NCBI GenBank assembly: GCA_028716725.1 | Contig: JAQUPG010000003.1 | Span: 11,512 to 75,511, forward strand | DNA: 64,000 nt | From: Patescibacteria group bacterium | Lineage (GTDB): Bacteria > Patescibacteriota > Patescibacteriia > Patescibacteriales > JAQTRU01 | Direction: 5' to 3' | Shown here: piece by piece, positions 1 to 64,000 of the stretch | Layout of the letters: every line of letters starts with the position of its first letter | How positions within the stretch are numbered: the stretch's first letter is position 1 | Notes under the pieces: generated by a model | The model's database searches: none | The model's input: only the letters and a program-made list of their open reading frames with translations | What the model was told of the DNA's origin: nothing | Position numbers and translations under genes: made by a program

Positions 1-586
1 TCGTTGAGGCCGGCGTCGTTTCATCCCCCTGATAAAGGGAGTTGGGAGGATTTTCTGCCGGCATTTCCGGCTCTTCGGCTGGCGAGGTTTGGGTTTCTTC
101 GTTGCCTTCTGCCCCGCTTTCAGATCCCTGATCTATCTCGACATCGCCGTAGCTAATTTTATCAATTTCTTGATCTAAATTATCTATAACTCTAATATAT
201 CCTCCACTATCAGCTAAACCCCAATTGGCTGAATGACGATAATTAGGTAATCTTGATAAACTATAATCTTTCGCCGCTAGTAAATAATATCCGGAAGAAA
301 AAATAATACCAACAGGTAAGCCGGAACTGCCAGTTCGATTTATCCAATTATCGCCCGTAGTTGATTTTGTCTGCAGTTTCCAACCCTCCAAATTAATCTC
401 CTTGCTAGTTGGATTATATAACTCTACAAATTCATCTCTGGCGCCACCTGGGCCATGAGTAGCAAAATTGCTAATAACTATATGATCAGCCGCCCAGCAA
501 CTCTCTCCCAAATAAAAAAATCCTGCTATAAATAACAAGATTAAAAAAACTTTTCCTGCCCGAAGCAGGCCCTCCTGTTTTTTCAT
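1..586 (-). CDS. Secreted lamin-tail-domain (LTD) protein, C-terminal part beyond window edge
   Basis: Not in ORF track because there is no stop in the window. Hand translation from the ATG (cat at 584-586): MKKQEGLLRAGKVFLILLFIAGFFYLGESCWAADHIVISNFATHGPGGARDEFVELYNPTSKEINLEGWKLQTKS... It has an N-terminal hydrophobic segment plus the DEFVELYNPT..L.GW.L signature of LTD domains. Confidence 0.6.
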   Translation of the reverse strand, partial: MKKQEGLLRAGKVFLILLFIAGFFYLGESCWAADHIVISNFATHGPGGARDEFVELYNPTSKEINLEGWKLQTKSTTGDNWINRTGSSGLPVGIIFSSGYYLLAAKDYSLSRLPNYRHSANWGLADSGGYIRVIDNLDQEIDKISYGDVEIDQGSESGAEGNEETQTSPAEEPEMPAENPPNSLYQGDETTPAST

Positions 587-592
587 ATAAAA

Positions 593-1558
593 TTATTTTA
601 CTTTATTTAAAACCTCCTTCAACTCCCCCGGCAAGTCTATCGTAAAAGTTTGTTTATCCCCGGCTAAATCATAAAACGACAATTTGTCCGCCACTAAGAA
701 AACCCGGCCTAAATTTAATTTTTTGTTCTGCTCTCTCGTTTTTTTCGTGCTGTATAAATCATCCCCCACAAGAGGATGCCCGTAAGAAAGCATATGGACC
801 CTGATTTGGTGAGTCCGGCCGGTTTTAATTTTAACTTTTAATAAAGTATAATTGATAAATTTTTTTATTATCTTAAACCCGGTAATGGCCCGCCTGACTC
901 CCGGCTTGTCAACGTTTTTTTCTTCCCTGTCGGTTATGGGCAGGGCCGCCATTTTCGAACCGTCGCTTGAACGCTTTAAGGGAAATAAAATATTGTCTTC
1001 GTCTTTGCCTATCTGGCCGTAAACCAAAGCCGTGTATTCTTTTTCCATTGTCCTTTTCTGGAACTGATTTTTTAAATTATTAAAAGAATCTTGAGTTTTG
1101 GCTATAACCACTAAGCCGCTCACTTCCTTGTCCAGGCGGTGGACAATTCCCGGGCGCTCCGGATCTTCACCGACTTTTTTCAGCTCCGGATATTTCTTTA
1201 CTAAAATCTCCGCCAGACTTTCTTCTTTAAAAGGATCGGTCCCGTGCATAACTAAACCCGCCGGCTTGTTTATTACCAAATATTCATCGGTTTCGGCAAT
1301 AATTTCCGGAAAAGAAAAATTTGATTTTTTAAAAATTAAAAAACTATCTTTGGCTGCCGGCCGGACGGGAGAAGAAACCATAATCTCATCGCCTTCTTTT
1401 AAATTATAGTGGGAAGAAACGATTTTTCCGCTTGCGGTAACCCCGCCCTGCTTTATTATTTTCTGAATCTGGCTGCGGGAAAAATCCGGCAACTGGCCAG
1501 CTAAAAATTTATCCAGGCGCTCGCCGGCTTGTTTAGTTGTTATTCTTAATTTCTCCAT
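593..1558 (-). CDS. rluD: RluA/RluD-family pseudouridine synthase
   Basis: 321-aa ORF with an S4-like N-terminus (RLDKFLAGQL..SRSQIQKII) and the catalytic HRLDKEVSGLVV motif. Confidence 0.85.
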   Translation of the reverse strand: MEKLRITTKQAGERLDKFLAGQLPDFSRSQIQKIIKQGGVTASGKIVSSHYNLKEGDEIMVSSPVRPAAKDSFLIFKKSNFSFPEIIAETDEYLVINKPAGLVMHGTDPFKEESLAEILVKKYPELKKVGEDPERPGIVHRLDKEVSGLVVIAKTQDSFNNLKNQFQKRTMEKEYTALVYGQIGKDEDNILFPLKRSSDGSKMAALPITDREEKNVDKPGVRRAITGFKIIKKFINYTLLKVKIKTGRTHQIRVHMLSYGHPLVGDDLYSTKKTREQNKKLNLGRVFLVADKLSFYDLAGDKQTFTIDLPGELKEVLNKVK

Positions 1559-1641
1559 ATAAATATTATATCATAAAAAAAGCGCCCCTACACAAAAAGG
1601 ACGCTCACTCTTAAAAAGGGACCCCCAATATTAAACTCAAA

Positions 1642-1917
1642 TTATACGGTTCTCTCTGACGATTCGAGAATCTCCATAATAATTAACGTACATCCGAATT
1701 CATGAGCTGATATTGGTGTAGAACCGCTAACACTAACTGGGATAAAATGACCCGATTCCGATTCTGTTACCATAACCTTATAATGACCACCCGGATCAAA
1801 GGGGAAATCGCTGGAACCAAAAGGCCATTTCTCACCGGCTAAGGCTTTAGCAATCTCTCCGGGGACTATTAATGAGCCATCATTCGACACTTCAACCATA
1901 AATTTCTTGCCAGCCAT
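1642..1917 (-). CDS. Hypothetical small protein (GC-richer, strong SD)
   Basis: 91-aa ORF. The minus strand reads cAAGGAGatgggcgATG, an SD 7 nt before the start. No recognisable family. Confidence 0.5.
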   Translation of the reverse strand: MAGKKFMVEVSNDGSLIVPGEIAKALAGEKWPFGSSDFPFDPGGHYKVMVTESESGHFIPVSVSGSTPISAHEFGCTLIIMEILESSERTV

Positions 1918-1933
1918 CGCCCATCTCCTTGTC

Positions 1934-3091
1934 TTAAATATTCATCATTTTTATAAACTCTTCCACCATTTTATCAAGATTGAAGGATTTGTCAACCAAT
2001 TCTTCGGCGTTTTTACTCAAATTAGAGCAAAGGCGCTTATTTTTATACAACTCTATAATTTTTTGGGCTAAAACTTCACTGTTATTGGCTTCGATTAAAA
2101 TTCCCGCCCTGTCTTCCGGGATTAAATCTTCAAAACCGCGGTTATAGAAACCGATTATCGGAAGGCCGGACGACATAATTTTTAAAACCGAAGCCAGGCA
2201 GGATAATTTCGGAGTTTCGCCGGTAATAACAAAAATATCAAAGCTGTCCGACCATTTTTTTAGGTTCCCCTGCTCGCTTACAAACCAAACTAAATTATCA
2301 ATCCCCAATTTTTTAGCCAGCCAAGATAATTTTTTTTCACCCTCGTCCTTTGCCCCCTTCCGGCCCTGCCCGACAACCATAACCTGCAGATTGGGAATAA
2401 CGGTTAGACTGGTTTTAACCGCTCTAAATAAATTTTCAATCTGGTGCGGCAAAGAAAAATCCGTAACCACGCCCAAGGTAAAAAATTTACGGGAAAAATT
2501 CGACTTCTCCGCTTTGGCTAAGTTGGAAAAAATATTTTGCTGATGCCCGGGCTCGCTTAACTTAAGGCCGGGAGGAATAATTTTTATCCGGCTCGCCGAA
2601 ACCCCGATATTTTTAAGCTGAGTTTCCGTTAAACTGACAAAGGGAGCAAGAACCGCCCAGTGGGAATAAAGGCGGTAAAAAAACAAAACTCCGAACGGCA
2701 TTTTTTTATAATCATTTTCCGGCAATTCCAACCAAATAACTTTCATCTTGAGCAAGGCCGCCAAAGGTGTAAAAATAATTTTCTCATTCCCGGCCATACA
2801 GATAACCGCCTTTATGCCCTTGCTATATTTAAGATAGGCCAGGGAGAAAAAATAATAAAAAAGTAAAAATGGGTAAATTAAAAGAAAAAGGAAAAAATAA
2901 AAACTGCTGGCAACCGCCGGGCCGAGATACGCTTTTTTTATTTTCCCGCAATTTTTTAAAAAGTCGTCCCCTGAGTCTGGCCGCGCCAAAAGAAAACAGA
3001 AAAAATACTCTTTCCGGCCCAGCTCGTTAAAAAGGTCAGATAACAGGAAGGACATTTCTTTTAGGGAGTTGGCTACTAAAATATTCATCAT
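1934..3091 (-). CDS. Glycosyltransferase, GT-B fold (family 1/4-like)
   Basis: 385-aa ORF. The C-terminal half (VVGQG...FVITGETPKLSCLASVLKIMSSGLPIIGFYNRGFEDLI) resembles the GT1 donor-binding domain. The N-terminal part is hydrophobic. Confidence 0.65.
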   Translation of the reverse strand: MMNILVANSLKEMSFLLSDLFNELGRKEYFFCFLLARPDSGDDFLKNCGKIKKAYLGPAVASSFYFFLFLLIYPFLLFYYFFSLAYLKYSKGIKAVICMAGNEKIIFTPLAALLKMKVIWLELPENDYKKMPFGVLFFYRLYSHWAVLAPFVSLTETQLKNIGVSASRIKIIPPGLKLSEPGHQQNIFSNLAKAEKSNFSRKFFTLGVVTDFSLPHQIENLFRAVKTSLTVIPNLQVMVVGQGRKGAKDEGEKKLSWLAKKLGIDNLVWFVSEQGNLKKWSDSFDIFVITGETPKLSCLASVLKIMSSGLPIIGFYNRGFEDLIPEDRAGILIEANNSEVLAQKIIELYKNKRLCSNLSKNAEELVDKSFNLDKMVEEFIKMMNI

Positions 3092-3108
3092 AAACGTGTT
3101 ACAAAGTA

Positions 3109-4560
3109 TTAGATTCTATTTTTTGTTTCTCTATTTAACAACACTAAAATTTCTTCTCTTGTTACACCTTTTAAAAAATACAAAGCCAAAAAATAAACCG
3201 CTGCGGAAAAACTTAAAGTCGAAAATAAGCCGCCGATACCGCCAGAGAATTGGTTCGGCAAAATCCAGAGAAAAACGGCCATAACTCCCGAAGCCAGAAT
3301 TGATTTAAATAAAACCTTAAAATTAAAAAAGAAACCGGCATATTTATAAACAAGGTAAAAAGCGGCCAAAGCGATAAAAAGCTCGCTGTAAACCGTCACC
3401 CAGGCCGCGCCCAGGTAAGAAAAGCGGGGAATAAAAATAAGGTAGCCGGCTAAAGCCGTTACGCTCGTAAAAAAATAAGCGCCGATTATCTTTTTCTGCT
3501 TGTCTAAAGCGATGATGGCATGGGAAAAAATGCAGCCGAAGAATATGGCCCAAGAGGCCAGCACCAAGATTTTAAGAACCGCTCCGGAAGCGGCAAAATC
3601 TCTTCCGGCGACAACAACCATTACCTCTTCGGCTAAAAATTGCGTCCCGACCACCAAAGGTACGGCCAAAATCATCATAAAATCAAAAGATTTCTGCAGG
3701 ACTTTTTTAAAAGAATCCATGCTTCCTCCGGCCCAATCAGCGGTTAAAACCGGCAAAATAATCCCGGCAAACATAAAAGGAATAGTGATTAAAACATCAA
3801 TCACTTTGTAGGCGGCGCCGTAAACCCCGACCTCGCCCGGCGTTTTTATTAAAGAAAGGATTAAAGTATCGGCTTTAAGATAGATAAGATTAAAGGCAAT
3901 AGTAATGGCCAAAGGCCAGGTCTTTCTGATAATTTCTTTCCAGATTAACCAGTCGAACTGAATTCTTAGGCGGACAAACCGCCAGGAAAATATGAATAGG
4001 AATAAAAAATTAATAGCCGAAGCGAAAACGGTGGCAAAAATTATTCCCAAAAGGCCGAGGTTCAGTTCAACCGCAAAAATAACGCCGGCGACCAGAACCA
4101 GCCGCCCGATAATTTCCGCAATGGAAACTTTATCCATCCTTAAATTTTTCTGGAACAGGCCGACAAAAATCTGGTTTAAAGCGATAAAGAAAAAAGAGAA
4201 AACCGCCACGGCCACCCCTAATTTAACTTCCGGGCCGTAAGGGAGAAAAATAATGGTAAGCGGCGCCAAAGCCAGAAAAAAGATGGCTGACACCAGGCGC
4301 AAAGTAAAAAGATTATTTAAAATTTTGCCCTCGTCAACTCCGGGCCGGCTGATCATCGCCGCCGTGACCAAAGTCAGGCCTAAATCAGCCAAAATCCCAA
4401 AAACGGACAAAAAAGTTATAATCGTGGTATATTGGCCGAAACCAATCAGGCCGAGATAACGGGTGATAACCGCCACCGCAACCAGGCCCAGAACCGTGGC
4501 CATAACCTTGCTTATTATCTGAATAACCGTATTGTAAAAAATCTTAGCCGATAGTCGCAT
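3109..4560 (-). CDS. Polysaccharide/lipid-linked oligosaccharide flippase (Wzx/MOP superfamily)
   Basis: Polytopic membrane ORF of 12 or more hydrophobic helices, with the typical MRLSAKIFYNTVIQIISK N-terminus. The ATG at 4560 is preferred over the GTG at 4620 listed in the track. Confidence 0.75.
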   Translation of the reverse strand: MRLSAKIFYNTVIQIISKVMATVLGLVAVAVITRYLGLIGFGQYTTIITFLSVFGILADLGLTLVTAAMISRPGVDEGKILNNLFTLRLVSAIFFLALAPLTIIFLPYGPEVKLGVAVAVFSFFFIALNQIFVGLFQKNLRMDKVSIAEIIGRLVLVAGVIFAVELNLGLLGIIFATVFASAINFLFLFIFSWRFVRLRIQFDWLIWKEIIRKTWPLAITIAFNLIYLKADTLILSLIKTPGEVGVYGAAYKVIDVLITIPFMFAGIILPVLTADWAGGSMDSFKKVLQKSFDFMMILAVPLVVGTQFLAEEVMVVVAGRDFAASGAVLKILVLASWAIFFGCIFSHAIIALDKQKKIIGAYFFTSVTALAGYLIFIPRFSYLGAAWVTVYSELFIALAAFYLVYKYAGFFFNFKVLFKSILASGVMAVFLWILPNQFSGGIGGLFSTLSFSAAVYFLALYFLKGVTREEILVLLNRETKNRI

Positions 4561-4656
4561 AAAAATGTGTTTTTTGTTATAATAATAATACAATCCGGAT
4601 ATTACCCTTAATACCCGCACCCCTCACGTTATATTTAAAATTATAACATAAACCTT

Positions 4657-5124
4657 ATGAAAATTACTAAAATCAAAAAACATCTTCTAGCCGCTTCCCT
4701 ATTATCCCTCCTTATCTTGCCTCAGCTGGCCTTAGTCCAGTTCTCATCTCCCTCCCCGGCCCAGGCGGCGGAAAGCAATTTATGGAAAAACCAAACCGGA
4801 GCGCAAATTATAGGCGGCCAGGCTTTCGGGGACGAAACGCCGAGGGACGTAAGGGAAATAACCGTCTTGGTAATAAAAGTTTTCTTGGGATTTTTAGGAT
4901 TGATTTTTCTGGTCTTAATTATTTCCGCGGGCTTTAAGTATATGACGGCCGCAGGCAATGAAGAGAAGATAACGGAAGCTATGAGCCAAATAAAAACCGG
5001 CGTAATCGGACTAATAATAATTATGGCTTCCTACGCCATCACTTCTTACCTTACTACCTGCGTCTTTAACATAACTAAACCAGGAAGTACGGTCTGGATG
5101 TGCCATAAAGATTTCAATAACTAA
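4657..5124 (+). CDS. TrbC/VirB2-like (T4SS-pilin family) small secreted membrane protein
   Basis: 155 aa. Signal peptide ending AQAAE, then two hydrophobic helices separated by the KYMTAAGNEEK loop. Confidence 0.45.
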   Translation: MKITKIKKHLLAASLLSLLILPQLALVQFSSPSPAQAAESNLWKNQTGAQIIGGQAFGDETPRDVREITVLVIKVFLGFLGLIFLVLIISAGFKYMTAAGNEEKITEAMSQIKTGVIGLIIIMASYAITSYLTTCVFNITKPGSTVWMCHKDFNN

Positions 5125-5195
5125 CCTCCGGAAAATAAGCCTCTGGCGGGAAAAACGGGATAAAATCCGGACTTAGTTTCTACGGCTACTTTTTT

Positions 5196-6194
5196 ATGCT
5201 TGAAATTATAAAAAAAACAAAAAAAATTCTTTTTATTTTAATAATTTCCCTGTTCTTGCTGCTGCTTTTGAGCCAGGGGAGAAATTACGACAAAAGCGAA
5301 CTGGAATATGGCCTGACCTTTTCTAAAAAGCAGGCCGCCAGCCTTGGCTTTGACTGGCGCCGGGTTTATACTTCAATTTTGGATGACCTCGGCGTGAAAA
5401 AATTAAGGCTGCCGGCTTATTGGAATGAGGTTGAGGGCAATGACAACGGATTCTGGTGGGAGGAAATGGACTGGATGGTGAATGAAGCGGTGAAAAGAAA
5501 CGCCGAAATGATTATTGCTGTCGGCGGCCGCCTGCCCCGCTGGCCCGAATGCCATTTCCCGGCCTGGGCGGAGAATCTATCCCCGGACGAAAGAGATAAA
5601 AAAATATTAGACTATATAGAGCAGGTTGTAAATAGATATAAAGACAATCCTAATATTATTGCCTGGCAGGTGGAAAACGAGCCCTTTCTTTCCCATTTCG
5701 GCGATTGCCCGAAGTTAGATAAAAAATTTCTGGATGCCGAAATTGCTTTGGTTAAGAAACTTGACGGCCGGCCCGTTGTCATAACCGATTCCGGCGAATT
5801 GTCCCTTTGGCTGGGAGCGGCCCGCCGGGCTGATATTTTCGGCACCACCATGTACCGCGACACTTACTCTAAGCTTCTGGGAAGGTATATCCATTATCCG
5901 ATTAACCCCGGGTTTTTCCATTTTAAAAAAAATATTGTCCGCCTGTTTGCCCACCCCCAAAAATGGATAGTAATTGAATTGCAGGCCGAACCCTGGGGCC
6001 CGATTCCCTACGAGAAGATGACGGAAGAGGAAAGGGCTAAAACTATGGACCTGAAAAAATTCAGGGAAATCCTGGAATTCTCCCGGCTCGCCGGCTTTAA
6101 GGAATTTTATCTCTGGGGAGCGGAGTGGTGGTATTGGGAAAAAGAAACTAACAATAACCCGGCGCTCTGGAATGAGGCGAAGAAATTATTTTAA
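5196..6194 (+). CDS. Membrane-anchored glycoside hydrolase, clan GH-A TIM barrel (GH5/GH42-like)
   Basis: 332 aa with an N-terminal TM helix. The WQVENEP catalytic-acid motif and W-rich barrel strands are present. Confidence 0.55.
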   Translation: MLEIIKKTKKILFILIISLFLLLLLSQGRNYDKSELEYGLTFSKKQAASLGFDWRRVYTSILDDLGVKKLRLPAYWNEVEGNDNGFWWEEMDWMVNEAVKRNAEMIIAVGGRLPRWPECHFPAWAENLSPDERDKKILDYIEQVVNRYKDNPNIIAWQVENEPFLSHFGDCPKLDKKFLDAEIALVKKLDGRPVVITDSGELSLWLGAARRADIFGTTMYRDTYSKLLGRYIHYPINPGFFHFKKNIVRLFAHPQKWIVIELQAEPWGPIPYEKMTEEERAKTMDLKKFREILEFSRLAGFKEFYLWGAEWWYWEKETNNNPALWNEAKKLF

Positions 6195-6305
6195 TAAATG
6201 GGATCTTTGGAATTCTGGGGACTCTTAGGATCTTTAGGGTATTTATAGCTCCTAAGAATCCCAGGAATCTTAACAATCCTAAGAGCCCCAATAACGCAGA
6301 TAGCT

Positions 6306-7175
6306 ATGGAAAATAATAAACACAACAGCCACGACTACGCCATCGGCGTTGACATCGGCGGCACCAACATGAAAGCCGTGCTTTTTGACGGGGAAAAAAT
6401 TATTGCCGATTATCTTCTGGCCACTCCCAAAGACAATATAAAACATTTTTCCATAATGCTTTCCGCTTTAATCGAACCTCTATTTAAAAAGGCCCGGGCG
6501 GACAAGGCGAAAGTAAAAGGCCTTGGCTTGGGCATTGCCGGCCTGATGGACCGATCCGAGAAAAAAATAATAAAATCGCCCAACATCCCGATTCTGGACG
6601 GGGTAAAAATTGCCAATCTGCTGAAAAATAAAACCGACCTGGCCGTAGAGCTTGATAATGACACCAATTGCTTCCTGCGCGCCGAAATTAAATTGGGCAT
6701 GGGGAAAAAATATAAAAATGCTTACGGCATAATTATCGGCACCGGCATCGGCGGCGCCTGGTGGCAGGGCGGGGAGATTTACCGGGGCAGCCACGGCGCC
6801 AGCGACGAACCGGGCCGGATGATTATTGATTTGGAAAATAATATTGAACTGGAAAAGGCTTACCAGAAACTGACGCAGAGCAACCCGGCTAATTTGGCCG
6901 AAGAAGCTTTTCGCGGGGACACTTTGGCCCAGAAGTCTTACGAGGAAATCGGGCACTGCCTGGGAATTGCTTTCGCCAATATCGTTAATCTGCTTGACCC
7001 GGAGGTAATTATTGTCGGCGGCAGCGTAGCCGAGTCAAGCGAATTATTCTTTTCCAAAATTAAAAAAATTATGCGCGGCTATATCATGCATCCGGAAGCC
7101 AAAAAAATAAAAATCCTTAAAGGCAAACTCGGCCAGAACGCCGGCGCCATCGGCGCGGCCTTGCTGATATTGTAG
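6306..7175 (+). CDS. ROK-family sugar kinase (glucokinase-like)
   Basis: Carries DIGGTNMK and IIIGTGIGGA ATP-binding motifs and a C-terminal GAIGAALL. Confidence 0.8.
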   Translation: MENNKHNSHDYAIGVDIGGTNMKAVLFDGEKIIADYLLATPKDNIKHFSIMLSALIEPLFKKARADKAKVKGLGLGIAGLMDRSEKKIIKSPNIPILDGVKIANLLKNKTDLAVELDNDTNCFLRAEIKLGMGKKYKNAYGIIIGTGIGGAWWQGGEIYRGSHGASDEPGRMIIDLENNIELEKAYQKLTQSNPANLAEEAFRGDTLAQKSYEEIGHCLGIAFANIVNLLDPEVIIVGGSVAESSELFFSKIKKIMRGYIMHPEAKKIKILKGKLGQNAGAIGAALLIL

Positions 7176-7190
7176 GCCCGTCAATTTTGT

Positions 7191-7219
7191 TTGACATCTT
7201 ATTACCCTTATGCTATTAT
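7191..7219 (+). promoter_or_regulatory. Sigma70-type promoter upstream of nusA
   Basis: TTGACA (7191-7196), a 17-nt spacer, then TATTAT (7214-7219). Confidence 0.6.
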
Positions 7220-7228
7220 CATTTATAT

Positions 7229-7267
7229 AAAGGCTAGTTGTTTAAATGACAATTAGCCTTTTTTCTT
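7229..7267 (+). terminator. Promoter-proximal intrinsic-terminator-like hairpin in the nusA leader
   Basis: AAGGCTAGTTGT/ACAATTAGCCTT forms a 12-bp stem (one G-U) with loop ttaaatg, followed by TTTTTCTT. It lies between the promoter and the nusA ATG at 7300. Confidence 0.5.
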
Positions 7268-7299
7268 ACTTTATTATTTAATAATAAATACTAAAAAAT

Positions 7300-8685
7300 A
7301 TGTCCGATCTATCAAGCGCCATAAAACAAATCTGCGAGGAAAAAGGCTTGGACGAAAAATCCGTTATTACCACGATTGAGTCGGCTTTAGCCGCGGCCTA
7401 TCGCAAAGATTTTGGCGAAAAAAACCAGAACATAAAAGTGGAATTTGACCCGGAAACCGGCAAGTCAAAAGTTTTTGACGTTAAAACCATAGTGGAAGAT
7501 ATGCCGCCCGAGGAAGAAACAGAAACAGTAGGGACGGCTGGACAGCTGTCCGATGATGCGTCTGAAGATGCAGGGGGAAAAAATCTTTTGCCCGACGCAG
7601 GCGTAGGGACAGCTGATGTAGGGGCAACTGGCCAGTTGCCCGAAACCGAAACCCCTGAAGAAGAGAAGCGGAAATTCAATCCCAAAACAGAAATCCAGAT
7701 AAGCGATGCCAAAATGATTAAAAAAACCGCCAAGGTTGGGGATGAAATAAAAACCAAGCTGGAAGTGCCGGCCGCTTACGGACGGATGGCCGCCCAGACT
7801 GCCAAGCAGGTTATTGTCCAGCGCTTGCGGGAAGCGGAACGCGAAATGGTTTTCGGGGAATTCAAAGATAAGGAAAAAGAAGTGGTGAGCGGCGTAGTCC
7901 AGAGGCACGAAGGCCGGTTTGTTTTGGTTGATTTGGGCAGGGCCGTCGGCTACCTGCCGGCCGAGGAGCAAATCTTCGGAGAAAAATATACTCCCGGGGA
8001 AAGGATAAAGGTCTATATAAAGGAAGTGCGGCTCGGCTCTAAGGGTCCGGAAATTATTTTATCAAGGACCTCGGACGAAATCCTCAAGAAAGTTTTTTAT
8101 CTGGAAATTCCGGAAATCTCCAATGGGTTAGTGGAATTAAAAGCCGTGGCCCGGGAAGCCGGCGCGCGCTCTAAGGTAGCCGTCGCCACCGATTCGGAAA
8201 ACGTTGACCCGATTGGGTCCTGCGTGGGCCAGCGGGGCTCCCGCATCCAGACGATTATTTCCGAACTGGGCGGGGAAAAAATTGATATTATCCAGTATGA
8301 TGAAAATCCTTCTAAATTTATCGGTAACGCCTTGTCTCCGGCTAAAATTATTTCCATAAAACTGGATGAGAAAGAAAAAAAGGCCTATGTAAAAGTTATG
8401 GCCGACCAGCTGTCTTTGGCTATCGGCAAAAACGGCCAGAACGCGCGGCTCGCCGCCCGCCTCACGGGGTGGAAAATTGATATTGGCGAAGCCAAAATTG
8501 AAAAGGAAGAAAAGGGCGAAGAAGGGAAAGAGGGGAAGAAGGAAAAAAAAGATGAAGAAAAAGAGGCCGTAGGGGCAGCTGGCCAGCTGCCCAAAAAGGA
8601 AAAGAAAGAAAAGAAAGAAAAAAAACCAAAAGAGAAAAAGGCAGAGACGCCCGATGATGCATCTAAAAAGGCAGAAACAAAATAG
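7300..8685 (+). CDS. nusA: Transcription termination/antitermination factor NusA with acidic and lysine-rich inserts
   Basis: The NTD, S1 (VVSGVVQRHEGRFVLVDLG) and two KH domains (GSCVGQRGSRIQ, AIGKNGQNARLAARLTGW) are recognisable. Confidence 0.9.
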   Translation: MSDLSSAIKQICEEKGLDEKSVITTIESALAAAYRKDFGEKNQNIKVEFDPETGKSKVFDVKTIVEDMPPEEETETVGTAGQLSDDASEDAGGKNLLPDAGVGTADVGATGQLPETETPEEEKRKFNPKTEIQISDAKMIKKTAKVGDEIKTKLEVPAAYGRMAAQTAKQVIVQRLREAEREMVFGEFKDKEKEVVSGVVQRHEGRFVLVDLGRAVGYLPAEEQIFGEKYTPGERIKVYIKEVRLGSKGPEIILSRTSDEILKKVFYLEIPEISNGLVELKAVAREAGARSKVAVATDSENVDPIGSCVGQRGSRIQTIISELGGEKIDIIQYDENPSKFIGNALSPAKIISIKLDEKEKKAYVKVMADQLSLAIGKNGQNARLAARLTGWKIDIGEAKIEKEEKGEEGKEGKKEKKDEEKEAVGAAGQLPKKEKKEKKEKKPKEKKAETPDDASKKAETK

Positions 8686-8750
8686 GCAATTTAACAATTT
8701 ATTCATTTAGCAATCTAGTCATTTAATAATTAATTTTAAAAACAACTCTT

Positions 8751-10724
8751 ATGCAACTCGAACTTTGGACTGCGGTCATCGCCTTAGCCGGATTAGCTTT
8801 TGCCGGCTGGCTGGCCTACCAGCTTAAAAAGCAAAAAGTAACTGATGAAAAAGCCAAAGAAATCTCCGGCTATATCCACGAGGGCGCTATGGCCTTCCTT
8901 AATAAAGAATATAAAATTTTAGGCACCTTTGTGGTAATCGTCGCTTTAATCCTCTGGTTTACTCCGGGCTTAAAAGGAGAAACCGCTATCTGCTTTATCG
9001 CCGGAGCTGTTTTTTCAATCCTGGCCGGCAATATCGGCATGCGCATTGCCACCACCGCTAATGTCAAAACTGCGGAAGGGGCGAAAGAAAGCTTAAGCAA
9101 AGGATTGGGAATTGCTTTTTCTTCCGGCAGCGTCATGGGCTTAACCGTAGTCGGCTTGGGGCTCTTAGGCGTTAGTTTGGCTTATTATATTTTTCGCGAC
9201 CCGAACGTTATTTACGGTTTCGGTTTCGGCGCTTCCTCGGTCGCGCTTTTCGCCCGCGTCGGCGGCGGGATTTATACGAAAGCCGCGGATGTCGGCGCGG
9301 ATTTGGTCGGCAAGGTTGAAGCCGGCATTCCGGAAGACGACCCGCGCAACCCGGCCACGATTGCCGATAACGTCGGGGATAATGTCGGGGACGTCGCCGG
9401 CATGGGCGCCGACCTTTTTGAAAGCTATGTTGATTCCCTGATCGCGGCCATGGCCTTTGGCGTTTTAACCGTCGCCACTTTCGGGCCCAAAGCCGTGGTT
9501 CTGCCCCTGATGCTCGCCGCAGCCGGAATTATTGCGGCCATCTTGGGAAACTTCATTGTTAAATTATCTAAAAACAGCCAGCCGCAAACGGTTTTAAACC
9601 GGGGGATTTTCTCGGCCGCGATTTTAATGGCGATTGGCGCTTATCCGGTGATTTTCTACACTATCGGCAAAACCGAAGTCTATTGGTCTTTGCTTACTGG
9701 TTTGATTTCGGGCATCGCTATCGGCTTAATCACCGAATACTACACTTCGGATAAAAACAAGCCGGCGCAAGGAGTGGCCAAAGCCGCGGAAAGCGGGCCC
9801 GGCACCAATATTATCGCCGGATTAGCTTTAGGCATGATAAGCACGGTTGTCCCGGTTTTGGTTGTGTGCCTCGCTATCTTTTTATCATTTAAATTCGCCG
9901 GCCTTTACGGGATCGCCATTGCCGCGGTCGGCATGCTTTCCACTTTAGGCATCACTTTAGCGACCGACACTTATGGCCCGGTCGCGGATAACGCCGCCGG
10001 CATTGCGGAAATGGCGGGCATGGGAGGTGAAGCCAGAAAGCGGGCCGAAGAGCTGGACGCCGTCGGCAACACGACGGCCGCGATCGGCAAGGGATTCGCC
10101 ATCGGCTCGGCCGCTTTAACCGCTTTGGCCCTGCTTGTCAGTTTCGGCCAGGCCGTTAAATTAGACATGGTTAATTTAATGAATTCAAACGTTTTAATCG
10201 GCTTGTTTATCGGCGGATTATTGCCCTGCATTTTCTCGGCCCTGTCCATGAAAGCCGTGGGCGAAGCCGCCGGGGATATGGTTAAGGAAGTCAGGCGGCA
10301 ATTTAAAGAAATTCCGGGAATTATGGAAGGAACCGGCAAGCCGGATTATAAGCGCTGCATTGAGATTTCCACGGGCGCGGCCTTAAAGAAAATGATCGCT
10401 CCGGGCTTAATCACCGTCGCGGCTCCGGTTGTGGTCGGTTTGATTTTAGGCGCCGAAGCCCTGGCCGGGTTATTGGCCGGCGCTCTGGTTACGGGATTTT
10501 TGCTGGCCGTCATAATGGCGAATGCCGGCGGGGCCTGGGACAATGCCAAAAAATATATTGAAGCCGGCAATTTAGGCGGCAAGGGCTCGGCCACACATAA
10601 AGCCGCGGTGGTCGGCGACACGGTCGGCGATCCGTTCAAAGACACTTCCGGCCCAAGCTTAAATATCTTAATCAAGTTATTGTCTATAGTCTCCCTTATC
10701 ATCGCGCCGCTGCTTATCTTATAA
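8751..10724 (+). CDS. hppA: Membrane-bound proton/sodium-translocating pyrophosphatase
   Basis: 657-aa polytopic ORF with [27 protein letters not shown] and [11 protein letters not shown] motifs. Confidence 0.95.
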
Positions 10725-10747
10725 TTCTATACTGGCAAGTAAAACTT

Positions 10748-10844
10748 GTTACAAATTACAAATCTTACACAAATATTACAAATAATTAGAAAAAACGACT
10801 ATCTTAACATTTGTAAAATTTGTAATGTATTTGTAATTTGTAAC
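10748..10844. repeat. Inverted heptamer-word array (TACAAAT / ATTTGTA)
   Basis: The left arm 10748-10783 (gttacaaattacaaat...) is an imperfect reverse complement of the right arm 10809-10844 (...atttgtaatttgtaac). Confidence 0.8.
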
Positions 10845-10862
10845 TAACTGAAGTTGATAAAT

Positions 10863-11402
10863 ATGAAAGACTTCTTATCTTTAGTAAAATCAAGGCGAAG
10901 CGTAAGGCAGTACAGGCAAGAGAAGATTCCGCGAGACCAGATTGAAAAAATAATTGAAGCCGGCACTTGGGCGCCCAGCGCCTTTAACCAGCAGCCGATT
11001 AAGTTTTTTGTTTTAGAAGATTCGGCGAAAATTAAACTGGCCGGAGAAAAAATAAGGGAAATGAGAAAGAAGGCCGGAGAAAATATCTGGCGCCAGGAAC
11101 TGCCTGACCCGACTTTTTATCAGGCACCAGCCGTAATTTTTCTCTGCGTCAGCGAACCGAAAAATAAATACGCTTTAGCCGATGCCGCCCTTGCCTGCCA
11201 AAATTGCTTATTGCAGGCAAGAGAAATGGATTTAGCCACGGTTGTTGTCGGCCAAGCGACAATGCTCGAAGAAATCCCAGAGGTAAAAGAAAAGTTGGGC
11301 CTGCCAAACAATTGGGAAATCTTACTTTCTTTCTGCTTAGGTAAAACCGATAGTTTCCCGGAAGCGCCGGAAAGAAAAAAGCCGGAAGTTATATTTAAGT
11401 GA
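10863..11402 (+). CDS. Nitroreductase-family protein
   Basis: RRSVRQY...APSAFNQQP motif. The ATG at 10863 is preferred over the TTG at 10854. Confidence 0.8.
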   Translation: MKDFLSLVKSRRSVRQYRQEKIPRDQIEKIIEAGTWAPSAFNQQPIKFFVLEDSAKIKLAGEKIREMRKKAGENIWRQELPDPTFYQAPAVIFLCVSEPKNKYALADAALACQNCLLQAREMDLATVVVGQATMLEEIPEVKEKLGLPNNWEILLSFCLGKTDSFPEAPERKKPEVIFK

Positions 11403-11415
11403 ATAGTATTTATAC

Positions 11416-11587
11416 TGTCATTGCGAGGCTCCGCCCTTCTTTTCCTATCATTGCGAGAAGCGTAGCGACGAAGCAATCTAACGCACAATGATTTTCATCT
11501 AAAGATTACATTTTGTGCCTGCGCATCATTCGTTAGATTGCCGCGTCAGTCGTCCCGAAGGCTCGGGACTCCTTCCTCGCAATGACA
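11416..11587. mobile_element. MITE-like nested-hairpin element with TGTCATTGCGAGG termini
   Basis: Terminal inverted repeats are tgtcattgcgagg (11416-11428) and cctcgcaatgaca (11575-11587). Internal IRs include gcaatctaacg/cgttagattgc and the hairpin GTCCCGAAGGCTCGGGAC (11552-11569). Confidence 0.6.
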
Positions 11588-11596
11588 AAATAAGAA

Positions 11597-11659
11597 GGCA
11601 AAACCGATAGTTTTCCAGAAGCGCCGGAAAGAAAAAAACCAAAAGTGGTGTTTGAGTAG
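11597..11659 (+). pseudogene. Displaced duplicate of the nitroreductase 3' end
   Basis: Encodes GKTDSFPEAPERKKPKVVFE*, against GKTDSFPEAPERKKPEVIFK* at 11340-11402. A hand alignment gives 51/63 nt identical. Confidence 0.7.
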
Positions 11660-11715
11660 AGATTATCAGGGAGACAGCAAATTAAATGGACTTTACTGGG
11701 GGGGTATCTTTGATG

Positions 11716-11764
11716 TTGACATAATTCTTAGTTTGATATATAATTACTCTTAGTTAGAGTAATT
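11716..11764 (+). promoter_or_regulatory. Consensus promoter plus operator-like palindrome for the 11783-13098 cassette
   Basis: TTGACA (11716-11721), 17 nt, TATAAT (11739-11744). The 9-bp perfect arms AATTACTCT (11742-11750) and AGAGTAATT (11756-11764) overlap the -10 and the transcription start. Confidence 0.6.
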
Positions 11765-11782
11765 TATTTTTAATAAAAAAAT

Positions 11783-12376
11783 ATGAAAAAAATCAAAGCT
11801 AAGTTAAGGGTCATTGTAAAGGCTAATGATCAAATTATAGCCGAATCAGAAGACCCTATTTTATGGCGAAAAGTACTTTCAACTATGACGGGCGCTAATC
11901 CTTTGAGCGAGTCATCAGGCCAAAATTTAGACTCAGATGAACCCCTGGAAGATGACGGAGATGGCGCGATTGATAGATTTGCCAAAACGATTGGAGTTAC
12001 AAAAGAAGAATTAATTGGCGCATGTGACCCTTCGATGAAAACACCATATATTGGATTAGATAGTCGATACTGGGAATCCATAAAGAAAAACACCCCTGAA
12101 CGGGGCCCAAAATCTGTGTCGGTTACAGTATTAGCCTTAACCTTGCTAAACCTTTGGTCAGAAGTTGCCAAACTTCCCAGACCAACAATAAAATTATCAA
12201 AAACCGTGACAAACACGATTAATCTTGTGGATGCGAACATATCTAGAACGATTAAAAATTGCGAATGGCTCCAAATGAAATCTGATAAAATAATTACGCT
12301 GAACCCCGCACAACATTCAAAAGCAGTCGCTATAGCAAAGGCTTATTGTACTAAAAAAGCACCCGAATATAAATAA
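11783..12376 (+). CDS. Hypothetical protein, AT-rich cassette gene A (acidic linker plus wHTH-like C-terminal domain)
   Basis: 197-aa ORF with no family recognised. The C-terminal segment (VLALTLLNLW...ANISRTIKNCEWLQ) resembles the N-terminus of gene B. Confidence 0.55.
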   Translation: MKKIKAKLRVIVKANDQIIAESEDPILWRKVLSTMTGANPLSESSGQNLDSDEPLEDDGDGAIDRFAKTIGVTKEELIGACDPSMKTPYIGLDSRYWESIKKNTPERGPKSVSVTVLALTLLNLWSEVAKLPRPTIKLSKTVTNTINLVDANISRTIKNCEWLQMKSDKIITLNPAQHSKAVAIAKAYCTKKAPEYK

Positions 12377-12381
12377 ATTTT

Positions 12382-13098
12382 ATGGATGAAGTTAATTTTC
12401 TGAAAAAAATTGCATCTGAAAAACTAAAAAATATTGACAAAGCCGTAGCATTAATTTGGTTAACTCGTGCTAACTGTACACATGACGGCTTAACTGCAAG
12501 GGATATATGTAATTTTTTTGAAAACGCAGGATACGGCAAACAGAATGTTACAATTATAGAAAAAAACTTAAAAAAAGATCCTCGAGTAGTAAAAAATTCT
12601 AGGGGGCGGTTTATTATACGAGAAAAAAGAATGGATGATGTTGGTGCGTCATTTGTGGCATATTTAAAAAATAAACCTATACCGCAATCTGAAAGTATTC
12701 TTCCTGATGATATCTTTAATAATTCAAAATATTATATCAAAAGGGTAATTGAACAAATAAACGCCAGCTATGATTACAGCTTATTTGATTGCTGCGCGGT
12801 GATGTGTAGACGGTTATTAGAAACTTTAATTATTGAAGTATATGAATCATACTCGAGATCAGATGAGATAAGAAATATTGATGGAAATTTTTTAATGTTT
12901 TCGGGTTTGTTGAATTATCTTAAAAAAGATAAAACAATAAATGTCAGTAGAAATGGCATTCTTGGCTTGGAAAACTTTAAAAAATTAGGAGATTTGTCAG
13001 CGCACAACAGAAGGTTTAATGCAAAGCAGAACGATATTGATAGAATAAGAGACAGTTTAAGAATTGCTAGTGAAGAATTAATTAATTTAAAAAAGTAA
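12382..13098 (+). CDS. Hypothetical protein, cassette gene B: wHTH-like N-terminus plus DUF4145/HEPN-like C-terminus
   Basis: 238 aa. The C-terminal pattern CCAVMCRRLLETLIIEVYE ... FKKLGDLSAHN..F...QNDIDRIRDSLR matches the A.m.R..lE / lR..GN.aaH layout I associate with DUF4145. Confidence 0.5.
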   Translation: MDEVNFLKKIASEKLKNIDKAVALIWLTRANCTHDGLTARDICNFFENAGYGKQNVTIIEKNLKKDPRVVKNSRGRFIIREKRMDDVGASFVAYLKNKPIPQSESILPDDIFNNSKYYIKRVIEQINASYDYSLFDCCAVMCRRLLETLIIEVYESYSRSDEIRNIDGNFLMFSGLLNYLKKDKTINVSRNGILGLENFKKLGDLSAHNRRFNAKQNDIDRIRDSLRIASEELINLKK

Positions 13099-13107
13099 AA
13101 TAGTTTT

Positions 13108-14394
13108 ATGGAAATAACAAAAAAAGAACTAGAAAAATCACAAATTGAACTGACGGTGGAATTATCTTTGGCCGAATTCAAGCCCTATATAGAAAAAGGC
13201 GTGAAAAAGGTGAGCGAGGAAATAAAAATAGAGGGCTTTCGGCCGGGCAAAGTCCCGTTTAATGTTTTAAAGCAAAAAATCGGGGAGATGACGATTCTGG
13301 AAGAAGCGGCGCAGATTGCCGTTAACAAGACGATTGAAAAAATTTTGGCGGATAATATAGATAAGCAGATAGTGGGACAGCCGCGGGTTGATATTATAAA
13401 ACTGGCTCCTGACAACCCTTTGGTTTTTAAAATTACCTTGTCGGCCCTGCCGGACGTAAAGCTTAGTGACTATAAAAACGCTAAAGTAAAAAGAGAGGAG
13501 AAAGAAATAAAGGACGAGGAAGTAAAAAAAATAATGGATAACCTAAAGGAAATGCGGGCAACAGAGGCAATCGTTGATAGGGAAGCAAAAGAAGGCGATA
13601 AGGTTATTATTGATATAGAAATGTTTCGGGATAACGTGCCTTTGGAAGCCGGGCAAGGAAAAGGCACGGCCGTTATTTTAGGCAAGGATTATTTAATCCC
13701 GGGCTTTGACGCGAAACTGGCCGGCATAAAAAAAGGCGATACAAGGGAATTTGACCTGCCTTATCCAGCCGACCACTACGATAAAAACCTGGCCGGGAAA
13801 TTAGTCCAGTTTAAAGTAAAGGCGAAAGAAATTTTTGAGCGGCAGGTGCCGGAAATAAACGACGAGATCGCTAAAGCCTTTGGCGCCAAGTCCGCCGAGG
13901 ATTTAGAAAAAAATATCCGAAAGAACCTGGAAGAGGAAAAGAAGCGGGAATCCGAGCAGGAACTGGAAATTAAAATTATTGATAAAATTTTAGCTAAAAC
14001 CAAGTTCGGGGATATTCCGGAAGTCTTAATCGACCACGAAGCCGAATCTATGCTGGCCGAGCTTGAGCATACGGTTACGCATCAGGGCGGGAAATTTTCC
14101 GATTATCTCGCGAGCTTAAATAAAACCCGGGACCAGCTTACGCTTGAACTCCTGCCCAACGCCATTAAGCGGGTAAAAAGCGCCCTGGCCATCAGGCAGA
14201 TTGCCATAGAGGAAAAACTCTCGGTTGATGAAAAAGAAATTGATGAAAAAATCGAAGAACTTTTAAAGCAATACAAAGGATACGAAAAAGTCGAGGAACG
14301 GGTTAAAGACCCGTCTTACCGGCTTTACCTTCACAATTCATTGATTAACAATAAAGTGGTTGAGAAATTGAAAGAGTGGAACACGGAGAAGTAA
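13108..14394 (+). CDS. tig: Trigger factor
   Basis: 428 aa with an N-terminal ribosome-binding GFRPGKVP motif and a central FKBP-type PPIase region. Confidence 0.9.
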   Translation: MEITKKELEKSQIELTVELSLAEFKPYIEKGVKKVSEEIKIEGFRPGKVPFNVLKQKIGEMTILEEAAQIAVNKTIEKILADNIDKQIVGQPRVDIIKLAPDNPLVFKITLSALPDVKLSDYKNAKVKREEKEIKDEEVKKIMDNLKEMRATEAIVDREAKEGDKVIIDIEMFRDNVPLEAGQGKGTAVILGKDYLIPGFDAKLAGIKKGDTREFDLPYPADHYDKNLAGKLVQFKVKAKEIFERQVPEINDEIAKAFGAKSAEDLEKNIRKNLEEEKKRESEQELEIKIIDKILAKTKFGDIPEVLIDHEAESMLAELEHTVTHQGGKFSDYLASLNKTRDQLTLELLPNAIKRVKSALAIRQIAIEEKLSVDEKEIDEKIEELLKQYKGYEKVEERVKDPSYRLYLHNSLINNKVVEKLKEWNTEK

Positions 14395-14409
14395 TACCCC
14401 CTTCTTTTT

Positions 14410-14523
14410 TGTCATTCCGAACCCGCAGGGTGAGGAATCCCTTAGACGTGTCAATATTAATGTCCGTGCCATTACAATCTTTAAGGGATCTCTCGCCCCG
14501 AAGCGTCGGGGCTCGAGATGACA
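14410..14523. mobile_element. MITE-like hairpin element, second member of the TGTCATT(C/G)CGA family
   Basis: Termini are tgtcattccga (14410-14420) and tcgagatgaca (14513-14523). Inner IRs are atcccttaga/tctttaagggat and the hairpin CCCCGAAGCGTCGGGG. Confidence 0.55.
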
Positions 14524-14556
14524 AAAAGAAAAAGGAGAGTAATTGCGCCTGCGCCT

Positions 14557-15030
14557 ATGCCTATTTTAGCGATAAACAAACGAGCCAGCTTTGACTATAA
14601 TATCGGCGACAAGTACGAAGCCGGAATGGTTCTTTTCGGGCACGAGGTGAAATCCGTTAAAACCGGGCACATGAGCCTGAAAGGCAGCTATGTAACTTTA
14701 AAACAGAAGCAAAAAAACAAACAGCCGGAGTTTTTTCTTATAAACGCCCATATTCCTTTATATAAGCAGGCCGGCCAGATGCCGAGCTATGACCCGACCC
14801 GGCCGAGGCAGCTGCTTCTTAATAAAAAAGAGATAAAGCGGTTAATCGGGAAGAAGCAGGAGCAAGGATTGACATTAGTGCCTTTAAAAATATATACTAA
14901 ACATAGTTTTGTAAAACTGGAGTTCGGCTTAGGCAAAGGCAAGAAGAAGTACGATAAACGCGAGACAATCAAGAAAAGAGAGGTGGACCGCAAAATCCGC
15001 ACTTTAACAAAACAAGTCAGAAAATCTTGA
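14557..15030 (+). CDS. smpB: SsrA-binding protein SmpB
   Basis: ILAINKRASFDYNI..EAGMVLFGHEVKSVK core. The listed start at 14518 lies inside the repeat element, so the ATG at 14557 is preferred. Confidence 0.85.
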   Translation: MPILAINKRASFDYNIGDKYEAGMVLFGHEVKSVKTGHMSLKGSYVTLKQKQKNKQPEFFLINAHIPLYKQAGQMPSYDPTRPRQLLLNKKEIKRLIGKKQEQGLTLVPLKIYTKHSFVKLEFGLGKGKKKYDKRETIKKREVDRKIRTLTKQVRKS

Positions 15031-15085
15031 ATCTAAAATCCGCAGTCGGCAAATCTGAAATCTAAAATCTACAATCTAAAATCAA
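15031..15085. repeat. Heptamer-word array ATCTAAA/ATCTGAA/ATCTACA upstream of tmRNA
   Basis: aatctaaaatccgcagtcggcaaatctgaaatctaaaatctacaatctaaaatc, with 7-nt periodicity. Confidence 0.8.
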
Positions 15086-15089
15086 AGAC

Positions 15090-15476
15090 GGGGATGCCAG
15101 GCATCGATAATGAGATTTCTTTCTAAACATTCCGGACGTGGCCGCGGGCTATTCACGTAAAACTGGCCCGCAAAATTCAAATGTCAACACATTTGTAAGC
15201 AAGGTCAAAACGGCTTTTGCCAGTTTGGCCTTTGCTCCCGCTATCGCTTAATAAAGCCATAGCCATCCGGCCGGTCGAGTCTTCATAGCCGGTACCGGGT
15301 GTCATTAATGAAGATAGATTTATAAATCGTTCTCGCTTATAAATTAAAACCAAGAGAACTGGTTATTATTGATTTTGCTTTGTTTCTACGGTAATAACGA
15401 GAAAATAAATAAAGCTATTCCTGTAAATATGTTTAGAAGAACTTATTAGACGTGGGTTCGATTCCCACCATCTCCA
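15090..15476 (+). ncRNA. ssrA: tmRNA (one-piece)
   Basis: The 5' GGGGATG pairs with the 3' CATCTCC. T-arm is GTGGGTTCGATTCCCAC. The internal tag frame reads ...AAA ACG GCT TTT GCC AGT TTG GCC TTT GCT CCC GCT ATC GCT TAA TAA (..KTAFASLAFAPAIA**, stops at 15249-15254). It is adjacent to smpB. Confidence 0.85.
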
Positions 15477-15477
15477 C

Positions 15478-15556
15478 AGAGATAATTGCAGATTTAAGAT
15501 TTTAGATTTTAGATTTAATATTTATTCTGCAATCTGCAATCTGAAATCTAAAATTA
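15478..15556. repeat. Inverted heptamer array (AGATTTN arm then ATCTNAA arm)
   Basis: gcagatttaagattttagattttagattta ... tctgcaatctgcaatctgaaatctaaaatt. Confidence 0.8.
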
Positions 15557-15557
15557 T

Positions 15558-15914
15558 ATGACTAAGGAGGAGTTGAAGCAAAGAACAAAAAACTTTGCTT
15601 TAAGAGCTATAAAACTGGTTAATGCTTTGCCAAACACTATTGCCGGCAGAAATATAGGAAGCCAGCTGTTTCGTTCCGGAACTTCGGTGGCCGCAAACTA
15701 TAGGGCCGCCTGCCGCAGCCGATCCACCGCAGAATTTTTAGCTAAATTAAACACGGTTATAGAAGAAGCGGATGAAAGCCTGTTCTGGATTGAAATAATA
15801 AAAGAAAGTAAAATAATAGATGAAAACCGATTACATTCGTTATTAAAAGAAGCTGACGAAATAGTCGCCATAATGGTTGCTTCCAGAAAATCAGTTCAAA
15901 AAAACAATCAGTAA
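15558..15914 (+). CDS. Four-helix-bundle protein (23S rRNA intervening-sequence protein family)
   Basis: RSGTSVAANYRAA.R.RS..EF..KL..V.EEADES.FW signature. Confidence 0.85.
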   Translation: MTKEELKQRTKNFALRAIKLVNALPNTIAGRNIGSQLFRSGTSVAANYRAACRSRSTAEFLAKLNTVIEEADESLFWIEIIKESKIIDENRLHSLLKEADEIVAIMVASRKSVQKNNQ

Positions 15915-15947
15915 ATCTGCAATCTACAATCTTAAATCTAAAATCAT
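15915..15947. repeat. Heptamer-word array ATCTNNA
   Basis: aatctgcaatctacaatcttaaatctaaaatc, directly before tRNA-Leu. Confidence 0.75.
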
Positions 15948-15949
15948 GG

Positions 15950-16034
15950 GCCCGGGTGGTGAAATTGGTATACACGAGGGACTTAAAATCCCTTGGATTC
16001 ATACTCCGTGCGGGTTCGAGTCCCGCCCCGGGCA
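15950..16034 (+). tRNA. tRNA-Leu(TAA), type II
   Basis: Acceptor GCCCGGG/CCCGGGC, anticodon arm AGGGA-CTTAAAA-TCCCT, long variable arm, T-arm GCGGGTTCGAGTCCCGC. Confidence 0.9.
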
Positions 16035-16193
16035 CATAAAAAATAAAATAGAAGTCTTTTCTCGCCTACGCGAGCTAACGCGGGCTTTGCCCGCCGTAGC
16101 GGGAAGAAAAAAAATATTTAATAACAGCCACTTTCGTGCCTATTGAGAGACAGCGGGCTTTGCCCGCCGTAGTCCCGAAGGCTCGGGACGTAG

Positions 16194-16265
16194 GCGGGTA
16201 TCGTATAATGGTTATTATATTACCTTGCCAAGGTAGAGATACGGGTTCGATTCCCGTTACCCGCT
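16194..16265 (+). tRNA. tRNA-Gly(GCC)
   Basis: Acceptor GCGGGTA/TACCCGC, anticodon loop TTGCCAA, T-arm ACGGGTTCGATTCCCGT. Confidence 0.9.
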
Positions 16266-16304
16266 CAGGTATTAACCTTTAACGGTTAACTACTAACATT
16301 TAAC

Positions 16305-16416
16305 CGGAGTATAATGTTATCAGGGTTTGATTCCCGCTTGTCCCGCCGACTTGTCCGCCGAAGCCTTGGCGTCGGTGGAAGTCCCGAAGCTTCGGGACGA
16401 AGGGGGATTACCCGCT
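16305..16416 (+). pseudogene. Decayed tandem copy of tRNA-Gly carrying a 71-nt hairpin-module insertion
   Basis: ggagtataatgttatcagggtttgattcccgct[insert]tacccgctcag aligns to the D-loop, T-arm and acceptor of the intact gene but lacks the anticodon arm. The downstream flank is duplicated too. Confidence 0.65.
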
Positions 16417-16460
16417 CAGATTATAACCTTTAACAGCTAACTATTAACAATTAACTTAAA

Positions 16461-17021
16461 ATGAGAAGGAAATGGCAGAAAGCCAAACCAAAAGAAGATA
16501 AAAAAAGATTCTGGGCTAATCGGCAGATTAGAGCCTTGGAAGTTTTTCTAATTGATGAAAACGGGCAGTCCGTCGGCAATGTCCCGACGGAAAAAGCTCT
16601 GGCCATGGCCGAGGAAGCCGGTTTGGATTTGGTTGAAGTTAATCCGAAAGTAAGCCCGCCCGTGGCTAAAATCGTAAATTTGGGCCAGCTTAAGTACGAA
16701 GCGGAAAAAAAGGAGCATAAGCAGAAAATCATGCAGAAAAAAATAGATACTAAGGGCATCCGGCTTTCCGCCAGAATCAGCGAGCATGATTTTGACTTCC
16801 GCCTGGACCAGGGGAAAAAATTCTTAAGCGACGGCGATAAGTTAAAAGTTGAACTGAGCCTAAAGGGCCGGGAAAAACAACATCCGGAAAAAGCCCGGGA
16901 AGTTATAATGGATTTTGTGCAAAAACTTGAAAAAACGGAAGGCTTAAACGTCTTTGCCGAGCAGCCCTTGACAAAACAGGGCGGAAGGTTTACTATAATA
17001 CTAGCCAATAAGAATAATTAA
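16461..17021 (+). CDS. infC: Translation initiation factor IF-3
   Basis: NRQIRALEVFLIDENGQ..G...T..AL..A...GLDLVEV motif, followed by rpmI-rplT. Confidence 0.9.
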   Translation: MRRKWQKAKPKEDKKRFWANRQIRALEVFLIDENGQSVGNVPTEKALAMAEEAGLDLVEVNPKVSPPVAKIVNLGQLKYEAEKKEHKQKIMQKKIDTKGIRLSARISEHDFDFRLDQGKKFLSDGDKLKVELSLKGREKQHPEKAREVIMDFVQKLEKTEGLNVFAEQPLTKQGGRFTIILANKNN

Positions 17022-17064
17022 AAGCTTAAATCAGGCCAATTAAACCTGTTTTTTATTTTTACAT

Positions 17065-17262
17065 ATGCCAAAGATTAAAACCCATAAAGCCACGGCCAAG
17101 CGCTTCATGATAACAAGAAATAAGATAAAACGGAGAAAAGCCGGCCAGGGCCATTTTAATTCCCGGGAACGGGGCAATACTACCCGCAACAAGCGCCGGG
17201 ATATAGAAGCGAGTGAAACCAATATTAAAACTATAAAAAGATTATTGCCCTACCGGAAATAG
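17065..17262 (+). CDS. rpmI: 50S ribosomal protein L35
   Basis: MPKIKTHKATAKRF... in the conserved infC-rpmI-rplT order. Confidence 0.9.
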   Translation: MPKIKTHKATAKRFMITRNKIKRRKAGQGHFNSRERGNTTRNKRRDIEASETNIKTIKRLLPYRK

Positions 17263-17280
17263 TCTTATCTTAAATATTCT

Positions 17281-17625
17281 ATGCCTAGAGTAAAAAGAGG
17301 TGTCGGCCACGTAAAAAAACGCCATACCTTAAGAAAAAAAGTAAAAGGATATAAGTGGGGAAGAAAAAACTGGCTCCGCTTAGCTAAAACCGCCGCCGTT
17401 AAAGCCGGCGCGCATTCTTATGTCGGCCGGAAAAAGGAAAAAAGAGTCCGCCGGAACTTATGGCAGATAAAAATAAACGCCGCCGTCCGCGCCCATGGCC
17501 TTTCCTACTCAAAATTCATCAATTTGCTAAAAACCAATAAAATCGGGCTGGACCGGAAAATTATGGCTGATCTAGCGGAAAATAATCCGGCCATTTTGGA
17601 AAAAATCATAAAAGAGTTAAAATAG
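17281..17625 (+). CDS. rplT: 50S ribosomal protein L20
   Basis: MPRVKRGVGHVKKRH... Confidence 0.9.
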   Translation: MPRVKRGVGHVKKRHTLRKKVKGYKWGRKNWLRLAKTAAVKAGAHSYVGRKKEKRVRRNLWQIKINAAVRAHGLSYSKFINLLKTNKIGLDRKIMADLAENNPAILEKIIKELK

Positions 17626-17629
17626 ATAT

Positions 17630-17842
17630 ATGAAGGCAATGCAAATTATCCAAATCATTATTGCGGTGGCCTTAATGGTCGCCGTCTTACTGCAAAACCG
17701 GGGCGCGGGGCTTTCCGGAGTTTTTGGCGGGAGCAATAACGTCTATCTGGCTAAGCGCGGCTTTGAAAAAAAACTATTTGTGGCAACAATAATACTTTCC
17801 ATAATATTTTTCGCGATCTCTCTCGCGGCTATAATTCTTTAG
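17630..17842 (+). CDS. secG: Preprotein translocase subunit SecG
   Basis: 70 aa with two TM helices and the LLQ..G.GLSGVFGG motif. Confidence 0.75.
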   Translation: MKAMQIIQIIIAVALMVAVLLQNRGAGLSGVFGGSNNVYLAKRGFEKKLFVATIILSIIFFAISLAAIIL

Positions 17843-17871
17843 CCGTTACCATTCTCTAAAATTTTAAACAA

Positions 17872-19812
17872 GTGGACTTGAGAAATAGTAAAATTAGCCG
17901 CTATCTCGAGAAAGCTAAAATCTTTTTGGCTTCTTTTCGTTTTTTATCTAAAGCCGGAAACGGCAATGGTTTTTCCTCCCGCCAAACTGAGCTTGATAAA
18001 AAATTAATTTACTCTCTGGCAAAATCAAAAATTCCTAATTTAAGGCAGCTGAAATATTTAAAAAAATTTTTAAGCCAAAAAGAAAGGGCTTTAATAAACC
18101 TCTGCCTGCTCATTATTTTTATAAACCTTTTTATCCTCGGTTATAATTTTTATAAAGACCATGTCCGGCTTGTGCCGATTGCCGGCGGTGAATATATAGA
18201 AGGCCTTATCGGCGCCCCGAAATATATTAATCCTCTTTACGCCAGTGCCAGCGACGTGGACAGCGACTTTAGCCAGTTTATTTTTTCTTCCCTCTTTAGG
18301 CACGGCCAAAACGGCGAACTGGTTAAGGATTTAGTAACCGACTATGCCGTAAGCGAAGACGGCAAAACCTATACCCTGACTATCCGCGAAGACGGCAAAT
18401 GGCATAACGGTGAAAAAGTCACGACGGAAGATATCGTCTTTACCTTTAACGCCTTAAGTAATTTAAATTATAAATCTCCGTTGCGGCTAAGTTTTTCTGG
18501 AGTCAAAATAGAAAAAGTGGATGAAAAAACCATTAAGTTCAGCCTGACCGAACCTTATGCCGCTTTTCTGGAGCTTCTGACTTTCGGCATTATTCCGGAA
18601 AATCTTTGGCTGCCGATTTCTCCGGAGGCGGCCTCCCTGGCCGAGCTTAACCTTAAGCCGATCGGTTCCGGCCCTTATAAATTCAAATCCTTGACTAAGG
18701 ACAAAAATGGCAATATCAGAAATTACAACTTAATAGTCAATAACGATTATTACGGACTGAAACCGAAACTGGAAACCCTGACTTTTAAATTCTTCTCAAG
18801 TTTTGAAGAGGGAGTATCCGCCCTGAACGAAAACAGCGTCAATGGCTTAAGTTATCTCCCCCCGGCCTTAAAAGACAATCTGGTTTCTAAGGATTCCTTA
18901 AATTTCCATAAACTGAACCAGCCGCAGATTACCGCCGTCTTTCTTAACCAGAAAAATAACCCGGCTCTGGCGGATAAAAAAGTCCGGCAGGCTCTGGCTC
19001 TGGCTTTAAGCAAAAGCGAAATCGTTTCCTCGGTTTTCGGGGAAGATGCCTATCTGATTGACGGCCCGATCCTCCCGAGTAGTTTCGCCTATGACCAGGA
19101 AATGAAAAAGTATAAATTCAGCCCGGAAGAAGCGGATAAGCTCTTAACGGAAGCCGGCTGGATAAAAACGGACCTAACCGCCGAAGAAATTGAAAAAGCC
19201 AAAGCCGACGGAGAATCGACGGATGAAAAGATAAAAACCGAAGCGGAGGCTAAACTGGCTCAGGGTGCCGGCAACTGGCGGAAAAAGGACAACAAATACT
19301 TAGCTATAACTTTAACTACGGTAGGAACGGAAAATAATATTAAAATTACCGAGAAAATAAAAAGCTTCTGGGAAAAAGCCGGAGTTAAAACCAATTTAAA
19401 CATAACTCCGGTAAGCCAGATCCAGGCCGAAGTGATAAAGCCGAAAAATTATGAAGCCCTGCTTTACGGCCAGGTCGTCGGCAACGACCCCGATGTTTAT
19501 ACTTTCTGGCATTCTTCTCAAGCCGGAGAAAACGGCTCCAACCTGGCTAACTATACTAATAAAGAAATAGACCAACTCCTTGAAGACGCCCGCCTGGCCC
19601 AAAATAAGGAGCAAAGAATTGAAAAATACAAAAAATTCCAGGAGATTATGGCCGAAGAGGCGCCGGCAATATTTTTATACTCGCCTTATTATATTTACGC
19701 CCAAAGCAAAAAGATTAAGGGATTTGACGTAAAAAATATTTTAACCCCGAGCAATCGCTTCGCCAATATTTCCGACTGGTACATAAAAACCGGCAAACGC
19801 CTAATCTGGTAA
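17872..19812 (+). CDS. ABC transporter substrate-binding protein, family 5 (peptide/nickel type), membrane-anchored
   Basis: 646 aa with a GTG start, an N-terminal TM helix, and an SBP_bac_5-like core (GPYKFKS..., DPDVYTFWHSSQ). Confidence 0.75.
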   Translation: MDLRNSKISRYLEKAKIFLASFRFLSKAGNGNGFSSRQTELDKKLIYSLAKSKIPNLRQLKYLKKFLSQKERALINLCLLIIFINLFILGYNFYKDHVRLVPIAGGEYIEGLIGAPKYINPLYASASDVDSDFSQFIFSSLFRHGQNGELVKDLVTDYAVSEDGKTYTLTIREDGKWHNGEKVTTEDIVFTFNALSNLNYKSPLRLSFSGVKIEKVDEKTIKFSLTEPYAAFLELLTFGIIPENLWLPISPEAASLAELNLKPIGSGPYKFKSLTKDKNGNIRNYNLIVNNDYYGLKPKLETLTFKFFSSFEEGVSALNENSVNGLSYLPPALKDNLVSKDSLNFHKLNQPQITAVFLNQKNNPALADKKVRQALALALSKSEIVSSVFGEDAYLIDGPILPSSFAYDQEMKKYKFSPEEADKLLTEAGWIKTDLTAEEIEKAKADGESTDEKIKTEAEAKLAQGAGNWRKKDNKYLAITLTTVGTENNIKITEKIKSFWEKAGVKTNLNITPVSQIQAEVIKPKNYEALLYGQVVGNDPDVYTFWHSSQAGENGSNLANYTNKEIDQLLEDARLAQNKEQRIEKYKKFQEIMAEEAPAIFLYSPYYIYAQSKKIKGFDVKNILTPSNRFANISDWYIKTGKRLIW

Positions 19813-19948
19813 CCCCTAAAAAATTAAAATTAAAAAATCAAAATGTAAAATTAAGGTGTCGCTATCGCGACAGATTTATTAAATAAATCTATGAGCGAAG
19901 CGAATACAATAATTTTGATTTTTGATTTTTACATTTTTCATTCTTAAG

Positions 19949-20035
19949 GCCGAAGTGGTGGAATTGGTAGACACGCAGCGTTCAGAGCGCTGTGGGGGCA
20001 ACTCCGTGGAGGTTCAAATCCTCTCTTCGGCACCA
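19949..20035 (+). tRNA. tRNA-Leu(CAG), type II, CCA encoded
   Basis: Acceptor GCCGAAG/CTTCGGC, anticodon arm CAGCG-TTCAGAG-CGCTG, long variable arm. Confidence 0.9.
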
Positions 20036-20179
20036 TGAGATTTTACCTGCCTACCGGCAAGCAGGGATTTAAAATTTTAGATTTAAAAAATATAATCTCT
20101 CTCTATAATTAATAATTTAAAAAATTAATTGATAACTGTTCCACCAACTGGTGGATAGTTAACCGTTAATTACTGAAAC

Positions 20180-21991
20180 ATGATTACAAGATACAAATCG
20201 TCTTTCCCCCCGGCTACTCGGCCGCAAGGAAAGACAAAAAAAAGAAACCGGCCCGCTGCCCGCAGCCAGGCTAAATTTAGTCCTGGTTTCACTAAAGTCC
20301 AGCCGACAGATTTAAGAGGAAAATTAAGAATTATGGTTTTGGGCGGCCTGGAAGAGGTCGGCCGGAATATGACGGTCCTGGAAAACGGCGATGACATCAT
20401 AATTGTTGATATGGGCCTGCAGTTTCCAGAAGAAGATATGCTGGGCATTGATTATATCATTCCCAACATCTCCTATCTGGAAGGGAAATCCGATAAAATC
20501 CGAGGTGTTATTATCACCCATGGCCATTATGACCATATCGGCGCCATTCCCCATTTAATGGCGAAACTCGGCAATCCCCCGATTTACACCGGGGCTTTAA
20601 CCGCCGGCCTGATTGGTAAGCGCCAAGTTGAATTCCGCCAGGCCCCGAAATTAAATATGGTCTTAGTTAATGAAAATTCGGAAATAAAGTTGGGCAAAGA
20701 ATTCCGGGTTAAATTCCTGCGCATAAACCATTCTATCCCGGACTGCTTCGCGGTTATTGTTGAAACTTCCCTGGGCACTATCATCCACACCGGCGACTTT
20801 AAGATTGATTATTCGCCCGTAAATGACAAACCGGCGGACTTAAACCGGATCGCCCAAATAGGAGGCCGGGGCGTCCTGCTTCTTTTGTCCGACTCGACCG
20901 ACTCAACTCATCCCGGCTACCAGATATCCGAGTCTTCCATCGGCGATGAAATGGATAAAATTTTTGAAAAAATTGAAGGCCGGATTATTATCGGCACCTT
21001 TGCTTCCCAGTTAAGCCGGGTCCAGAAGATATTTGACTTGGCGGAAAAATATGATAGAAAAATTTATCTGCAGGGCCGGTCTATGAATAATAACGTAGAA
21101 ATCGCCCACCAGATCGGCTACCTCAAATTTAATCCTAAAATTCTGATTAACGACGCAGATTTAAAGCACCTACCTGATAATAAAATCCTTATCATCGGCA
21201 CCGGCGCCCAGGGAGAGAGTAACGCTTTTCTTTCCCGGGTAGTAAACGGCGAACACCGGGTTATAAGCTTAAAGCCCGGGGACACGGTAATTTTTTCTTC
21301 TTCCGTCATTCCGGGGAATGAAAGAACTATCCAGACCCTACGGGATATGATGGTTAGGCAGGGAGCGAACGTCATTAATTACGAAATGATGGATATCCAT
21401 GCCGGCGGCCATGCCAAGCAGGAAGATTTAAAGCTGATGATGCGTCTTCTTAAACCGAAATATATTATGCCGATTGAAGGCAACCATTATATGCTCCGGG
21501 CGCATGCCCAGCTGGCCGAACAGGTCGGCTTGTCTAAAGATCATATCCTAGTGGCTGACAACGGCCAGGTCGTGGAATTCAGGAAAGAAGGCGGAGAAGT
21601 CCGGGGAATTTTAACTAAAGAAAAAGTCCCGACTGACTACGTTATGGTTGACGGCCTGGGCGTAGGTGACGTTTCCAATATCGTCCTGCGTGATCGGCGC
21701 ATGATGGCGGAGGATGGCATGATTGTAGTTATCGCCACCATTGATTCCAAAACCGGAGACACAATCGGCAACCCGGATATAATTTCCCGCGGTTTTGTTT
21801 ATATGAAAGAAAACCGCGAACTGATAGAAAAAACCCGGATGAAAGTAAAAAAACTGGTAAAAGACCATAACCAAAAAACGCCGGCTGACGATGAATACAT
21901 TAAAAATAAAATCAGAAATGATATCAGCCAGTTCCTGTTCAGCCAGACCAAGCGCCGGCCCATGGTCCTGCCGGTAATAATCAAAGTCTAA
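20180..21991 (+). CDS. rnj: Ribonuclease J
   Basis: Metallo-beta-lactamase HGHYDHIG motif plus beta-CASP and a C-terminal domain. There is a basic ~45-aa N-terminal extension. Confidence 0.9.
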   Translation: MITRYKSSFPPATRPQGKTKKRNRPAARSQAKFSPGFTKVQPTDLRGKLRIMVLGGLEEVGRNMTVLENGDDIIIVDMGLQFPEEDMLGIDYIIPNISYLEGKSDKIRGVIITHGHYDHIGAIPHLMAKLGNPPIYTGALTAGLIGKRQVEFRQAPKLNMVLVNENSEIKLGKEFRVKFLRINHSIPDCFAVIVETSLGTIIHTGDFKIDYSPVNDKPADLNRIAQIGGRGVLLLLSDSTDSTHPGYQISESSIGDEMDKIFEKIEGRIIIGTFASQLSRVQKIFDLAEKYDRKIYLQGRSMNNNVEIAHQIGYLKFNPKILINDADLKHLPDNKILIIGTGAQGESNAFLSRVVNGEHRVISLKPGDTVIFSSSVIPGNERTIQTLRDMMVRQGANVINYEMMDIHAGGHAKQEDLKLMMRLLKPKYIMPIEGNHYMLRAHAQLAEQVGLSKDHILVADNGQVVEFRKEGGEVRGILTKEKVPTDYVMVDGLGVGDVSNIVLRDRRMMAEDGMIVVIATIDSKTGDTIGNPDIISRGFVYMKENRELIEKTRMKVKKLVKDHNQKTPADDEYIKNKIRNDISQFLFSQTKRRPMVLPVIIKV

Positions 21992-22056
21992 TACCTCACC
22001 CCCGACCCCTCTCCTAATTAGGAGAGGGGAGGAGCGATAGCGACGGGGTGAGGTAC
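21992..22056. repeat. Composite GC-rich hairpin module abutting the rnj stop
   Basis: Outer stem tacctcacccc/ggggtgaggta and inner stem cccctctcc-taatta-ggagagggg. Confidence 0.75.
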
Positions 22057-22088
22057 AAAAAAGGCAGGCGAGTCGCCTGCCTTTTTTT
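22056..22088. terminator. Bidirectional intrinsic terminator
   Basis: AAAAAA-GGCAGGCG-agt-CGCCTGCC-TTTTTTT between convergent genes. Confidence 0.85.
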
Positions 22089-22103
22089 ATTTAAAATAAT
22101 TTT

Positions 22104-22316
22104 TTAGGAAGCAAATCCTTCTTCCACCTCTTCCCACATGTCTAATAACTGGTCTTCCATAAATTCAAGATTGTCATCATCGGTCAGTTTGCCTTTTTCC
22201 TCAAAATAATCAATCGTCTCTTCCACGAATTGCTTATAAGCCTCGCGGTCAAAAGCGCCCTGCTCTTTCATTTTCTTTTTCACCAGACTTAAAATTTCAT
22301 ATATTGTCTCGTCCAT
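22104..22316 (-). CDS. Hypothetical small acidic protein
   Basis: 70-aa ORF ending just before the terminator. No family recognised. Confidence 0.5.
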   Translation of the reverse strand: MDETIYEILSLVKKKMKEQGAFDREAYKQFVEETIDYFEEKGKLTDDDNLEFMEDQLLDMWEEVEEGFAS

Positions 22317-22387
22317 ATTTTTAACGCTAAAAATAAACTCTCCCTGATTTTATTATAATATATCGATAAAAACAGTCAACCATTAAA

Positions 22388-22502
22388 AATAACCAATAAC
22401 CAAGAAACAATAATCAAACAAATCATAATAACAAATAATCAAATTGTTTGGTTATTAAAGTTTAGTTATTGGTTATTGTTTGGAATTTGGTTATTGGTTA
22501 TT
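22388..22502. repeat. Inverted heptamer-word array (ATAACCA / TGGTTAT)
   Basis: The 16-bp perfect termini are aataaccaataaccaa (22388-22403) and ttggttattggttatt (22487-22502). Confidence 0.8.
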
Positions 22503-22514
22503 AAAAATATTTGG

Positions 22515-22543
22515 TTGACCGAAACCCTTAAAAATGTTAATAT
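22515..22543 (+). promoter_or_regulatory. Sigma70-type promoter
   Basis: TTGACC, 17 nt, TAATAT(AAT). Confidence 0.45.
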
Positions 22544-22626
22544 AATTTTAGTTTCTTAAAATCATAAACAACTAAAGGTTAAATCATATCTACAGGAAAA
22601 ATGGGATAAAAATAAAAAAAATATCA

Positions 22627-23967
22627 GTGGATTTACTGATCTTCCTCATTAAATTCCTGATCTTTCTAAAGAGGTTGATAGCCGCTTTTTTTATTATTGT
22701 CTTTAAACCGACCCGGGCCATCCTGCGTTTTGGTTTTTATCAAGTTATTGTCAGGGCCTACAGTTTCTATCTTTCCTTAAGCAAAAGGCTGGGCTGGGCG
22801 AGGCAGGGTAAAAATTCTTTTGTCGCTTTCTCGGCTAAAAGGCTCACCCAGATTTCTGTCGCCGGCCTGGTCTTAATTACCGCTTTTATTAATCTGACCG
22901 GGCAAACAAAAGCCGGAGTGATGTCGGAAAGAGCCCGCGAAACCATTATGGCCTCCCTGGTGCAAAGCGAATTCGGCGATATGAGCGCGAACGAGCTGAT
23001 TGAAGAGTTCGCCGACGAAACCGGCGCGCCCGAGCCGGTCCAGCAATCCTATCTTGATAATTCCGCAACTTTAAAAAGCGGACCGCAGGCTATGATAACA
23101 GCCCCGGATGAAATTGAACGGGAGGAAAATATTGCCGCGGTTACCCAGGAAGGTTCAGCTCTGGTTAAGCGGGAGATAGCCTCAACAGCCAGGAGCAAAA
23201 AGCCCCGTTCGGAAATTATCTCTTACGCCGTTAAGCCGGGCGATTCGGTCTCAACGATTGCCGAGGAATTCGATGTCAGCGTCAACACCATTCTTTGGGA
23301 AAATAATCTAAGCGCCTATAGCCTTATCCGGCCGGGACAAAACCTGTCCATCCTGCCGACAACGGGCGTAACTTACAAGGTCACCAAAGGAGAAAACTTG
23401 GGCGCGATCGCTAAAAAATACGGGGTAGAAGAAATAAAAATTCTTGAAGCCAATAATCTGGCTATCACGGATAAATTAGCCGTCGGCCAAAAATTAATTA
23501 TCCCCGGCGGCCGCCAGATTACTTATGTTATGTCTACGACTTCCACTTATTCCGGCCTCTCTGCCTTAAGAGACTTAATTGCCCCGCCCGGAGCCACGCC
23601 GGCAGTCAATAAGATGAACTGGCCCACGGTTGGTTCGCGCATAACCCAGTATTTCTCCTGGCGCCATTACGCTATTGATATCGCCAATAAAATCGGCACT
23701 CCGATTTACGCGGCTGATGCCGGTACGATCGAATTCGCCGGCTGGTCAACCGGTTATGGCAATAATATCGTCATTAATCACGGCGGCGGCAAAAAAACCA
23801 GATACGCCCATCTGTCCAAATTCTACGTTGGGAAGGGCGATAAGGTCGGCAAAGGCGATACGATCGGGGCGATGGGTTCAACCGGCTGGTCTACCGGGCC
23901 GCATCTTCATTTTGAAGTTATCATCAACGGCCGCCAATATAATCCATTAAATTACGTCAGCCCTTAA
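22627..23967 (+). CDS. LysM-domain M23 peptidoglycan endopeptidase
   Basis: N-terminal TM helix, two LysM repeats (YAVKPGDSVSTIAEEF; YKVTKGENLGAIAKKY) and an M23 HxxxD...HLHFEV motif. Confidence 0.85.
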   Translation: MDLLIFLIKFLIFLKRLIAAFFIIVFKPTRAILRFGFYQVIVRAYSFYLSLSKRLGWARQGKNSFVAFSAKRLTQISVAGLVLITAFINLTGQTKAGVMSERARETIMASLVQSEFGDMSANELIEEFADETGAPEPVQQSYLDNSATLKSGPQAMITAPDEIEREENIAAVTQEGSALVKREIASTARSKKPRSEIISYAVKPGDSVSTIAEEFDVSVNTILWENNLSAYSLIRPGQNLSILPTTGVTYKVTKGENLGAIAKKYGVEEIKILEANNLAITDKLAVGQKLIIPGGRQITYVMSTTSTYSGLSALRDLIAPPGATPAVNKMNWPTVGSRITQYFSWRHYAIDIANKIGTPIYAADAGTIEFAGWSTGYGNNIVINHGGGKKTRYAHLSKFYVGKGDKVGKGDTIGAMGSTGWSTGPHLHFEVIINGRQYNPLNYVSP

Positions 23968-24047
23968 CCTTTTCTTGTTTATAAAGATCTAGAAAGTTGT
24001 TATTATAAAATAATATTTAAATTTAAATATTTGTAAATTAGAAATAT

Positions 24048-24308
24048 ATGGGACATTTTATTTTAGGCATCGTCATCATCATGGTCGGCGCGTTAATCGT
24101 CATAAAATCAGAAGGTATGCTTTCTACTTTCGGCCGGATCGGGTTTTTTGAAAATCATTTTGGCGTGGAAGGAGGCTCGCGCCTCGGCTACAAAATTATT
24201 GGCGCCTTGACAATCTTTCTCGGCCTGCTTATTATGACTAACATGATCGGCGGCTTTATGATGTGGGTTCTATCGCCCCTGCTGAAATACAACCAACCGG
24301 GGAAATGA
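24048..24308 (+). CDS. Small integral membrane protein, hypothetical
   Basis: 86 aa with three hydrophobic helices. Confidence 0.5.
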   Translation: MGHFILGIVIIMVGALIVIKSEGMLSTFGRIGFFENHFGVEGGSRLGYKIIGALTIFLGLLIMTNMIGGFMMWVLSPLLKYNQPGK

Positions 24309-24394
24309 CAGTTAACAGTTGACCATTAACAATTAATAAATATCTAAAAGCTAAAGGTTAACTGTCAATTGTTAAGAGTTAATTGTTAATATCC

Positions 24395-24470
24395 GGGCCA
24401 GTAGCTCATCTGGTAGAGCACCTGCTTTGCAAGCAGGGGGTGGCAGGTTCGAGTCCTGTCTGGTCCACCA
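24395..24470 (+). tRNA. tRNA-Ala(TGC), CCA encoded
   Basis: Acceptor GGGCCAG/CTGGTCC with G3:U70, anticodon loop TTTGCAA. Confidence 0.9.
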
Positions 24471-24553
24471 CTTCGGATTTCAGATATCAGATTTCGGGTT
24501 GTAGATTTAGAACTTAAATCATCCCCTAATTTAATAATTAACAAAATAATCTT

Positions 24554-24769
24554 ATGAAAAAAAACAAAACCAAACAAACCGCGGAAATGGTAAAAGATGA
24601 ATTAAAACAAGCTTATGGAAAATTAACGGAGACAGTTGACTGGGCGCAAAAAAAGTACAATAAATTGGATAATAAAACTAAAAAACAGATAACGGCCGGC
24701 CTTATTGGGGCGGCGGCTTTAATTGCCGGAGCAATCGGAGCTAAAAAAATGATGAAGAGGAAGAAATAA
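24554..24769 (+). CDS. Small lysine-rich protein with a C-terminal TM helix, hypothetical
   Basis: 71-aa ORF with ITAGLIGAAALIAGAIGA near the C-terminus. Confidence 0.45.
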   Translation: MKKNKTKQTAEMVKDELKQAYGKLTETVDWAQKKYNKLDNKTKKQITAGLIGAAALIAGAIGAKKMMKRKK

Positions 24770-24803
24770 CAGCCGTTGATATAAAAAATCTAAAAATAAA
24801 ACT

Positions 24804-25199
24804 ATGCAAAATTACGAATGGTACCAGCAATTAACCAAACCGTCCTGGTCCCCGCCCGCCTATGTTTTCGGGCCGGTCTGGACTTTTCTTTATATTTTAA
24901 TGGCCGTCTCCTTCGGAAAAGTTTTTTTAATGGCTTGGCAAAAGCAAATCGCATTTATTGTCGCCCTGCCTTTCGCCTTGAATCTGATTTTTAACCTGGC
25001 TTTTACCCCCATCCAGTTCGGGCTTAAAAATAATCTTCTGGCCTCCCTTGATATTCTTCTGATTTTATCTACCCTTGTCTGGGCCATGATTGCTATTTAC
25101 CCGCACGCCCGCTGGATTACCTATATTCAGATTCCCTATCTGATTTGGGTCGCTTTTGCCACCGTTCTGCAGCTGACCGTTACTTTTTTAAACAGATAG
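24804..25199 (+). CDS. tspO: TspO/MBR family tryptophan-rich sensory protein
   Basis: WYQQLTKPSWSPPAYVFGPVWTFLY signature and 4-5 TM helices. Confidence 0.8.
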   Translation: MQNYEWYQQLTKPSWSPPAYVFGPVWTFLYILMAVSFGKVFLMAWQKQIAFIVALPFALNLIFNLAFTPIQFGLKNNLLASLDILLILSTLVWAMIAIYPHARWITYIQIPYLIWVAFATVLQLTVTFLNR

Positions 25200-25226
25200 C
25201 CTAAAAACAAAGAATAAATAAATTTT

Positions 25227-25418
25227 ATGGACGGAACTAACCGAGACAATATTAAACCGGGCCTGCGTGTCGCTATCGTTCAAAAACAAAATCAGGGAAC
25301 CGGAGAATTAACTGAAGGCGTCGTGGCTGATATTTTGACTAATTCGCCTTTCCACCCTCGGGGCATAAAAGTGCGTTTGGAAACCGGGGAAGTCGGCCGA
25401 GTGCAAATTATTAAATAA
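25227..25418 (+). CDS. YwbE-family small protein (DUF2196)
   Basis: I.PG..V.IV.K.NQ.TG.LTEG.V..ILT.S..HP.GIKVRL..G.VGRV pattern. Confidence 0.7.
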   Translation: MDGTNRDNIKPGLRVAIVQKQNQGTGELTEGVVADILTNSPFHPRGIKVRLETGEVGRVQIIK

Positions 25419-25424
25419 TCCCAT

Positions 25425-25456
25425 AAAAAACACTTCCGGAAAGAAGTGTTTTTTTG
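25425..25456. terminator. Bidirectional intrinsic terminator
   Basis: AAAAAACACTTC-cggaaa-GAAGTGTTTTTTT between convergent genes. Confidence 0.8.
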
Positions 25457-25472
25457 TTTTATTTTAATACTT

Positions 25473-27755
25473 TTATCTCGTTGCTCCGGAATAAGCAATG
25501 GCCCTGACAATGTCCCAGGCCAGGGATGAAACCGGATCGTGGCCGTAAATAGCTTTAAAAGTTTTAATCGCGGCTTTTTCCGAATTGGTGTTTCTAGCGG
25601 CTGGCCTTAAGCCGTAAGCGATTACAGAAACAGCGGCGTTATCGTTCGGGTTGCTCATATTAGCCTCCCTTTTATATACTTTCTTAAATTCAATTTTAGC
25701 CGAAGCCAAAGCGGTTTGGCTTTCTTCTCCCGGCCAACGGCCATTAGCGATTTTTATTGCGTCCGACCATTCGCTTTCCGTCTTTGGCAATTTGCCGAAA
25801 GCCTTTTTGTAGGAGCCGATTACGCCCGCGCGCTCGCCCGCACCTAAAATCGTAGTTGTCTGCGTGCCGTAAGTGATGAAAAAATTAAGGCGGTTAGCAT
25901 CAGCCGAAGCAAGGCTTTCATTGCTGGTTAAACTGTTGAGATATTTACTGGCCGTTTCCGTTTCTTTGCTTTCATCACGAACGCCGCTTATGTTGCTTAG
26001 AATACTGTTAATATTTTCCGAGTAAACTATAGCCGCCTCACTCGTAATTTTTTCAAGCTGGGTAGCGGCGGCTTCAGCCGCAGTTGTGGTGGTGGTTGTC
26101 GTCGTAGTCGTGGTGGTTTCGGTTGTTGTGGAAGAAGCTGGCCCGGTCAATTGCACGGTCAAATCGGAGCAATTGCTGCCGGTCGTATCTTCGCAAATTT
26201 TGACAACGGTAGAACCGGAAGTATCCCCGCCCGTCAAGACCACGGCTTTGCCATTATTACTTATATTAGCGGAAACGATATTAGCATTACCGACCGAATA
26301 AACAATATTATTATCTGTCCCGCCTGTAATAATTATTGTTGAAGTCTGCCCCGGAGTAAGGGAAACATTATTCTGGCTGAAAGTTATCGGCACCAGGGCC
26401 GCGGTGACATTAACGTAGATGCTGGCGCAAACCGTATCAGCGGAGCAGATTTCAACGATCGACGACCCCTCTTTATTGCCGGCCAGGGAAATGATATTGC
26501 TGCCGCCGCTGATGCTCGCGGTGACGACCTCGGGCTTTGAATTTGAAGAAACTGAATATCCGGATCCCTCTCCGCCCGAAACTGTAACGTTAGCCATGCT
26601 GTCTTTATGGACGGAAACAACATTCTGGCTAAAAGCCAGGACGGTGGAAGACGGAGTCGTCGTGTCCGCATTACAACTAACCTGAAGGTCGCTGCAAGTA
26701 TTATTAATTGAAGCGGAACAAACGGTGATGACGGTTGAACCGGTGGTATTGCCACCGACAACGGTGATAGTGCTTCCGGAAACGGTAGCTGTTGCCACTC
26801 CGGCTTTTGTATTCGAGGAGATATAATAACTATTGTTTGTGTCGCCAGAGACGGTCACGGTTTGCGAAAGGCCGGGGATAAGGTTTAGATTATTCTGGCT
26901 GAAGGCTAAGGTGTTGGCGGTGGCGCTGGAAACGGTCACATATAAATTGGTACAATTTGTTTCCGAACCGGCAGCGCAAATTTTTATAGTGGCCGTTCCC
27001 GCTTTGCTCCCGAAAAGAGAGACCACATCCGTGTTGCCGCTGATATTGGCATAAACCGAGGCGGAATTGGAGTTGGAACTTACAACATAACCGTTGGTGG
27101 AATTGCCAAAAATCGTTATGTTTTCCGAAGCCATGAAGTTTAAGGTAGTGGTATATTTACTAAGAGTTATCTGCGTTTGTCCGGAAGAGGTTCCGACTAC
27201 CACGGCGATGGACCTGCAGCCGGCATTGGCTCCGCAAAGAATAAGAGTGCCGGTTCCGGCCGCTAAACCGGTTATGGTTATTTGGCTTCCGCTAAGGACC
27301 GTGCCGATACTTGAAGTCAGGCTGTTTGAAGATAAAATAAGAGTCTTGGAAGAATTAACGGTAATGCTTTGCCCCACGGCAATTTGAACACTGGTCTTGT
27401 CCAGGGTTATTGTGCTGGCATAAGAAGGCCAGAGCGTCATTTGTGACTGGACGCCATTAATTGTGGCATAGGCCGGTGAACCGGCCGGAATGCCGTAACC
27501 GCCGCTGCTGATTGAAGTCACGAATTGCCCGCTAGAATCGGTTGTCCCCAAAATAATGGTTGTCACCGTTGACGCGCCGGCAGGCAGAAAGGAAAGCCTG
27601 ATAGTGCTGCTTGAGTCGCCGGTAACTTTTATTTGGACTGTCTCGCCGGTGGTATTTATCAATTCAAGGACAGTCGGCTCCGAGGCCAGGGCGGGGAAAG
27701 ATAACAGCGAAAAGCAAAGAACTGTTATCAAAAAATGTGATATTTTTCGTTTCAT
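25473..27755 (-). CDS. Large secreted surface protein: tandem Ig-like repeats, poly-Thr linker, conserved C-terminal domain
   Basis: 760 aa. Signal peptide, then about 6-7 repeats of ~85-90 aa, five of which carry a Cys pair (e.g. VCSASINNTCSDLQVS). These are followed by TTTETTTTTTTTTTTTAAEAAA and a ~220-aa C-terminal domain. Confidence 0.8.
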   Translation of the reverse strand: MKRKISHFLITVLCFSLLSFPALASEPTVLELINTTGETVQIKVTGDSSSTIRLSFLPAGASTVTTIILGTTDSSGQFVTSISSGGYGIPAGSPAYATINGVQSQMTLWPSYASTITLDKTSVQIAVGQSITVNSSKTLILSSNSLTSSIGTVLSGSQITITGLAAGTGTLILCGANAGCRSIAVVVGTSSGQTQITLSKYTTTLNFMASENITIFGNSTNGYVVSSNSNSASVYANISGNTDVVSLFGSKAGTATIKICAAGSETNCTNLYVTVSSATANTLAFSQNNLNLIPGLSQTVTVSGDTNNSYYISSNTKAGVATATVSGSTITVVGGNTTGSTVITVCSASINNTCSDLQVSCNADTTTPSSTVLAFSQNVVSVHKDSMANVTVSGGEGSGYSVSSNSKPEVVTASISGGSNIISLAGNKEGSSIVEICSADTVCASIYVNVTAALVPITFSQNNVSLTPGQTSTIIITGGTDNNIVYSVGNANIVSANISNNGKAVVLTGGDTSGSTVVKICEDTTGSNCSDLTVQLTGPASSTTTETTTTTTTTTTTTAAEAAATQLEKITSEAAIVYSENINSILSNISGVRDESKETETASKYLNSLTSNESLASADANRLNFFITYGTQTTTILGAGERAGVIGSYKKAFGKLPKTESEWSDAIKIANGRWPGEESQTALASAKIEFKKVYKREANMSNPNDNAAVSVIAYGLRPAARNTNSEKAAIKTFKAIYGHDPVSSLAWDIVRAIAYSGATR

Positions 27756-27861
27756 AGTATTTTTAAAATTAATAATAATTGATAACTGAATTATATCATT
27801 TTCAAAATGGATTTACAATAAATCGCTATAAAGATATTTATCTTTCCTGCCAATAGGCAGG

Positions 27862-27900
27862 AATTAATTGAAAATTGATAATTGAAAATTGATAATTGTT
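27862..27900. repeat. Heptamer-word array AATTGAA/AATTGAT upstream of polA
   Basis: aattgaaaattgataattgaaaattgataattg. Confidence 0.8.
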
Positions 27901-27939
27901 TTGGTTGCTTTCCACCCCTTAATATGATGTAATATTAGT

Positions 27940-30753
27940 ATGGCAAAAGCTAATCCAAAGCTAATAATAATAGACGGCAATGCCCTAATCCACCGCAGTT
28001 TTCACGCCCTGCCGGCGACTATGGCGACCAAAGCCGGGGAAATGGTTAACGCGGTTTACGGTTTTACCGCGGTTTTGCTTAAAGCGATTCGGGAATTTAA
28101 ACCCGAATACGTGGTTTTGACTTTGGACCGGAAAGCCCAGACTTTCCGGCACAAACAATTTAAGGAATATAAAGCTACGCGCATTAAAGCCCCGGATGAG
28201 CTTTACGCGCAGATTCCGCGGGTGAAGGAAATTGCCGAAAGCTTTTCTATCCCGATTTTTGAAAAAGACGGGTTTGAAGCGGATGATCTGATTGGGACCA
28301 TCGCCCGCAAAACCGACGGTAAAATTGAAAAAATAATCGTAACCGGGGATATGGACACTTTGCAGTTGATTAATGGCCATACTAAAGTCTATACTATGAG
28401 CCGGGGCCTGTCTGACAGTATTATTTATGATGAAAAAACGGTTAAGGCGCGGTTTGATTTAACTCCGGACCAGATGATTGACTTTAAGGCCCTGCGCGGA
28501 GACCCCAGCGACAATATCCCCGGGGTAAGGGGGATTGGCGAAAAGGGTGCGATCGAACTATTGAAAGATTTTAAAACTTTGGACGGAATTTATAAAAATA
28601 TTGAATCAACAAGAATCAGGGACCGGATAAGAGCCTTATTAAAAGAGCAAAAAAAAGAAGCTTACATGTCCCGCGATTTAGCCACAATTAAATGCGACGT
28701 TGGCATAGACTTTAATTTGGAAAAAACCCGTTTCGCCGGCTTTAACCAGGAAAAAGTCGTTAAACTTTTTAGCGAACTTGAATTTAAATCCTTGCTCCCC
28801 CGCCTGCACGCCTTAGCCGGCCAAACCGAAACCACAAAAGAAGTCCGGGAAGAAAAAATCCTGGATAAGTTTGAGAGAAACCGGAAAATGTTTAAATATA
28901 TTCTGATAAACAAAGACAAAGACTTTAATTCCCTTTTAACTAAATTAAAAAGAGAGGTTAGTTTTACCTTTGATGTGGAAACTTCTTCTTTTGACCCTTT
29001 AACCGTCCGATTGCTGGGCATCAGTTTTTCCTGGGAAAAGGGTGTTGCTTATTTTGTCAGCACAAGAAGCCCGCAAAATCAGGATGGCAAAAAGGCAAAT
29101 TTGTTTAGTTATAATCCGACATCCGAAATCCGACATCCGAAATCCGACATTCACCCCTGGCTTGAAGGTTTAAAATCCATCTTCGCTGATCCTAAAATAA
29201 AAAAATACGGCCATAACATAAAATTTGATACCCGGGTTGTGGAAGCCCAAGGCATAAAAGTTGAAGGCATTGCTTTTGACACTATGATCGCCTCCTATCT
29301 ACTTAACCCGGGCACGCGCCAACACAATCTGGACGCTTTAACTTTTTCCGAACTGGGCTTTGAAAAAATCAGCAAAGATGATTTATTGGGCAAGGGCCGG
29401 GACAAAATAACTTTTTCCGAAGTAGCCGAAGAAAAACTGGCTCTTTATTCCTGCGAAGACGCGGATTTTACCAACCAACTCGTAAATAAACTAAAAGCCG
29501 AGCTTAAAAAACAAAAATTGGACACTCTCTTTGAAAAAATTGAAATGCCCCTAGTAGACGTTCTGGCCGAGATGGAAAATAACGGAATTTTAATTAACAA
29601 AAACCTACTTTCTAAAATGAGCAAGAAAGTTTCAGATAAATTAGAAGAACTTGAGAAAAAAATCTACAGAGAGGCCAAAACTAAATTTAATATTAATTCC
29701 ACCCAGCAATTGCGCGAAATCCTTTTTACTAAACTGGAGATCCCGATTGATAATATTAAAAAAAATAAAACCGGCCTATCTACGGCCGCAGACGAACTGG
29801 ATAAATTGAAAGATTTGCACCCCATAATTCCTTTAATGCAGGAATACCGCGAGCTGAAAAAATTGGCCACGACCTATATTGACGCTCTACCCGAGCTGAT
29901 TAACAAAAAAACCGGGCGCCTGCATACGAGTTTTAACCAGACCATCACGGCCACGGGTCGGCTTTCTTCAACTGAACCAAATTTGCAGAATATTCCCGTG
30001 CGCACGCAATTGGGACGAGAAATCAGGCAGGCGTTTGTCGCGGACAAAGGGAAAAAATTAGTAAGCCTTGATTATTCCCAAATCGAGTTACGCCTGGCCG
30101 CCCATATGTCCGGTGACAAAAAAATGATAAAGGCTTTTAAAGATGGGGCAGACATCCACACGGCGACAGCCGCGGAAATTAATCAGGTTAGCACCGAGGT
30201 CGTTACGAAAAACATGCGCCGCGAAGCCAAAGCCATCAACTTCGGAATCCTTTACGGCCAAGGACCGCACGGCCTGGCGCAAACAGCCGGCATTTCTTAT
30301 ACCCGGGCTAAAGATTTTATTGACCAGTATTTTTCAGTCCATAAAGATATAAAAAAATTTATAGACAAAACTTTGGCTGACGCCAAGAAAAGGGGATATG
30401 TAGAAACAATGTTTGGCCGGCGGCGGTATTTGCCGGAAATAAATTCCTCCGTGATCCAGGTCAAAAGAGCGGCTGAACGCATGGCTGTTAACGCGCCCCT
30501 GCAAGGCACGGCCGCAGATCTGATAAAGGCGGCCATGATAGAAATCCATAACTTGCTCGGAAAAGATCCTGATGTTAAAATGCTTCTTCAGGTCCATGAC
30601 GAGCTGGTTTTCGAAATAGCCGAAAGAGAGGTTAAAAAAAATGTCCCCAAAATTAAAAATATCATGGAAAACGTTTTAAAATTAAAAGTTCCGATTGTGG
30701 TAGAAGCGAGCATCGGCGATAATTGGGGAGAGATGGAACCAATTAACAATTAA
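27940..30753 (+). CDS. polA: DNA polymerase I
   Basis: 937 aa with 5'-nuclease, 3'-5' exo-like and polymerase domains (RRxAKAINFGIxYG, QVHDELVFE). Confidence 0.95.
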   Translation: MAKANPKLIIIDGNALIHRSFHALPATMATKAGEMVNAVYGFTAVLLKAIREFKPEYVVLTLDRKAQTFRHKQFKEYKATRIKAPDELYAQIPRVKEIAESFSIPIFEKDGFEADDLIGTIARKTDGKIEKIIVTGDMDTLQLINGHTKVYTMSRGLSDSIIYDEKTVKARFDLTPDQMIDFKALRGDPSDNIPGVRGIGEKGAIELLKDFKTLDGIYKNIESTRIRDRIRALLKEQKKEAYMSRDLATIKCDVGIDFNLEKTRFAGFNQEKVVKLFSELEFKSLLPRLHALAGQTETTKEVREEKILDKFERNRKMFKYILINKDKDFNSLLTKLKREVSFTFDVETSSFDPLTVRLLGISFSWEKGVAYFVSTRSPQNQDGKKANLFSYNPTSEIRHPKSDIHPWLEGLKSIFADPKIKKYGHNIKFDTRVVEAQGIKVEGIAFDTMIASYLLNPGTRQHNLDALTFSELGFEKISKDDLLGKGRDKITFSEVAEEKLALYSCEDADFTNQLVNKLKAELKKQKLDTLFEKIEMPLVDVLAEMENNGILINKNLLSKMSKKVSDKLEELEKKIYREAKTKFNINSTQQLREILFTKLEIPIDNIKKNKTGLSTAADELDKLKDLHPIIPLMQEYRELKKLATTYIDALPELINKKTGRLHTSFNQTITATGRLSSTEPNLQNIPVRTQLGREIRQAFVADKGKKLVSLDYSQIELRLAAHMSGDKKMIKAFKDGADIHTATAAEINQVSTEVVTKNMRREAKAINFGILYGQGPHGLAQTAGISYTRAKDFIDQYFSVHKDIKKFIDKTLADAKKRGYVETMFGRRRYLPEINSSVIQVKRAAERMAVNAPLQGTAADLIKAAMIEIHNLLGKDPDVKMLLQVHDELVFEIAEREVKKNVPKIKNIMENVLKLKVPIVVEASIGDNWGEMEPINN
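29114..29148 (+). repeat. In-frame heptanucleotide tandem repeat inside polA
   Basis: ATCCGAC ATCCGAA ATCCGAC ATCCGAA ATCCGAC (then a degenerate ATTCACC), translated as ..NPTSEIRHPKSDIHPW.. Confidence 0.85.
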
Positions 30754-30767
30754 CAATTATCAATTTA
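30740..30767. repeat. Heptamer-word array CAATTAA/CAATTAT overlapping the polA stop
   Basis: caattaacaattaacaattatcaattta, the reverse complement of the word family upstream of polA. Confidence 0.8.
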
Positions 30768-30931
30768 TTGAAAAACGAACCTTAAATATTTTAAAATCAC
30801 CAGGGGTTCGGGGGCCGAACTGAGTGCCAAGGCGAGCCCATATAAAGATTAATCTTTAGACTAGCGAATTGAGGCCCCCGAAACTTTTGCTTACTTTTGG
30901 TTACAAAAGTAAGTCTTAGCGAAGCGTTATT

Positions 30932-31624
30932 ATGAACTTAAAAATATCTAAAAAAATAAAGAAATTCTTTTCAGAATACTTTGAAATTTCAAAAAAAATT
31001 GGCATCTACCCGCCAGAATTTCCAATTAAACTTAAATTTTATAAATTTTATGAAAAAAATAAACTAATTACTGGAATAATTATAATGATAATAATACTCA
31101 TATTATCTGGTTCAATAGAAATTTTTAGAAAAACAAACCTAAAACCTAATTTAGAATTTAATGACGTTATATTTGAATACCAAGACTTTAATGGCAAATT
31201 AGTGGGAAATTCAAGAAATACTGAATATATAAATTTAGAAAAAATATCAAAAATTAATCTTTATGCAGAAATTATCAATAATGGTGAAATTAATTTATTG
31301 TATTCTTTAAAATATGCCGAAAGAACATCCCCAGACGGAACGACCGCAACCTCTACTCCTGATTTTCCAAAAAATAATGTTTTTTTGGGGAAGGGTAAAT
31401 CTAAAAAATTCACGATATACACAATAGATGCCGAAAAATTTTATGAACTTCTAAAAAGCGATAGAAATTTTTATCTTAAATTTAAACTTAAATTAGAATA
31501 CTTCACAGAAGATAAACGTGAAAAAATATATAATGTGGATAACACATTTGTAGAATGTTTGAATTTTTACCAAAATACTAAACTACCAAACTTCACGCCA
31601 TCATGCACTATAAAAAAAATATAA
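30932..31624 (+). CDS. Hypothetical AT-rich single-pass membrane protein
   Basis: 230-aa ORF with one TM helix (ITGIIIMIIILILSG). It is visibly more AT-rich than its neighbours and ends 1 nt before murD. Confidence 0.5.
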   Translation: MNLKISKKIKKFFSEYFEISKKIGIYPPEFPIKLKFYKFYEKNKLITGIIIMIIILILSGSIEIFRKTNLKPNLEFNDVIFEYQDFNGKLVGNSRNTEYINLEKISKINLYAEIINNGEINLLYSLKYAERTSPDGTTATSTPDFPKNNVFLGKGKSKKFTIYTIDAEKFYELLKSDRNFYLKFKLKLEYFTEDKREKIYNVDNTFVECLNFYQNTKLPNFTPSCTIKKI

Positions 31625-31625
31625 A

Positions 31626-32945
31626 ATGACTCTTAATTCGCTTACCAATAAAAAAATTTGTATCCTGGGCTATGGCATGGAAAACCGGGCCCTGGTTGAT
31701 TTTTTAATTAAGAAAAAAATCCCTTGCCAGATTACGGTTTGCGACGCCAGAAATAACGTAAAGACGAACGGCCGTTCGTCTCTTGGCCGTTCGTCTCAAC
31801 ACATTATTTGGCGGTTGGGTAAAAATTATAACAAGGACCTGTCCAAATTTGATATAATTTTTCGAATTGCCGGCTACCCTCTGTCCACTCCCGCAATTAA
31901 AAAAGCGAAAAAATCCGGAGTTAAAATTTCCAGCCCGGTAAAATTATTTTTTGACCTTTGCCCGAGTAAAAATATTATCGGTGTAACCGGCACTAAAGGC
32001 AAGGGCACGACCGCCAGTTTAATCGCCGCCATTTTAAAGCAGGGGGGAAAAGGGGTTTGGCTGGCCGGTAATATCGGCGTGCCCATGTTTTCCTTTCTGC
32101 CCGAAATTAAAAAGAATGACTGGGTGATTTTGGAACTTTCCAGTTTCCAGCTGGAAGATATGGAAACGAGCCCGAAAATCGCGGTCATCACTAATTTTTA
32201 CAGGGAGCATCTTAAACCGGTTGACCCGGTTAATCCTAATTACCACCGGAATCTATCTTCTTATTGGGCGGCTAAAGCTAATATTTTTAAATATCAAAAA
32301 ATGGACGATAAACTCATAGCCAACAACAAATTGAATAAAATCATAAAAAATTACCACTTAAAAAGCAAAGTCATTTATTTTTCTAAATCCAACCTGGCCA
32401 GCCAATTGCTGGGTGAGCATAATAAAGAAAATATTGCCGCCGCCCTTGCGGTAGTCAAAAGTATCGGCATAAAAGAGGGGGCCATAGCCAAGGCCGTGGC
32501 TGGTTTTAAGGGCTTAGAGCATCGCTTAGAACTCGTTACTAAAAAAAATGGCGTCAGTTTTTATAATGACAGTTTTGCCACAACTCCGGAAAATACAATC
32601 GCGGCCATTAATTCTTTTTCTTCCCCCCTTATTCTTTTGGCCGGCGGGGCGGACAAGGGCTCTGAATTTAAACTGCTGGCCAAAATTATGAAAAAGAGGG
32701 TAAAATTTGCGGTTTTATTTCCGGGAAAAGCTACCCGCCGGTTGAAAGGGGAATTAATTCTGACAGGATTTTCAAAAAACAAAATGAAACTAGCCGGCAA
32801 CATGGGAGAAGCGATAAAAATCGCCCGAGAAGAAGCAAAAAGCGGAGATATAATCCTTCTTTCCCCGGCCTGTGCCAGCTTCGGCCTGTTTAAAAACTAT
32901 AAAGAACGCGGAGAATTATTTAAAAAAGAAGTAAAAAAATTATGA
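31626..32945 (+). CDS. murD: UDP-N-acetylmuramoylalanine--D-glutamate ligase
   Basis: GVTGTKGKGTT P-loop, Mur ligase middle and C-terminal domains, N-terminal GYGMENRALVDFL. Confidence 0.9.
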   Translation: MTLNSLTNKKICILGYGMENRALVDFLIKKKIPCQITVCDARNNVKTNGRSSLGRSSQHIIWRLGKNYNKDLSKFDIIFRIAGYPLSTPAIKKAKKSGVKISSPVKLFFDLCPSKNIIGVTGTKGKGTTASLIAAILKQGGKGVWLAGNIGVPMFSFLPEIKKNDWVILELSSFQLEDMETSPKIAVITNFYREHLKPVDPVNPNYHRNLSSYWAAKANIFKYQKMDDKLIANNKLNKIIKNYHLKSKVIYFSKSNLASQLLGEHNKENIAAALAVVKSIGIKEGAIAKAVAGFKGLEHRLELVTKKNGVSFYNDSFATTPENTIAAINSFSSPLILLAGGADKGSEFKLLAKIMKKRVKFAVLFPGKATRRLKGELILTGFSKNKMKLAGNMGEAIKIAREEAKSGDIILLSPACASFGLFKNYKERGELFKKEVKKL

Positions 32946-34003
32946 TCATATTTATTTACGGCGAAGACAGTTTCCGGGGCCGGAAAAAATTAAAAGAACT
33001 AAAAGATAAATTTATCCGCGAAATTGACCCGGGAGAAAGCAGCTTAACGGTTGTTGACGGCAAAACCGCTAGGGCTAAAGAAATTATTGATGCTTTTGGC
33101 GCCCGCTCGCTTCTGGCGAAAAAAAGGATGGCGATTGTAGAAAATATATTTTTGAATAAAGGCGGGTCCGTGCCGGAAGAAATTTTTAATTATCTAAAAA
33201 AACTCCACCCGGGAAAAGACGATAATATTATTATCTTTTGGGACCCGGCGATAAAAACCAAAAATTTCGGCGCGAAAAAAAATGCTTTACTGATTGACTC
33301 TTCGGGAAAAGAAAACCCCCTGGCCAAAGCTTTCCAACCGCTCTTTAATTTACTGGTCCGGGAGCCTTATGCCCAGGAATTTAAAATCCTTTCCAACTCG
33401 GAAATGGCGGCCTGGGTAAAAAAAGAAGTGGAAGCCCGCGGCGGCCTGATCACGGATAGGGCGGCCCAGACTTTAATCAGCCTGGTCGGCAATGATTTAT
33501 GGCAGATAGACAATGAAATTAATAAACTCCTTAGCTATAAATCTGGGGCAAAAGCAAAACTAATAGCGGACGGAGGGGAAGAAAAAAAAGAAACCATTAG
33601 CGAACAAGCAATAAGAGAACTTGTTAAAGGGGGATTTGATGAAAATATTTTTGCTTTAACCGACGCTTTAAGCAACCGTAACCGGAAAATGGCGAACCAG
33701 TTTCTAAACGAGCAATATGAAGCCGGGTTGTCTGACGGCTATCTCTTAAACATGATTACGAGGCAGTTTAGGATTCTTCTCCAGGTCCGGCAGGCTCTAG
33801 ATTCGCGATTTTCCAGCCGTAAAATTATTACGGCCCTTAAGCTTCACCCCTTCGTCGCCCAAAAAAGTATCAACCAGGTGCGCAATTTTAATCTAACCAA
33901 TTTGAAAAATGCCCTTAATAGACTGGTGGAAATAGATTATCTGGTAAAAACCGGCCAAGGCGAGGCCGAGACCCTGCTTAATTTATTTATTCAAAAAATT
34001 TAA
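32942..34003 (+). CDS. holA: DNA polymerase III subunit delta
   Basis: 353 aa with the HolA-like N-terminus IYGEDSF and a C-terminal helical domain. Overlaps murD by 4 nt. Confidence 0.75.
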   Translation: MIIFIYGEDSFRGRKKLKELKDKFIREIDPGESSLTVVDGKTARAKEIIDAFGARSLLAKKRMAIVENIFLNKGGSVPEEIFNYLKKLHPGKDDNIIIFWDPAIKTKNFGAKKNALLIDSSGKENPLAKAFQPLFNLLVREPYAQEFKILSNSEMAAWVKKEVEARGGLITDRAAQTLISLVGNDLWQIDNEINKLLSYKSGAKAKLIADGGEEKKETISEQAIRELVKGGFDENIFALTDALSNRNRKMANQFLNEQYEAGLSDGYLLNMITRQFRILLQVRQALDSRFSSRKIITALKLHPFVAQKSINQVRNFNLTNLKNALNRLVEIDYLVKTGQGEAETLLNLFIQKI

Positions 34004-34181
34004 CCAAAAAGAAATCCCCCTTGCCGGGGGATTTCTTAAACTATTTATAGTTTTTAGGAAGGAGCAAAAAAAATTTAACCAAAAAAACAAAAAATTAGGG
34101 ATAAAATTTATTCCTAATTTTTTGTTACAAACAAATTTATCCCGGCACCTTTTAAGAATATTCCGGGAAAAGGTGCGGGAT

Positions 34182-34445
34182 TTATTTTATTTTTTGATTG
34201 AACAATTTATTAAGCCGTGATTTTTTCCGATTGCACGCATTTTTCTTTATTATACCTTTTTGCGCGGCCTTGTCAAGAGCTTTCATGGTCTCCCGAACAA
34301 GATCTTTCGCTTTGCCGTCTTTAGCTGCTATAGCTTTCCGGCTTTTTTTAATCAGATTTTTCAAATTTTCTTTAATCTTCCTGTTAAAAGCCGACCTTTT
34401 AACGCTTTTACGCAATTCCTTTTTAGCTGATTTAATGTTTGGCAT
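34182..34445 (-). CDS. rpsT: 30S ribosomal protein S20
   Basis: MPNIKSAKKELRKSVKR... Confidence 0.9.
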   Translation of the reverse strand: MPNIKSAKKELRKSVKRSAFNRKIKENLKNLIKKSRKAIAAKDGKAKDLVRETMKALDKAAQKGIIKKNACNRKKSRLNKLFNQKIK

Positions 34446-34480
34446 AATATTATAAAATTAAAAAATAAATATTTCTTAAG

Positions 34481-34555
34481 TCGGGGTGCTGGGATTCGAA
34501 CCCAGGATCTTCTGGTCCCAAACCAGACGCCCTAAGCCAGCTAGGCCACACCCCG
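34481..34555 (-). tRNA. tRNA-Pro(TGG)
   Basis: The reverse complement reads CGGGGTG..TCTGG-TTTGGGA-CCAGA..CTGGGTTCGAATCCCAG-CACCCCG-A. Confidence 0.9.
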
Positions 34556-34705
34556 ATAAATGGCAGGGACTCTAAAAAATCTGCAATCTAATAAAATCTG
34601 AAGTTATTATGGTGCCCCGGGTCAGAATTGAACTGACGACACAAGGCCCCGCAATACATTTGCTACGCAAATGAATGCGGGGTAAAATTTTCAGTCCGGC
34701 GCCTG

Positions 34706-34863
34706 TCCCGCCTCAATGCCGAGAAATAATTATCCCTCGGAAAATTTTAGATTTACAATTTTATGGTGCCTGGGGTGAGAATTGGACTCACGACACAAGG
34801 ATTTTCAGTCCTTTGCTCTACCACTGAGCTACCCAGGCCTTTTTACTCGGCATTGGAGCGGGA
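34706..34863 (-). mobile_element. 158-bp unit bounded by 18-bp inverted repeats and carrying the intact tRNA-Phe
   Basis: tcccgcctcaatgccgag (34706-34723) against ctcggcattggagcggga (34846-34863), 16/18 complementary. Confidence 0.4.
34764..34838 (-). tRNA. tRNA-Phe(GAA), CCA encoded, atypical T-loop TCCAATT
   Basis: The reverse complement reads GCCTGGG-TA-GCTC-AGTGGTA-GAGC-A-AAGGA-CTGAAAA-TCCTT-GTGTC-GTGAG-TCCAATT-CTCAC-CCCAGGC-A-CCA. Confidence 0.85.
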
Positions 34864-34955
34864 CTCTACCACTGAGCTACCGAGGCCCTAAAAATGCAAA
34901 ATTATTGTGAAAATTAATTCGTCGCTAACCGAGTTGTTAATTTTTAATTTCTATG

Positions 34956-35028
34956 TTGCGGGGGTCGGATTCGAACCGACGACCTCCAGGTTATGGGCCT
35001 GGCGAGCTGCCAGCTGCTCTACCCCGCG
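34956..35028 (-). tRNA. Initiator tRNA-fMet(CAT)
   Basis: The reverse complement reads CGCGGGG...CCAGG-CCCATAA-CCTGG...CCCCGCA-A. It has the C1xA72 mismatch and A11:U24. Position 33 is C. Confidence 0.8.
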
Positions 35029-35107
35029 ACGTATTCAATTAATAATTACGAATTATCAATTACGAACTTGAAGCTCTATTCATAACTCGTAATTGTTAAT
35101 TGATTTG

Positions 35108-35181
35108 TGGGCGTACATGGACTCGAACCATGGACCTCGTCCTTATCAGGGACGCGCTCTAGCCAACTGAGCTATACGCCC
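35108..35181 (-). tRNA. tRNA-Ile(GAT)
   Basis: The reverse complement reads GGGCGTA..CGTCC-CTGATAA-GGACG..CATGGTTCGAGTCCATG-TACGCCC-A. Confidence 0.9.
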
Positions 35182-35373
35182 ATACCCCCAATATCAATAT
35201 ACCATTTTTGCCAAAAAACAAGAAAAAGCTCTCTTTAAAAGCTCGATAATAATATAACAGAGAAAAAACAAAAAGGCAAGGGTTAGAAAAAATATTTTCT
35301 ATTTGCCCCCAACCTTTAAATTATCCTCTCTCTCTGATATAATAAATAGTATAAAAATCATTTTAAAAAATAT

Positions 35374-36306
35374 ATGGGAAAAATAAAACCGGAAATCCGC
35401 AAGTCCTACCTTCTGGATAAATACGTAATTATAACCCCGAATCGGGCTGACCGGCCGCGGGACATAAAAGAAGAAACAATCGTAAAGAGGGTAAAATCCT
35501 GCTTTTTTTGTCCAAAAAATATTAACCAGGCTAATGTTGTCGACCGGCTCCCGGCCTCAGGCAACTCCAAAAATTGGCAGGTTTTAGCTATAAAAAACAT
35601 CTTCCCGGCCGTAGAGATATCTAATAAAAAAGCTTACGGTCAGCAGGAAGTAATAATAGAAACTCCAATCCATACAAGACAACTGGCTGACTTAACTGAA
35701 AACCAAATCGCCGAAGTCCTTAGAATGTATATCCGCCGGACCGAGACCATAGCGAAAAATAAAAAAATAAAATACATTCTGTGCTTTAAAAACCAGGGTT
35801 CAAAAGCCGGAGCTTCAATTATCCATGCCCACTCGCAAATATTTGCCACCGCGATAATTCCGCCGGAGCTGGCGGAAGAGGAAAGGGCGGTAAAAAATTA
35901 CCGGGCTAAAACCGGCCACTGTCCTTATTGCGATATCATTAAAAAAGAAATAAGGGGAAAAAGAAAAATCTTTGCCGATAAATTCATTGCCGCTTTCGCC
36001 CCTTACGCCAGCGAATATCATTATGAAGCCTGGATTTTCCCCAAAAGGCACCTTGATAATATCACCCTGCTTAATGCGGATGAAATTAAATCCTTGGCTA
36101 AAGCCCTAAAAATGATTTTGACAAAAATGAAATCTTTAAATTTATCTTTTAATTACTTTCTCCATAATTCCGTTTTTGATAAAAGCCAGCACCTTTATTT
36201 AAAAATCCAGCCGCGGGACAGCGTTTGGGCCGGAGTGGAATTGGGTTCTGGCATTGTTATAAATTCCGTTTCTCCGGAAGAAGCCGCTAAATATTTAAAA
36301 AGTTAA
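35374..36306 (+). CDS. galT: Galactose-1-phosphate uridylyltransferase-like HIT-superfamily enzyme
   Basis: Zn-site C..C (KSCFFCP) and the active-site HAHSQ motif. Confidence 0.75.
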   Translation: MGKIKPEIRKSYLLDKYVIITPNRADRPRDIKEETIVKRVKSCFFCPKNINQANVVDRLPASGNSKNWQVLAIKNIFPAVEISNKKAYGQQEVIIETPIHTRQLADLTENQIAEVLRMYIRRTETIAKNKKIKYILCFKNQGSKAGASIIHAHSQIFATAIIPPELAEEERAVKNYRAKTGHCPYCDIIKKEIRGKRKIFADKFIAAFAPYASEYHYEAWIFPKRHLDNITLLNADEIKSLAKALKMILTKMKSLNLSFNYFLHNSVFDKSQHLYLKIQPRDSVWAGVELGSGIVINSVSPEEAAKYLKS

Positions 36307-36351
36307 ATACCATAAATTTTAGATTTACCCTTTTAATTTTTACTTTTAATT

Positions 36352-39285
36352 ATGCCTATCCCCCAGCTTTCTTATTCAAATAAAAACCGGCCTTCCTGGC
36401 GCGGACAAAAAAAGAAATATTACCTCTCTAAAAAGAAAGGCAGTTTTAGAATCGGCTCAAGCTCTCAAAAACCGAAATCTAATTTTAAGAATAAAAATTT
36501 CGGCGGCCTTGTCTGGGCCGTGCTCTCTAACCGGAAAGTCCTTAAATTTTTAACTCTCTTTATTTTAGCCGCCATAATTTTTGGAATGATTTTCGTCGCC
36601 TGGGTTTCGCGGGGCCTGCCCGACCCGAACAAGCTTATGGAAAGGCAGGTCGCTCAAAGCACAAAAATTTATGACCGTACCGGCGAAACTATTCTTTACG
36701 AAATTCACGGCGAAGAAAAAAGAACTCTGGTAAATCTAAACGAGATTCCCGACTACGTAAAATGGGCAACTATTGCCGTGGAGGATAAAAATTTTTACAA
36801 ACACGGGGGAATAAGCCTCTGGAGCATCTTCCGGGGCGTGGTCTGGCAGACCCTGCAGGGCAAGCGCGCCCAAGGCGGCTCAACCTTAACCCAGCAATTC
36901 GTTAAAAACGCCATTCTCACGCCGGAACGGACAATAACACGCAAAATAAGGGAATGGATCCTTTCTTACCAGATTGAAAAAAAATTCAGAAAAGACGAAA
37001 TTCTCCAGATGTATTTTAACGAAATCCCTTACGGCTCTACCGCCTATGGGGTAGAGGCGGCCAGCCAAAAATATTTCGGCAAAAGCGTTAAAGATATTAA
37101 TCTGGCCGAAGCCGCTATCTTAGCCGCCCTGCCCCAGGCTCCCAGCCGCTATTCTCCCTATGGTTCCAATTTAGACATCCTGATCCAGCGCCAGCATTAC
37201 ATCTTGGACTTAATGAAAGAGCAGGGCTATGTTCCGGAAGCCAAAGCCGAGGCCGCCAAACAATTTAAACTTGAATTTAAAAAACAGACGGAAAACATAA
37301 CGGCTCCGCATTTCGTCATGTATATAAAAGAAATGCTGTCGGAAAAATATGGAGAAAAGATGATAGAGCAGGAAGGTTTAAAAATTTATACTACTCTTGA
37401 CCTATACAAACAAAAAATAGCCGAGGAGGTTATAACGGCCCAGGCGGAAAAAAATGAAAAAAATTATAATGCCAGCAATGCTGCTTTAGTTTCAATTGAC
37501 CCGAAAACCGGGCAGATTTTAGCCATGGTCGGCTCGCGTGATTATTTCAACGACGAGATTGACGGCCAGGTGAATGTTACAACCAGCTTGCGCCAGCCCG
37601 GTTCTTCCTTAAAGCCACTGGTTTACTCCGCCGCCTTCATAAAAGGCTATACTCCGGACACAGTTCTTTATGATGTGGTCACTAATTTTTCCAGCGATCC
37701 GGACAACCCTTACGAACCGCACAATTATGACAGCCGGGAACACGGGCCGGTGACGATGAAAAAGGCTTTGGCCGGGTCCCTCAACATTCCGGCGGTTAAA
37801 ACAATTTATTTGGCCGGCATAGATAATGTTTTAAATCTTGCTTCTGATTTCGGCTATACCTCCCTCTCGGACCGGGACCGCTTTGGCTTGTCTTTAGTTT
37901 TGGGGGGCGGCGAAGTAAAACTGCTTGAGCATACTAACGCTTACGGCGTTTTTGCCAGGGAAGGTCTTATTAATCCGGTTGCGGCAATTTTAAAAATAGA
38001 AGACAAAAACGGCAAGGTGATTGAAGAATTCAAGCAACCGGAAGAAAAAAGGGTCCTGGATCCGAAAATTGCCAGAATGATAAATGGCGTCCTGTCCGAC
38101 AACAGCGCCCGTGCTTATATTTTTGGCGAAAGCAACTGGCTGACCCTTGGTTCACGCCCAGTCGGAGCCAAAACCGGCACCACCAATGATTATCATGACG
38201 CCTGGACAATCGGATACACTCCTTCAATCGTAACCGGCGTCTGGGTGGGCAACAGCGACAACACGGCGATGAAGAGAGGGGCGGACGGCAGCGTCGTGGC
38301 CGCGCCCATCTGGCATGATTTTATGCAGAAAGTTTTGGGCGATACGCCGGTGGAAGAATTCAAGCCGGCCGAGATAGAAAAAACCGGCAAACCGGTCCTG
38401 GACGGAGAAATCGGGGACGGGGAAAAAGTAAAAATCGATCTTGCCTCCGGGCTTCTGGCCACTCCCTACACGCCGGAAAGCTTTATTAAGGAAATAACCT
38501 ACAGGCAGGACCATTGCCTTCTTTATTATGTTAATAAAGACGACCCACGGGGCCCGGCGCCGAAAAACCCGGGCAGCGACCCGCAATTTGAGCTTTGGGA
38601 AAGCCAGGTGCTGGCCTGGGCCAAAGCTTCTTCCACAGTAGCCGCTGCCCCGCCGACCGAATATGACAGTCTCCATAAGCCGGAAAACCGCCCGGAATTT
38701 CAGATTCTTTCTCCGGGAAATAATGAAACTATCATGGATCCCCTGCTTACGGCCAGGATAAAAGCTTCGGCTCCGCGCGGAGTCAATAGGGCCGAATACT
38801 ATATTGATAATAATTTAATAATAAATAATAATATCTTCCCCTTTAGTTTGGAAAAAAATATCAGTTTCTTAAACAACGGCTTCCATAACTTAAAAGTAAG
38901 AATCTGCGATGACATTGATAATTGTTCTGAACAGTCTCTGGAATTTAACCTGATTTTAGATGAAAAAACCGGAGCCAAGGGAGACATTACTATTTCCTGG
39001 CTTGAACCAGCGGATAATTCCGCTCTTACTAACGCCGGCTTCCCGGTTAATCTTAAAATGCATACAAGCAATCCCGACCAGACCGCCAGAATTGATATAT
39101 TTTTAGTGGGAGAAGACGGCAGTCCCGCTCTTATAACCAGCCTTCAGCCGATTGTTGGCGAAACCGCTTCGGGCAGCTGGAAGAATCTTCCTGTTTCCGG
39201 CACTTACAAATTATATGGCCAGGCCCGTTCCTGGAGCGGCCAAACTAAAAAAAGCGGAGAAATTACGGTCACGGTCAGCAACTAA
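36352..39285 (+). CDS. Class A penicillin-binding protein (transglycosylase/transpeptidase) with a C-terminal beta-rich extension
   Basis: GT51 motifs (AVEDKNFYKHGGI, RKIREW), transpeptidase SSLKP, SLN and KTGTT motifs, and a ~230-aa extra C-terminus. Confidence 0.9.
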   Translation: MPIPQLSYSNKNRPSWRGQKKKYYLSKKKGSFRIGSSSQKPKSNFKNKNFGGLVWAVLSNRKVLKFLTLFILAAIIFGMIFVAWVSRGLPDPNKLMERQVAQSTKIYDRTGETILYEIHGEEKRTLVNLNEIPDYVKWATIAVEDKNFYKHGGISLWSIFRGVVWQTLQGKRAQGGSTLTQQFVKNAILTPERTITRKIREWILSYQIEKKFRKDEILQMYFNEIPYGSTAYGVEAASQKYFGKSVKDINLAEAAILAALPQAPSRYSPYGSNLDILIQRQHYILDLMKEQGYVPEAKAEAAKQFKLEFKKQTENITAPHFVMYIKEMLSEKYGEKMIEQEGLKIYTTLDLYKQKIAEEVITAQAEKNEKNYNASNAALVSIDPKTGQILAMVGSRDYFNDEIDGQVNVTTSLRQPGSSLKPLVYSAAFIKGYTPDTVLYDVVTNFSSDPDNPYEPHNYDSREHGPVTMKKALAGSLNIPAVKTIYLAGIDNVLNLASDFGYTSLSDRDRFGLSLVLGGGEVKLLEHTNAYGVFAREGLINPVAAILKIEDKNGKVIEEFKQPEEKRVLDPKIARMINGVLSDNSARAYIFGESNWLTLGSRPVGAKTGTTNDYHDAWTIGYTPSIVTGVWVGNSDNTAMKRGADGSVVAAPIWHDFMQKVLGDTPVEEFKPAEIEKTGKPVLDGEIGDGEKVKIDLASGLLATPYTPESFIKEITYRQDHCLLYYVNKDDPRGPAPKNPGSDPQFELWESQVLAWAKASSTVAAAPPTEYDSLHKPENRPEFQILSPGNNETIMDPLLTARIKASAPRGVNRAEYYIDNNLIINNNIFPFSLEKNISFLNNGFHNLKVRICDDIDNCSEQSLEFNLILDEKTGAKGDITISWLEPADNSALTNAGFPVNLKMHTSNPDQTARIDIFLVGEDGSPALITSLQPIVGETASGSWKNLPVSGTYKLYGQARSWSGQTKKSGEITVTVSN

Positions 39286-39381
39286 TTTTACCCCCTTGAT
39301 AAAGGCCCGTCTCGCCTATCGGCTTGCCGAGGCGGAGGGCTGGGGGATTTTCCCCGCTGCAAACTAACAAGACAAGGATAT

Positions 39382-39417
39382 AAAAAGAAGATGGGGTAAA
39401 ATCCCATCTTTTTTTTA
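39382..39417. terminator. Bidirectional intrinsic terminator
   Basis: AAAAAGAAGATGGGG-taaaat-CCCATCTTTTTTTTT between convergent PBP and dnaN. Confidence 0.8.
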
Positions 39418-39454
39418 TTCATTCTATTTGTTTAAATTCGTGTCATCCGCGTTT

Positions 39455-40588
39455 TTACTGTTTAATCGGCATAATAATATATAAATAATCCTTTTCCTTT
39501 TCCGGCTTTAGGAGGCAGGGGGTATTGTTGTCAATAATTTCTATTTTTATATTTTCACCATCAAGGTTATTAAGCCCGTCCAGCAAGTAGCGGTAATTTA
39601 TAACTACGCCATTATCCTCTCCGCGGCTGTCCGCGCTTAAACTGATAACGCTTTCTCCTGTCTGGTCTGAAGCGGAAGAAATTACCACCTGATTTTTGCC
39701 TTTGGGAAAATCCAAATTAACGTCGTTGATGCTGGTTTTTGAAAATAGAGATGAAGCCTTCACCGCCCTGATTAATTCTGCCCGATTAACTGAAGCTGTG
39801 GTTTTAGCTGCCGTCGGAATAATCTGCTTATAGTCCGGATATTGGCCCTCAATCAGGCGGGAAATAAGCTCGGTTGATTTAACGGTAAATAAAATCTGGT
39901 TATCGGAAATATAAAATTTTATTTCTTCATCATCTCCGCCCGTATCTCCGTTTTCTTTTAATCCGGAAAGTATTCTTATCAGTTCCAAGAGGGTGCGGGC
40001 CGGAATAATTATGTTCTGCTCCCCGTTATTATTTCCATTCTTTAGGCTAATTTCTTTTTCTGACAAGCGATAGCTGTCAGTCGCAGCTAAAGTTAATTTG
40101 TGGCCATGAAAACCGAAAAATACTCCGGAAAGTTCCATCCTCGTTTCCGAATTAGAAACGGCAAAAACCACTTGGGCCAGAGCTTTTTTAAATTCATCCA
40201 CCCGGGCGCTGTAATAATTATTCTTATCAACTGATGGAATTAAAGGATATTCATCGGCCGCCTGACCCTTGATTTTGGTCTTATAATTTTCGCATTCCAC
40301 CGCTAAACTGTTGTCCTTTTTCTCCACATCAACCTTTTTATTGGGAAGTAGGGCCACATAATCGGTTATTACTTTGGAGTCAACCGTAAAAGAACCCTCT
40401 TTTTCTATTTTCCCGCGCAAGTTGTGAACTATTCCTATTTCCAAATTCGTGCTTATCATTTTTATATTTCCGTCCCTGGCCTCTATCATAACGTTATTAA
40501 GAATGGGTAGGTTTATATTCTTGCCGGTTATATGGCTTACCATAAAAAGAGCCGAGTTTAAATTTTCCTTTAGGATAGAAAATTTCAT
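39455..40588 (-). CDS. dnaN: DNA polymerase III subunit beta (sliding clamp)
   Basis: 377 aa with a three-domain clamp pattern, immediately downstream of dnaA. Confidence 0.9.
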   Translation of the reverse strand: MKFSILKENLNSALFMVSHITGKNINLPILNNVMIEARDGNIKMISTNLEIGIVHNLRGKIEKEGSFTVDSKVITDYVALLPNKKVDVEKKDNSLAVECENYKTKIKGQAADEYPLIPSVDKNNYYSARVDEFKKALAQVVFAVSNSETRMELSGVFFGFHGHKLTLAATDSYRLSEKEISLKNGNNNGEQNIIIPARTLLELIRILSGLKENGDTGGDDEEIKFYISDNQILFTVKSTELISRLIEGQYPDYKQIIPTAAKTTASVNRAELIRAVKASSLFSKTSINDVNLDFPKGKNQVVISSASDQTGESVISLSADSRGEDNGVVINYRYLLDGLNNLDGENIKIEIIDNNTPCLLKPEKEKDYLYIIMPIKQ

Positions 40589-40839
40589 ATTTTTAGGAGA
40601 AGTTAATTATATATAAACTATATTTATATAAAAGGTAATAGTAATAGGGCGGTTGATAACTTAAGAGTTGGTGGTTGTTTTTGTGCTTTTGTTTTATTTT
40701 TATATAATTTTTTCCCTAATAAGCTGTTGATATTTTAGATAAAAATTGTGTTTAATTTCTGACCAGGCTGTGGGTAAAATATTTTTTTCTTTTCTTATTA
40801 ACAAGTCCTTAAGATAAGTTAAGGTTTTATCAACAGGAG
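40589..40839. other. Candidate oriC (dnaA-dnaN intergenic region)
   Basis: DnaA-box-like 9-mers: ggttgataa (40651-40659), tgttgatat (40726-40734), tgtgggtaa (40769-40777), ttatcaaca (40827-40835). An AT-rich tract lies at 40600-40645. Confidence 0.45.
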
Positions 40840-42204
40840 TTATAAACAGGTGTTGTAGAGAATTTGTTTTATTGATTCTATTTCCTGTTTTATTTTTTCA
40901 TTTTCTTTTTCTTTTACTTCCCTTAGGATTTTATTATAAGCATGCATGGCCGTAGTGTGATCCCGGCCGCCCAATTCATGGCCGATCGTCGGGTAAGAAG
41001 TGTTTGTTTCTTCGCGCATCAAAAAAATCGTAATCTGCCTCGGCCAAACCAGCTCTTTTCTTCTCCCCTTGCCGGTCAAATCCTTGGTGGTTAAATTATA
41101 AAATTTAGCCACCGCTTCTAAAATATCCTTGGGCGAAAGTGACCTTAATTGGAGATTGGTCATTAAATCGTTTAGAATTGCCTTAGTGGTGTCCAGGGTC
41201 GGAGTGGTATTGTTAAATTCATGATAAGCGATAATTCGGTTTAGGGCCCCCTCCAGCTCTCTGATGTTGTTGGAAATATTGTTGGCGATATAAGACAGGA
41301 TTTCTTCGTTTAAGGAATAATTTTTTTCCCGGCATTTTTTATCTAAAATCGCCAGCCTGGTTTCTACATTCGGCTGGATAATATCGGCAATCATGCCCCA
41401 CTCAAAGCGGGAGAGAAGCCTTTTTTCCATGGCCGGAATGGATTTTGGCGGCCGGTCCGAGGTAATGACTATCTGCTTGTTGGTTTGGTGGAGTTCGTTA
41501 AAAGTATGGAAAAATTCTTCCTGGGTCCCGTCCTTGCCGCCCATAAACTGGATATCATCAATTAAAAGCAGATCCACATTGCGGTAGCGGTCCTTGAATT
41601 CTTTAGCCCCGCCGCTTCTTACGGCCTGGATATAATCATTAGCGAATTTTTCGCTGGTGACGTAGAGAATTTTATCGGTTTTTTTAGAAACTTCATGGCC
41701 GATGGCCTGCAAAAGGTGGGTTTTGCCCAGACCGACCCCGCCGTAGATAAATAGGGGGTTATACGCCTTGCCCGGATTGGCGGCCACGGCCTGGCAGGCG
41801 GCATGGGCGAGCTCGTTCCCTTTGCCGACAATAAAATTTTCAAAGACATAGCGGGAGTTTAAGCTGAAGCGGTTATTAACGGCCGGTTCTTCGGTGGGGT
41901 TCTCATCTTTTTTTAATTTTATTTTTTTAAGGATGCTGTCAACCGAACTGGTTTTTTTCATTTCCACCTTATAAAATATTTTTTTAACTTTTTTATTGGT
42001 AATATTTTCCAGAGCTGTTGAAATTTCTTTATGGTATTTTTTTTCCAGCCAGGCTTTGGTAAAGGTGTTGGGCACGCAAATTATAACCTGCTCATCGTCA
42101 AACAGGGAAATAAAAGTGTTTTTGAACCAGGTAGTGAAGTTGGCTTTAGACAGGCTTAATTCTATTTCCCCCAAGACCGCCTGCCAGATTTGCTCGTTAT
42201 TCAT
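40840..42204 (-). CDS. dnaA: Chromosomal replication initiator DnaA
   Basis: The MNNEQIWQAVLGEIE N-terminus (ATG at 42204 preferred over 42327), Walker A GGVGLGKTHLLQAIGH, and a C-terminal DNA-binding domain. Confidence 0.95.
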   Translation of the reverse strand: MNNEQIWQAVLGEIELSLSKANFTTWFKNTFISLFDDEQVIICVPNTFTKAWLEKKYHKEISTALENITNKKVKKIFYKVEMKKTSSVDSILKKIKLKKDENPTEEPAVNNRFSLNSRYVFENFIVGKGNELAHAACQAVAANPGKAYNPLFIYGGVGLGKTHLLQAIGHEVSKKTDKILYVTSEKFANDYIQAVRSGGAKEFKDRYRNVDLLLIDDIQFMGGKDGTQEEFFHTFNELHQTNKQIVITSDRPPKSIPAMEKRLLSRFEWGMIADIIQPNVETRLAILDKKCREKNYSLNEEILSYIANNISNNIRELEGALNRIIAYHEFNNTTPTLDTTKAILNDLMTNLQLRSLSPKDILEAVAKFYNLTTKDLTGKGRRKELVWPRQITIFLMREETNTSYPTIGHELGGRDHTTAMHAYNKILREVKEKENEKIKQEIESIKQILYNTCL

Positions 42205-42602
42205 AAAATAGAGAGATGTTATTTGCCCCTCCTTTTTAACGGGGCATTTGATCGCCGCCAAAAATAGCGGAGGTTTGTTATGGAGATAATTATAACAGGT
42301 AAAATTTAATAAAGAAACCTTCGTCAATGTTTATAAAGTGTTGATAAGGAGTGGAAAAGCTAGGCAGAGCTTTTTCTCCCCTTTTGGGGGTGATTTCGGA
42401 GTTGACCAATGCCGGGAAACATGATATGTTAAGATAGTAATAAAAATATTTTAAAAAGGCAAGAGTCTAAATTTACCCCGCACCTTAGAGTGCCATCCGT
42501 TATTAGTCGCGGGGTGGCCGTAGAATTTAATAACCTTGCCGCAGGTGTTTACATCATAGTCAAGGTTGCGGGGCTTATTTAATAATTTATTTATTCGATA
42601 AT

Positions 42603-42740
42603 ATGCCGAAAAGAACTTATCAGCCAAATCGAAGAAGGGCCAAAAAGAAACATGGTTTTAGGAAGAGAATGGCCAGCAAGAGCGGGCGCAAGGTTTTGGC
42701 CAGGCGCCGGACAAAGAAAAGAAAGAAGCTTTCAAAATAA
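42603..42740 (+). CDS. rpmH: 50S ribosomal protein L34
   Basis: Below the ORF-track size cut-off. Hand translation: [45 protein letters not shown]. Confidence 0.9.
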
Positions 42741-42795
42741 TTTTTTTGAAAGCCCAAAAACCGCGCCAATTTTAAGATGGGAGCGGTTTCTGCTT

Positions 42796-43137
42796 ATGAT
42801 GAAGAAAGAGAACCAATTGAAAAAAGACAAGGAGTTTGACTGGGTTTTTAAAAACGGGCGTTCCGGCTTTGGTAAGTTTTTGGGGATAAAAGCCGCGGCC
42901 AACGGCTTAGGAGCAAGCCGTTTTGGCATTTTAGTAAGCAATAAGATAAGTAAAAATGCCGTTGAGCGGAATAAAATCAAGAGGCAGATAAGGGAAATGG
43001 TAAGATTGCAAATCCCCATAATTAAGCCGGGTTTTGATGTCGTAATTATTACTTTGCCGCTAATTTTAGGTAAAAGTTATCTGGAGGTGGAGAAAGAAAT
43101 CGGACGTAATTTTAAAAAGCTTGGCTTATACAGATAA
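42796..43137 (+). CDS. rnpA: Ribonuclease P protein component
   Basis: ..KEFDWVFKNGRS....LGIKAA......SRFGILVSNKISKNAVERNKIKRQIRE. The ATG at 42796 is used because the listed 42652 start overlaps rpmH. Confidence 0.85.
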   Translation: MMKKENQLKKDKEFDWVFKNGRSGFGKFLGIKAAANGLGASRFGILVSNKISKNAVERNKIKRQIREMVRLQIPIIKPGFDVVIITLPLILGKSYLEVEKEIGRNFKKLGLYR

Positions 43138-43138
43138 T

Positions 43139-43393
43139 ATGTGGAATTTTATATATTACCCCCGGTATGTGGCCGTAAAAATAATAAAAATATACCAGAA
43201 AACTTTGTCTTTTGACCACGGCCTGTTAAAAATTTTTAAGCCCTATGGCTATTGCCGTTTCCGGCCGACCTGCTCTGATTATGCGATTGCAGCTCTGGAG
43301 AAATATGGCTTTATTCGAGGCGGTTTTAAGGCCTTGTGGCGGGTAATGCGCTGCAACCCCTGGAACAAGGGCGGCTGGGACCCGCTTAAGTAG
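43139..43393 (+). CDS. yidD: Membrane protein insertion efficiency factor YidD
   Basis: YQK.LS.......CRF.PTCSDYA..A....G...G..L...R..RCNPW..GG.DP motif. Confidence 0.85.
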   Translation: MWNFIYYPRYVAVKIIKIYQKTLSFDHGLLKIFKPYGYCRFRPTCSDYAIAALEKYGFIRGGFKALWRVMRCNPWNKGGWDPLK

Positions 43394-43470
43394 AAAGTCA
43401 GAAAGTTATAAAGTCCATAAAGCCAGAGAAAACCTTTAACTTTATAAACTTTATAACTTTTAACTATTTT

Positions 43471-44226
43471 ATGTCTCATATATTTCAAATTGTTTTTTAT
43501 CAGCCGATTTTAAACCTGTTAGTCTGGCTGTATAATATTGTCCCCGGCCACGATTTGGGCCTGGCTATTATTTTATTGACGGTTATTATTAAGGCGGTTT
43601 TATTGCCTCTTTCCAGGCAGTCCATTAAATCCCAGAAAGCTTTGCAGGATTTGCAGCCAAAAATTGACGAGATAAAAAAGAAATATGCCAATAAGAAAGA
43701 AGAACAAGGTCGGGCCATGCTGGAGCTCTATAAGGAAAACAAGGTCAATCCGTTTTCTTCCTGTTTGCCGCTTTTAATCCAGCTGCCTTTCCTTTGGGCC
43801 GTTTTCCGGGTATTCCGGGACGGATTGGCGGGCAATTCACTTGATTTGGTTTATCCGTTTATCAGCCGGCCGGAAGCGGTAAATAGCATATCCCTTGGTT
43901 TTTTGGAGCTATCTAAACCTAATATATATTTGGCGGTTTTAGCCGGCTTAGCCCAGTTTTGGCAGGCAAAAATGATGATGACGAAAAAGCCGGCAATAAA
44001 AAGCAACGGAGCCAAGGACGAAAACATGATGGCGGTTATGAATAAGCAAATGCTTTATTTTATGCCTATTTTAACGGTTTTTTTCGGTCTGACTTTGCCC
44101 GGCGGCTTGACCCTTTATTGGTTTGTCACAACGGTTTTAACCGCCCTGCAGCAATTATATATTTTTAAGCAGCCAGACGAACCGAATCGGGGCGGTGGAG
44201 TTGTCGAGGGTCAGATTATTAAATAA
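43471..44226 (+). CDS. yidC: Membrane protein insertase YidC (short form)
   Basis: 251 aa with ...LLPLS.QS.KSQKALQDLQPKIDEIKKKY...NP...CLPLLIQLP. Confidence 0.85.
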   Translation: MSHIFQIVFYQPILNLLVWLYNIVPGHDLGLAIILLTVIIKAVLLPLSRQSIKSQKALQDLQPKIDEIKKKYANKKEEQGRAMLELYKENKVNPFSSCLPLLIQLPFLWAVFRVFRDGLAGNSLDLVYPFISRPEAVNSISLGFLELSKPNIYLAVLAGLAQFWQAKMMMTKKPAIKSNGAKDENMMAVMNKQMLYFMPILTVFFGLTLPGGLTLYWFVTTVLTALQQLYIFKQPDEPNRGGGVVEGQIIK

Positions 44227-44273
44227 TTTCCATTTTTTCTTTATTCATTATTAATTTTACATTATTAATTCTC

Positions 44274-45095
44274 ATGATTGGCGTTTTCGACTCCGGTTTC
44301 GGGGGCTTAACAATTTTAAAAGCGTTCCTGGACAAGCTGCCTGAATATAATTATATTTATTTGGGTGATAGCGCCCGGGCGCCTTATGGCAATAAGTCGC
44401 CGGAGCTGATTTATAAATACACCGAAGAAGCGGTGGATTTTTTATTTAAAAAGGGCTGCGAGCTGATAATTGTGGCCTGCAATACGGTTTCGGCCGAGGC
44501 TTTAAGAAAAATTCAGCAGAAATGGCTGCCGGAAAATTATTCTACCCGGCGGGTCTTGGGCGTTATTATCCCGATTACTGAGGCTCTCGTTGAAGAAGTT
44601 AAGAAATCTCCCGGAAAAAATCAGGTAGGAATTATTGGCACGCGTTCCACAATTGAATCAAAGGCTTATAGTCGGGAACTGGAGAAATTATCTTCTGATT
44701 TAGAAATTTCGAGCCAGGCCTGTCCCCTGCTCGTGCCTTTGGTGGAAGAAGGCTGGGTAAAAAGGAAGGAAACAAAAATGATTTTAAAATATTATCTGCG
44801 CCCGCTTAAATTAAAAAAAATTGATTATCTGATTTTGGGCTGCACCCATTACTCCATTCTCTTTAAGGAAATTGAAAAGGTAATGGGCAAACGCTGTCAG
44901 GTGTTTGACTCGCCTAAGTTTGTGGCCGAGAAGCTAGCTCTCTATTTAAGAAGGCATCCGGAAATTGAAGGAAAAATTTTAAAAGAGAGAAAAATGGTTT
45001 TTTATACGACGGACGACCCGCAAAGATTTAGGGATTTGGGAGAAAAATTTTTAGGGCAGAAAATGGAGAAAATAGAAAAAGTAAGTTTGCAGTAA
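44274..45095 (+). CDS. murI: Glutamate racemase
   Basis: VFDSGFGGLT, ACNT and GCTHY motifs. Confidence 0.9.
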   Translation: MIGVFDSGFGGLTILKAFLDKLPEYNYIYLGDSARAPYGNKSPELIYKYTEEAVDFLFKKGCELIIVACNTVSAEALRKIQQKWLPENYSTRRVLGVIIPITEALVEEVKKSPGKNQVGIIGTRSTIESKAYSRELEKLSSDLEISSQACPLLVPLVEEGWVKRKETKMILKYYLRPLKLKKIDYLILGCTHYSILFKEIEKVMGKRCQVFDSPKFVAEKLALYLRRHPEIEGKILKERKMVFYTTDDPQRFRDLGEKFLGQKMEKIEKVSLQ

Positions 45096-45157
45096 ACTTT
45101 ATATAAAAAACAGCCCCGAGAACTCGGAACTGTTTTTTTATTTATTTTTAGATATTT

Positions 45158-45532
45158 TTACGCCTGCCAAAGTCCGTGGAGGTTGCAGTATGCCCGGGCG
45201 ATAATTTCTTTCGCGTCAACGCAAAATTCGGCTTCCGGTTTGTCTCCTGGCCTTAGGAATTTTTTATAAGACTGGCCGTCCGCGATAATTTCTATCCATT
45301 CAATATAATGCGCTTCTTCCATAGGATGAGGCACAGAACCGATTTTTACTTTAACGTCCTTGCCCGTTTTTTCAATAACCGGTACGTGTTTTTCCTGGGC
45401 AGCATCAACCGTATTGGGATTCTGGAGCTGCATTGGTTGCCCGCAGCAAACTAATTGTCCGACTCCGGTATGAATCATTTCCACGATATTGCCGCAGACA
45501 TTACATTTATAGATTTCATTTATTTTTGTCAT
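45158..45532 (-). CDS. dfx: Desulfoferrodoxin (2Fe superoxide reductase)
   Basis: The N-terminal desulforedoxin CNVCGN..CCGQPM plus SOR-domain ligands (HVPV..H..E.HYIEW..CNLHGLW). The ATG at 45532 is used. Confidence 0.85.
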
Positions 45533-45536
45533 ATTT

Positions 45537-45935
45537 TTATTCCGTTGTTTTGCCATCAAAGTCAGGTGAATTAGCTTCCGCTTCGGCTTTAGTCGCGCGC
45601 ACAACTCCGTCTTGATGGTGCGCCGGAGAATAAATGGTGTAGAGTTTCAGCTCTTCCATTTCGGAAACGTTAATAATATTATGCTGGGAACCGGCTGGCA
45701 CGACTATGGCCGACCCGTCCTTTAAATTATACTCGTTGCCGTCAATAATGCATTTTCCCTCTCCTTTCTCAAAGCGGAAAAATTGGTCATTGTCCGGATG
45801 CACTTCCATCCCGATTTCCTCTCTCGGAGCCAGCGACATTAAAACTAATTGGCTGTGCTTGCCGGTGTAGAGCACTTTGCGGAAATTTTTATTTTCCAAA
45901 GTGTCTTTTTCGATGTTGGCATTAAAACCTTTCAT
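45537..45935 (-). CDS. Cupin-domain protein
   Basis: [19 protein letters not shown]....G....[13 protein letters not shown] cupin motifs. The ATG at 45935 is used. Confidence 0.7.
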
Positions 45936-45963
45936 AATTTTTTGTTTAATTATTAAATATTTT

Positions 45964-46131
45964 CTAATCAACGGACTGGAAAAAATCGCAATGGGCATCT
46001 GGCGGCACTTCGCATTTGCCTTCCGTGCAAAAGCTTTTTCCATTCTCAAACTTAAAACTTGTGCAATTTTGGCATTGCGTTTTTTTATCATACCAATTTT
46101 CTTTATAATCAGCTTCTATTTCGTGAGACAT
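45964..46131 (-). CDS. Small Cys-rich protein (candidate metal/FeS-binding mini-protein)
   Basis: Not in the track (55 aa). Hand translation: MSHEIEADYKENWYDKKTQCQNCTSFKFENGKSFCTEGKCEVPPDAHCDFFQSVD*. Its ATG overlaps the upstream gene's end by 16 nt, which suggests operon coupling. Confidence 0.4.
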   Translation of the reverse strand: MSHEIEADYKENWYDKKTQCQNCTSFKFENGKSFCTEGKCEVPPDAHCDFFQSVD

Positions 46132-47261
46132 ATTTTTTTAAAGTCCCCTATCGCCTCTTTATGCTTATAGGCGATTAAGCGGGGCAATTTATTTATAGTA
46201 AAAAATTTAAATTCCTGCGATTCTTTATTTAATTTTATTTTTTCTCCCGTCGCCTGTCCGTAATAAATTATATCTAGATTTATTCCCAGAGGGTCATTGT
46301 CTATCTGGTAAACGCCTATCAATTTTTTAATTTTAATATTTAAGCCGGTTTCTTCTTTTATTTCCCGGATGGCCGTTTCCTCCGGTTTTTCGTCGTAATC
46401 AATATAACCCCCAGGCAGGCACCAATAGCCCAAAAGCGGCTTTTGCGCCCGTTTGATCAGAAGTATTTTTCTCCTCTTTGCAATAATTACGCTGGCTACC
46501 GGTTTTGGGTTATTCCAGAAAATAAAACCGCATTTCGGACAGGATAATAGTTTTCTTCTGTCTATAGACTTTCTTTTTAGTCCGGTGGCGCAAGTAGGGC
46601 AGAATTTATATTCTTTTTCTCTCGGATTGTTTTTTGTATAGTATTCTTTGATTATTTCATTCTTTAGGCGGTCAAAAGGGCCATTTTTAAGTCGGTATTC
46701 CCAAAGAAACAACCGGGCCGAATCGGTTAGCTTATCAACCATAAATCTTATCTTGTCTTTCACCCTTTCTGCTCCGTCGGCTTTAAGAAGTTTTTGGGCG
46801 ATGGAAGTGAAAAAGGCGAAATTATCCGAGGCCACGAGATAATTTAAATCAGAATCATTTATCTCTCCAATTTTTTTTCCGAGATCATCGTGGTGGGTTA
46901 TCAGGAATTTAACCTTTTTTAAAATATTACTATTGGCTCCATTTTTCTTTAAAATGGGGACAATAAATTCCGCACTTCTTTCGGCGTGCCTTTTTTTATG
47001 AAGGAAATACGCTTTGCTTTTTCGGTCTCCTTTAAAGCCGCCACCCATTTTGGGGGTTACTATCCGGTCAATGTCGTGGAATAAAGCCGCTAGTTTCAGG
47101 GGGATGGAAGCATCCGGATTTAATTTTTCCGCCCACCTTAAAACATCTAAGGCATGAAGCCTTTCCCCCTCTACTCCCTGCATTATATCCTTATTATGGT
47201 ATTTATATTTTTTGCAGGTTTCCTCTAAGATTTTTTTGGCATTCTCGATTATTTTATCCAT
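46116..47261 (-). CDS. HD-domain / zinc-ribbon / NUDIX hydrolase fusion protein
   Basis: N-terminal H...HD (LHALDV.., ALFHDIDR, ITHHDD), a CPTC...CPKC ribbon, and the Nudix box GGYIDYDEKPEETAIREIKEETGL. The ATG at 47261 is preferred over the TTG at 47300. Confidence 0.75.
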   Translation of the reverse strand: MDKIIENAKKILEETCKKYKYHNKDIMQGVEGERLHALDVLRWAEKLNPDASIPLKLAALFHDIDRIVTPKMGGGFKGDRKSKAYFLHKKRHAERSAEFIVPILKKNGANSNILKKVKFLITHHDDLGKKIGEINDSDLNYLVASDNFAFFTSIAQKLLKADGAERVKDKIRFMVDKLTDSARLFLWEYRLKNGPFDRLKNEIIKEYYTKNNPREKEYKFCPTCATGLKRKSIDRRKLLSCPKCGFIFWNNPKPVASVIIAKRRKILLIKRAQKPLLGYWCLPGGYIDYDEKPEETAIREIKEETGLNIKIKKLIGVYQIDNDPLGINLDIIYYGQATGEKIKLNKESQEFKFFTINKLPRLIAYKHKEAIGDFKKICLTK

Positions 47262-47275
47262 AATGAATAGTTCAG

Positions 47276-47755
47276 CTATATTTTTAAACTTAACGCCCAA
47301 TCTTTGGCTTTCTCTCCATTTTTTTCTTTATTGTTTTTAACGTTTAAAAAATTCATTTGCCCGATAATCGCATTCCCCGCCAGTTCTTTAGCTAAATTTT
47401 CTAAAGTTTTTCCGGGGTTGCCCTCATGGCAGCAGAACAATCCGATTTTTTTGTCTCTTAGCTTCACCCGCGTAAAAAACGACCGCAGGGGCGGGCTAAA
47501 GGTGAAAGCCCAGACCGGGGTGCCGATTATGATTATATCATAATCCAAAGGATTTTTGGTAAAAATTTCCAGTTTCGGTTTTTCTTTAAAAACTACCTGC
47601 CGGCCGCCCCAGAAATATTTTAAAAATCCGTTCGGGTTTATTTCCTTTAAGGGTTTAAGCTCTAAAATATCCGCGCTTAAGGTTCGGGCCATGGTTTCGG
47701 CCATTAATCTCGTGCTTCCTTCCAAGGAATAATAGACGATAATTTTATTTGGCAT
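47276..47755 (-). CDS. Flavodoxin-family protein
   Basis: KIIVYYSLEGSTR...IIIGTPVW pattern. Confidence 0.7.
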   Translation of the reverse strand: MPNKIIVYYSLEGSTRLMAETMARTLSADILELKPLKEINPNGFLKYFWGGRQVVFKEKPKLEIFTKNPLDYDIIIIGTPVWAFTFSPPLRSFFTRVKLRDKKIGLFCCHEGNPGKTLENLAKELAGNAIIGQMNFLNVKNNKEKNGEKAKDWALSLKI

Positions 47756-47764
47756 ATAGTTAGA

Positions 47765-47793
47765 TTGACAAAATAGTTGATATGTGCTATCAT
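47765..47793 (+). promoter_or_regulatory. Sigma70-type promoter
   Basis: TTGACA, 17 nt, TATCAT. A second candidate, TTGGCA-17-TAAAAT, lies closer to the gene. Confidence 0.5.
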
Positions 47794-47883
47794 TAATAAT
47801 TGCTTATCTCATGGCTATTCTTTGGCAAATGCTGAATATTATCCTAAAATCACTATAAATAATCTAAGAAAGGAGTAGCCGTT

Positions 47884-48294
47884 ATGAGCAAAAAGAGTTG
47901 TTCTTTCCAGGGCGTAGTTGCTTATGCCAAGCCTGGTGAAATCCCGAAGGAACAGTATCGGCGTTTCGCCACCGAACTCGTAGCCGGCTCAATGTCGGAC
48001 AGCTTATGGAAGCCGGACGGCAGCCAAGCCAGTTCAATCGTTATCCGCAAGGAGATCTGGATTAATATCGGCGGAAAGGGTGATGGCCTGGGAGACGGGA
48101 CAATGTATCCAGTCTTTCATGTCTACAATTACCTTGACCCGTCGGTCACGATACCGGGTTGGGGTTGTCTGGTCAACCCCCACAAGAAGCCCTTCCGTAC
48201 GTTCCGCGGGGCGTTGAGAGTGGCCAAGAAGCACTTCAATGCCGCCCTCGCCAGCGGCAAATGGGTCACGTTCGATCAAATGAAGGCGAAGTAG
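47884..48294 (+). CDS. Hypothetical protein (GC-rich orphan with strong SD)
   Basis: 136-aa ORF. gAAAGGAGtagccgttATG precedes it, and its own terminator follows. No family recognised. Confidence 0.6.
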   Translation: MSKKSCSFQGVVAYAKPGEIPKEQYRRFATELVAGSMSDSLWKPDGSQASSIVIRKEIWINIGGKGDGLGDGTMYPVFHVYNYLDPSVTIPGWGCLVNPHKKPFRTFRGALRVAKKHFNAALASGKWVTFDQMKAK

Positions 48295-48321
48295 CCTATC
48301 GGCCGTACAGCCATTTTTTCA

Positions 48322-48357
48322 AAGGTCATGTGTGAACAATTCCACATGGCCTTTTTT
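48322..48357 (+). terminator. Intrinsic terminator
   Basis: AGGTCATGTG-tgaacaattc-CACATGGCCT followed by TTTTT. Confidence 0.75.
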
Positions 48358-48442
48358 ATTTTATTTCCCCCTCCTGACTAGGAGAGGGCTAGGGTGAGGT
48401 GTCGTCTAGCTCTACGCTAAAGCCCGGAGCCGACAGTAGGAA

Positions 48443-48835
48443 TTACAGCTTCTTTGGTTTTAAATAAAACAGCAGAGCCGTATAAATAAAAAGCAGGATC
48501 ATTTCAACTATAGTTTGGGTTTTCTTCGCGGGCGCGCCAAGCTGGGTAAAATCTATTTTCAAAATGATGCCAAGACTAAAAATAATCGCGATAATACCGC
48601 CGATTATGATAACGTTAAGGGCGTCAATATTTTTTATGGGGTTTCTGGCGATGGCAAGTAGTAGCAAGGAAAGAATTATCGCGACTAACGCTATGACAGT
48701 GTCGTGATATGGCTGATATAAGGCCTTATCGTAAAAAGGGAAAAGGGTAAAGCCAAAAAAATGAACTACGGCGCTCACCAGATAATATAATGCCCCCAGT
48801 ACTAATAATATTTTTAGTGATTGTATTTTATTCAT
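48443..48835 (-). CDS. Integral membrane protein (4 TM), hypothetical
   Basis: 130-aa hydrophobic ORF. Confidence 0.5.
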   Translation of the reverse strand: MNKIQSLKILLVLGALYYLVSAVVHFFGFTLFPFYDKALYQPYHDTVIALVAIILSLLLLAIARNPIKNIDALNVIIIGGIIAIIFSLGIILKIDFTQLGAPAKKTQTIVEMILLFIYTALLFYLKPKKL

Positions 48836-48858
48836 AATTTTTTCCGTCTCGTCTCCAT

Positions 48859-49839
48859 TTATAACAGATTTTTTATATTCTCAATGATTTTTTCTTCTAA
48901 ATCAAGGTAGTCTTTTTTTAGATTCTCTCGTTTTATTTTCTCGCTTTTTTCTCCAGGATAAAATATTTCAATTACACCTTCGGCTTTCCGGGAATTTTTT
49001 ATTTCTTTAACCAATTTTGAAACATTATTTTTGAATTCCTCAATTGGCTGGAATATTGAGGGATCAAAAAAAATAAAAAAGAAACCCCGGTTAGCTTTGG
49101 TTTTATTATGTATATCGACATTAAACATAGTTTTTGTCAGTATTTCAATAACTAAAGCCAAAGCTGAGCCCCTGTGATCACCAAAGGGCAGGATAGCTCC
49201 GGCCATGGCCTCAATCGGATCTGTAGTTGGTCGTCCGTTTTTATCAATAGTCACATTTTCCGGAAGGCTTCTGCCTAATTTTTCTGTCAGTCTGACTTTC
49301 CCCATAGCGATTTTGGCTGTGGCCATGTCAACTACAATTGGCAGACCATCATTAGGAATTCCAATAGCAATCGGATTGGTGCCAAGGATTGGGTCAATGG
49401 AGCCGGTAGGCGCGATTCTGGGCCGGCCGCCATAATTAAACACAAAACCGACTAAATTATTTTCTGCGGCCATTCGGGCATAGGTGCCGGGCATTAAATA
49501 AGAATGCATATTATAAATTCCCATCATGGCAATACCTTTGTTTTTCGCTTTTTTTATCAACCCCGGAACGTATTTATTGCAGACAATCTGGCCCAAATTT
49601 TTTTGTCCGTCAATAAAAAGCAGATTATCTTCTTCGCGAATAATTTTAGGTTTCCTGGCAGTAGAATCAACCAGTTTGGCTCCGAAGTTCGGAAAAAACT
49701 GAAAACCATGGCATTCCCGGCCGCGCAGTTCAGCATCCAGATATTCATTAAAAATTTCTAAGGCCTCTTTTTCTAGCAAGCCTCTTTTTGCAAGTATGGA
49801 TAAACACAATTTTTTTAATTCTTCAATTTTTATTTTCAT
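48859..49839 (-). CDS. Ldh_2-family (malate/L-lactate/sulfolactate-type) dehydrogenase
   Basis: ..DAELRGRECHGF.., ..FGDHRGSALALVIEIL.. The ATG at 49839 avoids overlap with the upstream cupin gene. Confidence 0.75.
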   Translation of the reverse strand: MKIKIEELKKLCLSILAKRGLLEKEALEIFNEYLDAELRGRECHGFQFFPNFGAKLVDSTARKPKIIREEDNLLFIDGQKNLGQIVCNKYVPGLIKKAKNKGIAMMGIYNMHSYLMPGTYARMAAENNLVGFVFNYGGRPRIAPTGSIDPILGTNPIAIGIPNDGLPIVVDMATAKIAMGKVRLTEKLGRSLPENVTIDKNGRPTTDPIEAMAGAILPFGDHRGSALALVIEILTKTMFNVDIHNKTKANRGFFFIFFDPSIFQPIEEFKNNVSKLVKEIKNSRKAEGVIEIFYPGEKSEKIKRENLKKDYLDLEEKIIENIKNLL

Positions 49840-49858
49840 AGCCGTATGTTTTTTATAT

Positions 49859-50218
49859 CTAAACAACTTCTTCATCTTCTGGCCGCCAGGCCGGATCCAC
49901 AAGGCATAAGAATTTTAAATCAGAATTTCCGGTGTTTTTAATATATTGTTTCGCGTTTGGCGGAATATAGACAGCTTGATTAGAATGAACTTTTTCCGAT
50001 TCATTCTCAATATACATTATACCCTCCCCTTCTAAAATATAATAAACTTCGGAAGTTTTAAGTTTATGAGGCAAAGAAGTTTCGCCAGGTTTTATAATTG
50101 CGTGAGCTAAACTATAGCGAATCTGTAATTTTTCATTTTTCGGATGCAAAACCTCGCGGAGAATTGAATTATCTCCGGCAATTATTTCTTCGCAGTTTTG
50201 TAAGTCTTTTATTAACAT
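49859..50218 (-). CDS. Cupin-domain protein
   Basis: Cupin_2 pattern (PGETSLPHKLKTSEVYYILEGEG...VYIPPNA). Its SD (AGGAGG) is supplied by an upstream repeat module. Confidence 0.7.
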   Translation of the reverse strand: MLIKDLQNCEEIIAGDNSILREVLHPKNEKLQIRYSLAHAIIKPGETSLPHKLKTSEVYYILEGEGIMYIENESEKVHSNQAVYIPPNAKQYIKNTGNSDLKFLCLVDPAWRPEDEEVV

Positions 50219-50316
50219 ATTCTGCCTCCTTGATAAAGGGCCTGCCTGCCGGTAGGCAGGGGTTAGGGGGATTTATGGCTCTACGCTCAAGCCCGGAGTC
50301 GGCGACAGTTGGTAAA

Positions 50317-50769
50317 TTAATTACTTTTTTCCAATAATTCTCTTAGCCGATCTATAAAGGCCTTTTCCCATGCTTTCATGGCGAACCAGCCGATAAGGGG
50401 CTTGGCAATAATCCGCAGCCATTTTTTATGGATATCCACCTCGTAGACATAGTTGATTTTTGTGCCGCCCTCCACATTTTCCAATAAAAGCTCCTCATGC
50501 CCTGATGTGCCGAATTTCGGGCTCTCATTGTCGGAAATAAAACCTCTTTGCGGGAGAATTTTAGTTTTCATTTTGACCGGGAAAGCGGTGCCGAAAGATT
50601 TTACTTCCGCATCCATTTCTAAATAGTTGCCGTCTCTCTTGGTAATAGTGATTGATTTGGCAACTGTTGGAAAATTTTTCGGCATATTTTCAAAATCAGT
50701 GATAATCTTAAAAACATCCTCAAGAGGAGCTTTTATTATCCAAGAACCTTGCAGATGAATATGTTTCAT
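50317..50769 (-). CDS. SRPBCC (START/polyketide-cyclase-like) family protein
   Basis: 150 aa of typical size with the IKAPLEDVFKIITDFENMPKNFP start. Confidence 0.6.
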   Translation of the reverse strand: MKHIHLQGSWIIKAPLEDVFKIITDFENMPKNFPTVAKSITITKRDGNYLEMDAEVKSFGTAFPVKMKTKILPQRGFISDNESPKFGTSGHEELLLENVEGGTKINYVYEVDIHKKWLRIIAKPLIGWFAMKAWEKAFIDRLRELLEKSN

Positions 50770-50851
50770 AGTGATTGGTTTATTTTAAAAAGCGTTTTTA
50801 TCTCGTCTAGCTCTACGCAGAGCCCGGAGCTGACGGCGGAATTATATTTCA

Positions 50852-50998
50852 GCTAACGTTTCCTCGATATCTGAAGTTCTGAAAATCCCTTGTTAAGTTT
50901 AATCATTATTTTCAGAATTTGGGTGGAATATTTTTTTACTCCATTATATTAATTTGAAAAAAATATGTAACCAGATATCGCGTGTTAGGCGTTGTTGG
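50852..50998. repeat. Structured element E1 (three-way junction; covaries with E2)
   Basis: P1 is CGATATCTG (50865-73) with CAGATATCG (50972-80). P2 is TTCTGAAAAT (50877-86) with ATTTTCAGAA (50908-17). P3 is ATATTTTTTT (50928-37) with AAAAAAATAT (50957-66). Junctions are GAAGTT, TTTGGGTGGA and GTAAC. Confidence 0.65.
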
Positions 50999-51016
50999 TC
51001 TTTATTCTTTACCTTA

Positions 51017-51466
51017 TTATTCAATTTTTAATAAATCACCGCTAAGGCATATCGGTTGCATTGCTTTCAATTCGTCAGTATACGATAGATCAGGAATGTC
51101 ATTATATAGATAAATCGTTTTGTTTAATACGTGGGCAAATCCCATTTCAAGGAAAGTATTACCACCTATGTAGTTGGCAATTCCTTTTTTCTCTAGATTC
51201 AGAACAAGGATAGCATCGGAGTCGTTGATTTTATTATAATATCTTTTAATCACGTCATCAGCTATTTTTCTTTTGGCACTTTCTCGAAAACCCGCATCAC
51301 CGTTTACGCTCTTCTCCTTTAAAAAGTCTTCGAGTGTTAATTCTCCATTTAAAATACGCTGACTAGTTAACGGGATATCTACAGTATGTCCTTGTTTAGT
51401 AAGTTCGTCTGAAACTTCCTTGATTTGGGGAGTGAAGTCGATGCTTCCGCAGATTACGATTTTCAT
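51017..51466 (-). CDS. Nucleoside 2-deoxyribosyltransferase-like protein
   Basis: 149 aa. MKIVICGSI.F N-terminus and ...AILVLN....G..NYIGGNTFLEMGFA, typical of the NDT/Rcl-like fold. AT-rich. Confidence 0.45.
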   Translation of the reverse strand: MKIVICGSIDFTPQIKEVSDELTKQGHTVDIPLTSQRILNGELTLEDFLKEKSVNGDAGFRESAKRKIADDVIKRYYNKINDSDAILVLNLEKKGIANYIGGNTFLEMGFAHVLNKTIYLYNDIPDLSYTDELKAMQPICLSGDLLKIE

Positions 51467-51525
51467 AGAATAGGTGATTTATTAAAAATTATTTAGATAA
51501 AGAAAAAAGAATAAAGGGCAATTTC

Positions 51526-51622
51526 GCCTAACGTTTACCGATATACGAAGTTGCAAAACCCGAAGGGGATTGCAATTTGGGTGAGGGGCGAGCCGAGCCC
51601 CGAACCGTATATCGCGTTGTTG
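51526..51622. repeat. Structured element E2 (three-way junction; covaries with E1)
   Basis: P1 is CGATATACG (51539-47) with CGTATATCG (51606-14). P2 is TTGCAAAACCC with GGGGATTGCAA. P3 is GGGGC-gagccga-GCCCC (51585-51601). Junctions are GAAGTT, TTTGGGTGA and GAAC. Confidence 0.65.
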
Positions 51623-51709
51623 TACGACCCGAGGTCTGCCTTCTTTATTATCATAATTAAGAAAAGGCAGGCCGAGAGCGCAGCGCGGTTTAGTTGTGCT
51701 GATTTTTGT

Positions 51710-52315
51710 TTATTTTTTCTTTCTTTTTTTGCGTTTAACCAAGTATATTATTATTCCAATGATTATAATAGGAACTACGAACGGTAAAGACATGAATAAT
51801 AACATAAACATTGCAAATTTATTTTGTTCAGCATTCCATTTTTTAGATTCTTCCGTTTCATTATCAAAGTACTTAGAAAAATTTTTTGTATTTGCGATTG
51901 TCGGTTCAGGATTGCCTAGATTCTTCCATTCGGCTAATACTTTTTCATAGTTTGAATCCTGTAATATTTTTTCATCTTGTTCGATGTCGTAAATTAACCA
52001 ACTGGAGTCATAGTAGCTTTTACCAATAATAAATTTTGGCTTATCGGATGTAGGTACGCCTATTGATGTTAAATTACCGAGTTTTTTAAATCCTTTAAAA
52101 TGGTATCTATCGTAGTTTTTGTATAAACTAAAACACGTTTGATCACCATAGTCTGGTGAACACACATCAGAAGGATTGCCAAAATTTATTAATATCTCTG
52201 AAGTGTAATAACATTCAGTATTAAATTCTCCCCAGCCAGCTAACCCAAAAGCAATCCTCGGCAAAAGAAAGAAAAAGCAAATACAAAAAATTTTAATCCA
52301 TCTAAATGTTTTCAT
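51710..52315 (-). CDS. Hypothetical AT-rich protein with N-terminal signal/TM and C-terminal TM anchor
   Basis: 201-aa ORF with a C-terminal MFMLLFMSLPFVVPIIIIGIIIYLVKRKKRKKK. Confidence 0.5.
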   Translation of the reverse strand: MKTFRWIKIFCICFFFLLPRIAFGLAGWGEFNTECYYTSEILINFGNPSDVCSPDYGDQTCFSLYKNYDRYHFKGFKKLGNLTSIGVPTSDKPKFIIGKSYYDSSWLIYDIEQDEKILQDSNYEKVLAEWKNLGNPEPTIANTKNFSKYFDNETEESKKWNAEQNKFAMFMLLFMSLPFVVPIIIIGIIIYLVKRKKRKKK

Positions 52316-52413
52316 TTGTTAAAAAAATCAGCACAATTTTGTACAACTCGTTTTTATACGAATTAATTGTTGATAATTGGCTTTTATTTGTATATTATGC
52401 GAAATTCTTTATT

Positions 52414-52460
52414 TTCTAAATTCTAAAACCTAAAATCTAATATCTAACACCCAACACCTA
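52414..52460. repeat. Heptamer array in perfect 7-nt phase abutting a stop codon
   Basis: TTCTAAA TTCTAAA ACCTAAA ATCTAAT ATCTAAC ACCCAAC ACCTAG. Confidence 0.8.
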
Positions 52461-53231
52461 GAATCGTCGTTCCTTCCCCACAATAACATTCAAACTCCTA
52501 TTGACGCTTATTTCGGCCGGGGTGGGAATTTCAACGGCGTTATCTAAGATAATCGGGTGCTTTTGGTTTATAATCGTTAATTTTTTTAAAGAAAAAAAGC
52601 TTTGGTTGGAGGAAGGGTTTAAGTTTGAAAATTTTCTTCCTCCCTTGGTTTTTATATAGAGCTCTAAAGTTTTGTCTCGTGGGTTTGGTTTGGCTTCTTC
52701 GGGCAAATCGGAAAAGACCGAAAGATTTATGACGTTTATTTCTCCGGGCTCAAGTATTTCTATGGAATAATCTTTTTCAATTTCTAAAGTCGTGCCTTGG
52801 CTCGCGATTCTGGCTTGGGAGATAAAAAAATTTCTGCCGGCCTGGGCGATATCCAGTTTTTCCAGGCGGCGGGCGGAGAGAACGTCTCCGGCTTCTTCTT
52901 CGCGGCCGATGCCTAAAGTTTCGGCAATGGTATTGCCCTCGTTTCCGACCGGAATAATGCCCAAAGGGGTTTCCACCTTCATCTGATTATTTATTTCCGC
53001 GTTAATAATGGCGTTAATTATCTTATTAACGGTCTGGTCGCTGCCGACCGCGACAATAGTTTTGGCTCCCCTCTTTATTTCGTTCTCCACGGCTTCGTTG
53101 ATATTTTCCAAAAGCCCTAAGCGGATAATTTTTCCGTTCAGGCCCAAGTCCGTAATTCGGGTTTCAATGCGCGCCAAAGCATTATCGTATTTTTTTGTAT
53201 TTACGTAATCGTCGTAAATGTAAATATGCAT
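52458..53231 (-). CDS. Diacylglycerol-kinase/YegS-like lipid kinase family protein
   Basis: ..TIVAVGSDQTVNKIINA...PLGIIPVG..N..A..LGI pattern (GGDGT-like motif degenerated to GSDQT). Confidence 0.55.
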   Translation of the reverse strand: MHIYIYDDYVNTKKYDNALARIETRITDLGLNGKIIRLGLLENINEAVENEIKRGAKTIVAVGSDQTVNKIINAIINAEINNQMKVETPLGIIPVGNEGNTIAETLGIGREEEAGDVLSARRLEKLDIAQAGRNFFISQARIASQGTTLEIEKDYSIEILEPGEINVINLSVFSDLPEEAKPNPRDKTLELYIKTKGGRKFSNLNPSSNQSFFSLKKLTIINQKHPIILDNAVEIPTPAEISVNRSLNVIVGKERRF

Positions 53232-53286
53232 AGTCCAAGCTAAAAACTAAAAACGAAAAGTGAAAAACTTTTTTAAAGCGTTTTGT

Positions 53287-53661
53287 TTAACTCTTGATCT
53301 CTTCTTTTTTATCAGGGATCATGGTGCATTTGCCGTTTAGGATTGCTCCCCTTTCAATAGACAGGGAGGAGCATTCAATATCCCCGAAGATTTTGGCTGT
53401 GCCGACAACTTCCATATACTTTTTAATTTTTACGTTGCCCATAACTTCCCCGCCGATTCTGGCTTCGCGCGCCTCAATAGTGGCGGCAATCTTGGCTTTG
53501 TCCCCGATAAAGACGTCGCCGTTGGTTTTTAGGCTGCCTTCCAAAATTCCTTCCACGACAATATTGCCCTGGCCGTTGAAATTGCCCTTAACCTTGATTG
53601 ACGGCCCGATAATGGTTTCCACCTCCTTGATTTTTTCTTTGTCGCCCTGTGATTTAAACAT
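53287..53661 (-). CDS. Bactofilin (polymer-forming cytoskeletal protein)
   Basis: Repetitive beta-helix pattern (I.G.V.G....G.V.I...A.I.G.I). Confidence 0.8.
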   Translation of the reverse strand: MFKSQGDKEKIKEVETIIGPSIKVKGNFNGQGNIVVEGILEGSLKTNGDVFIGDKAKIAATIEAREARIGGEVMGNVKIKKYMEVVGTAKIFGDIECSSLSIERGAILNGKCTMIPDKKEEIKS

Positions 53662-53881
53662 AGTTTTTTAGGCAGGCAAATCCCCCTTTTGCCCGATTTT
53701 ATTTGCCTTTTAGAGTTATCATTTTAAAATCCTCCTACCAGTTCATTGTAATTTACTGCCCGGGGTTTGTCAAAAGTAAAAATATAGGTTAAGATAGTAT
53801 TTAGAGTGTGGATTTCTAATGAATTCACTTTTTATTTTTAGGCAATCTTGTTTTTTATAGCTCTTGCGGCCCGGCGCGCCT

Positions 53882-53953
53882 GCTCTTGTAGTTCAATGGA
53901 TAGAACAAGGGACTCCTAAGCCCTAGACGCAGGTCCGATTCCTGCCAAGAGCA
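53882..53953 (+). tRNA. tRNA-Arg(CCT) with atypical T-loop TCCGATT
   Basis: GCTCTTG-TA-GTTC-AATGGATA-GAAC-A-AGGGA-CTCCTAA-GCCCT-AGAC-GCAGG-TCCGATT-CCTGC-CAAGAGC-A, with an A31/G39 mismatch. Confidence 0.75.
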
Positions 53954-54197
53954 CAAAGATAAACAGGAAGGTTGTTTTTGTCTGAGACTGGTTTATAATT
54001 AGAAAAGTCCACGTTCTTGTAGACTTAAGTCATAGTTTGATAATGTTTTATTGATTTTTTATTTAATATTAGCCAAAAAGTTAATTTTATCTTATCAAAT
54101 AGTTTACCCCGTTAGAAAAGCAGGGTTTTCTTATGGGGTTTTACGTAGAACATAAATTAGTTAATTGTTAATTGTTAAAAGTTAATGGTTAATACCC

Positions 54198-54271
54198 GGG
54201 CCTTTAGCTCAGCTGGCTAGAGCACTTCCATGGCATGGAAGGGGTCAAGGGTTCAAATCCCTTAAGGTCCA
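54198..54271 (+). tRNA. tRNA-Ala(GGC)
   Basis: Acceptor GGGCCTT/AAGGTCC with G3:U70, anticodon arm CTTCC-ATGGCAT-GGAAG. Confidence 0.85.
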
Positions 54272-54418
54272 CACGTTTAATTTCAGATTTAAGATTTTAG
54301 ATTGTAGATTTAGGAATTTTAGCTGATATTAACAAAAAGTTCTTTGTAGAACATTCAAGGAGCAGTAAAATTAGTGGTATTTTAACAACCATTAAACCAT
54401 AGTATAAGGAGGCGTGAC

Positions 54419-54673
54419 ATGGCGCATGTAGTGAGTTCCTATCTTGTCGGGTGTTCTGGATGCGATGCCAAGGTTCTTGTTATTACTTGGTCCTGCGGCT
54501 GCGTGCAGGTTGTTAACCCCAACAGCGGTGCGCAAGACGAGAAGACATTTGGGCATTTTGAAAATTGCAAAAGCCTAATGAATCGGGTGCTTTTTACCGG
54601 TTTTGAAAGGTTATGCACCACAAAAATGGTGGAAAGCGATAAAAATGATCCCAAAAAACATCCTGACACCTGA
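54419..54673 (+). CDS. Hypothetical Cys-rich small protein (GC-rich orphan with strong SD)
   Basis: 84-aa ORF with 7 Cys (CSGC, SCGC...). ataAGGAGGcgtgacATG precedes it, and its own terminator follows. Confidence 0.55.
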   Translation: MAHVVSSYLVGCSGCDAKVLVITWSCGCVQVVNPNSGAQDEKTFGHFENCKSLMNRVLFTGFERLCTTKMVESDKNDPKKHPDT

Positions 54674-54697
54674 AATCCAGTGATCCCTTTTTGTTTT

Positions 54698-54726
54698 AAA
54701 CCCCGAGATAACTTCGGGGTTTTTTA
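54698..54726 (+). terminator. Intrinsic terminator
   Basis: AAACCCCGA-gataac-TTCGGGGTTTTTTAT. Confidence 0.85.
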
Positions 54727-55031
54727 TTTGGGTAATTGTTTTTCGTAGAACATTATCCTCTGTAAGAAGTCCCCCTTCGAAAGGGGGATAAAGGGGGTTT
54801 AAAAACCTCCCCATCCCTCCTTTACAAGGAGGGCAACGCTCCATCAAAAGGGGGTTGAGTCCCTTTGATACTAGAGACTTTAGTCCACGTTTTTGTAGAC
54901 TTAAAGTCATTTTTTATAATTTGGGGATAAGTCCACGTTTTAGTGGACTTTTCTTTTTATTTTAGCTAATGTTAGCTAAAATTATAGTCGTGGATAACCT
55001 GGGGAAAGAGAAGTTTATTTTTACAAATAGC

Positions 55032-55060
55032 TTGACAAATAAAAGAAACCCTGATATTAT
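55032..55060 (+). promoter_or_regulatory. Sigma70-type promoter
   Basis: TTGACA, 17 nt, TATTAT. Confidence 0.6.
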
Positions 55061-55101
55061 GTAATGTTTATGCAGGCAAATTCACAAAGAGGAGGCAGGC
55101 C

Positions 55102-55560
55102 ATGTTTACTAAGTATAAGGGATACTTCAAGGTAGTTGATTTGTTGAGCGTTTTGACTTTTATTTTTCTCTGGCTCAAGTCCAACGGCTATTTCGACGGC
55201 CAGGCATCTACTATTACACTGGTCGTGTTTTGGACTTGTCTGCGGGAATATGTGAGTGTCAACGGCGCAGAGAGGCAGTTAAAAATTCCGAGAAAAGGAA
55301 GGAACGGCGGTTGGTGGGTGATTATCTGGTATTTATTCGCAGTCTTGATTGTAGTTTTTAACTTTTTAAACCCCGATAAATATAATATTCCTGCTTCAGA
55401 ATTGATCGCGGGTTTAACCTTCGTAACCGAGGAATATATACGTTCCATAAAGTTAAGGAAAATGCAAATTTCGGGGAATGCCGTTTCCTCTCCCTCCGCT
55501 GATGCTATCGTTATTTCGATTTCTCCCTCTATATTTATCCAACTTTTTCACAAAGAATAA
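55102..55560 (+). CDS. Hypothetical membrane protein (orphan with strong SD)
   Basis: 152 aa with 3-4 TM helices. aaaGAGGAGGcaggccATG precedes it, and its own terminator follows. Confidence 0.55.
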   Translation: MFTKYKGYFKVVDLLSVLTFIFLWLKSNGYFDGQASTITLVVFWTCLREYVSVNGAERQLKIPRKGRNGGWWVIIWYLFAVLIVVFNFLNPDKYNIPASELIAGLTFVTEEYIRSIKLRKMQISGNAVSSPSADAIVISISPSIFIQLFHKE

Positions 55561-55570
55561 CCGCCTGCAT

Positions 55571-55604
55571 AAAAACCCCGAGAAATTCTCTCTCGGGGTT
55601 TTTT
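55571..55604 (+). terminator. Intrinsic terminator
   Basis: AAAAACCCCGAGA-aattctc-TCTCGGGGTTTTTTC. Confidence 0.85.
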
Positions 55605-55732
55605 CTTGCCTAAAAATATAAAAGACTATACAATAGGGCTATAATAAGATAATAAAAAGATAACGTGCCCCGTTAGAAATAATTTTGGACTGGGCCAATG
55701 CGGGGGATATTAAAATATAAAGATATTATTTT

Positions 55733-56689
55733 ATGGAGAAAAAAAATGACAAAATTTCTAACGGGGTTTACGACACCATAATAATCGGCGCCGGGCCGGC
55801 CGGCATGACCGCGGCCATTTATGCGGCCCGCCGGGAAATGAAAACCCTGGTAATCGGCAAAGAACTGGGCGGGCAGATGGCCTGGGCTTCGGCAATTGAA
55901 AATTATCCCGGATTTTTATCAATTGAAAGTTTTGACCTGATAACAAAAATGCAGGCGCAGGTTAAAGGCGTGGGCGTGGAAATAGTAACAGGAGAAGTAA
56001 GCTCAATAGCGGAACGGAAAGATAAAACCTTTCTGCTGAAAGCCGGCAATAAGGAATATGAAGCAAAAACTATAATCGCGTGCCTGGGCATGGCTCCGCG
56101 CAAACTGGGCGTACCCGGAGAAAAAGAACTGAACGGAAAAGGAGTTTCTTATTGCGCCAATTGTGACGGGCCGTTTTTTAAAGGGAAAATAGTGGCGGTA
56201 GTCGGCGGAGGAAATGCGGCCTTGGATGCGGCGGAAATTTTATCGAAAATAGCGAGCAAGGTTTATTTAGTTCATCGCCATCAAGAGTTTAAGGGCTTTG
56301 AATATTTGATTGATGAGGTTAAAAAGAGGGAAAATATTGAGCTGGTTTTAGATTCTAAAATTAAAGAAATAATCGGGGAGAATAAAGTTGAAAAAATTAT
56401 CGTGGAAAATATAAAAGCCGGCGGCGAGCGGGAAATAACCTTGGACGGGGTGTTGGTGGAAATCGGGCGCGCCGCCAATACCGAGATATTGGAAGATTTT
56501 ATTGATCTTGACCCGGAAAGTTTCATAATCGTGGATAAAAACCAGATGACTAGAACTGAAGGCCTTTTCGCGGCCGGAGATTTTACGAACGGGAGCGATT
56601 TTAAGCAGATTATAATCGCCGCGGCCCAGGGAGCGGTTGCGGCTTTGGGCGCTTACCAGTATTTGCAAATGAAAGAAGAAAAAGAATAA
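55733..56689 (+). CDS. trxB: Thioredoxin-disulfide reductase
   Basis: IIIGAGPAG, redox-active CANCDG, GGGNAALDAA and AAGD motifs. Confidence 0.9.
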   Translation: MEKKNDKISNGVYDTIIIGAGPAGMTAAIYAARREMKTLVIGKELGGQMAWASAIENYPGFLSIESFDLITKMQAQVKGVGVEIVTGEVSSIAERKDKTFLLKAGNKEYEAKTIIACLGMAPRKLGVPGEKELNGKGVSYCANCDGPFFKGKIVAVVGGGNAALDAAEILSKIASKVYLVHRHQEFKGFEYLIDEVKKRENIELVLDSKIKEIIGENKVEKIIVENIKAGGEREITLDGVLVEIGRAANTEILEDFIDLDPESFIIVDKNQMTRTEGLFAAGDFTNGSDFKQIIIAAAQGAVAALGAYQYLQMKEEKE

Positions 56690-56711
56690 AAAGCAATAAA
56701 AAATATAAAAT

Positions 56712-56748
56712 AAAGGCGGGATCCGCGGGGATTTCGCCTTTATTTTTT
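56712..56748 (+). terminator. Intrinsic terminator
   Basis: AAAGGCG-ggatccgcggggattt-CGCCTTTATTTTTT. Confidence 0.7.
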
Positions 56749-56853
56749 CATTATGAAGAAGAGGAAATTATTTAATGGAATTTTTTGAATATTGCGACTT
56801 AGATTTTTTTGTGTTACAATAAAGATATTAACAATTTTAGCGATTAAAACTAT

Positions 56854-58302
56854 ATGAGTTTTATATCTCAATCTGCTGGTTATTGGTTCTTAGCAATCTT
56901 CGGCATTGCTATGGTACTGGTAACTTGCATCTTCGCCAGATGGAAACAATGGCATTCTAAAGAAGGTTTTTTGGTGGCTAGCCGACAAGTTGGCTGGGGA
57001 ATTGGTTCGTCAAGCATTGCCGCCTCCTGGATATGGGCGCCCGCTCTTTTTGTTTCCGTCCAGCTTGCTTATCAAAAGGGATTGGCTGGTATTTTTTGGT
57101 TTACATTCCCAAATATTATTGCGCTGGCAATTTTTGCCATCCTGGCTCCGCGCATTAGGAAATTATTGCCCGAAGGTTATACTCTTCCACAATATATACG
57201 CTACCGTTTGGGGAGCGAAAAAGTGCATAAAATTTATCTTTTTCCGTACTTTTTTTATCAACTTATGGCGGTGACTGTTCAGCTTTTTGCCGGCGGAAGT
57301 TTAGTATCGCTTCTTACCGGCATTCCACTTACAATAGTTATGCCAATTTTGGCAGTCATCGCCTTAGTTTATACGCTTATTTCTGGGCTTGAAGCTTCAG
57401 TGGTTACGGATTTTGTACAACTGGCTATGATTTTTGTAATCGGCGCAATTATTTTACCAATGACCTGGGTAGCAGCTGGTGGTGCTTCAGCAATTAGTGC
57501 AGGTTTGTCTGGGATTGAAGGAATAAAAAATATTTTCGATCCGGGCGTAGCCTTCTCGCTCGGCATTGTTACCGCAATCGGTTTAATTGCGGGCGCCATA
57601 TCTGATCAGCAATACTGGCAAAGGACTTTTGCTATTAAAAAAAATCAACTAGTCAGAGCCTTTATCGTCGGGGCATTACTTTTTGGCATTGTCCCGGTTG
57701 CCTTATCAACTCTTGGTTTTTTAGCCGCTAACCCTGCCTTAAATGTTGTTTTGCCGGCGGGCGTTGATGTTTCAATGATTGGTGTGCAAACAGTTGCTAA
57801 TTTATTGCCAACATGGGCAGTATTTCTGTTTGTTGTAATGCTCCTTTCTGGTCTTAGTTCTACGCTTGATTCTGGTTTATCCGCCGCAAGTTCTTTATGG
57901 GTTACTGATGTTAAAAAATCAAGAAACGATAATGAGGCTATAAAATCGGCAAGGGCGGCAATGTTTGGGATTTCAATTGTCGGTTTAGCTATTGCTTACG
58001 CGGTTTACTTTATCCCGCAGTTTGGTTTATTTCATCTCTGGTGGGTATTTAACACGATCGCTGCTTGTGTGGTTGTGCCAACCGTGCTAAGTCTTTATTG
58101 GAGCAGGCTTGATGCTAGAGGCGTATTTTGGGGTGTATTAGTCGCTTTTGTAGTTGGCTTACCCCTTTTTATTTACGGCAATATCATAGATAAACCAGTT
58201 TGGACTGTCGGAGCTTCATTATTTATTATTGTTGTCAGCACAGTTTTTTGTCTGTCAATGCCAAGAAAAACCGCGTGGCAATCTACGGAAAAATCTGAGT
58301 AA
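56854..58302 (+). CDS. Sodium:solute symporter family transporter
   Basis: 482-aa polytopic ORF of about 13 TM helices with SSF-like N-terminal motifs (LVASRQVGWGIGSSSIAASWIWA). Confidence 0.65.
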   Translation: MSFISQSAGYWFLAIFGIAMVLVTCIFARWKQWHSKEGFLVASRQVGWGIGSSSIAASWIWAPALFVSVQLAYQKGLAGIFWFTFPNIIALAIFAILAPRIRKLLPEGYTLPQYIRYRLGSEKVHKIYLFPYFFYQLMAVTVQLFAGGSLVSLLTGIPLTIVMPILAVIALVYTLISGLEASVVTDFVQLAMIFVIGAIILPMTWVAAGGASAISAGLSGIEGIKNIFDPGVAFSLGIVTAIGLIAGAISDQQYWQRTFAIKKNQLVRAFIVGALLFGIVPVALSTLGFLAANPALNVVLPAGVDVSMIGVQTVANLLPTWAVFLFVVMLLSGLSSTLDSGLSAASSLWVTDVKKSRNDNEAIKSARAAMFGISIVGLAIAYAVYFIPQFGLFHLWWVFNTIAACVVVPTVLSLYWSRLDARGVFWGVLVAFVVGLPLFIYGNIIDKPVWTVGASLFIIVVSTVFCLSMPRKTAWQSTEKSE

Positions 58303-58393
58303 AGATGTTTATTATTTAAATAGAGAGTTTTCACAGCTGTCTTTTCTTTCCAGGAGCAGCGGTTTTTTTATTTTGGTATGTTATAATAGAAAT

Positions 58394-59026
58394 ATGTTAG
58401 ACCTTAACCAGGAAAACAGGATATTTAGCCAGGGCTATAAATTAATTGCCAGTTTGGACGAAGCAGGCCGCGGGCCTTTAGCCGGTCCGGTCGTGGCCGC
58501 CTGCATAGTTTTGCCGGCCGGGTTTGAGGTGAATGAAGAAAAATTAAAATTGATTGCGGACTCTAAAATTTTAAACGCTTCCCGGCGGGAAGAATTATTT
58601 TCCGTTATTAGCGAACAATTCGGAGTCGGGATCGGCATCTGTGATAATAAAACCATTGATAAAATAAATATTTTTCAGGCCTCTTTTCTGGCCATGAAAA
58701 AAGCTTTGGGGGCTTTAAAACAAAAACCGGATTTTGTTTTATTGGACGGCGGGTTTAAAATCCCAAATTATACGGGCGAGCAGAAAAATATTATAAAAGG
58801 GGACAGCTTGGTTTTCTCCATCGCGGCCGCTTCTATAATCGCTAAAGTGACCCGGGATAATTTAATGAAACAGTTCCATGAAAAATATCCGCAATACGGC
58901 TTTGACCAGCATAAAGGCTATGGGACAAAATTGCATTTAGTTAATTTAAAAAAATACGGACCTTGTCCGATTCATCGTTTTAGTTTCGGCCCGGTGGCCG
59001 ATTTAAATAATATAAAAATAAAATAA
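58394..59026 (+). CDS. rnhB: Ribonuclease HII
   Basis: DEAGRGPLAGPVVAA and DSK motifs. The ATG at 58394 is used because the listed 58229 start overlaps the transporter. Confidence 0.9.
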   Translation: MLDLNQENRIFSQGYKLIASLDEAGRGPLAGPVVAACIVLPAGFEVNEEKLKLIADSKILNASRREELFSVISEQFGVGIGICDNKTIDKINIFQASFLAMKKALGALKQKPDFVLLDGGFKIPNYTGEQKNIIKGDSLVFSIAAASIIAKVTRDNLMKQFHEKYPQYGFDQHKGYGTKLHLVNLKKYGPCPIHRFSFGPVADLNNIKIK

Positions 59027-59091
59027 TAAAATAACAAAATAAAGAGCTGGTCATTTTTTATATTATTTTATTATTTTATTATTTTAACATT

Positions 59092-59367
59092 ATGGCGAAT
59101 AAAAAAAGTTTTACAAGCGAGGAAGCAAAAAATATCGGCGAGTCTTTAGGCATTGACTGGAGCAAATTTGACGTGGAACAATTCCGGGCCGGAATGGACG
59201 TGGAATTGGAGCACGGTTTGGTTGACCAACACACTAACGTTACTGATGACGATCCGCTGGTAACCGGAAAAATCGCCTTGGCGCACCTGAATGAATTTCC
59301 CGATTATTATACAAGATTGGAAGAAATGGAAAAAGAGGGCGAAAAATATTGGGGAGGCAAGAAATAG
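59092..59367 (+). CDS. Conserved small hypothetical protein
   Basis: 91-aa ORF with a G.DVELEHG....T.VT.DD....GKIALAHL.E.PDYYT.L motif. Its own terminator is at 59381-59413. Confidence 0.55.
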   Translation: MANKKSFTSEEAKNIGESLGIDWSKFDVEQFRAGMDVELEHGLVDQHTNVTDDDPLVTGKIALAHLNEFPDYYTRLEEMEKEGEKYWGGKK

Positions 59368-59542
59368 TTTTTTACCGGGAAAAATAACCCTGGTGATCCT
59401 GGGTTATTTTTTTATTGACGTTTTAGGAAAATTGTTGTAAAGTTAAATAAAATAAAGAATTCGTTTTATCAAATTTTAGGGCAAAAGCCCTTTTTTAAGA
59501 CTTGCCCTGTGCCCTTGGGTGGCGCATGGTTTTCCCTTCCCT

Positions 59543-61522
59543 ATGAACGTAACCGAATTAGCCAGAATCCTAAAAGTGAATCCGCAGGAACTGCGCGACC
59601 TTTTGCCGCAGCTCGGTTTTCATATTGGCCAAAAAGCCATTAAGATCGATAATCGGGAGGCGCAAAAAATTATTAAGCAGTGGCCGGACTTAATAAGGAA
59701 GTTGGAAAGGGAAAAAGCGGCTGAAAACAAAGAGGAAGTAGCAGAAGAGGAAAAAGTTGAGGAGAAAAAAGTTGTTTTAGTTCCTAATTTTATCATTGTC
59801 AGGGATTTTTCCGCTTTGGCTAACCTGCCGGTTAATAAAGTTTTGGCGGAGTTGATGAAGAACGGAATTTTTACTTCCATGAATGAAAAAATTGATTTTG
59901 ACACGGCCGCGATTATCGGGGAAAATTTAGGTTTGGAAATTAAGTTTGAAGAAAAACAGGAAGGGGAAGATGGCGGCGAAAAAAATAAACTGGAAGATAT
60001 CCTGGCCCAGGAAGAAAAGGGAAAACTGCAGAGCCGGGCGCCGGTAATTGTGGTTATGGGCCATGTTGACCACGGCAAAACCAAACTCCTTGATGCTATC
60101 AGAAAAACTGACGTGGTCGCGGGCGAGGCCGGAGGCATAACCCAGCACATCGGCGCTTATCAGGTATTGAGAAAAAACCGGGCCATTACTTTTATCGATA
60201 CGCCCGGGCACGAGGCTTTCACCGCCATGCGCAGCCGCGGCGCCCGTGTGGCTGACATTGCTATTTTAGTGGTGGCGGCTGATGACGGAGTAAAGCCGCA
60301 GACGGTTGAAGCTTTCCGGATTATTGAAGCGGCTCGTATTCCTTTTGTCGTAGCCATAAATAAAGTGGACAAGCCGGAAGCGGATATAAATAAAACCAAG
60401 CAGGAGCTGGCCACCCAGCTTAATATCCAGCCCGAAGACTGGGGCGGAAAGATTATCTGCGCTCCGGTTTCCGCTAAGACCGGACAGGGCGTGGAAGATT
60501 TATTGGACATGATTTTACTCGTGGCGGATATGGAGGCCGGCCATATGAAAGCCAATCCGGATTCGGCCGCGGCCGGAACCGTCGTGGAATCCCACGTTGA
60601 CAAGGGCGCCGGCCCGGTGGCCACGATTTTAATCCAGAACGGGACTTTAAGGGTGGGAGACAGCCTTTGCTTTAATAATAATGCTTACGGCAAGGTGCGG
60701 GCTTTGAAAAATTATAAGGGCGAGAATATTACCGAAGCCGGGCCTTCCAATCCGGTTAGGGTTTTAGGCCTAAAAATTTCGCCGGCGGTCGGAGATATTT
60801 TAGAAGTCGGGGAGGGGGAAAGAATAAAAAATATCCATTCTTTAGAGTCAAAAGTCAGGCGGGGGAAGACCAATGTTATCCAGCAGGCAGAAAACGGGGA
60901 TGACAGGGTTAAAAAGGTCAATCTGGTTATAAAGAGCGATGTTTTAGGCTCGGCTGAAGCCATTGAAGAGTCTCTGGCTAAGATAAGCCGGGAGAATATA
61001 AAGGTTAAGATTATAAGCAAGGGGTTGGGCAATATTACGGAGGGAGACGTAAAAAAAGCGGAAGATTCGGGGGCCCAGGTAATCGGGTTTAACGTCAAAG
61101 TTCCGCCGGCAATTGAAAATTTAATCAGGGAAAAAGATATAAAAGTTAACGTTTTTAAAATAATTTACGATTTGATTGATTATGTTAAGGAGGAGATGGA
61201 AAAATTAGTTGAACCGGAAATAAAACGCGTTGATTTGGGCCGGTTAAAAGTGCTGGCAGTTTTCCGGACAGACCCGGGGAACCAGATTGTCGGCGGCAAA
61301 GTTTTATCCGGCCGGATAGAAACTGACAGTTCGGCGGAAGTGGTGCGGGCCGGCGAGGTTGTTGAGAAAGGCAAAGTGGTCCGTTTGCAATTAAATAAAA
61401 AAAATATTGATTCGGCCGAAGAGAACCAGGAGTGCGGATTGCAATACGAAGGCAAGCCGATTATAAAAGAAGGCGATATCCTGCAGTTTTATAAAATGGA
61501 AGAAATAAAAGAAAAGATATAA
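59543..61522 (+). CDS. infB: Translation initiation factor IF-2
   Basis: IF2-N (MNVTELARIL), GTPase G1-G4 (GHVDHGKT, DTPGH, NKVD), and domains II-IV. The alternative GTG start is at 59519. Confidence 0.95.
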   Translation: MNVTELARILKVNPQELRDLLPQLGFHIGQKAIKIDNREAQKIIKQWPDLIRKLEREKAAENKEEVAEEEKVEEKKVVLVPNFIIVRDFSALANLPVNKVLAELMKNGIFTSMNEKIDFDTAAIIGENLGLEIKFEEKQEGEDGGEKNKLEDILAQEEKGKLQSRAPVIVVMGHVDHGKTKLLDAIRKTDVVAGEAGGITQHIGAYQVLRKNRAITFIDTPGHEAFTAMRSRGARVADIAILVVAADDGVKPQTVEAFRIIEAARIPFVVAINKVDKPEADINKTKQELATQLNIQPEDWGGKIICAPVSAKTGQGVEDLLDMILLVADMEAGHMKANPDSAAAGTVVESHVDKGAGPVATILIQNGTLRVGDSLCFNNNAYGKVRALKNYKGENITEAGPSNPVRVLGLKISPAVGDILEVGEGERIKNIHSLESKVRRGKTNVIQQAENGDDRVKKVNLVIKSDVLGSAEAIEESLAKISRENIKVKIISKGLGNITEGDVKKAEDSGAQVIGFNVKVPPAIENLIREKDIKVNVFKIIYDLIDYVKEEMEKLVEPEIKRVDLGRLKVLAVFRTDPGNQIVGGKVLSGRIETDSSAEVVRAGEVVEKGKVVRLQLNKKNIDSAEENQECGLQYEGKPIIKEGDILQFYKMEEIKEKI

Positions 61523-61526
61523 TTTA

Positions 61527-61619
61527 CTACGAATTATGAATCAGTACGAATATACGAATTTTATGTCAGAAATGTTAATATTAGTATTCGTACATTCGTA
61601 AAAAATTCGTAATTCGTAG
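61527..61619. repeat. Inverted heptamer-word array (TACGAAT / ATTCGTA)
   Basis: The left arm is 61527-61559 (ctacgaattatgaatcagtacgaatatacgaat). The right arm is 61586-61619 (attcgtacattcgtaaaaaattcgtaattcgtag). Confidence 0.8.
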
Positions 61620-61629
61620 GGTTATTTAT

Positions 61630-61962
61630 ATGCCCCAGCCGGAACGAGTTAATGAGCTGATAAAAAGAAATATAGCCGACCTTATCAACCGGGAGATTTT
61701 TTTTAAGGATGGGTTGATTACCGTGAGTTTTGTCGACTGCTCGCCGGATTTAACCAGGGCCAAAATCGCGATTTCCGTTTTGCCGGCCAATCTAGCGGGC
61801 ACGGCTTTAAAAATTTTAAGGGGGCATTCAAGCTTATTTACTAAAATTTTAAAAAAGAAAACCCTTTTAAGGCATATTCCTAAGTTTGACTGGGTGATTG
61901 ATTCGACCGAAGAAGAAGCCGCTAAGATTGAAAAATTGTTGGAAGAAATAAAAGAATCGTAG
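61630..61962 (+). CDS. rbfA: Ribosome-binding factor A
   Basis: 110 aa in the infB-rbfA order, with an R...L......I......D......VSFV pattern. Confidence 0.8.
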   Translation: MPQPERVNELIKRNIADLINREIFFKDGLITVSFVDCSPDLTRAKIAISVLPANLAGTALKILRGHSSLFTKILKKKTLLRHIPKFDWVIDSTEEEAAKIEKLLEEIKES

Positions 61963-61990
61963 AGACGTGTAATTATGCATCTCTAAATAA

Positions 61991-62036
61991 AAAAAGAACC
62001 AAGAAGGCAGTCTCTTGCCTTTTTGGTTCTTTTTTG
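61991..62036 (+). terminator. Intrinsic terminator
   Basis: AGAACCAAGAAGGCA-gtctc-TTGCCTTTTTGGTTCTTTTTTG. Confidence 0.8.
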
Positions 62037-62263
62037 TTATGATAAAAAATCTTCTTTCTATAAATGCTTCAAATTAGGTATTCGAATTTTATTATAAATA
62101 CTGCAAATTATAACATTCAAATTATTTTGCAAATTTTTGAATAATTATATGCTTTTGTTTTAATAATATTTGAAGCATTTGAATATTATTGATTTGTCGG
62201 CGGTGAAAAACAAAAATTAATTTAGATTAGTGTATTTTACTATAAAAAAGCATTTGAATTTAT

Positions 62264-63286
62264 ATGGATTTAGACGCAGCCACAACCGCTAAATTTCTGG
62301 AAGCTTTCCAAAAAATAAAAAAAGCGGAAAATATTCTTTTGGTGACTCACGAGCGCGCTGATGGTGATGCCGTGGCTTCGCTATGCGCCATAATTGACCT
62401 GCTCGAGGGTTTAGGCAAAAAACATACGGCTTTCTGCCCGGGCGAGCCCATAAACCAGTTTTCTTTCCTGCCCCACACGGAAAAAATTATTTTTAAGGAC
62501 AATTATCATTCTCTTAAATCTTCCGGGCAGAGGAAATTACCGTTTGATTTCAGGGAGTTTGATTTAATAATTGCTTTAGATTGCGGCAGCCTGGATCGAA
62601 CCGGCTTGGCCGAAGAGATAAGGGAGAAGAGCTTTAACCAATTTTTTGTTGAATTTGACCATCATTTGAAAAACGGCAATCATTCCGATTTGGAGATAAG
62701 AAAACCCGAAGCGGTCGCCACATCGGAAATTCTTTATTATTTTTTAAAGGCCAATAAAATAAAAATAACGAAAAATATCGCTAATTGCGTTTTAACCGGA
62801 ATCTTAACCGACACCGGCAATTTCCTTTATTCCGCCACTTCACAGAAAGCGATTAATATCGCCTCGGAAATGCTTCTTTACGGGGCCAGGTTTCCCCGGA
62901 TTGTGAGAAACACCTTGTACAACAAGAGCCTGCCGGCGATGAAGGTTTGGGGGCTGGCTTTAAATAATTTAAAAATAAACAAAAAATATAATTTTGCTTT
63001 CTCGGTTTTAACTTTAGCTGAGATAGAAAAATTTTCCCCGGACGAAAATGAAGATGTTTTTGATTCCATTTCCGGTTTTTTAAGCAATCTATACGGGGTC
63101 AAGGGAGTTTTATTTTTGCGGGAAGAAAAAGGAGGGAAATTAAAAGGCAGCCTGCGCAGCGCTCACCCCCAAGTAGACGTTTCCCGTTTGGCTAATAAGC
63201 TAGGGGGCGGCGGCCATGCCAAAGCTTCCGGGTTTGTCTTAGGAGGAAAGATAGAAAAAGAAGGCAATAATTGGAAGATAATATAA
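62264..63286 (+). CDS. DHH/DHHA1 phosphoesterase (NrnA-like)
   Basis: HERADGDAVAS, DHH (FDHHLKN) and GGGGHAKASG motifs. Confidence 0.8.
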   Translation: MDLDAATTAKFLEAFQKIKKAENILLVTHERADGDAVASLCAIIDLLEGLGKKHTAFCPGEPINQFSFLPHTEKIIFKDNYHSLKSSGQRKLPFDFREFDLIIALDCGSLDRTGLAEEIREKSFNQFFVEFDHHLKNGNHSDLEIRKPEAVATSEILYYFLKANKIKITKNIANCVLTGILTDTGNFLYSATSQKAINIASEMLLYGARFPRIVRNTLYNKSLPAMKVWGLALNNLKINKKYNFAFSVLTLAEIEKFSPDENEDVFDSISGFLSNLYGVKGVLFLREEKGGKLKGSLRSAHPQVDVSRLANKLGGGGHAKASGFVLGGKIEKEGNNWKII

Positions 63287-63308
63287 TAACAAAATAATAT
63301 AAAAATAT

Positions 63309-63340
63309 AAAAAGGCATATTTATAAAATATGCCTTTTTT
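63309..63340 (+). terminator. Intrinsic terminator
   Basis: AAAAAGGCATAT-ttataaa-ATATGCCTTTTTT. Confidence 0.8.
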
Positions 63341-63433
63341 GTGCTTTTCAGTTATTTGGGTAAGTATCCCCTTTTGACAAGTATTTTATCTATTGGTACA
63401 ATATTTATGAGTAAGTATTAATTTGTCAAAGAT

Positions 63434-63805
63434 ATGGAATATTTAGATTATGCAATTAAAGATTTTAATAAGGAATATACTGACGAGGATGCTTGTTTGG
63501 ATGAAATTTTCCAACAACGATTCGGCAATTTAAAGGTTTGCCCCAGGTGTGGTAAAAAAACTAAATTCCATAAAGTATCTAATCGTAAATGCTATGCATG
63601 CCAATACTGTTCTTACCAGTTACACCCGTTAGCAGGTACTATCTTTAATAAATCATCCACGCCTCTTAAACTTTGGTTTCTCGCTATATTTTTAATGAGT
63701 CACAAAAAAAACGGGGTATCGGCTAAAGAATTACAACGACATTTAGGTGTCACTTATAAAACAGCATGGAGAATGGCCAAAGAGATTAAGCATTTAATGG
63801 TTTAA
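63434..63805 (+). CDS. IS1595-type transposase N-terminal zinc-ribbon/HTH domain only (no DDE domain)
   Basis: CPRCG...CYACQYC ribbon, then ..TPLKLWFLAIFLMSH.KNGVSAKELQRHLGVTYKTAWRM. The ORF stops after 123 aa. A TTGACA-17-TACAAT promoter lies upstream. Confidence 0.6.
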   Translation: MEYLDYAIKDFNKEYTDEDACLDEIFQQRFGNLKVCPRCGKKTKFHKVSNRKCYACQYCSYQLHPLAGTIFNKSSTPLKLWFLAIFLMSHKKNGVSAKELQRHLGVTYKTAWRMAKEIKHLMV

Positions 63806-63807
63806 TT

Positions 63808-64000
63808 CTATTCCGGTTTTGTTGGCTTTGGAGAGGAGGTTTTTTTAATGATTTCCTTAAAGATGTGTTTGTTCACCCCCGTAAAATCTAGTGGCAATTG
63901 GTAAGGATCATGTTGGGAAGGGAAACGAGTATCAATTTCATGAAGCGCTTTTTCCCACTCACCATCCTCGTATCTTTCCATAATGTTTACGATAGCACCC
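63808..64000 (-). CDS. 3' end of an unidentified CDS entering from the window edge
   Basis: Open frame on the minus strand: ..GAIVNIMERYEDGEWEKALHEIDTRFPSQHDPYQLPLDFTGVNKHIFKEIIKKTSSPKPTKPE* (stop at 63808-63810). Confidence 0.35.
   Translation of the reverse strand, partial: GAIVNIMERYEDGEWEKALHEIDTRFPSQHDPYQLPLDFTGVNKHIFKEIIKKTSSPKPTKPE

Follow-up and report, generated by a model that had tools for sequence, protein, structure and literature searches.

Both bacterial immunity and toxin-antitoxin (TA) systems make repeated use of HEPN RNases as effectors. The winged helix-turn-helix (wHTH) antitoxins or autorepressors of Abi and TA systems, such as AbiEi, have the winged-helix gene upstream and a palindromic operator over the promoter. 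In the HEPN-MNT (HepT/MntA) type II/VII TA systems the HEPN gene lies downstream of a gene for a minimal nucleotidyltransferase. The DUF4145 domain is a member of the HEPN clan (PMC3710099) and has been experimentally shown to be the RNase effector of RAZR/PD-T7-4, in which R146 and H154 are essential (PMC13017515). It is also present in the BREX-associated defence protein BxaP (PMC10799925), in the anti-plasmid protein Ishtar1 (bioRxiv 10.64898/2026.07.06.735840) and in proteins where it is fused with a type I restriction subunit (PMC3710099, PMC3632139).

The locus described here is a two-gene operon, A-B, of a Patescibacteria genome, which forms a 1.3-kb cassette directly 5' of the chaperone gene tig in a 64-kb window (the whole stretch of DNA that was analysed). 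The sequence-only reading did not recognise the pair as a described system, and indeed no system matching it was found in PADLOC, NCBIfam or Pfam; searches of A and B against 5027 PADLOC models (PADLOC-DB v2.0.0) recovered no family at E<=1. The features of the locus are as follows, with the strand given where one applies:

11403-13105: variable slot from the nitroreductase stop to tig, in this genome occupied by the cassette, in relatives empty or with other cargo
11410-11595: MITE-like element, 186 bp, with terminal inverted repeats
11716-11744, + strand: consensus sigma-70 promoter TTGACA-17-TATAAT (TTGACA 11716-11721, 17-nt spacer, TATAAT 11739-11744)
11742-11764: operator-like perfect palindrome, 9+9 bp, which overlaps both the -10 and the predicted start of transcription
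11783-12376, + strand: gene A, encoding a 197-aa partner protein whose family is unannotated
11783-11890, + strand: A N-terminal module, residues 1-36, predicted beta-hairpin plus helix
11891-11959, + strand: A acidic low-complexity linker, about residues 37-59, predicted disordered
11960-12373, + strand: A C-terminal helical domain, predicted to end in a wHTH-like H-H-H-beta-beta-H unit (residues 114-190)
12382-13098, + strand: gene B, 238 aa, predicted wHTH plus DUF4145-type HEPN protein
12382-12666, + strand: B N-terminal predicted wHTH, residues 1-95
12706-13095, + strand: B C-terminal predicted HEPN-fold (DUF4145-related) helical bundle, residues 109-238
12979-13014, + strand: putative active-site motif K200-K-L-G-D-L-S-A-H208-N-R-R211, at helix end and loop start
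13099-13107, + strand: junction between B stop and tig start, 9 nt
13108-14394, + strand: tig, ATG at 13108

Architecture and motif of protein B

The AF2 model of B (pLDDT 88.9), a protein with more than 638 homologues, predicts a winged helix joined to a DUF4145-type HEPN domain. Its N-terminus displays the wHTH topology (H-H-H-beta-beta), and residues 17-79 recovered local Foldseek matches to the DNA-binding domains of MarR, ArsR and FOXN1/FOXN3 (probability <=0.96, TMt <=0.64). The C-terminal domain adopts the alpha-helical up-down bundle of the HEPN fold in the model and in Foldseek comparisons, where its best structural matches are an AF_0298-type HEPN protein (2hsb; probability 0.99, TMt 0.72, rmsd 2.6 over 119 columns) and SSO P95883 (2q00; probability 0.89, TMt 0.64). 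These stand-alone archaeal HEPN proteins are about 10% identical to B and differ from it in possessing neither a wHTH nor an A-type partner. The Foldseek E-values for the full-length B model are all >0.1 because the query has two domains, and sequence searches with A or B profiles matched none of the solved structures in the PDB. Against PF13643 the window copy of B aligns over residues 136-219 (profile positions 12-80 of 88) with 13.1 bits (E=0.1), which is below the gathering cut-off of 23.1, while the profile is matched by 22 of 26 B relatives (E<0.1; best 1.7e-5), and P0003, which is 56% identical to B, bears a precomputed match. The relatives and the structural matches thus bear out the sequence-only reading, which had taken the C-terminal half of B to be DUF4145/HEPN-like.

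The B family possesses an invariant FK-x-LGD-x-SAH-NRR signature (K-x7-H-N-R-R) in place of the canonical HEPN Rx4-6H, and L, G and D occupy the positions 4-6 upstream of H208. Within the motif it is K200 (x7) that provides the conserved basic residue; K201 (x6) is variable, and R210 and R211 follow the histidine. Invariant residues of the HEPN domain include D136, R143, E147, E152, E155, K200, D204, H208, R210 and R211; counted over 73-78 homologues of 28-60% identity, R143 is retained in 78/78, E147 in 77/77, H208 in 72/73 and K200 in 70/72, and E152 and E155 are conserved with E147 within the helix 135-156. HEPN proteins keep an acidic residue in helix 2 close to the motif, for which these glutamates are candidates. 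In the AF2 model H208 lies at the end of a helix right before a loop, which is where the HEPN motif sits (PMC3710099).

Comparison with RAZR/PD-T7-4 places both effector domains in the DUF4145 branch of HEPN and aligns K200/H208 of B with R146/H154 of RAZR, the histidine lying eight residues after the conserved basic residue in each. The canonical Arg is replaced by Lys at x7 in B, and hence catalysis by B is not assured. Both proteins fuse a small N-terminal nucleic-acid or protein-binding domain to the effector. However, RAZR is a single gene with an N-terminal Cys4 zinc ribbon, and B departs from this single-protein architecture in having a wHTH, no Cys4 and always a partner gene. BxaP, Ishtar1 and the restriction fusions similarly deploy a DUF4145/HEPN effector in conflict systems with varying fused sensor or regulatory domains, but their domain partners (HEAT-like, a beta-rich C-terminal domain, REase/helicase) differ from that of B, and none has been described as a wHTH-DUF4145 protein with an A-type upstream gene.

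Since B joins a DNA-binding domain to an RNase-type HEPN domain, the module is most likely TA-like or defence-type. More specifically, there is about an even chance that A-B is an undescribed TA-like conflict or defence-type HEPN module, of which one horizontally spread copy occupies the variable slot at tig. Alternatively, though we consider this unlikely, the pair might be purely regulatory: two winged-helix transcription factors would control their own promoter and, here, tig, and the HEPN-like part of B would serve for dimerisation or ligand binding and not for catalysis, as it does in MtlR or the nucleotidyltransferase substrate-binding domains. The wHTH-like modules in both proteins, the absence of the canonical catalytic Arg from B and the existence of non-catalytic HEPN families (PMC3710099) would agree with such a role, but His208 and many nearby charged residues are near-invariant at 28-60% identity, which exceeds the usual need of a dimer interface.

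The partner A and the spread of the pair

Protein A has no match in Pfam, PADLOC, NCBIfam or the PDB sequences, and A together with 50 relatives yielded zero Pfam matches; its family comprises 298 clusters among 1.84 billion representatives. The AF2 model of its N-terminal module contains strands at residues 10-14 and 17-22 and a helix at 25-36, and the module carries a conserved KAxLxVxLxAxxxVVAESED..LW motif. The linker, which varies in length and sequence across the family, has a pLDDT of 49-58 (<50 at residues 44-53), and the C-terminal domain one of 91-98. Foldseek recovered for the latter only weak matches to the winged helices of DtxR/IdeR, forkhead and MCM8 proteins (probability <=0.57), although the wHTH element order is present in residues 114-173. 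The AF2 model and Foldseek revealed no NTase fold in A, and no viral structural matches were found.

The acidic low-complexity linker and the wHTH-like modules of both proteins had been proposed from the sequence alone; the former is recovered as predicted disorder and the latter by the AF2 models and Foldseek, with the matches of A being weak. The further proposal that the C-terminal domain of A and the N-terminal region of B are paralogous is not supported, their relationship being not significant (hhalign probability 1.3%; pairwise P=0.039). The hhalign alignment covers exactly the region that had been named, and the two regions share only the H-H-H-beta-beta-H element order.

The A-B pair resembles the HEPN-MNT systems in being a two-gene operon with the HEPN gene downstream of its partner, short or overlapping spacing and a sporadic distribution. 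It differs from them in that A, lacking both a Pfam match and an NTase fold, is not a minimal nucleotidyltransferase, that B has an extra wHTH, and that the motif is K-x7-H rather than Rx4H. With the wHTH antitoxins such as AbiEi the cassette shares a wHTH-like upstream gene and an operator-like palindrome over the promoter, but A was not found to match any of them in sequence or structure. Both A and B exceed the usual size of type II TA proteins. Candidate A-B fusion proteins were rejected, the long members of the A family bearing extra wHTH domains and not HEPN. These A-family fusions (P0228, P0240, P0249), the suggestion of nucleic-acid targeting by a wHTH-effector fusion and the unusual K-x7-H-N-R-R motif would fit an active HEPN-fold enzyme whose substrate is not bulk RNA but, for example, a particular tRNA or mRNA reached via the wHTH, or DNA, with A as a specificity or targeting subunit and not an inhibitor. 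Against this, the characterised catalytic HEPN domains are all RNases (PMC3710099, PMC13017515), and we regard such a reading as highly improbable.

The co-occurrence of A and B, which the sequence-only reading had put forward for checking, is seen across more than 10 phyla: A is the next gene upstream of B, in the same orientation, in 31/32 testable loci with B at >=40% identity, with gaps of -20 to +31 nt. The flanks of the pair are unrelated between loci, 134 neighbouring proteins matching 144 different Pfam families. The GC content of the pair is below that of host or flanks in 28/29 loci (mean difference 6.5 points), and decayed copies are present in L042, L043 and L044. A search of 185,579 species genomes gave only 83 matches, which span more than 10 phyla, and no copy of B was recovered from 72,556 plasmids, 50,697 phages or IMG/VR. 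Judged from these genomic comparisons, the pair appears to have spread horizontally as a self-contained operon. As the module moves among unrelated contexts with no conserved target gene, is of low GC and decays (L042-L044), a selfish or defence element fits better than a regulator. In favour of the latter stand the absence of a PADLOC match and of a strong defence-island context. Of the 134 neighbours, about 6 are methyltransferases, 4 are HNH proteins and 2 are transposases; most of the others are housekeeping. Defence-island enrichment is weak, and the neighbourhoods are not clear defence islands.

A further possibility, which appears decidedly unlikely, is that the pair is solely an addiction module or a mobile-element accessory, stabilising or regulating a small integrative element and having no anti-phage role. 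An integrase lies directly upstream of the pair in L001, the B HEPN domain is fused to a truncated tyrosine-recombinase-like sequence in L037 and L077, the Nostoc variants adjoin T4SS coupling proteins, and the cassette of the window has a MITE-like element and a duplicated gene end as neighbours. However, the surroundings of most loci contain no integrase, transposase or tRNA, the pair is missing from the plasmid and phage collections, and the cassette itself lacks flanking direct repeats. Integration linked to tRNAs was also considered and rejected, tRNA genes being found in only 4/31 loci and adjoining the pair in L027 alone.

At 24 loci with a distant B gene the position of A is taken by a member of another partner family, C2, and zinc ribbons occur only in the C2 partners of Bacteroidales loci. 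No homology between A and C2 was detected by hhalign. By eye alone, the two are alike in architecture, with a short N-terminal strand-helix, a low-complexity linker and a C-terminal wHTH-like domain. Tentatively, and with the likelihood somewhat against it, A-B and C2-B could together represent an undescribed, phylum-spanning two-gene HEPN immune or conflict family, defined by a DNA/RNA-tethered variant RNase with interchangeable partners, whose cassette drives tig in this genome. The winged helix of the K-x7-H-N-R-R DUF4145 RNase would then anchor it to nucleic acid, the interchangeable partners, of otherwise unknown folds, would control it, and the cassette would have taken over the transcription of tig.

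The promoter and the slot upstream of tig

The cassette is foreign-looking in composition, with a GC content of 0.28-0.36 over 11600-13100 vs 0.42-0.55 in the flanks, and 0.339 for the module vs 0.419 for the remainder of the 64-kb window. Its promoter matches the consensus at 12/12 positions, is the sole perfect one in the window and is matched by 0/100 shuffles. At homologous loci a TTGAC is found <=150 nt upstream of A in 22/29 cases, mostly at -48 to -71, vs 14% of random windows. The palindrome consists of the arms AATTACTCT (11742-11750) and AGAGTAATT (11756-11764) separated by n5, and is unique within the 64-kb window. An inverted repeat of such size in a 110-nt AT-rich stretch is reached by 8% of shuffles and is not exceptional on its own. 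In L003/L004, the closest homologous cassette, 30/32 positions of the -10 and repeat are kept, as against 67-69% identity in the coding DNA and 57% in the 60 nt upstream of the -35. Across the family, promoter inverted repeats occur at 6/33 loci vs 1.65 expected, a modest enrichment. The palindrome is a putative operator of the cassette.

The A stop and the B start are 5 nt apart, and the genes are adjacent and co-directional, as in type II TA systems. No terminator-like site was found on the + strand between B and tig, promoter-like sites within the cassette are weak (9-10/12 matches) and leave tig with no strong promoter of its own, and an Rfam scan of the region recovered nothing besides a tmRNA and tRNAs downstream. 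As tig starts 9 nt after B and lacks a terminator before it or a promoter of its own, it is probably co-transcribed from the cassette promoter. This arrangement would favour the pair being regulatory, but tig lies downstream of the pair in the window genome only. Every feature that had been read from the letters proved to be present where it was placed: the perfect promoter, the 9-bp perfect inverted repeat over the -10, the AT-richness of the cassette (34% vs 42% GC), the lengths of A and B, the 9-nt distance to tig and the want of a terminator or promoter for tig.

The cassette is accessory at the tig locus and is not conserved there. Some relatives of this Patescibacteria genome have PPase or PpaC next to tig with nothing between, others carry different cargo in the slot, including an HTH_17-ResIII-helicase with PADLOC restriction-type matches, and in the comparison with the relatives L102 and L100 homology starts again 2 nt ahead of the tig ATG. 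The sequence-only placement of an insertion between the nitroreductase gene and tig thus stands as regards an accessory element upstream of tig, but the nitroreductase gene is outside the conserved synteny, and the label of a site next to it therefore needs care. The MITE-like element lies between the two copies of a 71-nt direct repeat (11339-11409 and 11596-11666), in which the nitroreductase gene has its 3' end duplicated. Examined as possible direct repeats of the cassette, these copies were found to belong to the separate 186-bp element.

Proposed mechanism and biological meaning

If A-B is indeed a TA-like or defence-type module, B would dimerise via its HEPN domain, as is usual for HEPN proteins, and might act as a metal-independent RNase-type effector using H208 and the basic residues K200, R210/R211 and R143. 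A, the obligatory partner, would bind B and keep it inactive, or could sense a trigger, and either winged helix, of A or of B, may bind the palindrome over the -10 and thereby autorepress the operon. Once A is lost, or a trigger (phage infection, for example) is encountered, B would be freed, RNA would be cut and growth would stop. We thus infer RNase activity and toxicity for B, neutralisation by A, operator binding and a role in defence or addiction.

The module is compact and self-promoted, its partner has no annotated domain, and some cultivable bacteria carry the pair (Hydrogenophaga palleronii, Rhodanobacter soli, Lacimicrobium alkaliphilum, Parahalioglobus pacificus and Nocardiopsis yanglingensis), which would make it an easy and informative system to test. 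Each new HEPN architecture, for example RAZR, has so far revealed a new mode of sensing or regulation. For the Patescibacteria the locus indicates that, their tiny genomes notwithstanding, they retain a variable cargo slot upstream of tig, and that a gene of the essential type can become dependent on the promoter of a mobile cassette.

Cassette layout and regulatory region

The two genes directly 5' of the chaperone gene tig, A (the partner protein) and B (a winged helix-turn-helix (wHTH) and DUF4145-type HEPN protein), form a cassette with the following elements:

11716-11744: sigma-70 promoter, with TTGACA at 11716-11721, a 17-nt spacer and TATAAT at 11739-11744
11742-11764: perfect palindrome AATTACTCT-n5-AGAGTAATT, overlapping the -10 and occurring once in the window
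11783-12376: gene A, 197 aa
12382-13098: gene B, 238 aa
13108: start of tig

No other site in the 64 kb of the window fits the sigma-70 consensus perfectly, and none of 100 shuffles yielded a match. On the plus strand no terminator-like site was found within the cassette before tig, and promoter-like sites inside it are weak only. The GC content is 0.28-0.36 over the cassette against 0.42-0.55 in its surroundings (0.339 for the module versus 0.419 for the remaining window). In the Patescibacteria MAG hosting the window, A and B are identical to PHZ04_03650 and PHZ04_03655 (both 'hypothetical protein'). Thus, the promoter, palindrome, genes A and B, tig and AT-richness are all present as the sequence-only reading had described them.

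In 22/29 loci a TTGAC is located no more than 150 nt 5' of A (14% of random windows), mostly at -48 to -71, which indicates that the A-B pair has its own promoter. In L003/L004, the closest cassette, whose A and B are 52% and 60% identical to the window proteins, both TTGACA-17-TATAAT and the same palindrome recur, the latter lengthened to 13+13. Between these loci and the window, the -10 and palindrome are identical at 30/32 positions, as against 67-69% of the coding DNA and 57% farther upstream, a pattern pointing to selection on the operator. In the family at large, 6/33 loci show strong inverted repeats at the promoter (1.65 expected); at some loci the -35 is surrounded by direct repeats instead. 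Hence, the autoregulation proposed earlier is likely in the sub-lineage of the window and L003/L004, where it would operate via the predicted operator; as a trait of the whole family it is no more than a possibility.

Protein families and the variant HEPN motif

The window B protein recovered Pfam DUF4145 only under the cut-off (E=0.1), had no match in PADLOC and NCBIfam, and in PHROG weakly matched function-unknown families and nothing else. Its family is large and well conserved, with >638 clusters (E<=1e-3), typical members being 45-60% identical along their entire length and found in phyla including Acidobacteriota, Desulfobacterota, Ignavibacteria and Chloroflexota. AF2 models of B (pLDDT 88.9, two domains) and A (pLDDT 89.5) comprise the following regions:

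B, residues 1-95: winged helix, H-H-H-beta-beta-H
B, residues 109-238: helical bundle
A, residues 10-36: beta-hairpin and helix
A, residues 37-59: acidic, disordered linker
A, residues 60-190: confident helical domain, with wHTH topology in its last elements (114-190)

The winged helix of B locally matches the DNA-binding domains of MarR, ArsR and FOXN1/3 (probability up to 0.96), while the bundle matches the HEPN structures 2hsb (probability 0.99, TMt 0.72, rmsd 2.6 A) and 2q00 (probability 0.89). With these structural matches, and DUF4145 hits in 22/26 aligned members (best E=1.7e-5), the suspected relationship of B to HEPN/DUF4145 is supported; the HEPN superfamily counts DUF4145 among its recognised branches (PMC3710099).

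Across 73-78 homologues (28-60% identity) the C-terminal domain conserves D136, R143 (78/78), R144, E147, E152, E155, K200 (70/72), G203, D204, S206, A207, H208 (72/73), N209, R210, R211, N213 and D218. In the AF2 model H208 lies at a helix end followed by a loop, which is the usual site of the HEPN motif (PMC3710099). The canonical Arg 4-6 residues ahead of the His is absent from the B homologues; there is an invariant Lys eight positions ahead of it and two Arg after it. This Lys-to-His spacing equals that of R146 and H154, the essential residues of RAZR/PD-T7-4, whose DUF4145 is an experimentally shown RNase domain (PMC13017515). The fold match, the missing canonical Arg and the Lys eight before the His together mark B as a protein of HEPN fold, related to DUF4145, in which the motif is a variant one. 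The main rival explanation, a purely regulatory A-B pair with a non-catalytic HEPN-like domain, draws on this missing Arg, but has to contend with the fact that His208 and the charged residues around it are nearly invariant; judged from these residues, catalytic competence of B is plausible. The B-type HEPN domain is also found with other N-termini or as a stand-alone version (L037 7071-8414; L077 7296-8468; L073-L075; L062; L079; L065; L067; L072). These N-termini include a truncated tyrosine-recombinase-like region and coiled-coil regions; in Nostoc the domain occurs with a 325-aa unknown domain, adjoining a T4SS coupling protein, and elsewhere alone as a 171-aa protein.

Protein A, whether searched as a single sequence or as a 50-sequence profile, matched nothing in Pfam, PADLOC, NCBIfam or PDB sequences. 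A word-indexed search found 4 relatives only, BLAST against ORFs of B-retrieved loci found many more, and an exhaustive profile search recovered 298 clusters among 1.84 billion representatives (172/298 at E<=1e-30), nearly all of 190-225 aa. The A model matches winged helices of DtxR/IdeR, forkhead and MCM8 only weakly (probability <=0.57), and viral structures not at all. The earlier suggestion that the C-terminal part of A and the N-terminal part of B are paralogous was not sustained: hhalign aligned A122-190 with B23-96, though not significantly (probability 1.3%; pairwise P=0.039). A few A-family members (P0228, P0240, P0249, P0261, P0275) have one or two added C-terminal wHTH domains. At L084 2598-4447 (also L085 and L086), P0240 (348 aa) carries an additional wHTH fused to its A-family portion, and 3 nt after this type of gene lies one for a 236-266-aa protein, not of the B family by HMM, whose helical N-terminal region contains 'RAIYKFRSDRGAVH' and whose C-terminal wHTH is MarR-like. 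This protein could be a HEPN-like partner of an alternative kind, in reversed order.

Linkage, mobility and the slot upstream of tig

Two B peptide patterns, scanned against 185,579 species represented by a single genome each, matched 83 times at 79 loci. Where B was >=40% identical and enough upstream sequence was available (n=32), an A homologue (33-53% identical) lay immediately 5' on the same strand in 31/32 loci (gaps -20 to +31 nt), in keeping with the anticipated co-occurrence; L001 has one extra wHTH-like gene between A and B. Host genomes come from Desulfobacterota, Acidobacteriota, Gemmatimonadota, Planctomycetota, Verrucomicrobiota, Ignavibacteria, Alpha-, Beta- and Gammaproteobacteria, Actinomycetota and Rokubacteria, as well as from three lineages of Patescibacteria. 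At 24 loci with a more distant B (28-43% identical) a different family, C2, occupies the position of A; hhalign detected no homology between C2 and A, and the C2 proteins of Bacteroidales possess an N-terminal double zinc ribbon. In L047, L056 and L078 (Bacteroidales, Clostridia) a 164-177-aa Vsr-like gene lies directly 3' of C2-B, followed in L078 by a 420-aa gene. C-5 cytosine methyltransferase matches occur among the scanned neighbours; with no locus assignment for these, it is only possible that C2-B is associated with restriction-modification or very-short-patch repair.

Nothing else was found conserved around the A-B pair among 134 neighbouring proteins, which match 144 different Pfam families and include few DNA methyltransferases, HNH proteins, T4SS coupling proteins and transposases. 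tRNA genes occur in only 4/31 loci, adjacent to the pair in just one. The module has lower GC than its flanks in 28/29 loci (mean difference 6.5 points), and decayed copies with A and/or B split are seen in L042 (7995-8733), L043 (7339-8725) and L044 (6633-8531); the complete Luteimonas granuli Gr-4 genome contains one of these. Searches of 72,556 plasmids, 50,697 phage genomes and IMG/VR recovered no copies. The A-B pair is a conserved, mobile module, and this selfish-element behaviour again speaks against a purely regulatory role, which the lack of defence-island context at its loci would favour.

A metagenome scan with tig recovered relatives (tig 48-89% identical) with the conserved synteny NusA-(pyrophosphatase)-tig-SmpB-tmRNA-IF3, in which the slot before tig varies in content:

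L089, L093: empty; PPase then tig, with 153 and 219 nt between
L090, L116: DHH-type pyrophosphatase directly ahead of tig
L102 (closest, tig 89%), 551-2786: after the nitroreductase gene, a 667-aa HTH_17-ResIII-Helicase_C protein (PADLOC matches to type IV restriction and PbeA helicases) and an 83-aa zinc-ribbon protein
L100, 91-1725: two unknown genes, one product with an LRIRVVH motif
L088, 147-1333: small membrane proteins

DNA homology between the window and L102 ends at the nitroreductase stop codon and restarts 2 nt before the tig ATG. Together with the differing slot contents, this break identifies A-B as accessory cargo in a variable slot, as had been supposed, rather than a pair conserved there in all relatives. 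Repeats of TTTGTAAT precede tig in L102 (about 2850-2895) and L100 (about 1740-1780); in the window such repeats occur only upstream of the nitroreductase gene, where 10748-10844 holds a 43-nt imperfect palindrome of TTTGTAA/TTACAAA repeats. The repeats could serve as a promoter or regulatory motif specific to the lineage. Given their absence before tig in the window, tig here has probably lost its native upstream region and is probably read through from the cassette promoter.

The nitroreductase end of the slot and the region beyond tig show further features:

11339-11409 and 11596-11666: 71-nt direct repeat, 80% identical, duplicating the nitroreductase 3' end
11410-11595: 186-bp element bounded by terminal inverted repeats TTATACTGTCATTGCGAGG / CCTCGCAATGACAAAATAA, with a further inverted repeat inside
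15090-15477: tmRNA gene with tag GPQNSNVNTFVSKVKTAFASLAFAPAIA, 2 kb downstream of the cassette
15558-15914: 118-aa ORF, followed by tRNA-Leu and tRNA-Gly

The 186-bp element, bracketed by the direct repeat and single-copy in the window, has the appearance of a MITE-like insertion by which the end of the nitroreductase gene was carried along or displaced. The 118-aa ORF presumably resembles the four-helix-bundle proteins of the 23S rRNA intervening-sequence type.

Proposed function and relationship to known systems

The best-supported reading is that A-B constitutes a toxin-antitoxin-like conflict module. B would be a HEPN-type effector, probably dimeric and possibly placed on nucleic acid by its own wHTH, A would be its controlling partner, and the palindrome operator would mediate autorepression; biologically, the module might serve in defence against phages or plasmids, or in addiction. 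Its nearest known counterparts are the DUF4145 defence proteins (RAZR, BxaP, Ishtar1 and restriction-enzyme fusions) and the HEPN-MNT toxin-antitoxin pairs; all have the effector fold in common with A-B, and HEPN-MNT also the two-gene layout. However, A-B lacks a zinc ribbon, a nucleotidyltransferase, a canonical Rx4-6H and a PADLOC model, and thus the defining features of each of them. The searched literature contains no description of a wHTH-DUF4145 protein with an A-type partner, in agreement with the initial failure to recognise the pair as a described system. A-B is a clean, testable and widely distributed candidate system.

Follow-up and report, generated by a model that had tools for sequence, protein, structure and literature searches.

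Background

Tandem heptamers associated with a gene are known from Coxiella's 23S rRNA intervening sequence (IVS), where they are found directly upstream of the S23p ORF in numbers that differ among strains, and where the RNase III cut falls at the first repeat, inside a terminal stem of 28 bp. The Coxiella IVS was the only described precedent that we found for a gene combined with heptamers; literature searches on heptamers in candidate phyla, or on this protein family together with heptamers, yielded nothing beyond it. Cyanobacterial STRR sequences are 7-bp tandem intergenic repeats that form hairpins in operons such as hupS-hupL, for which roles in transcript stability or translational coupling were proposed; they are also reported inside the stable-RNA gene rnpB. 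Several STRR consensus families, for example CCCCAGT, have been described. No literature linking STRR to the four-helix-bundle family of S23p was found.

REP/BIME elements are imperfect palindromes in the intercistronic and 3' regions of enterobacterial operons and affect mRNA stability. They differ from the hairpins described below in forming a single genome-wide family, in lacking internal periodicity and in being mobilised by RAYT transposases. Meanwhile, the heptamer TAACTGA was found, with a patchy phyletic spread, in Beggiatoaceae, cyanobacteria and Bacteroidetes (MacGregor 2015); a term search of the main text of that paper gave no mention of the S23/four-helix-bundle family. The claim of the original prediction that no description of gene-bracketing, locus-specific heptamers was known is too strong, considering the STRR operon hairpins, the Beggiatoaceae heptamers before start codons and the Coxiella IVS heptamers.

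The locus reported here lies in a 64-kb stretch of Patescibacteria DNA (the window). Like the Coxiella and Leptospira IVS, it has an ORF of that protein family, inverted repeats at its ends that could form a stem of at least 20 bp around this ORF and, as in Coxiella, heptamers directly upstream of it; it is likewise sporadically present and sits inside a stable-RNA transcription unit. Whereas an IVS is placed in 23S or 16S rRNA (helix 45 of 23S rRNA for Coxiella and Leptospira), the window cassette lies between tmRNA and tRNA-Leu. Moreover, about five heptamers make up the whole of each arm, further arrays and hairpins without an ORF are scattered through the genome, and its protein is highly conserved rather than decaying. 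The arrays resemble STRR in their tandem 7-bp intergenic units and in the hairpins within operons, and cyanobacterial four-helix-bundle genes are themselves flanked by STRR-like heptamers. STRR, however, comprise a few genome-wide cyanobacterial words, whereas the window belongs to a Patescibacterium and has AT-rich NNN-(A/G)ATT words, many of them differing by spacer, which places its arrays outside the described STRR consensus families. TAACTGA repeats are similarly intergenic and sense-oriented, occur in 2-6 copies, end a few nt before start codons and were proposed as the site of a post-transcriptional regulator, but they represent one genome-wide word, with inverted pairs in 1 of 170 sets.

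A four-helix-bundle cassette between tmRNA and tRNA-Leu

The gene order smpB-tmRNA-tRNA-Leu(taa)-tRNA-Gly(gcc) is kept in relatives (synteny, L001-L034). In the window, this region contains the following features.

14518..15030, plus strand: smpB, the upstream neighbour (Pfam SmpB, 2.1e-49)
15023..15086, minus strand: ATCTNAA array 5' of tmRNA, reading NNNGATT on the minus strand, 4+5 units
15090..15479, plus strand: tmRNA gene (ARAGORN; Rfam RF00023, 133.7 bits)
15481..15524, plus strand: AGATTTN array, very probably the upstream cassette arm, 5-6 sense NNNGATT units
15526..15557, minus strand: proximal ATCTNAA array, which stops 1-3 nt short of the ATG
15558..15914, plus strand: four-helix-bundle protein gene, 118 aa, 23S rRNA intervening-sequence protein family
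15914..15948, minus strand: distal ATCTNAA array, very probably the downstream cassette arm, 5 units, ending 2 nt before tRNA-Leu
15950..16035, plus strand: tRNA-Leu(taa) (ARAGORN; Rfam)

The array 5' of tmRNA holds ATCTAAAATCTA at 15060 and is split into its 4+5 units by CAGTCGGCAA at 15043, and TAGATTTTAGAT is located at 15503 in the upstream arm. The product of 15558-15914 was assigned to PF05635 (6e-16, 59 bits) and TIGR02436 (88.6 bits, cut-off 24) and matched PDB 2RLD, a structure of five chains, at 1.7e-14; in Xanthomonas, a homologue forms a homopentamer. This family was originally discovered in 23S rRNA intervening sequences and is related to Avd of diversity-generating retroelements. 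The window protein had no match in PADLOC or PHROGs.

The gene and its arrays stand between tmRNA and tRNA-Leu in five loci: the window, L082, L089, L004 and L007. About 20 related smpB-tmRNA loci lack the gene and have a spacer of 5-40 nt without arrays, except L001, whose 42-nt spacer retains a degenerate array trace. The flanking genes of L001 and L082 are 83-99% identical, yet a whole unit of 466 nt is missing from L001. The cassette is thus present in some and absent from other close relatives. In addition, array-rich relatives such as L043 and L028 had no four-helix-bundle gene in the 6.6-8.3 kb covered. An exact-protein look-up gave no sibling strain: SmpB had no record, and L20 led only to the same genome, GCA_028712785.1, which is 100% identical over window positions 7281-27625.

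The original prediction held that the arrays bracket tmRNA. It missed the adjacent four-helix-bundle ORF, and it is this ORF that inverted arrays bracket in 5/5 cassette loci, whereas none of the four cassette relatives has a complementary array 5' of tmRNA. The comparison of orthologous spacers that it called for showed arrays bracketing the ORF in these four relatives and found array-free, short spacers in most others. The AGATTTN/ATCTNAA arrays at 15031-15947 are very probably the repeat arms of an inserted four-helix-bundle cassette.

The gene-plus-heptamer partnership across phyla

Among 69 non-redundant metagenome loci of the four-helix-bundle family, which represent well under 69 independent insertions because sets of orthologous sites are included, a lag-7 periodic stretch was present upstream in 82% and downstream in 33%, compared with 1.8% of 2434 control windows. 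The consensus of the upstream arrays was NNNGATT in sense orientation, and the arrays mostly ended 5-15 nt before the start codon. Sense GATT chains preceded the gene in 49 of 80 loci and chains of the opposite orientation in 8 (background, 32 of 4286 windows), with five units as the commonest length (29/49). Conversely, 104 of 138 strict GATT chains lay at most 150 nt from a four-helix-bundle ORF. The downstream array is a matched reverse complement of the upstream one: complementarity between arms reached 23.9/28 within a locus versus 20.1/28 across loci, a value attained by 0 of 5000 permutations.

The same layout was found on plasmids of cyanobacteria, Bacteroidota, Chloroflexota and Treponema, where all 16 loci inspected showed a period-7 signal in both flanks (lag-7 matches of at least 14/21 upstream and at least 15/21 downstream; 1.8% of control windows reach 15). 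Heptamer arrays were recognised by eye in 15 of these 16 loci, the repeat period in Pseudanabaena being longer, and the inverted match beat the direct match in 10. The five-unit rule fails in the cyanobacterial plasmid arrays, which have 3-14 units. Only three four-helix-bundle loci were found on viral contigs, fitting the pattern and too few to count. Overall, a canonical unit of about five sense NNNGATT, the ORF and about five AATCNNN whose variable positions match the upstream arm recurs across phyla and over a GC range of 36-63%.

Specifically, a Gloeocapsa four-helix-bundle locus carries a heptamer word identical to that of the window, two paralogues of Nostoc sp. C057 have two different words, and distant paralogues carry other words. 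Covariation of protein and word was considered as a sign of recognition and set aside, since common ancestry of entire cassettes would account for it just as well.

The metagenome and plasmid copies lie mostly between protein genes, and insertions occur inside many unrelated operons, including restriction-modification, DISARM and CRISPR-cas loci. This breadth, together with the presence/absence variation among close relatives, would suit inverted arrays that act at the DNA level as terminal repeats or recombination sites of a mobile element, with solo arrays and ORF-less hairpins as its footprints or MITE-like derivatives. An array also appears to have been copied across the locus (window 15031-15085 versus L082 4217-4275), a transposition-remnant origin has already been proposed for IVS, and the folding energies of the window hairpins favoured the sense strand in 6 cases and the antisense strand in 5; this lack of strand asymmetry leaves room for DNA-level roles. 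Such an element is nevertheless unlikely, considering that transposase, integrase and nuclease domains are all absent from the cassette, that no target-site duplication was recognised, and that the short spacing between array and start codon is fixed. Moreover, the upstream arrays are far more constant than the downstream ones, unlike terminal inverted repeats. We retain the reading of the arrays as arms of the four-helix-bundle cassette.

Pairing around tmRNA and around the ORF

Two inverted pairs compete at the tmRNA locus. The tmRNA flanks 15051-15083 and 15491-15523 are complementary over 33 nt (88%), confirming the predicted pair, and 15482-15526 with 15903-15947 brackets the ORF over 45 nt (78%). 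Additionally, the proximal array 15526-15557, found only in the window and L082, folds into a local hairpin with 15481-15524 (dG -18.8, z -4.0). The tmRNA-enclosing stem and part of the ORF-bracketing pairing appeared in the minimum-free-energy structure (RNAfold); the centroid had no long stems, and the tmRNA stem is missing from it because the window arrays have several competing partners.

It was originally proposed that tmRNA, and similarly tRNAs, are enclosed by a long stem of paired host leader and trailer arrays and mature by an RNase III-type route, on the model of rRNA operons, where complementary flanks can enclose a stable RNA. The mechanism itself is reasonable, given the precedent of the Coxiella IVS, the one relative studied by experiment, and the minimum-free-energy fold. 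The arrays also end within 2-6 nt of mature RNA ends and are enriched next to stable-RNA genes, and tRNA-Leu of L082 is similarly flanked by ATCT upstream and AGATTT downstream. However, rRNA stems are conserved with their gene, whereas the tmRNA pairing is missing from 4/4 cassette relatives and from all array-free relatives, which make up most of the set and keep an unchanged tmRNA/tRNA cluster. The array 15023..15086 is homologous to the L082 array between the ORF and tRNA-Leu. Moreover, four arrays of one family within 1 kb give roughly even odds of an inverted pair around tmRNA by orientation alone. Both tRNA-Ala genes have non-complementary flanks, and in other phyla protein genes that have no stable RNA in their vicinity are flanked by the same arrays. 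A host maturation stem is thus improbable, and an array beside a tRNA or tmRNA gene need not be a processing signal of the host; the ORF-bracketing cassette arms account better for this locus.

The arrays could also be read as signals for transcription or translation: ATCTAAA/ATCTACA arrays as tandem -10-like boxes (TAAAAT, TACAAT) of stable-RNA promoters, or sense GAUU arrays as translational operators, as proposed for TAACTGA, whose repeats mostly lie just upstream of start codons (MacGregor 2015). A promoter-like TCGGCA-18-TACAAT does occur inside the array 15023..15086, at 15046-15075, ending 15 nt before tmRNA; a module of CAGTCG(G/T)C plus array precedes both tRNA-Leu and tRNA-Gly in L082; and the four-helix-bundle arrays usually stop shortly before the start codon. 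Nevertheless, the promoter match is weak (9/12) and a stronger one (11/12) lies in smpB, many cassettes begin 10-20 nt after the upstream stop codon, which leaves no room for a promoter, and the matched downstream arm is left unexplained. We consider this reading very unlikely and keep to that of cassette arms. A terminator role was also rejected, as the arrays contained no terminator-like site and GC-rich terminators were located elsewhere in the window.

Proposed processing and protein binding

The whole explanation, in which the arrays are cassette arms with inferred processing and possible protein binding, is on balance the probable one. In the transcript, the arms would pair into a duplex of about 30 bp. 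RNase III would cut this duplex, as in the Coxiella and Leptospira IVS, releasing the ORF RNA and parting the neighbouring RNAs without harm to them. By this analogy, RNase III-type processing of the array stems is quite conceivable; a scan of about 40 proteins of the window identified RNase J, RNase HII and the protein component of RNase P, and no RNase III gene. The ORF-less hairpins might similarly serve processing or stability between cistrons, in the manner of STRR hairpins in cyanobacteria.

That the arrays keep a conserved core, a fixed orientation and a mode of five units suggests that they are also bound by a protein. This putative partner, which we propose only tentatively, would most simply be the pentameric four-helix-bundle protein. 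An analogy is offered by TRAP, in which a homo-oligomeric ring corresponds to the repeat number of its target (11 GAG/UAG triplets), as a pentameric family might here to the five-unit mode. Avd of diversity-generating retroelements (DGRs) is a nucleic-acid-binding pentamer with the same fold as the four-helix-bundle family. To our knowledge, binding data for this family come only from DGRs. Unlike in DGRs, no reverse transcriptase was found near the window cassette.

More speculatively still, heptamer arrays in general, including those of the STRR type, may be the cognate ligands of TIGR02436/PF05635 proteins, each paralogue reading its own 7-nt word with one pentamer per about five units. Such a self-propagating module of repeat plus reader could control how operon and stable-RNA transcripts are processed or translated, or how stable they are, and might have colonised dozens of spacers in some Patescibacteria. 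The S23p/four-helix-bundle family is very widespread, occurring in rRNA intervening sequences and in CRISPR and restriction-modification operons, with a known role only in DGRs. The function of heptamer repeats and that of this family may be one problem. The pattern of five sense NNNGATT, the gene, a matched reverse-complement arm and paralogue-specific words provides a cross-phylum rule, and for annotation the cassette accounts for one kind of intergenic repeat that has been puzzling in genomes of candidate phyla.

Seven-nucleotide periodicity and other arrays in the window

The strong 7-nt periodicity predicted for intergenic DNA was borne out over the 7.7 kb of such DNA in the window (lag-7 autocorrelation z=9.5 and lag-14 z=4.2 versus dinucleotide shuffles), whereas its coding DNA showed only the 3-nt period in the same test. 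With all GATT-family arrays masked, a lag-7 z of 7.4 was left. In-phase GATT chains numbered 11 versus 0.63 expected. Also as predicted, GATT-family arrays were linked to stable-RNA genes, being present in 8/17 RNA-adjacent spacers versus 2/41 other spacers (Fisher p=4e-4, with test units that are partly dependent because these spacers stand in clusters). Besides tmRNA, the window has 10 tRNAs (ARAGORN/Rfam), and Rfam covariance models recovered only these and tmRNA, with no match at the arrays. At least 25 arrays contrast with one four-helix-bundle gene, and no second gene of the family was found within the window. The AGATTTN/ATCTNAA arrays listed by the original prediction were recovered at their positions, although that at 20058-20075 is weak (3 units).

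The idea of strictly locus-specific words did not hold, since 51 of 89 period-7 arrays at Patescibacteria loci share an AATT/GATT core (21±3.6 with letter-shuffled words). Period-7 arrays had a second copy-number mode at 4.3-5 copies, which other periods lacked, and their units were non-identical, frequently alternating with a 14-nt period. Neutral heptamer microsatellites, produced by slippage in AT-rich, repair-poor genomes, without function and incidentally near genes, would agree with the rank of heptanucleotide repeats as the commonest class of long simple sequence repeats in most prokaryotic genomes, for which slippage was proposed (as reported in Mrazek et al. 2007), with copy-number differences among Coxiella strains and with the complete turnover of spacers between relatives 83-99% identical in genes, but are disfavoured as highly improbable by the GATT core and orientation conserved over genomes of 36-63% GC, the matched reverse-complement arms, the 40-fold enrichment of arrays beside one gene family, the bimodal copy number, with a mode near five for period 7 only, and the non-identical, often 14-nt alternating units.

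Further arrays of the window, partnered or not, adjoin other stable-RNA genes in this Patescibacteria lineage, and many operon spacers hold ORF-less hairpins of related NNN-(A/G)ATT words.

24473..24510, plus strand: solo array of the GATT family with 5 units, beginning 3 nt downstream of tRNA-Ala(tgc)
54276..54317, plus strand: solo array of the GATT family with 6 units, beginning 4 nt downstream of tRNA-Ala(ggc)
24309..24394, no strand assigned: hairpin of GTTAACN/GTTAATT words, its end 1-2 nt upstream of tRNA-Ala(tgc), z -5.6
54155-54195: array related to 24309..24394, preceding tRNA-Ala(ggc)
34566..34763, minus strand: two inverted arrays of the GATT family (34566-34600 and 34740-34763) between tRNA-Phe and tRNA-Pro
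52414..52460, minus strand: irregular GATT-family array between two minus-strand protein genes
19814..19949, no strand assigned: AAAATNN/GATTTTT hairpin, ending at tRNA-Leu(cag), z -8.2
6199..6290, no strand assigned: ORF-less heptamer/octamer hairpin of GGATC/GGAAT words between two co-directional genes
10748..10844, no strand assigned: ORF-less TGTAATT/ATTTGTA hairpin between the H+-PPase and nitroreductase genes, z -8.0
22385..22502, no strand assigned: ORF-less AATAACC/GGTTATT hairpin, z -9.9
35029..35106, no strand assigned: CGTAATT/GTTAATT hairpin between tRNA-Ile and tRNA-Met, z -7.2
43394..43470, no strand assigned: hairpin in the yidD-yidC spacer of the rnpA-yidD-yidC operon, z -7.1
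59002..59093, no strand assigned: AATAAAA/TTTTATT hairpin after the RNase HII gene
61527..61619, no strand assigned: ATTCGTA (=CGTAATT) hairpin between infB and rbfA, z -7.2
27866..27898, no strand assigned: GAAAATT/GATAATT array upstream of polA, pairing with 30740-30765 downstream (30 nt, 87%)
29113..29147, minus strand: TCGGATT/TCGGATG array, five units, in frame within the polA coding sequence

The regions with other words, originally taken for plain tandem arrays, are mostly local hairpins (z -7 to -10), and the window hairpins folded far more stably than shuffles. The word ATTCGTA/CGTAATT also flanks a Dolichospermum four-helix-bundle gene. For the tRNA-Ala genes, the predicted flanks common to both loci were found (about 85-88% identity, with TTGTAGATTTAG at both 24499 and 54302), but their upstream and downstream words are not complementary. 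The bracket around polA was not retained; words of its family are frequent in the window, which makes its significance doubtful, and the pair could be due to chance. In addition, the inverted pair 34566..34763 encloses a GC-rich, tRNA-like sequence.

Layout of the locus and the position of the arrays

The host lineage lies within the Patescibacteria (candidate phyla radiation), near Candidatus Falkowbacteria, and no GTDB species representative has an SmpB more than 76% identical to its own. Contig JAQTQT010000006.1 of GCA_028712785.1 is 100% identical to window positions 7281-27625. The locus has the following layout:

14518-15030, smpB
15090-15479, tmRNA
15558-15914, 118-aa four-helix-bundle ORF (PDB 2RLD match, 1.7e-14)
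15950-16035, tRNA-Leu(taa)
after tRNA-Leu(taa), tRNA-Gly(gcc)

In the original prediction, AGATTTN/ATCTNAA arrays bracketed tmRNA as an inverted pair that could form an RNase III-type stem. The inverted pair was indeed found, with 33-nt flanks that are 88% complementary. In most related smpB-tmRNA loci, the tmRNA-tRNA-Leu gap is 5-40 nt long and free of arrays. The same ORF was found at the same site in four relatives (L004, L007, L082 and L089), each with NNNGATT heptamers 5' and AATCNNN heptamers 3' of the ORF. None of these four carried a complementary array upstream of tmRNA: the position is occupied by a hairpin built from a different word in L082 and L004 and by direct GGAAATT repeats in L007, and nothing was found there in L089. 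Therefore, the conserved bracket belongs to the ORF and not to tmRNA. The whole 466-nt unit is missing from another related locus, L001, in which smpB, tmRNA and the tRNAs are 83-99% identical to those of L082. The original prediction is partly supported: a stem cut by RNase III is plausible, but it is the adjacent ORF that is conserved, and the arrangement has precedents. The tmRNA-upstream array of the window, which is interrupted by CAGTCGGCAA, is homologous to the L082 array between the ORF and tRNA-Leu, suggesting that the array was copied across the locus.

Heptamer arrays as part of a gene cassette

Scanning metagenome contigs identified homologues (54-87% identity) at 80 loci, whose DNA ranged from 36 to 63% GC. 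After removal of redundancy, 69 loci were compared; period-7 stretches (at least 15/21 lag-7 matches within 100 nt of the gene) were present upstream in 82% and downstream in 33%, compared with 1.8% of control windows from the same contigs (n=2434); several of the 69 are orthologous sites in related organisms, and independent insertions number well below 69. The consensus unit is NNNGATT. Sense-strand GATT chains were found upstream in 49/80 loci (opposite orientation in 8) and AATC chains downstream in 20/78 (opposite orientation in 2), against a GATT-chain background of 32/4286 windows. Chain length peaked sharply at five units (29/49). Over all compared loci, 104 of the 138 strict chains lay within 150 nt of a four-helix-bundle ORF, and many of the others formed inverted pairs without an ORF, at a distance of a few kb. 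At their variable positions, the two arms matched better within loci (23.9/28) than between loci (20.1/28; 0/5000 permutations). The arrays thus belong to a gene cassette: their core and orientation are conserved, their arms match and one length is preferred. The cassette is present in some relatives and absent from others.

In several homologues, the aligned C-termini show the ORF reading through into the downstream array, which is thus translatable; the resulting tails are repetitive and basic, for example, SKIKNQNSKI and SEITNHKSQITNG.

Homologues on plasmids

PLSDB plasmid homologues, annotated as "four helix bundle protein", came mainly from cyanobacteria (Nostoc, 11; Planktothrix, 3; Gloeocapsa, Pseudanabaena, Dolichospermum and Anabaena), with other sources being Bernardetia, Chlorohelix and Treponema. 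A period-7 signal was present in both flanks of all 16 plasmid loci inspected, heptamer arrays were visible by eye in 15 (Pseudanabaena has a longer repeat period), and the inverted match clearly exceeded the direct match in 10. Close homologues used GATT words, and the Gloeocapsa word TTAGATT/AAATCTA is the window's own. Two paralogues in Nostoc sp. C057 had two different words. More distant paralogues used words other than the GATT type:

CGCAATT, two Nostoc plasmids
CGTAATT and TGGAATT, Dolichospermum
CAAAATT, N. flagelliforme
GAAGTCG, N. punctiforme and N. commune
CTCTCCG, Treponema

Plasmid four-helix-bundle genes were located within DISARM, restriction-modification and CRISPR-cas operons. 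Similar wedging into defence operons recurred in the compared loci (L167, L165/L170, L179/L180 and L083-L085), splitting the pairs DISARM drmD/MmeI, DUF1156/Swt1-HEPN and cas1/cas2; an apparent type I restriction-modification hsdM, read from sequence alone, was a further neighbour. This placement is consistent with a 2013 report of 18 four-helix-bundle genes in cas loci.

Heptamer periodicity in the window

All predicted arrays were confirmed at their positions. The predicted excess of 7-nt periodicity was evident across 58 intergenic spacers (7.7 kb), where the lag-7 and lag-14 autocorrelations were 9.5 and 4.2 sd above dinucleotide shuffles; the codon period was the sole periodicity in coding DNA. 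Masking all AGATTT-type arrays left a lag-7 z of 7.4, indicating that other words contribute. There were 11 GATT in-phase chains, compared with 0.63 expected. The proposed association with stable RNAs was recovered (AGATTT-type arrays in 8/17 spacers touching RNA genes vs 2/41 others, p=4e-4, the spacers being clustered and non-independent), as was the sharing of both flanks by the two tRNA-Ala loci (~85-88% identity). The other words, described as tandem arrays, do occur as 7-nt words, but most fold into long local hairpins in which each arm is a heptamer array and the two arms run in opposite directions (folding z -7 to -10). Several conserved operons host such hairpins internally, for example, infB-rbfA and yidD-yidC, and the infB-rbfA hairpin (61527-61619) has the word CGTAATT, as in Dolichospermum. 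In Patescibacteria loci, 51 of 89 period-7 arrays had an AATT or GATT core, compared with 21±3.6 for letter-shuffled words; the heptamer words are non-arbitrary.

Array-richness was patchy within the Patescibacteria group: period-7 density was far above that of the window in L043 (up to 26 per 10 kb), L028, L055 and L076, and arrays were almost absent from close relatives in the Falkowbacteria, among them the complete genome to which L014 belongs. On the antisense strand at 29113-29147, five TCGGATT/TCGGATG units form an array in frame with the polA coding sequence, in its 3'-5' exonuclease region, and produce a short repetitive peptide; the array word also flanks four-helix-bundle genes in the metagenome loci L126, L149 and L154.

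Known systems and a possible mechanism

In Coxiella burnetii, the 23S rRNA intervening sequence (IVS) has two or three tandem GACAGAT heptamers before its S23p ORF, with copy number differing among strains; its termini form a 28-bp stem, and RNase III cleaves where the first repeat begins. In Xanthomonas, the homologue forms a homopentamer. The STRR repeats of filamentous cyanobacteria are 7-bp repeats forming hairpins within operons, such as hupS-hupL, with proposed roles in transcript stability or translational coupling, and in Beggiatoaceae, TAACTGA heptamers lie just 5' of start codons. Among the long simple repeats of prokaryotes, heptanucleotides are reported to be the most frequent class, with slippage as the proposed cause. 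The window element is IVS-like and STRR-like; unlike the IVS, it lies outside rRNA and in a candidate-phyla genome. We found no paper in which four-helix-bundle proteins are tied to heptamer arrays at large, and none describing such arrays in candidate-phyla genomes. The added result is a cross-phylum rule linking heptamer arrays to one protein family.

By analogy with the IVS, the arms would pair in the transcript and RNase III would cut the duplex, which would allow the cassette to occupy highly transcribed stable-RNA units or operons without harm; hairpins lacking an ORF would serve as intercistronic processing or stability elements. Competing pairings among the arrays count against this mechanism, hairpin folding lacked strand asymmetry and does not tell RNA from DNA structure, and the examined part of the genome yielded no RNase III gene. 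The encoded protein may bind the arrays, as suggested by their conserved GATT core, their sense orientation beside the start codon, the most frequent length of five units and the pentameric fold. Two further points weigh against these readings: array length varies in cyanobacteria, departing from the five-unit rule, and arrays vastly outnumber the four-helix-bundle gene in the window.

A weak promoter-like match lies within the tmRNA-upstream array. One module recurs at window 15043-15075 and at L082 4240-4275 and 4445-4485, 4-14 nt before the 5' ends of mature tmRNA, tRNA-Leu and tRNA-Gly: CAGTCG(G/T)C, then about five ATCTNAA units that include TACAAT or TAAAAT, giving weak sigma-70-like matches. 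Given the promoter-like match and its recurrence upstream of tRNA genes in L082, ATCT-oriented arrays may have a transcriptional role.

Other apparent insertions

The GC-rich palindromic motif GTCCCGAAGSNTCGGGAC had four + strand sites and seven matches over both strands (0 expected), with larger GC-rich insertions around the motifs in otherwise AT-rich spacers:

11552-11569, +, motif; insertion 11403-11600
14495-14512, +, motif; insertion 14395-14517
16172-16189, +, motif; insertion 16036-16193
16381-16398, +, motif; insertion 16330-16420

At 16267-16460, one of these insertions splits a TTAAC-word array, and similar inserts occur in the tRNA-Leu to tRNA-Gly spacer of L001 and L004. These inserts may be miniature mobile elements.

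At 34556-34954 (minus strand), an intact tRNA-Phe(gaa) (34764-34838) is apparently nested in a second, disrupted tRNA-Phe-like gene, whose 5' part GGGCCTCGGTAGCTCAGTGGTAGAG lies upstream. An 18-nt arm (34846-34863) is complementary at 16/18 positions to 34712-34729. Beyond this come a remnant of the anticodon region, a hairpin insert of 41 nt and, near 34602, a T-arm/acceptor end with CCA. ARAGORN and Rfam detected the inner tRNA only. The arrangement resembles a tRNA gene carrying stem-bounded insertions.

In two relatives, L004 (7360-7908) and L005 (1145-1695), the tmRNA/tRNA-Leu gap also contains a partial 5' segment resembling tRNA-Leu and, after it, an ORF with the terminal HNH-type motif CPNCHSLKP, which together suggest a homing-endonuclease insertion at the tRNA-Leu gene.

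Follow-up and report, generated by a model that had tools for sequence, protein, structure and literature searches.

Within a tRNA gene array of a Patescibacteria group bacterium, a complete tRNA-Phe gene lies inside a second, interrupted tRNA-Phe gene. This arrangement raises the question of whether the outer gene still yields a tRNA from its separated parts, in the manner of archaeal split tRNA genes, or is a dead gene whose role has passed to the gene inside it. A sequence-only reading preferred a tRNA-carrying mini-element that had replaced a dead host gene, and kept a split or tri-split gene as its less likely option. Here, we address the question through structural tests of the locus and comparison with relatives; the window refers to the whole stretch of DNA that was analysed, 64,000 nucleotides (64 kb) in length. 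The best explanation, to which we assign a probability of roughly 0.7, is a dead resident tRNA-Phe gene replaced by a tRNA-carrying insert with homology-guided spread.

Layout of the nested tRNA-Phe locus

All ten segments described in the sequence-only reading were found on the minus strand at the positions it had given them. The locus and its setting are as follows:

34480..35181, minus strand: tRNA array Ile-fMet-[Phe]-Pro, host of the nested gene; gene order kept in relatives
34182-34445: rpsT, downstream of the Ile-fMet-[Phe]-Pro array
34864..34886, minus strand: outer tRNA-Phe 5' part, acceptor strand and D arm, positions 1-24; 23/23 identical to relative L109
34846..34863, minus strand: left arm of the inverted repeat, TCCCGCTCCAATGCCGAG; pairs with 34706-34723
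34839..34845, minus strand: leader of the inner tRNA, 7 nt, TAAAAAG
34764..34838, minus strand: inner tRNA-Phe(GAA), 75 nt, CCA encoded; detected by ARAGORN, Rfam tRNA score 71.5 bits
34724..34763, minus strand: trailer of the inner tRNA, 40 nt, AT-rich
34706..34723, minus strand: right arm of the inverted repeat, CTCGGCATTGAGGCGGGA; 2 mismatches against the left arm
34698..34705, minus strand: CAGGCGCC; by comparison with L109, CA is resident positions 25-26 and GGCGCC stands in place of A27-A28
34687..34697, minus strand: outer anticodon-arm remnant, GGACTGAAAAT, positions 29-39, intact in the window genome
34647..34686, minus strand: imperfect GC-ended hairpin, 40 nt, between outer positions 39 and 40
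34610..34646, minus strand: outer tRNA-Phe 3' part, comprising the 3' anticodon-stem strand, variable loop, T arm, 3' acceptor strand and CCA; 36/36 against L109

The outer 5' part matches the inner gene at 22 of 23 positions. As had been claimed, the outer acceptor halves pair at 7/7 positions with one G-U, the 3' strand pairing with 34886-34880; the two genes differ in the T stem by a compensated change; and the T loop reads TTCAATT in the outer gene and TCCAATT in the inner gene. The whole 277-nt nested region has a folding z of -6.3.

A locus of this kind could be an assembly chimera of two tRNA-Phe strain variants, and short-read Logan contigs of the organism do break at 34634-34641, just past the hairpin. 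However, two NCBI MAG assemblies contain the nested sequence at 100% identity, the architecture is present in at least 20 independent assemblies (including JGI, ENA, NCBI and other contigs), and it carries lineage-specific substitutions in more than 20 contigs from differing samples, assemblers and databases. Because the nested locus recurs in this way across assemblies and databases, an artefact can be practically dismissed.

The outer and inner genes in relatives

An empty site, for which the sequence-only reading had proposed a search, is present in L109. At the orthologous position, L109 carries an uninterrupted outer-type gene, GCCTCGGTAGCTCAGTGGTAGAG/CAAAGGACTGAAAAT/CCTTGTGTCGTCAGTTCAATTCTGACCCGGGGCACC, which is identical to the outer parts in the window. 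Comparison of its intact junction, GAG/CAAAGGACTG, with the CAGGCGCC region of the window places the break in the outer gene after G24, where a 158-nt insert consists of the inverted repeat around a second tRNA-Phe allele, complete and distinct from the outer one, together with the short leader and trailer that belong to it. In addition, the 5' strand of the outer anticodon stem bears a GGCGCC-for-AA substitution, and CAGGCGCC is polymorphic, reading TAGGTGCC in some relatives.

Across the nested relatives, the outer gene has decayed by several routes: destruction of the anticodon, a broken T stem, an 80-nt insert in the T loop and loss of the CCA. The anticodon arm GGACTGAAAAT has become GGAGGAGAAAAT or GGAGAAGAAAAT in relatives, and the anticodon is lost there. 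The outer copy of L097 and L113 has a D-loop indel, the anticodon loop GGAGGAGAAAAT and the 3' end CACCC; that of L115 has no anticodon, a TTTAATT T loop and a T-stem mismatch; and those of L099-L104, L111 and L116-L118 have no anticodon and a hairpin of about 80 nt in the T loop. The window and L094 still have outer exon segments that match a functional gene exactly, with an intact anticodon loop, and for the window genome it is the structure of the locus and its relatives, not decay of its own, that point to pseudogene status. Taken together, the empty site, the lineage-specific decay, the allele polymorphism and the two resident backgrounds described below indicate that the outer gene is the former resident tRNA-Phe gene of the lineage, now dead, and that the inner gene is its replacement.

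The dead, replaced host gene that had been favoured is further supported by the near-invariance of the inner copy beside the divergent decay of the outer one. Among 8 nested alleles, 1 of 72 columns of the inner gene varies (a T-loop base), along with its CCA end, compared with 26 of 107 columns for the non-tRNA parts of the insert. The leader varies at 3 of 7 columns and the trailer, which is the most variable segment, at 11 of 44; within the trailer lie a small hairpin, CCGAG...CTCGG, and a site weakly resembling a promoter. Since the inner gene matches the sole tRNA-Phe gene at the locus in the simple alleles L088 and L093, the comparison supports its role as the functional replacement and putative working tRNA-Phe gene. 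The C55 of its T loop is also present in single-copy tRNA-Phe genes (L088, L093 and L119), and is therefore no sign of a pseudogene. A second tRNA-Phe gene may lie elsewhere in the genome, of which 64 kb is in view.

Contigs with an identical GalT-like protein carry either a nested allele (L087, L089, L094 and L096) or a simple allele (L088 and L093), and in the latter the inner-type gene stands in the position of the outer gene. Nested and simple alleles coexist in one species-level population. Between nested and simple alleles of this population, the spacer upstream of tRNA-Phe is strongly diverged while both flanks are identical, and the diverged tract is confined to the spacer and tRNA-Phe. 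An rpsT-based scan of species-representative genomes returned only distant relatives (at most 58% identity), which lack the tRNA array.

The insert and its probable route into the array

The insert combines features of several classes of mobile DNA. Terminal inverted repeats, as in a MITE or transposon, are present: the arms match at 16/18 positions, where 0.03 matches are expected by chance, and the pairing can be followed over 19 bp, or over 25 nt at 84%. No target-site duplication is seen: the flanks are GTAGAG/ and /CAGGCG, and the intact gene reads GTAGAG/CAAAGG. No nuclease, transposase or integrase is encoded in or beside the element within the window, the 277 nt hold no ORF, and tblastn of the window found no GIY-YIG homologue. 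Instead of the product of an integrase, 5' and 3' fragments flank a new gene within 277 nt. A presence/absence polymorphism and donor-converted flanks at one conserved site, the pattern of homing-type elements, are found here.

A search for further copies of the repeat and hairpin in the window and in metagenome contigs returned none. The repeat arms and the hairpin have no second copy in the 64-kb window, the element has no copies in other contexts in the window or the JGI metagenomes, and the hairpin occurs in JGI metagenomes solely inside nested tRNA-Phe (7/7 loci). Viral contigs scanned for the hairpin and the outer/repeat junction gave 0 matches, and phage blastn matched only the tRNA itself; there is therefore no evidence of phage origin. 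Of the tRNA-carrying mini-element put forward earlier, the replacement stands, whereas these searches give no support to a multicopy transposon. One insert with identical junctions is present in outer genes of two types, A (GCCTCGG/CCGGGGC) and C (GCCGAGG/CCTCGGC), and uninterrupted genes of both types are known (type A in L109 and L120, type C in L119 and L121). Because the insert is common to two resident tRNA-Phe backgrounds, it moved or was copied by homology. Given that no second copy of the repeat or hairpin and no viral match was found, this two-background argument is the only evidence for mobility.

The repeat helix is 93% paired over 7 alleles, with one compensated pair and G-U intermediates on the tRNA strand, and its centre is unpaired and drifting. 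In the window, a 5-bp direct repeat, CCGAG, flanks the leader, tRNA and trailer inside the inverted repeat. We considered whether it arose as a target duplication inside a previous 48-nt hairpin and set this aside, as the repeat is degenerate in other alleles. The 40-nt hairpin has 0 of 40 columns variable in all 8 nested alleles. This perfect conservation stands against a pure junk model, which would not predict such invariance. GC-ended imperfect hairpins of 16-80 nt are inserted in (dead) tRNA genes of relatives. The window contains a hairpin resembling these in one intergenic spacer (50240-50262); scanning the window for GC-rich islands gave no information, because such islands abound in coding regions. 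Two stems, TCCCGC/GCGGGA and CCCCGCA/TGCGGGG, are equal to the two tRNA-fMet acceptor strands in 3'-then-5' order, and a permuted tRNA built from them was rejected, as the flanks do not fit.

Other tRNA genes of the array have undergone comparable replacement in relatives, with fragments left behind. Old tRNA-fMet fragments flank an intact tRNA-fMet and a GIY-YIG ORF, a 94-nt remnant unit of tRNA-fMet numbers 1 to 3 copies, and for tRNA-Ile and tRNA-Pro the intact copies differ from the old fragments that surround them. No significant inverted repeats surround the replacement tRNA-Ile and tRNA-Pro, and the inverted repeat is therefore particular to the tRNA-Phe case. The GIY-YIG ORF (91-93 aa) is located at tRNA-fMet and not at tRNA-Phe, and the 91-aa protein is a catalytic domain only, lacking a DNA-binding domain. 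ORFs in these relatives begin 1-2 nt past a tRNA 3' end, with the GIY-YIG ORF after tRNA-fMet and a 144-aa ORF after a single or outer tRNA-Phe.

We propose that the insertion destroyed the essential resident gene and at once supplied a replacement, and it would have been survivable because the replacement arrived with the destruction. At least two resident alleles would have been reached through homology-guided copying, by double-strand-break repair or gene conversion in a homing-like manner, with conserved 18-nt D-arm and 11-nt variable-region stretches as the arms. Arms of 11-18 nt are very short for gene conversion, which counts against the proposal; independent transposition ranks below homology-guided copying as the less likely route. 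A nuclease that targets the tRNA genes of the array probably made the break. The window element encodes none; a candidate is the 91-aa GIY-YIG protein, whose gene is nested likewise in the neighbouring tRNA-fMet of relatives. The array is probably read as one precursor, in which the arms of the inverted repeat would pair into a 19-bp stem enclosing the inner pre-tRNA. The inner tRNA would then be freed by RNase P and 3' processing, and the outer halves would be discarded rather than joined. A more speculative possibility is that the array hosts selfish gene-replacement cassettes of a type not described before, each bringing a whole tRNA, landing in the cognate gene and spreading by homology-guided repair. 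The tRNA-fMet version would express its 91-aa GIY-YIG protein from a leaderless mRNA that tRNA processing sets free, the GC-ended hairpins, including the 40-nt one, would be cis sites for the nuclease or for RNA processing, and the nuclease-less tRNA-Phe element would be mobilised in trans.

Alternative explanations and known systems

If the outer gene were functional, its inserts would be removed and its exons joined in a tri-split-like manner, or its parts would form a non-covalent complex via the 19-bp and acceptor stems. The window's outer exons, identical to the functional gene of a relative and with the anticodon loop intact, would suit such a product, as would the outer acceptor stem kept in the MFE fold and the acceptor and T stems that pair in all alleles but one with compensated differences. 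Breaks at 24/25 and 39/40 and a long junction-adjacent helix also recall archaeal split tRNAs. However, the compensated pairs match pre-existing resident alleles, and selection in situ is therefore not needed to account for them, while simple alleles in the same population lack the outer gene. The bulge-helix-bulge (BHB) motif is absent from the MFE and centroid folds, in which the 19-bp helix begins directly at G23/C182 without flanking 3-nt bulges, and the hairpin stem abuts exon nucleotides. ARAGORN in intron mode, a check that had been suggested, found the inner gene alone in the genomic sequence. Splicing on paper confirmed the earlier claim that no canonical anticodon stem returns once the inserts are removed: the stem is left with 4 extra nucleotides and two C-U mismatches, and ARAGORN needs an extra 5-nt 'intron', giving a stem that has two G-U pairs and a C-C mismatch. 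A permissive Rfam search (E up to 10) of 34300-35300 returned four tRNAs and chance matches, with no intron, ribozyme or sRNA family. A group I intron was likewise rejected, having no signal and inserts that lie outside the anticodon loop. Relatives of the same architecture do not keep the exons or the anticodon: L097, L113, L115 and the L099 group all have a destroyed anticodon loop, a broken stem or an 80-nt T-loop insert has also damaged the T arm of L115 and of the L099 group, and CCA is missing from some alleles. With no BHB, no spliced cloverleaf and no conserved exons, the split or tri-split reading is unsupported and very unlikely, and the resemblance to archaeal split tRNA is superficial.

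Two further explanations accept a dead outer gene. Local rearrangement would involve a tandem or triple tRNA-Phe duplication followed by deletions and drift, with no mobile DNA or inter-genome transfer. The tandem amplification of tRNA fragments in the relatives' array, the single-copy state of the element and the lack of a transposase or target-site duplication are consistent with it. We nevertheless consider it improbable, given that the inner and outer genes represent distinct alleles that differ by compensated changes, each single in other lineages, and that the outer halves are one gene cut at one point, not two decayed copies. An inner gene bounded by an 18-19-bp inverted repeat, identical inserts and junctions in two resident backgrounds, and a diverged spacer between identical flanks, a pattern typical of imported DNA, also argue against it. 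The second explanation is that the outer halves and repeat, dead as a tRNA, are kept as an RNA processing scaffold, in which an RNase III-type stalk frees the inner pre-tRNA and the outer acceptor/T-arm mimic marks a 3' cut releasing a downstream leaderless mRNA. The pairing of the repeat helix, the invariant 40-nt hairpin and the ORFs that start directly after tRNA 3' ends in relatives are in keeping with such a role. It is made doubtful by the simple alleles, which cope without the scaffold parts, by the drifting helix centre, by the absence of an ORF after the outer 3' end in the window, and by the disruption of the outer T arm in L115 and the L099 group, even though an ORF follows there.

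As judged from the alleles compared here, the locus is best described as gene replacement by mobile DNA, and not as a bacterial split tRNA. This suggests that foreign DNA can overwrite an essential single-copy tRNA gene in a minimal genome without loss of function, as the invader brings a whole replacement gene and leaves the two halves of its victim around it. The small GIY-YIG nuclease and the conserved hairpins are candidate machinery. For annotation, tRNA halves in Patescibacteria arrays should be read with the warning that they may be relics. Our literature searches turned up no account, for Patescibacteria, of tRNA genes nested in one another or of tRNA remnants that are hairpin-substituted.

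Several known systems resemble the locus in part. Phage T4 SegB is a free-standing GIY-YIG homing endonuclease in a tRNA gene cluster (PMC2330249, PMC13096335). The relatives' array likewise holds a small GIY-YIG gene within tRNA genes, and the two systems share presence/absence polymorphism, replacement of neighbouring tRNA sequence by the donor version and tandem amplification of tRNA segments. They differ in that the window element has no nuclease gene, the candidate nuclease of relatives is a 91-aa catalytic domain only, the outcome is a nested gene with leftover halves rather than clean co-conversion, and the host is a bacterial chromosome and not a phage. Integrating elements leave tRNA gene fragments and attL/attR duplications (PMC9897764). 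As here, foreign DNA enters an essential tRNA gene and brings a replacement, leaving a dead fragment beside an intact gene. However, what remains after insertion by an integrase is a 3' fragment only, repeated directly at the distal end of a large element, whereas both halves here enclose a complete 75-nt gene in a region of 277 nt that carries neither integrase nor cargo.

Within the same phylum, tRNA genes of Patescibacteria are interrupted at 35/36, in the anticodon loop, by group I introns, which are self-splicing ribozymes longer than 200 nt (PMC13011429). These interrupted genes are also missed by standard annotation, but the inserts here are 158 nt and 40 nt long and lie at 24/25 and 39/40. 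Yeast mitochondrial GC clusters and Rickettsia palindromic elements are short GC-rich palindromic mobile elements that invade genes. The GC-ended imperfect hairpins in the relatives' (dead) tRNA genes resemble them, whereas the 40-nt hairpin is single-copy in everything searched. Archaea possess split, tri-split and multi-intron tRNA genes, for which a mobile-element origin has been modelled (PMC3293823, PMC3218864). The breaks near 25/26 and near the anticodon arm, the complementary sequence beside them and a heterogeneity in natural populations that suggests disruption by mobile DNA are shared with our locus, which differs in having no BHB, no reconstituted cloverleaf, decay of the outer gene in relatives and a complete replacement inside. 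The natural bacterial series that we describe, from intact to freshly interrupted genes to decayed halves, resembles the first steps proposed for archaeal split tRNA genes, ending here in decay and not in splicing.

Structure of the nested tRNA-Phe locus and its empty site

The locus sits on the minus strand in an array ordered tRNA-Ile, tRNA-fMet, tRNA-Phe, tRNA-Pro and rpsT, which is flanked by holA/murD on one side and, on the other, by a GalT-like gene and then a PBP1 gene. All ten segments described by the sequence-only reading, from 34886 to 34610 on the minus strand, were confirmed, including the intact inner tRNA-Phe(GAA) at 34838-34764, the sole tRNA-Phe detected here by ARAGORN and Rfam (71.5 bits). 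With the inner gene as a short-word BLAST query, the window yields just two partial matches, which are the two ends of the outer gene.

Partial copies of the inner tRNA-Phe (minus strand)
34886-34864, 5' outer part, 22/23 identical
34646-34610, 3' outer part, 32/37 identical

The 18-nt repeat arm TCCCGCTCCAATGCCGAG has one partner in the 64-kb window (34706-34723, two mismatches), where 0.03 matches are expected by chance, and the pairing reaches 19 bp, or 84% over 25 nt. The 277 nt fold far better than shuffles (z = -6.3), into an outer acceptor stem, a cloverleaf enclosed by the repeat stem, the hairpin and an outer T arm. The nested arrangement is real, because two NCBI Patescibacteria MAGs carry a 100% identical sequence and the same architecture is found in more than 20 contigs (JGI, ENA, NCBI). 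Two Logan short-read contigs from the same organism terminate at 34634-34641, just 3' of the hairpin, which may reflect allele heterogeneity or an assembly-graph break caused by the hairpin. Elsewhere in the window, at 15090-15477, a tmRNA gene (tag peptide GPQNSNVNTFVSKVKTAFASLAFAPAIA) with tRNA-Leu and tRNA-Gly after it appears ordinary.

Relatives were gathered via the GalT-like protein, at identities from 100% to about 64%, and their loci retrieved; eight distinct nested alleles form the alignment set. The empty site sought in relatives exists. In L109 (GCA_028711415.1), whose GalT is 81% identical, a homologous spacer precedes a single uninterrupted tRNA-Phe at the orthologous position, with the sequence GCCTCGGTAGCTCAGTGGTAGAG CAAAGGACTGAAAAT CCTTGTGTCGTCAGTTCAATTCTGACCCGGGGCACC. 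This gene is identical to the outer parts in the window across the 5' part (23/23), the anticodon remnant (11/11) and the 3' part (36/36), so that, set against a working gene, the outer gene shows three lesions.

Lesions of the outer tRNA-Phe relative to L109
1, 158-nt insert following G24
2, A27-A28 replaced by GGCGCC
3, T39 and C40 separated by a 40-nt hairpin

The proposal that the outer copy is a dead host gene is borne out by its decay across relatives in the anticodon, T arm and 3' end, while the inner copy holds steady. In L097 and L113, the outer gene has a D-loop indel, an anticodon loop that is now GGAGGAGAAAAT and a 3' end of CACCC; in L115, it has GGAGAAGAAAAT, a T loop of TTTAATT and a T-T mismatch within the T stem; and in L099-L104, L111 and L116-L118, GGAGAAGAAAAT is joined by a GC-rich T-loop hairpin of ~80 nt. 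Since the anticodon is lost in three of five lineages, the outer gene is not a conserved tRNA-Phe. Across the eight nested alleles, the inner tRNA varies in 1/72 columns and the non-tRNA parts of the insert in 26/107.

The 40-nt hairpin (34647-34686) is invariant (0/40 columns in the eight alleles), against 24% variability in adjacent insert segments; a simple binomial from the column counts puts the chance of this at ~1.5e-5. The suggested search for further copies was carried through the window, where the 36-nt core has no other copy, and the JGI metagenomes, and revealed the hairpin at no second locus. Because its JGI matches are confined to this locus, concerted evolution with other hairpin copies does not account for the invariance. 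It could serve in cis as a mobility or processing site. A plus-strand promoter-like site that weakly matches the consensus (TTGCTA-17-TAAAAT, 34660-34688) overlaps it. The hairpin's end stems, CCCCGCA/TGCGGGG, have the sequences of the 3' and the 5' acceptor strand of the neighbouring tRNA-fMet.

Two resident backgrounds and the split-tRNA reading

An identical GalT-like protein (P0002) is encoded by contigs of either allele: nested in L087, L089, L094 and L096, and simple in L088 and L093, where one inner-type tRNA-Phe (TCCAATT) takes the outer gene's place. The simple-allele gene begins with G in L088 and with T in L093, the latter being a SNP or error. The upstream tRNA-fMet and the downstream flank are identical between the alleles, and strong divergence occurs only in the Met-Phe spacer and tRNA-Phe region, the mark left by a tract that was imported or converted. 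The insert is polymorphic within a population.

Two resident backgrounds share the same insert, junctions and hairpin: type A, found in the window, L094 and L097 (GCCTCGG/CCGGGGC, T stem GTCAG/CTGAC), and type C, found in L115 and the L099 group (GCCGAGG/CCTCGGC, T stem GTGAG/CTCAC). By pair counting, the outer acceptor stem keeps 7/7 pairs in all alleles, with two compensated acceptor pairs and one in the T stem, which, considered alone, could suggest selection for structure. Both types, however, occur as ordinary uninterrupted genes (A in L109 and L120, C in L119 and L121), which makes it simpler to suppose that a single insert entered, or recombined into, two pre-existing alleles. Any such exchange must fall inside the stretches common to both alleles, of 18 nt (GGTAGCTCAGTGGTAGAG) and 11 nt (CCTTGTGTCGT). 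Such short stretches would point to break-induced, homology-guided copying rather than ordinary RecA exchange.

The sequence-only reading had noted a resemblance to archaeal split tRNA genes, and a working outer tRNA of this kind is very unlikely. ARAGORN in intron mode reported only the inner gene, a permissive Rfam scan of the locus found neither a group I intron nor any other family, and the fold contains no bulge-helix-bulge motif, as the repeat helix adjoins exon bases without 3-nt bulges. Splicing on paper fails to give a canonical gene, as had been observed: an extra 5-nt deletion is needed, and the anticodon stem is still weak. At lowered thresholds, ARAGORN called a nonsensical 'tRNA-Tyr' with the hairpin loop as anticodon. 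C55 in the inner T loop, noted in the sequence-only reading, is shared by the single-copy tRNA-Phe of L088, L093 and L119 and so does not count against function.

Replacement of the other array tRNAs in relatives

Similar events hit each of the other three array tRNAs in one lineage or another. The tRNA-fMet pattern was followed in the L099 group, L109, L111, L119, L120 and L121.

Replaced array tRNAs in relatives
L099:1588-2120 region, tRNA-fMet pattern
L109:2090-2700, tRNA-fMet pattern
L119:1290-1870, tRNA-fMet pattern
L120:1310-1790, tRNA-fMet pattern
L121:2240-2830, tRNA-fMet pattern
L110:2560-2810 and L110:1640-1830; L094:985-1190, old tRNA-Ile / tRNA-Pro fragments

The tRNA-fMet loci begin with one to three truncated 5' copies of the old gene, in which 16-nt hairpins (TCCCGC-N4-GCGGGA) replace the D loop and 3' anticodon strand, followed by an intact tRNA-fMet. 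The tRNA-Phe repeat (TCCCGC...GCGGGA) ends in the same sequences as the stems of these hairpins. Next comes an ORF of 86-106 aa whose sole domain is a GIY-YIG catalytic one (Pfam 4e-13). In most loci its ATG lies 1-2 nt past the intact gene and its stop codon within the anticodon loop (GGCCCATAA) of the old 3' remnant, and it may be expressed as a leaderless mRNA following tRNA processing. In L119, the annotated ORF begins within repeated tRNA-fMet 3' remnants, which part it from the intact gene; in L121, it has its own stop upstream of the 3' remnant. No GIY-YIG gene was found in the 64-kb window.

In L110, a different intact tRNA-Ile is enclosed by remnants of the old one, which carry a GC-rich insert that includes CAGGCGCC. 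In L093, L094 and L110, the 5' part of an old tRNA-Pro, whose D arm holds a 20-nt palindrome CCTGCCTGCCGGCAGGCAGG, precedes a different intact tRNA-Pro. The array tRNAs change state independently of one another: the window is nested for Phe only, L109 for Met only, and L099 for both.

Several additional features were observed. In several relatives (L110:2246-2250; L099:~1190; L115, past the outer gene), a 144-aa ORF (MRLFS...) starts 2 nt past the 3' CCA of their tRNA-Phe, whether single or outer; it is missing in the window and L109. A GC-rich hairpin GCCTGCCTGCCGGTAGGCAGGGG at window 50240-50262 lies in the short gap separating two ORFs of the minus strand. It differs little from the palindrome within the dead tRNA-Pro of L093/L094 and may belong to a family of small palindromic elements. 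Nested inverted repeats on cattgcgag / ctcgcaatg motifs at 11410-11600, including cgacgaagcaatc, look like a MITE-like or REP-like element.

Proposed mechanism and comparison with known systems

The interruption of the resident gene, the replacement gene inside it and the decay of its outer halves are shown. We infer that the resident tRNA gene was broken and then mended from a diverged donor, a repair that would have brought in a complete tRNA together with its short flanks. The insertion would have been tolerated only because the tRNA it supplied was the same one, and may later have spread by homing-like conversion. The obvious candidate nuclease for the tRNA-Phe break, by analogy with T4 SegB (PMC2330249), is the neighbouring GIY-YIG gene of relatives, whose putative nuclease has no DNA-binding domain. 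Once transcribed, the 19-bp stem probably encloses the inner pre-tRNA in the manner of an rRNA processing stalk, the sole basis being 93% pairing, G-U intermediates and one compensated pair.

Neither a complete tRNA nested inside its cognate gene nor hairpin-substituted tRNA remnants turned up in the literature searched. The closest known cases include the free-standing GIY-YIG homing endonucleases of phage tRNA clusters, tRNA fragments remaining from integrating elements (PMC9897764), the mobile-element model of archaeal tRNA disruption (PMC3293823) and Patescibacteria tRNA group I introns (PMC13011429). The locus lies outside the intron, split-tRNA, MITE and integrase classes, since defining features of these classes were looked for and not found, and it behaves most like a nuclease-less homing cassette.
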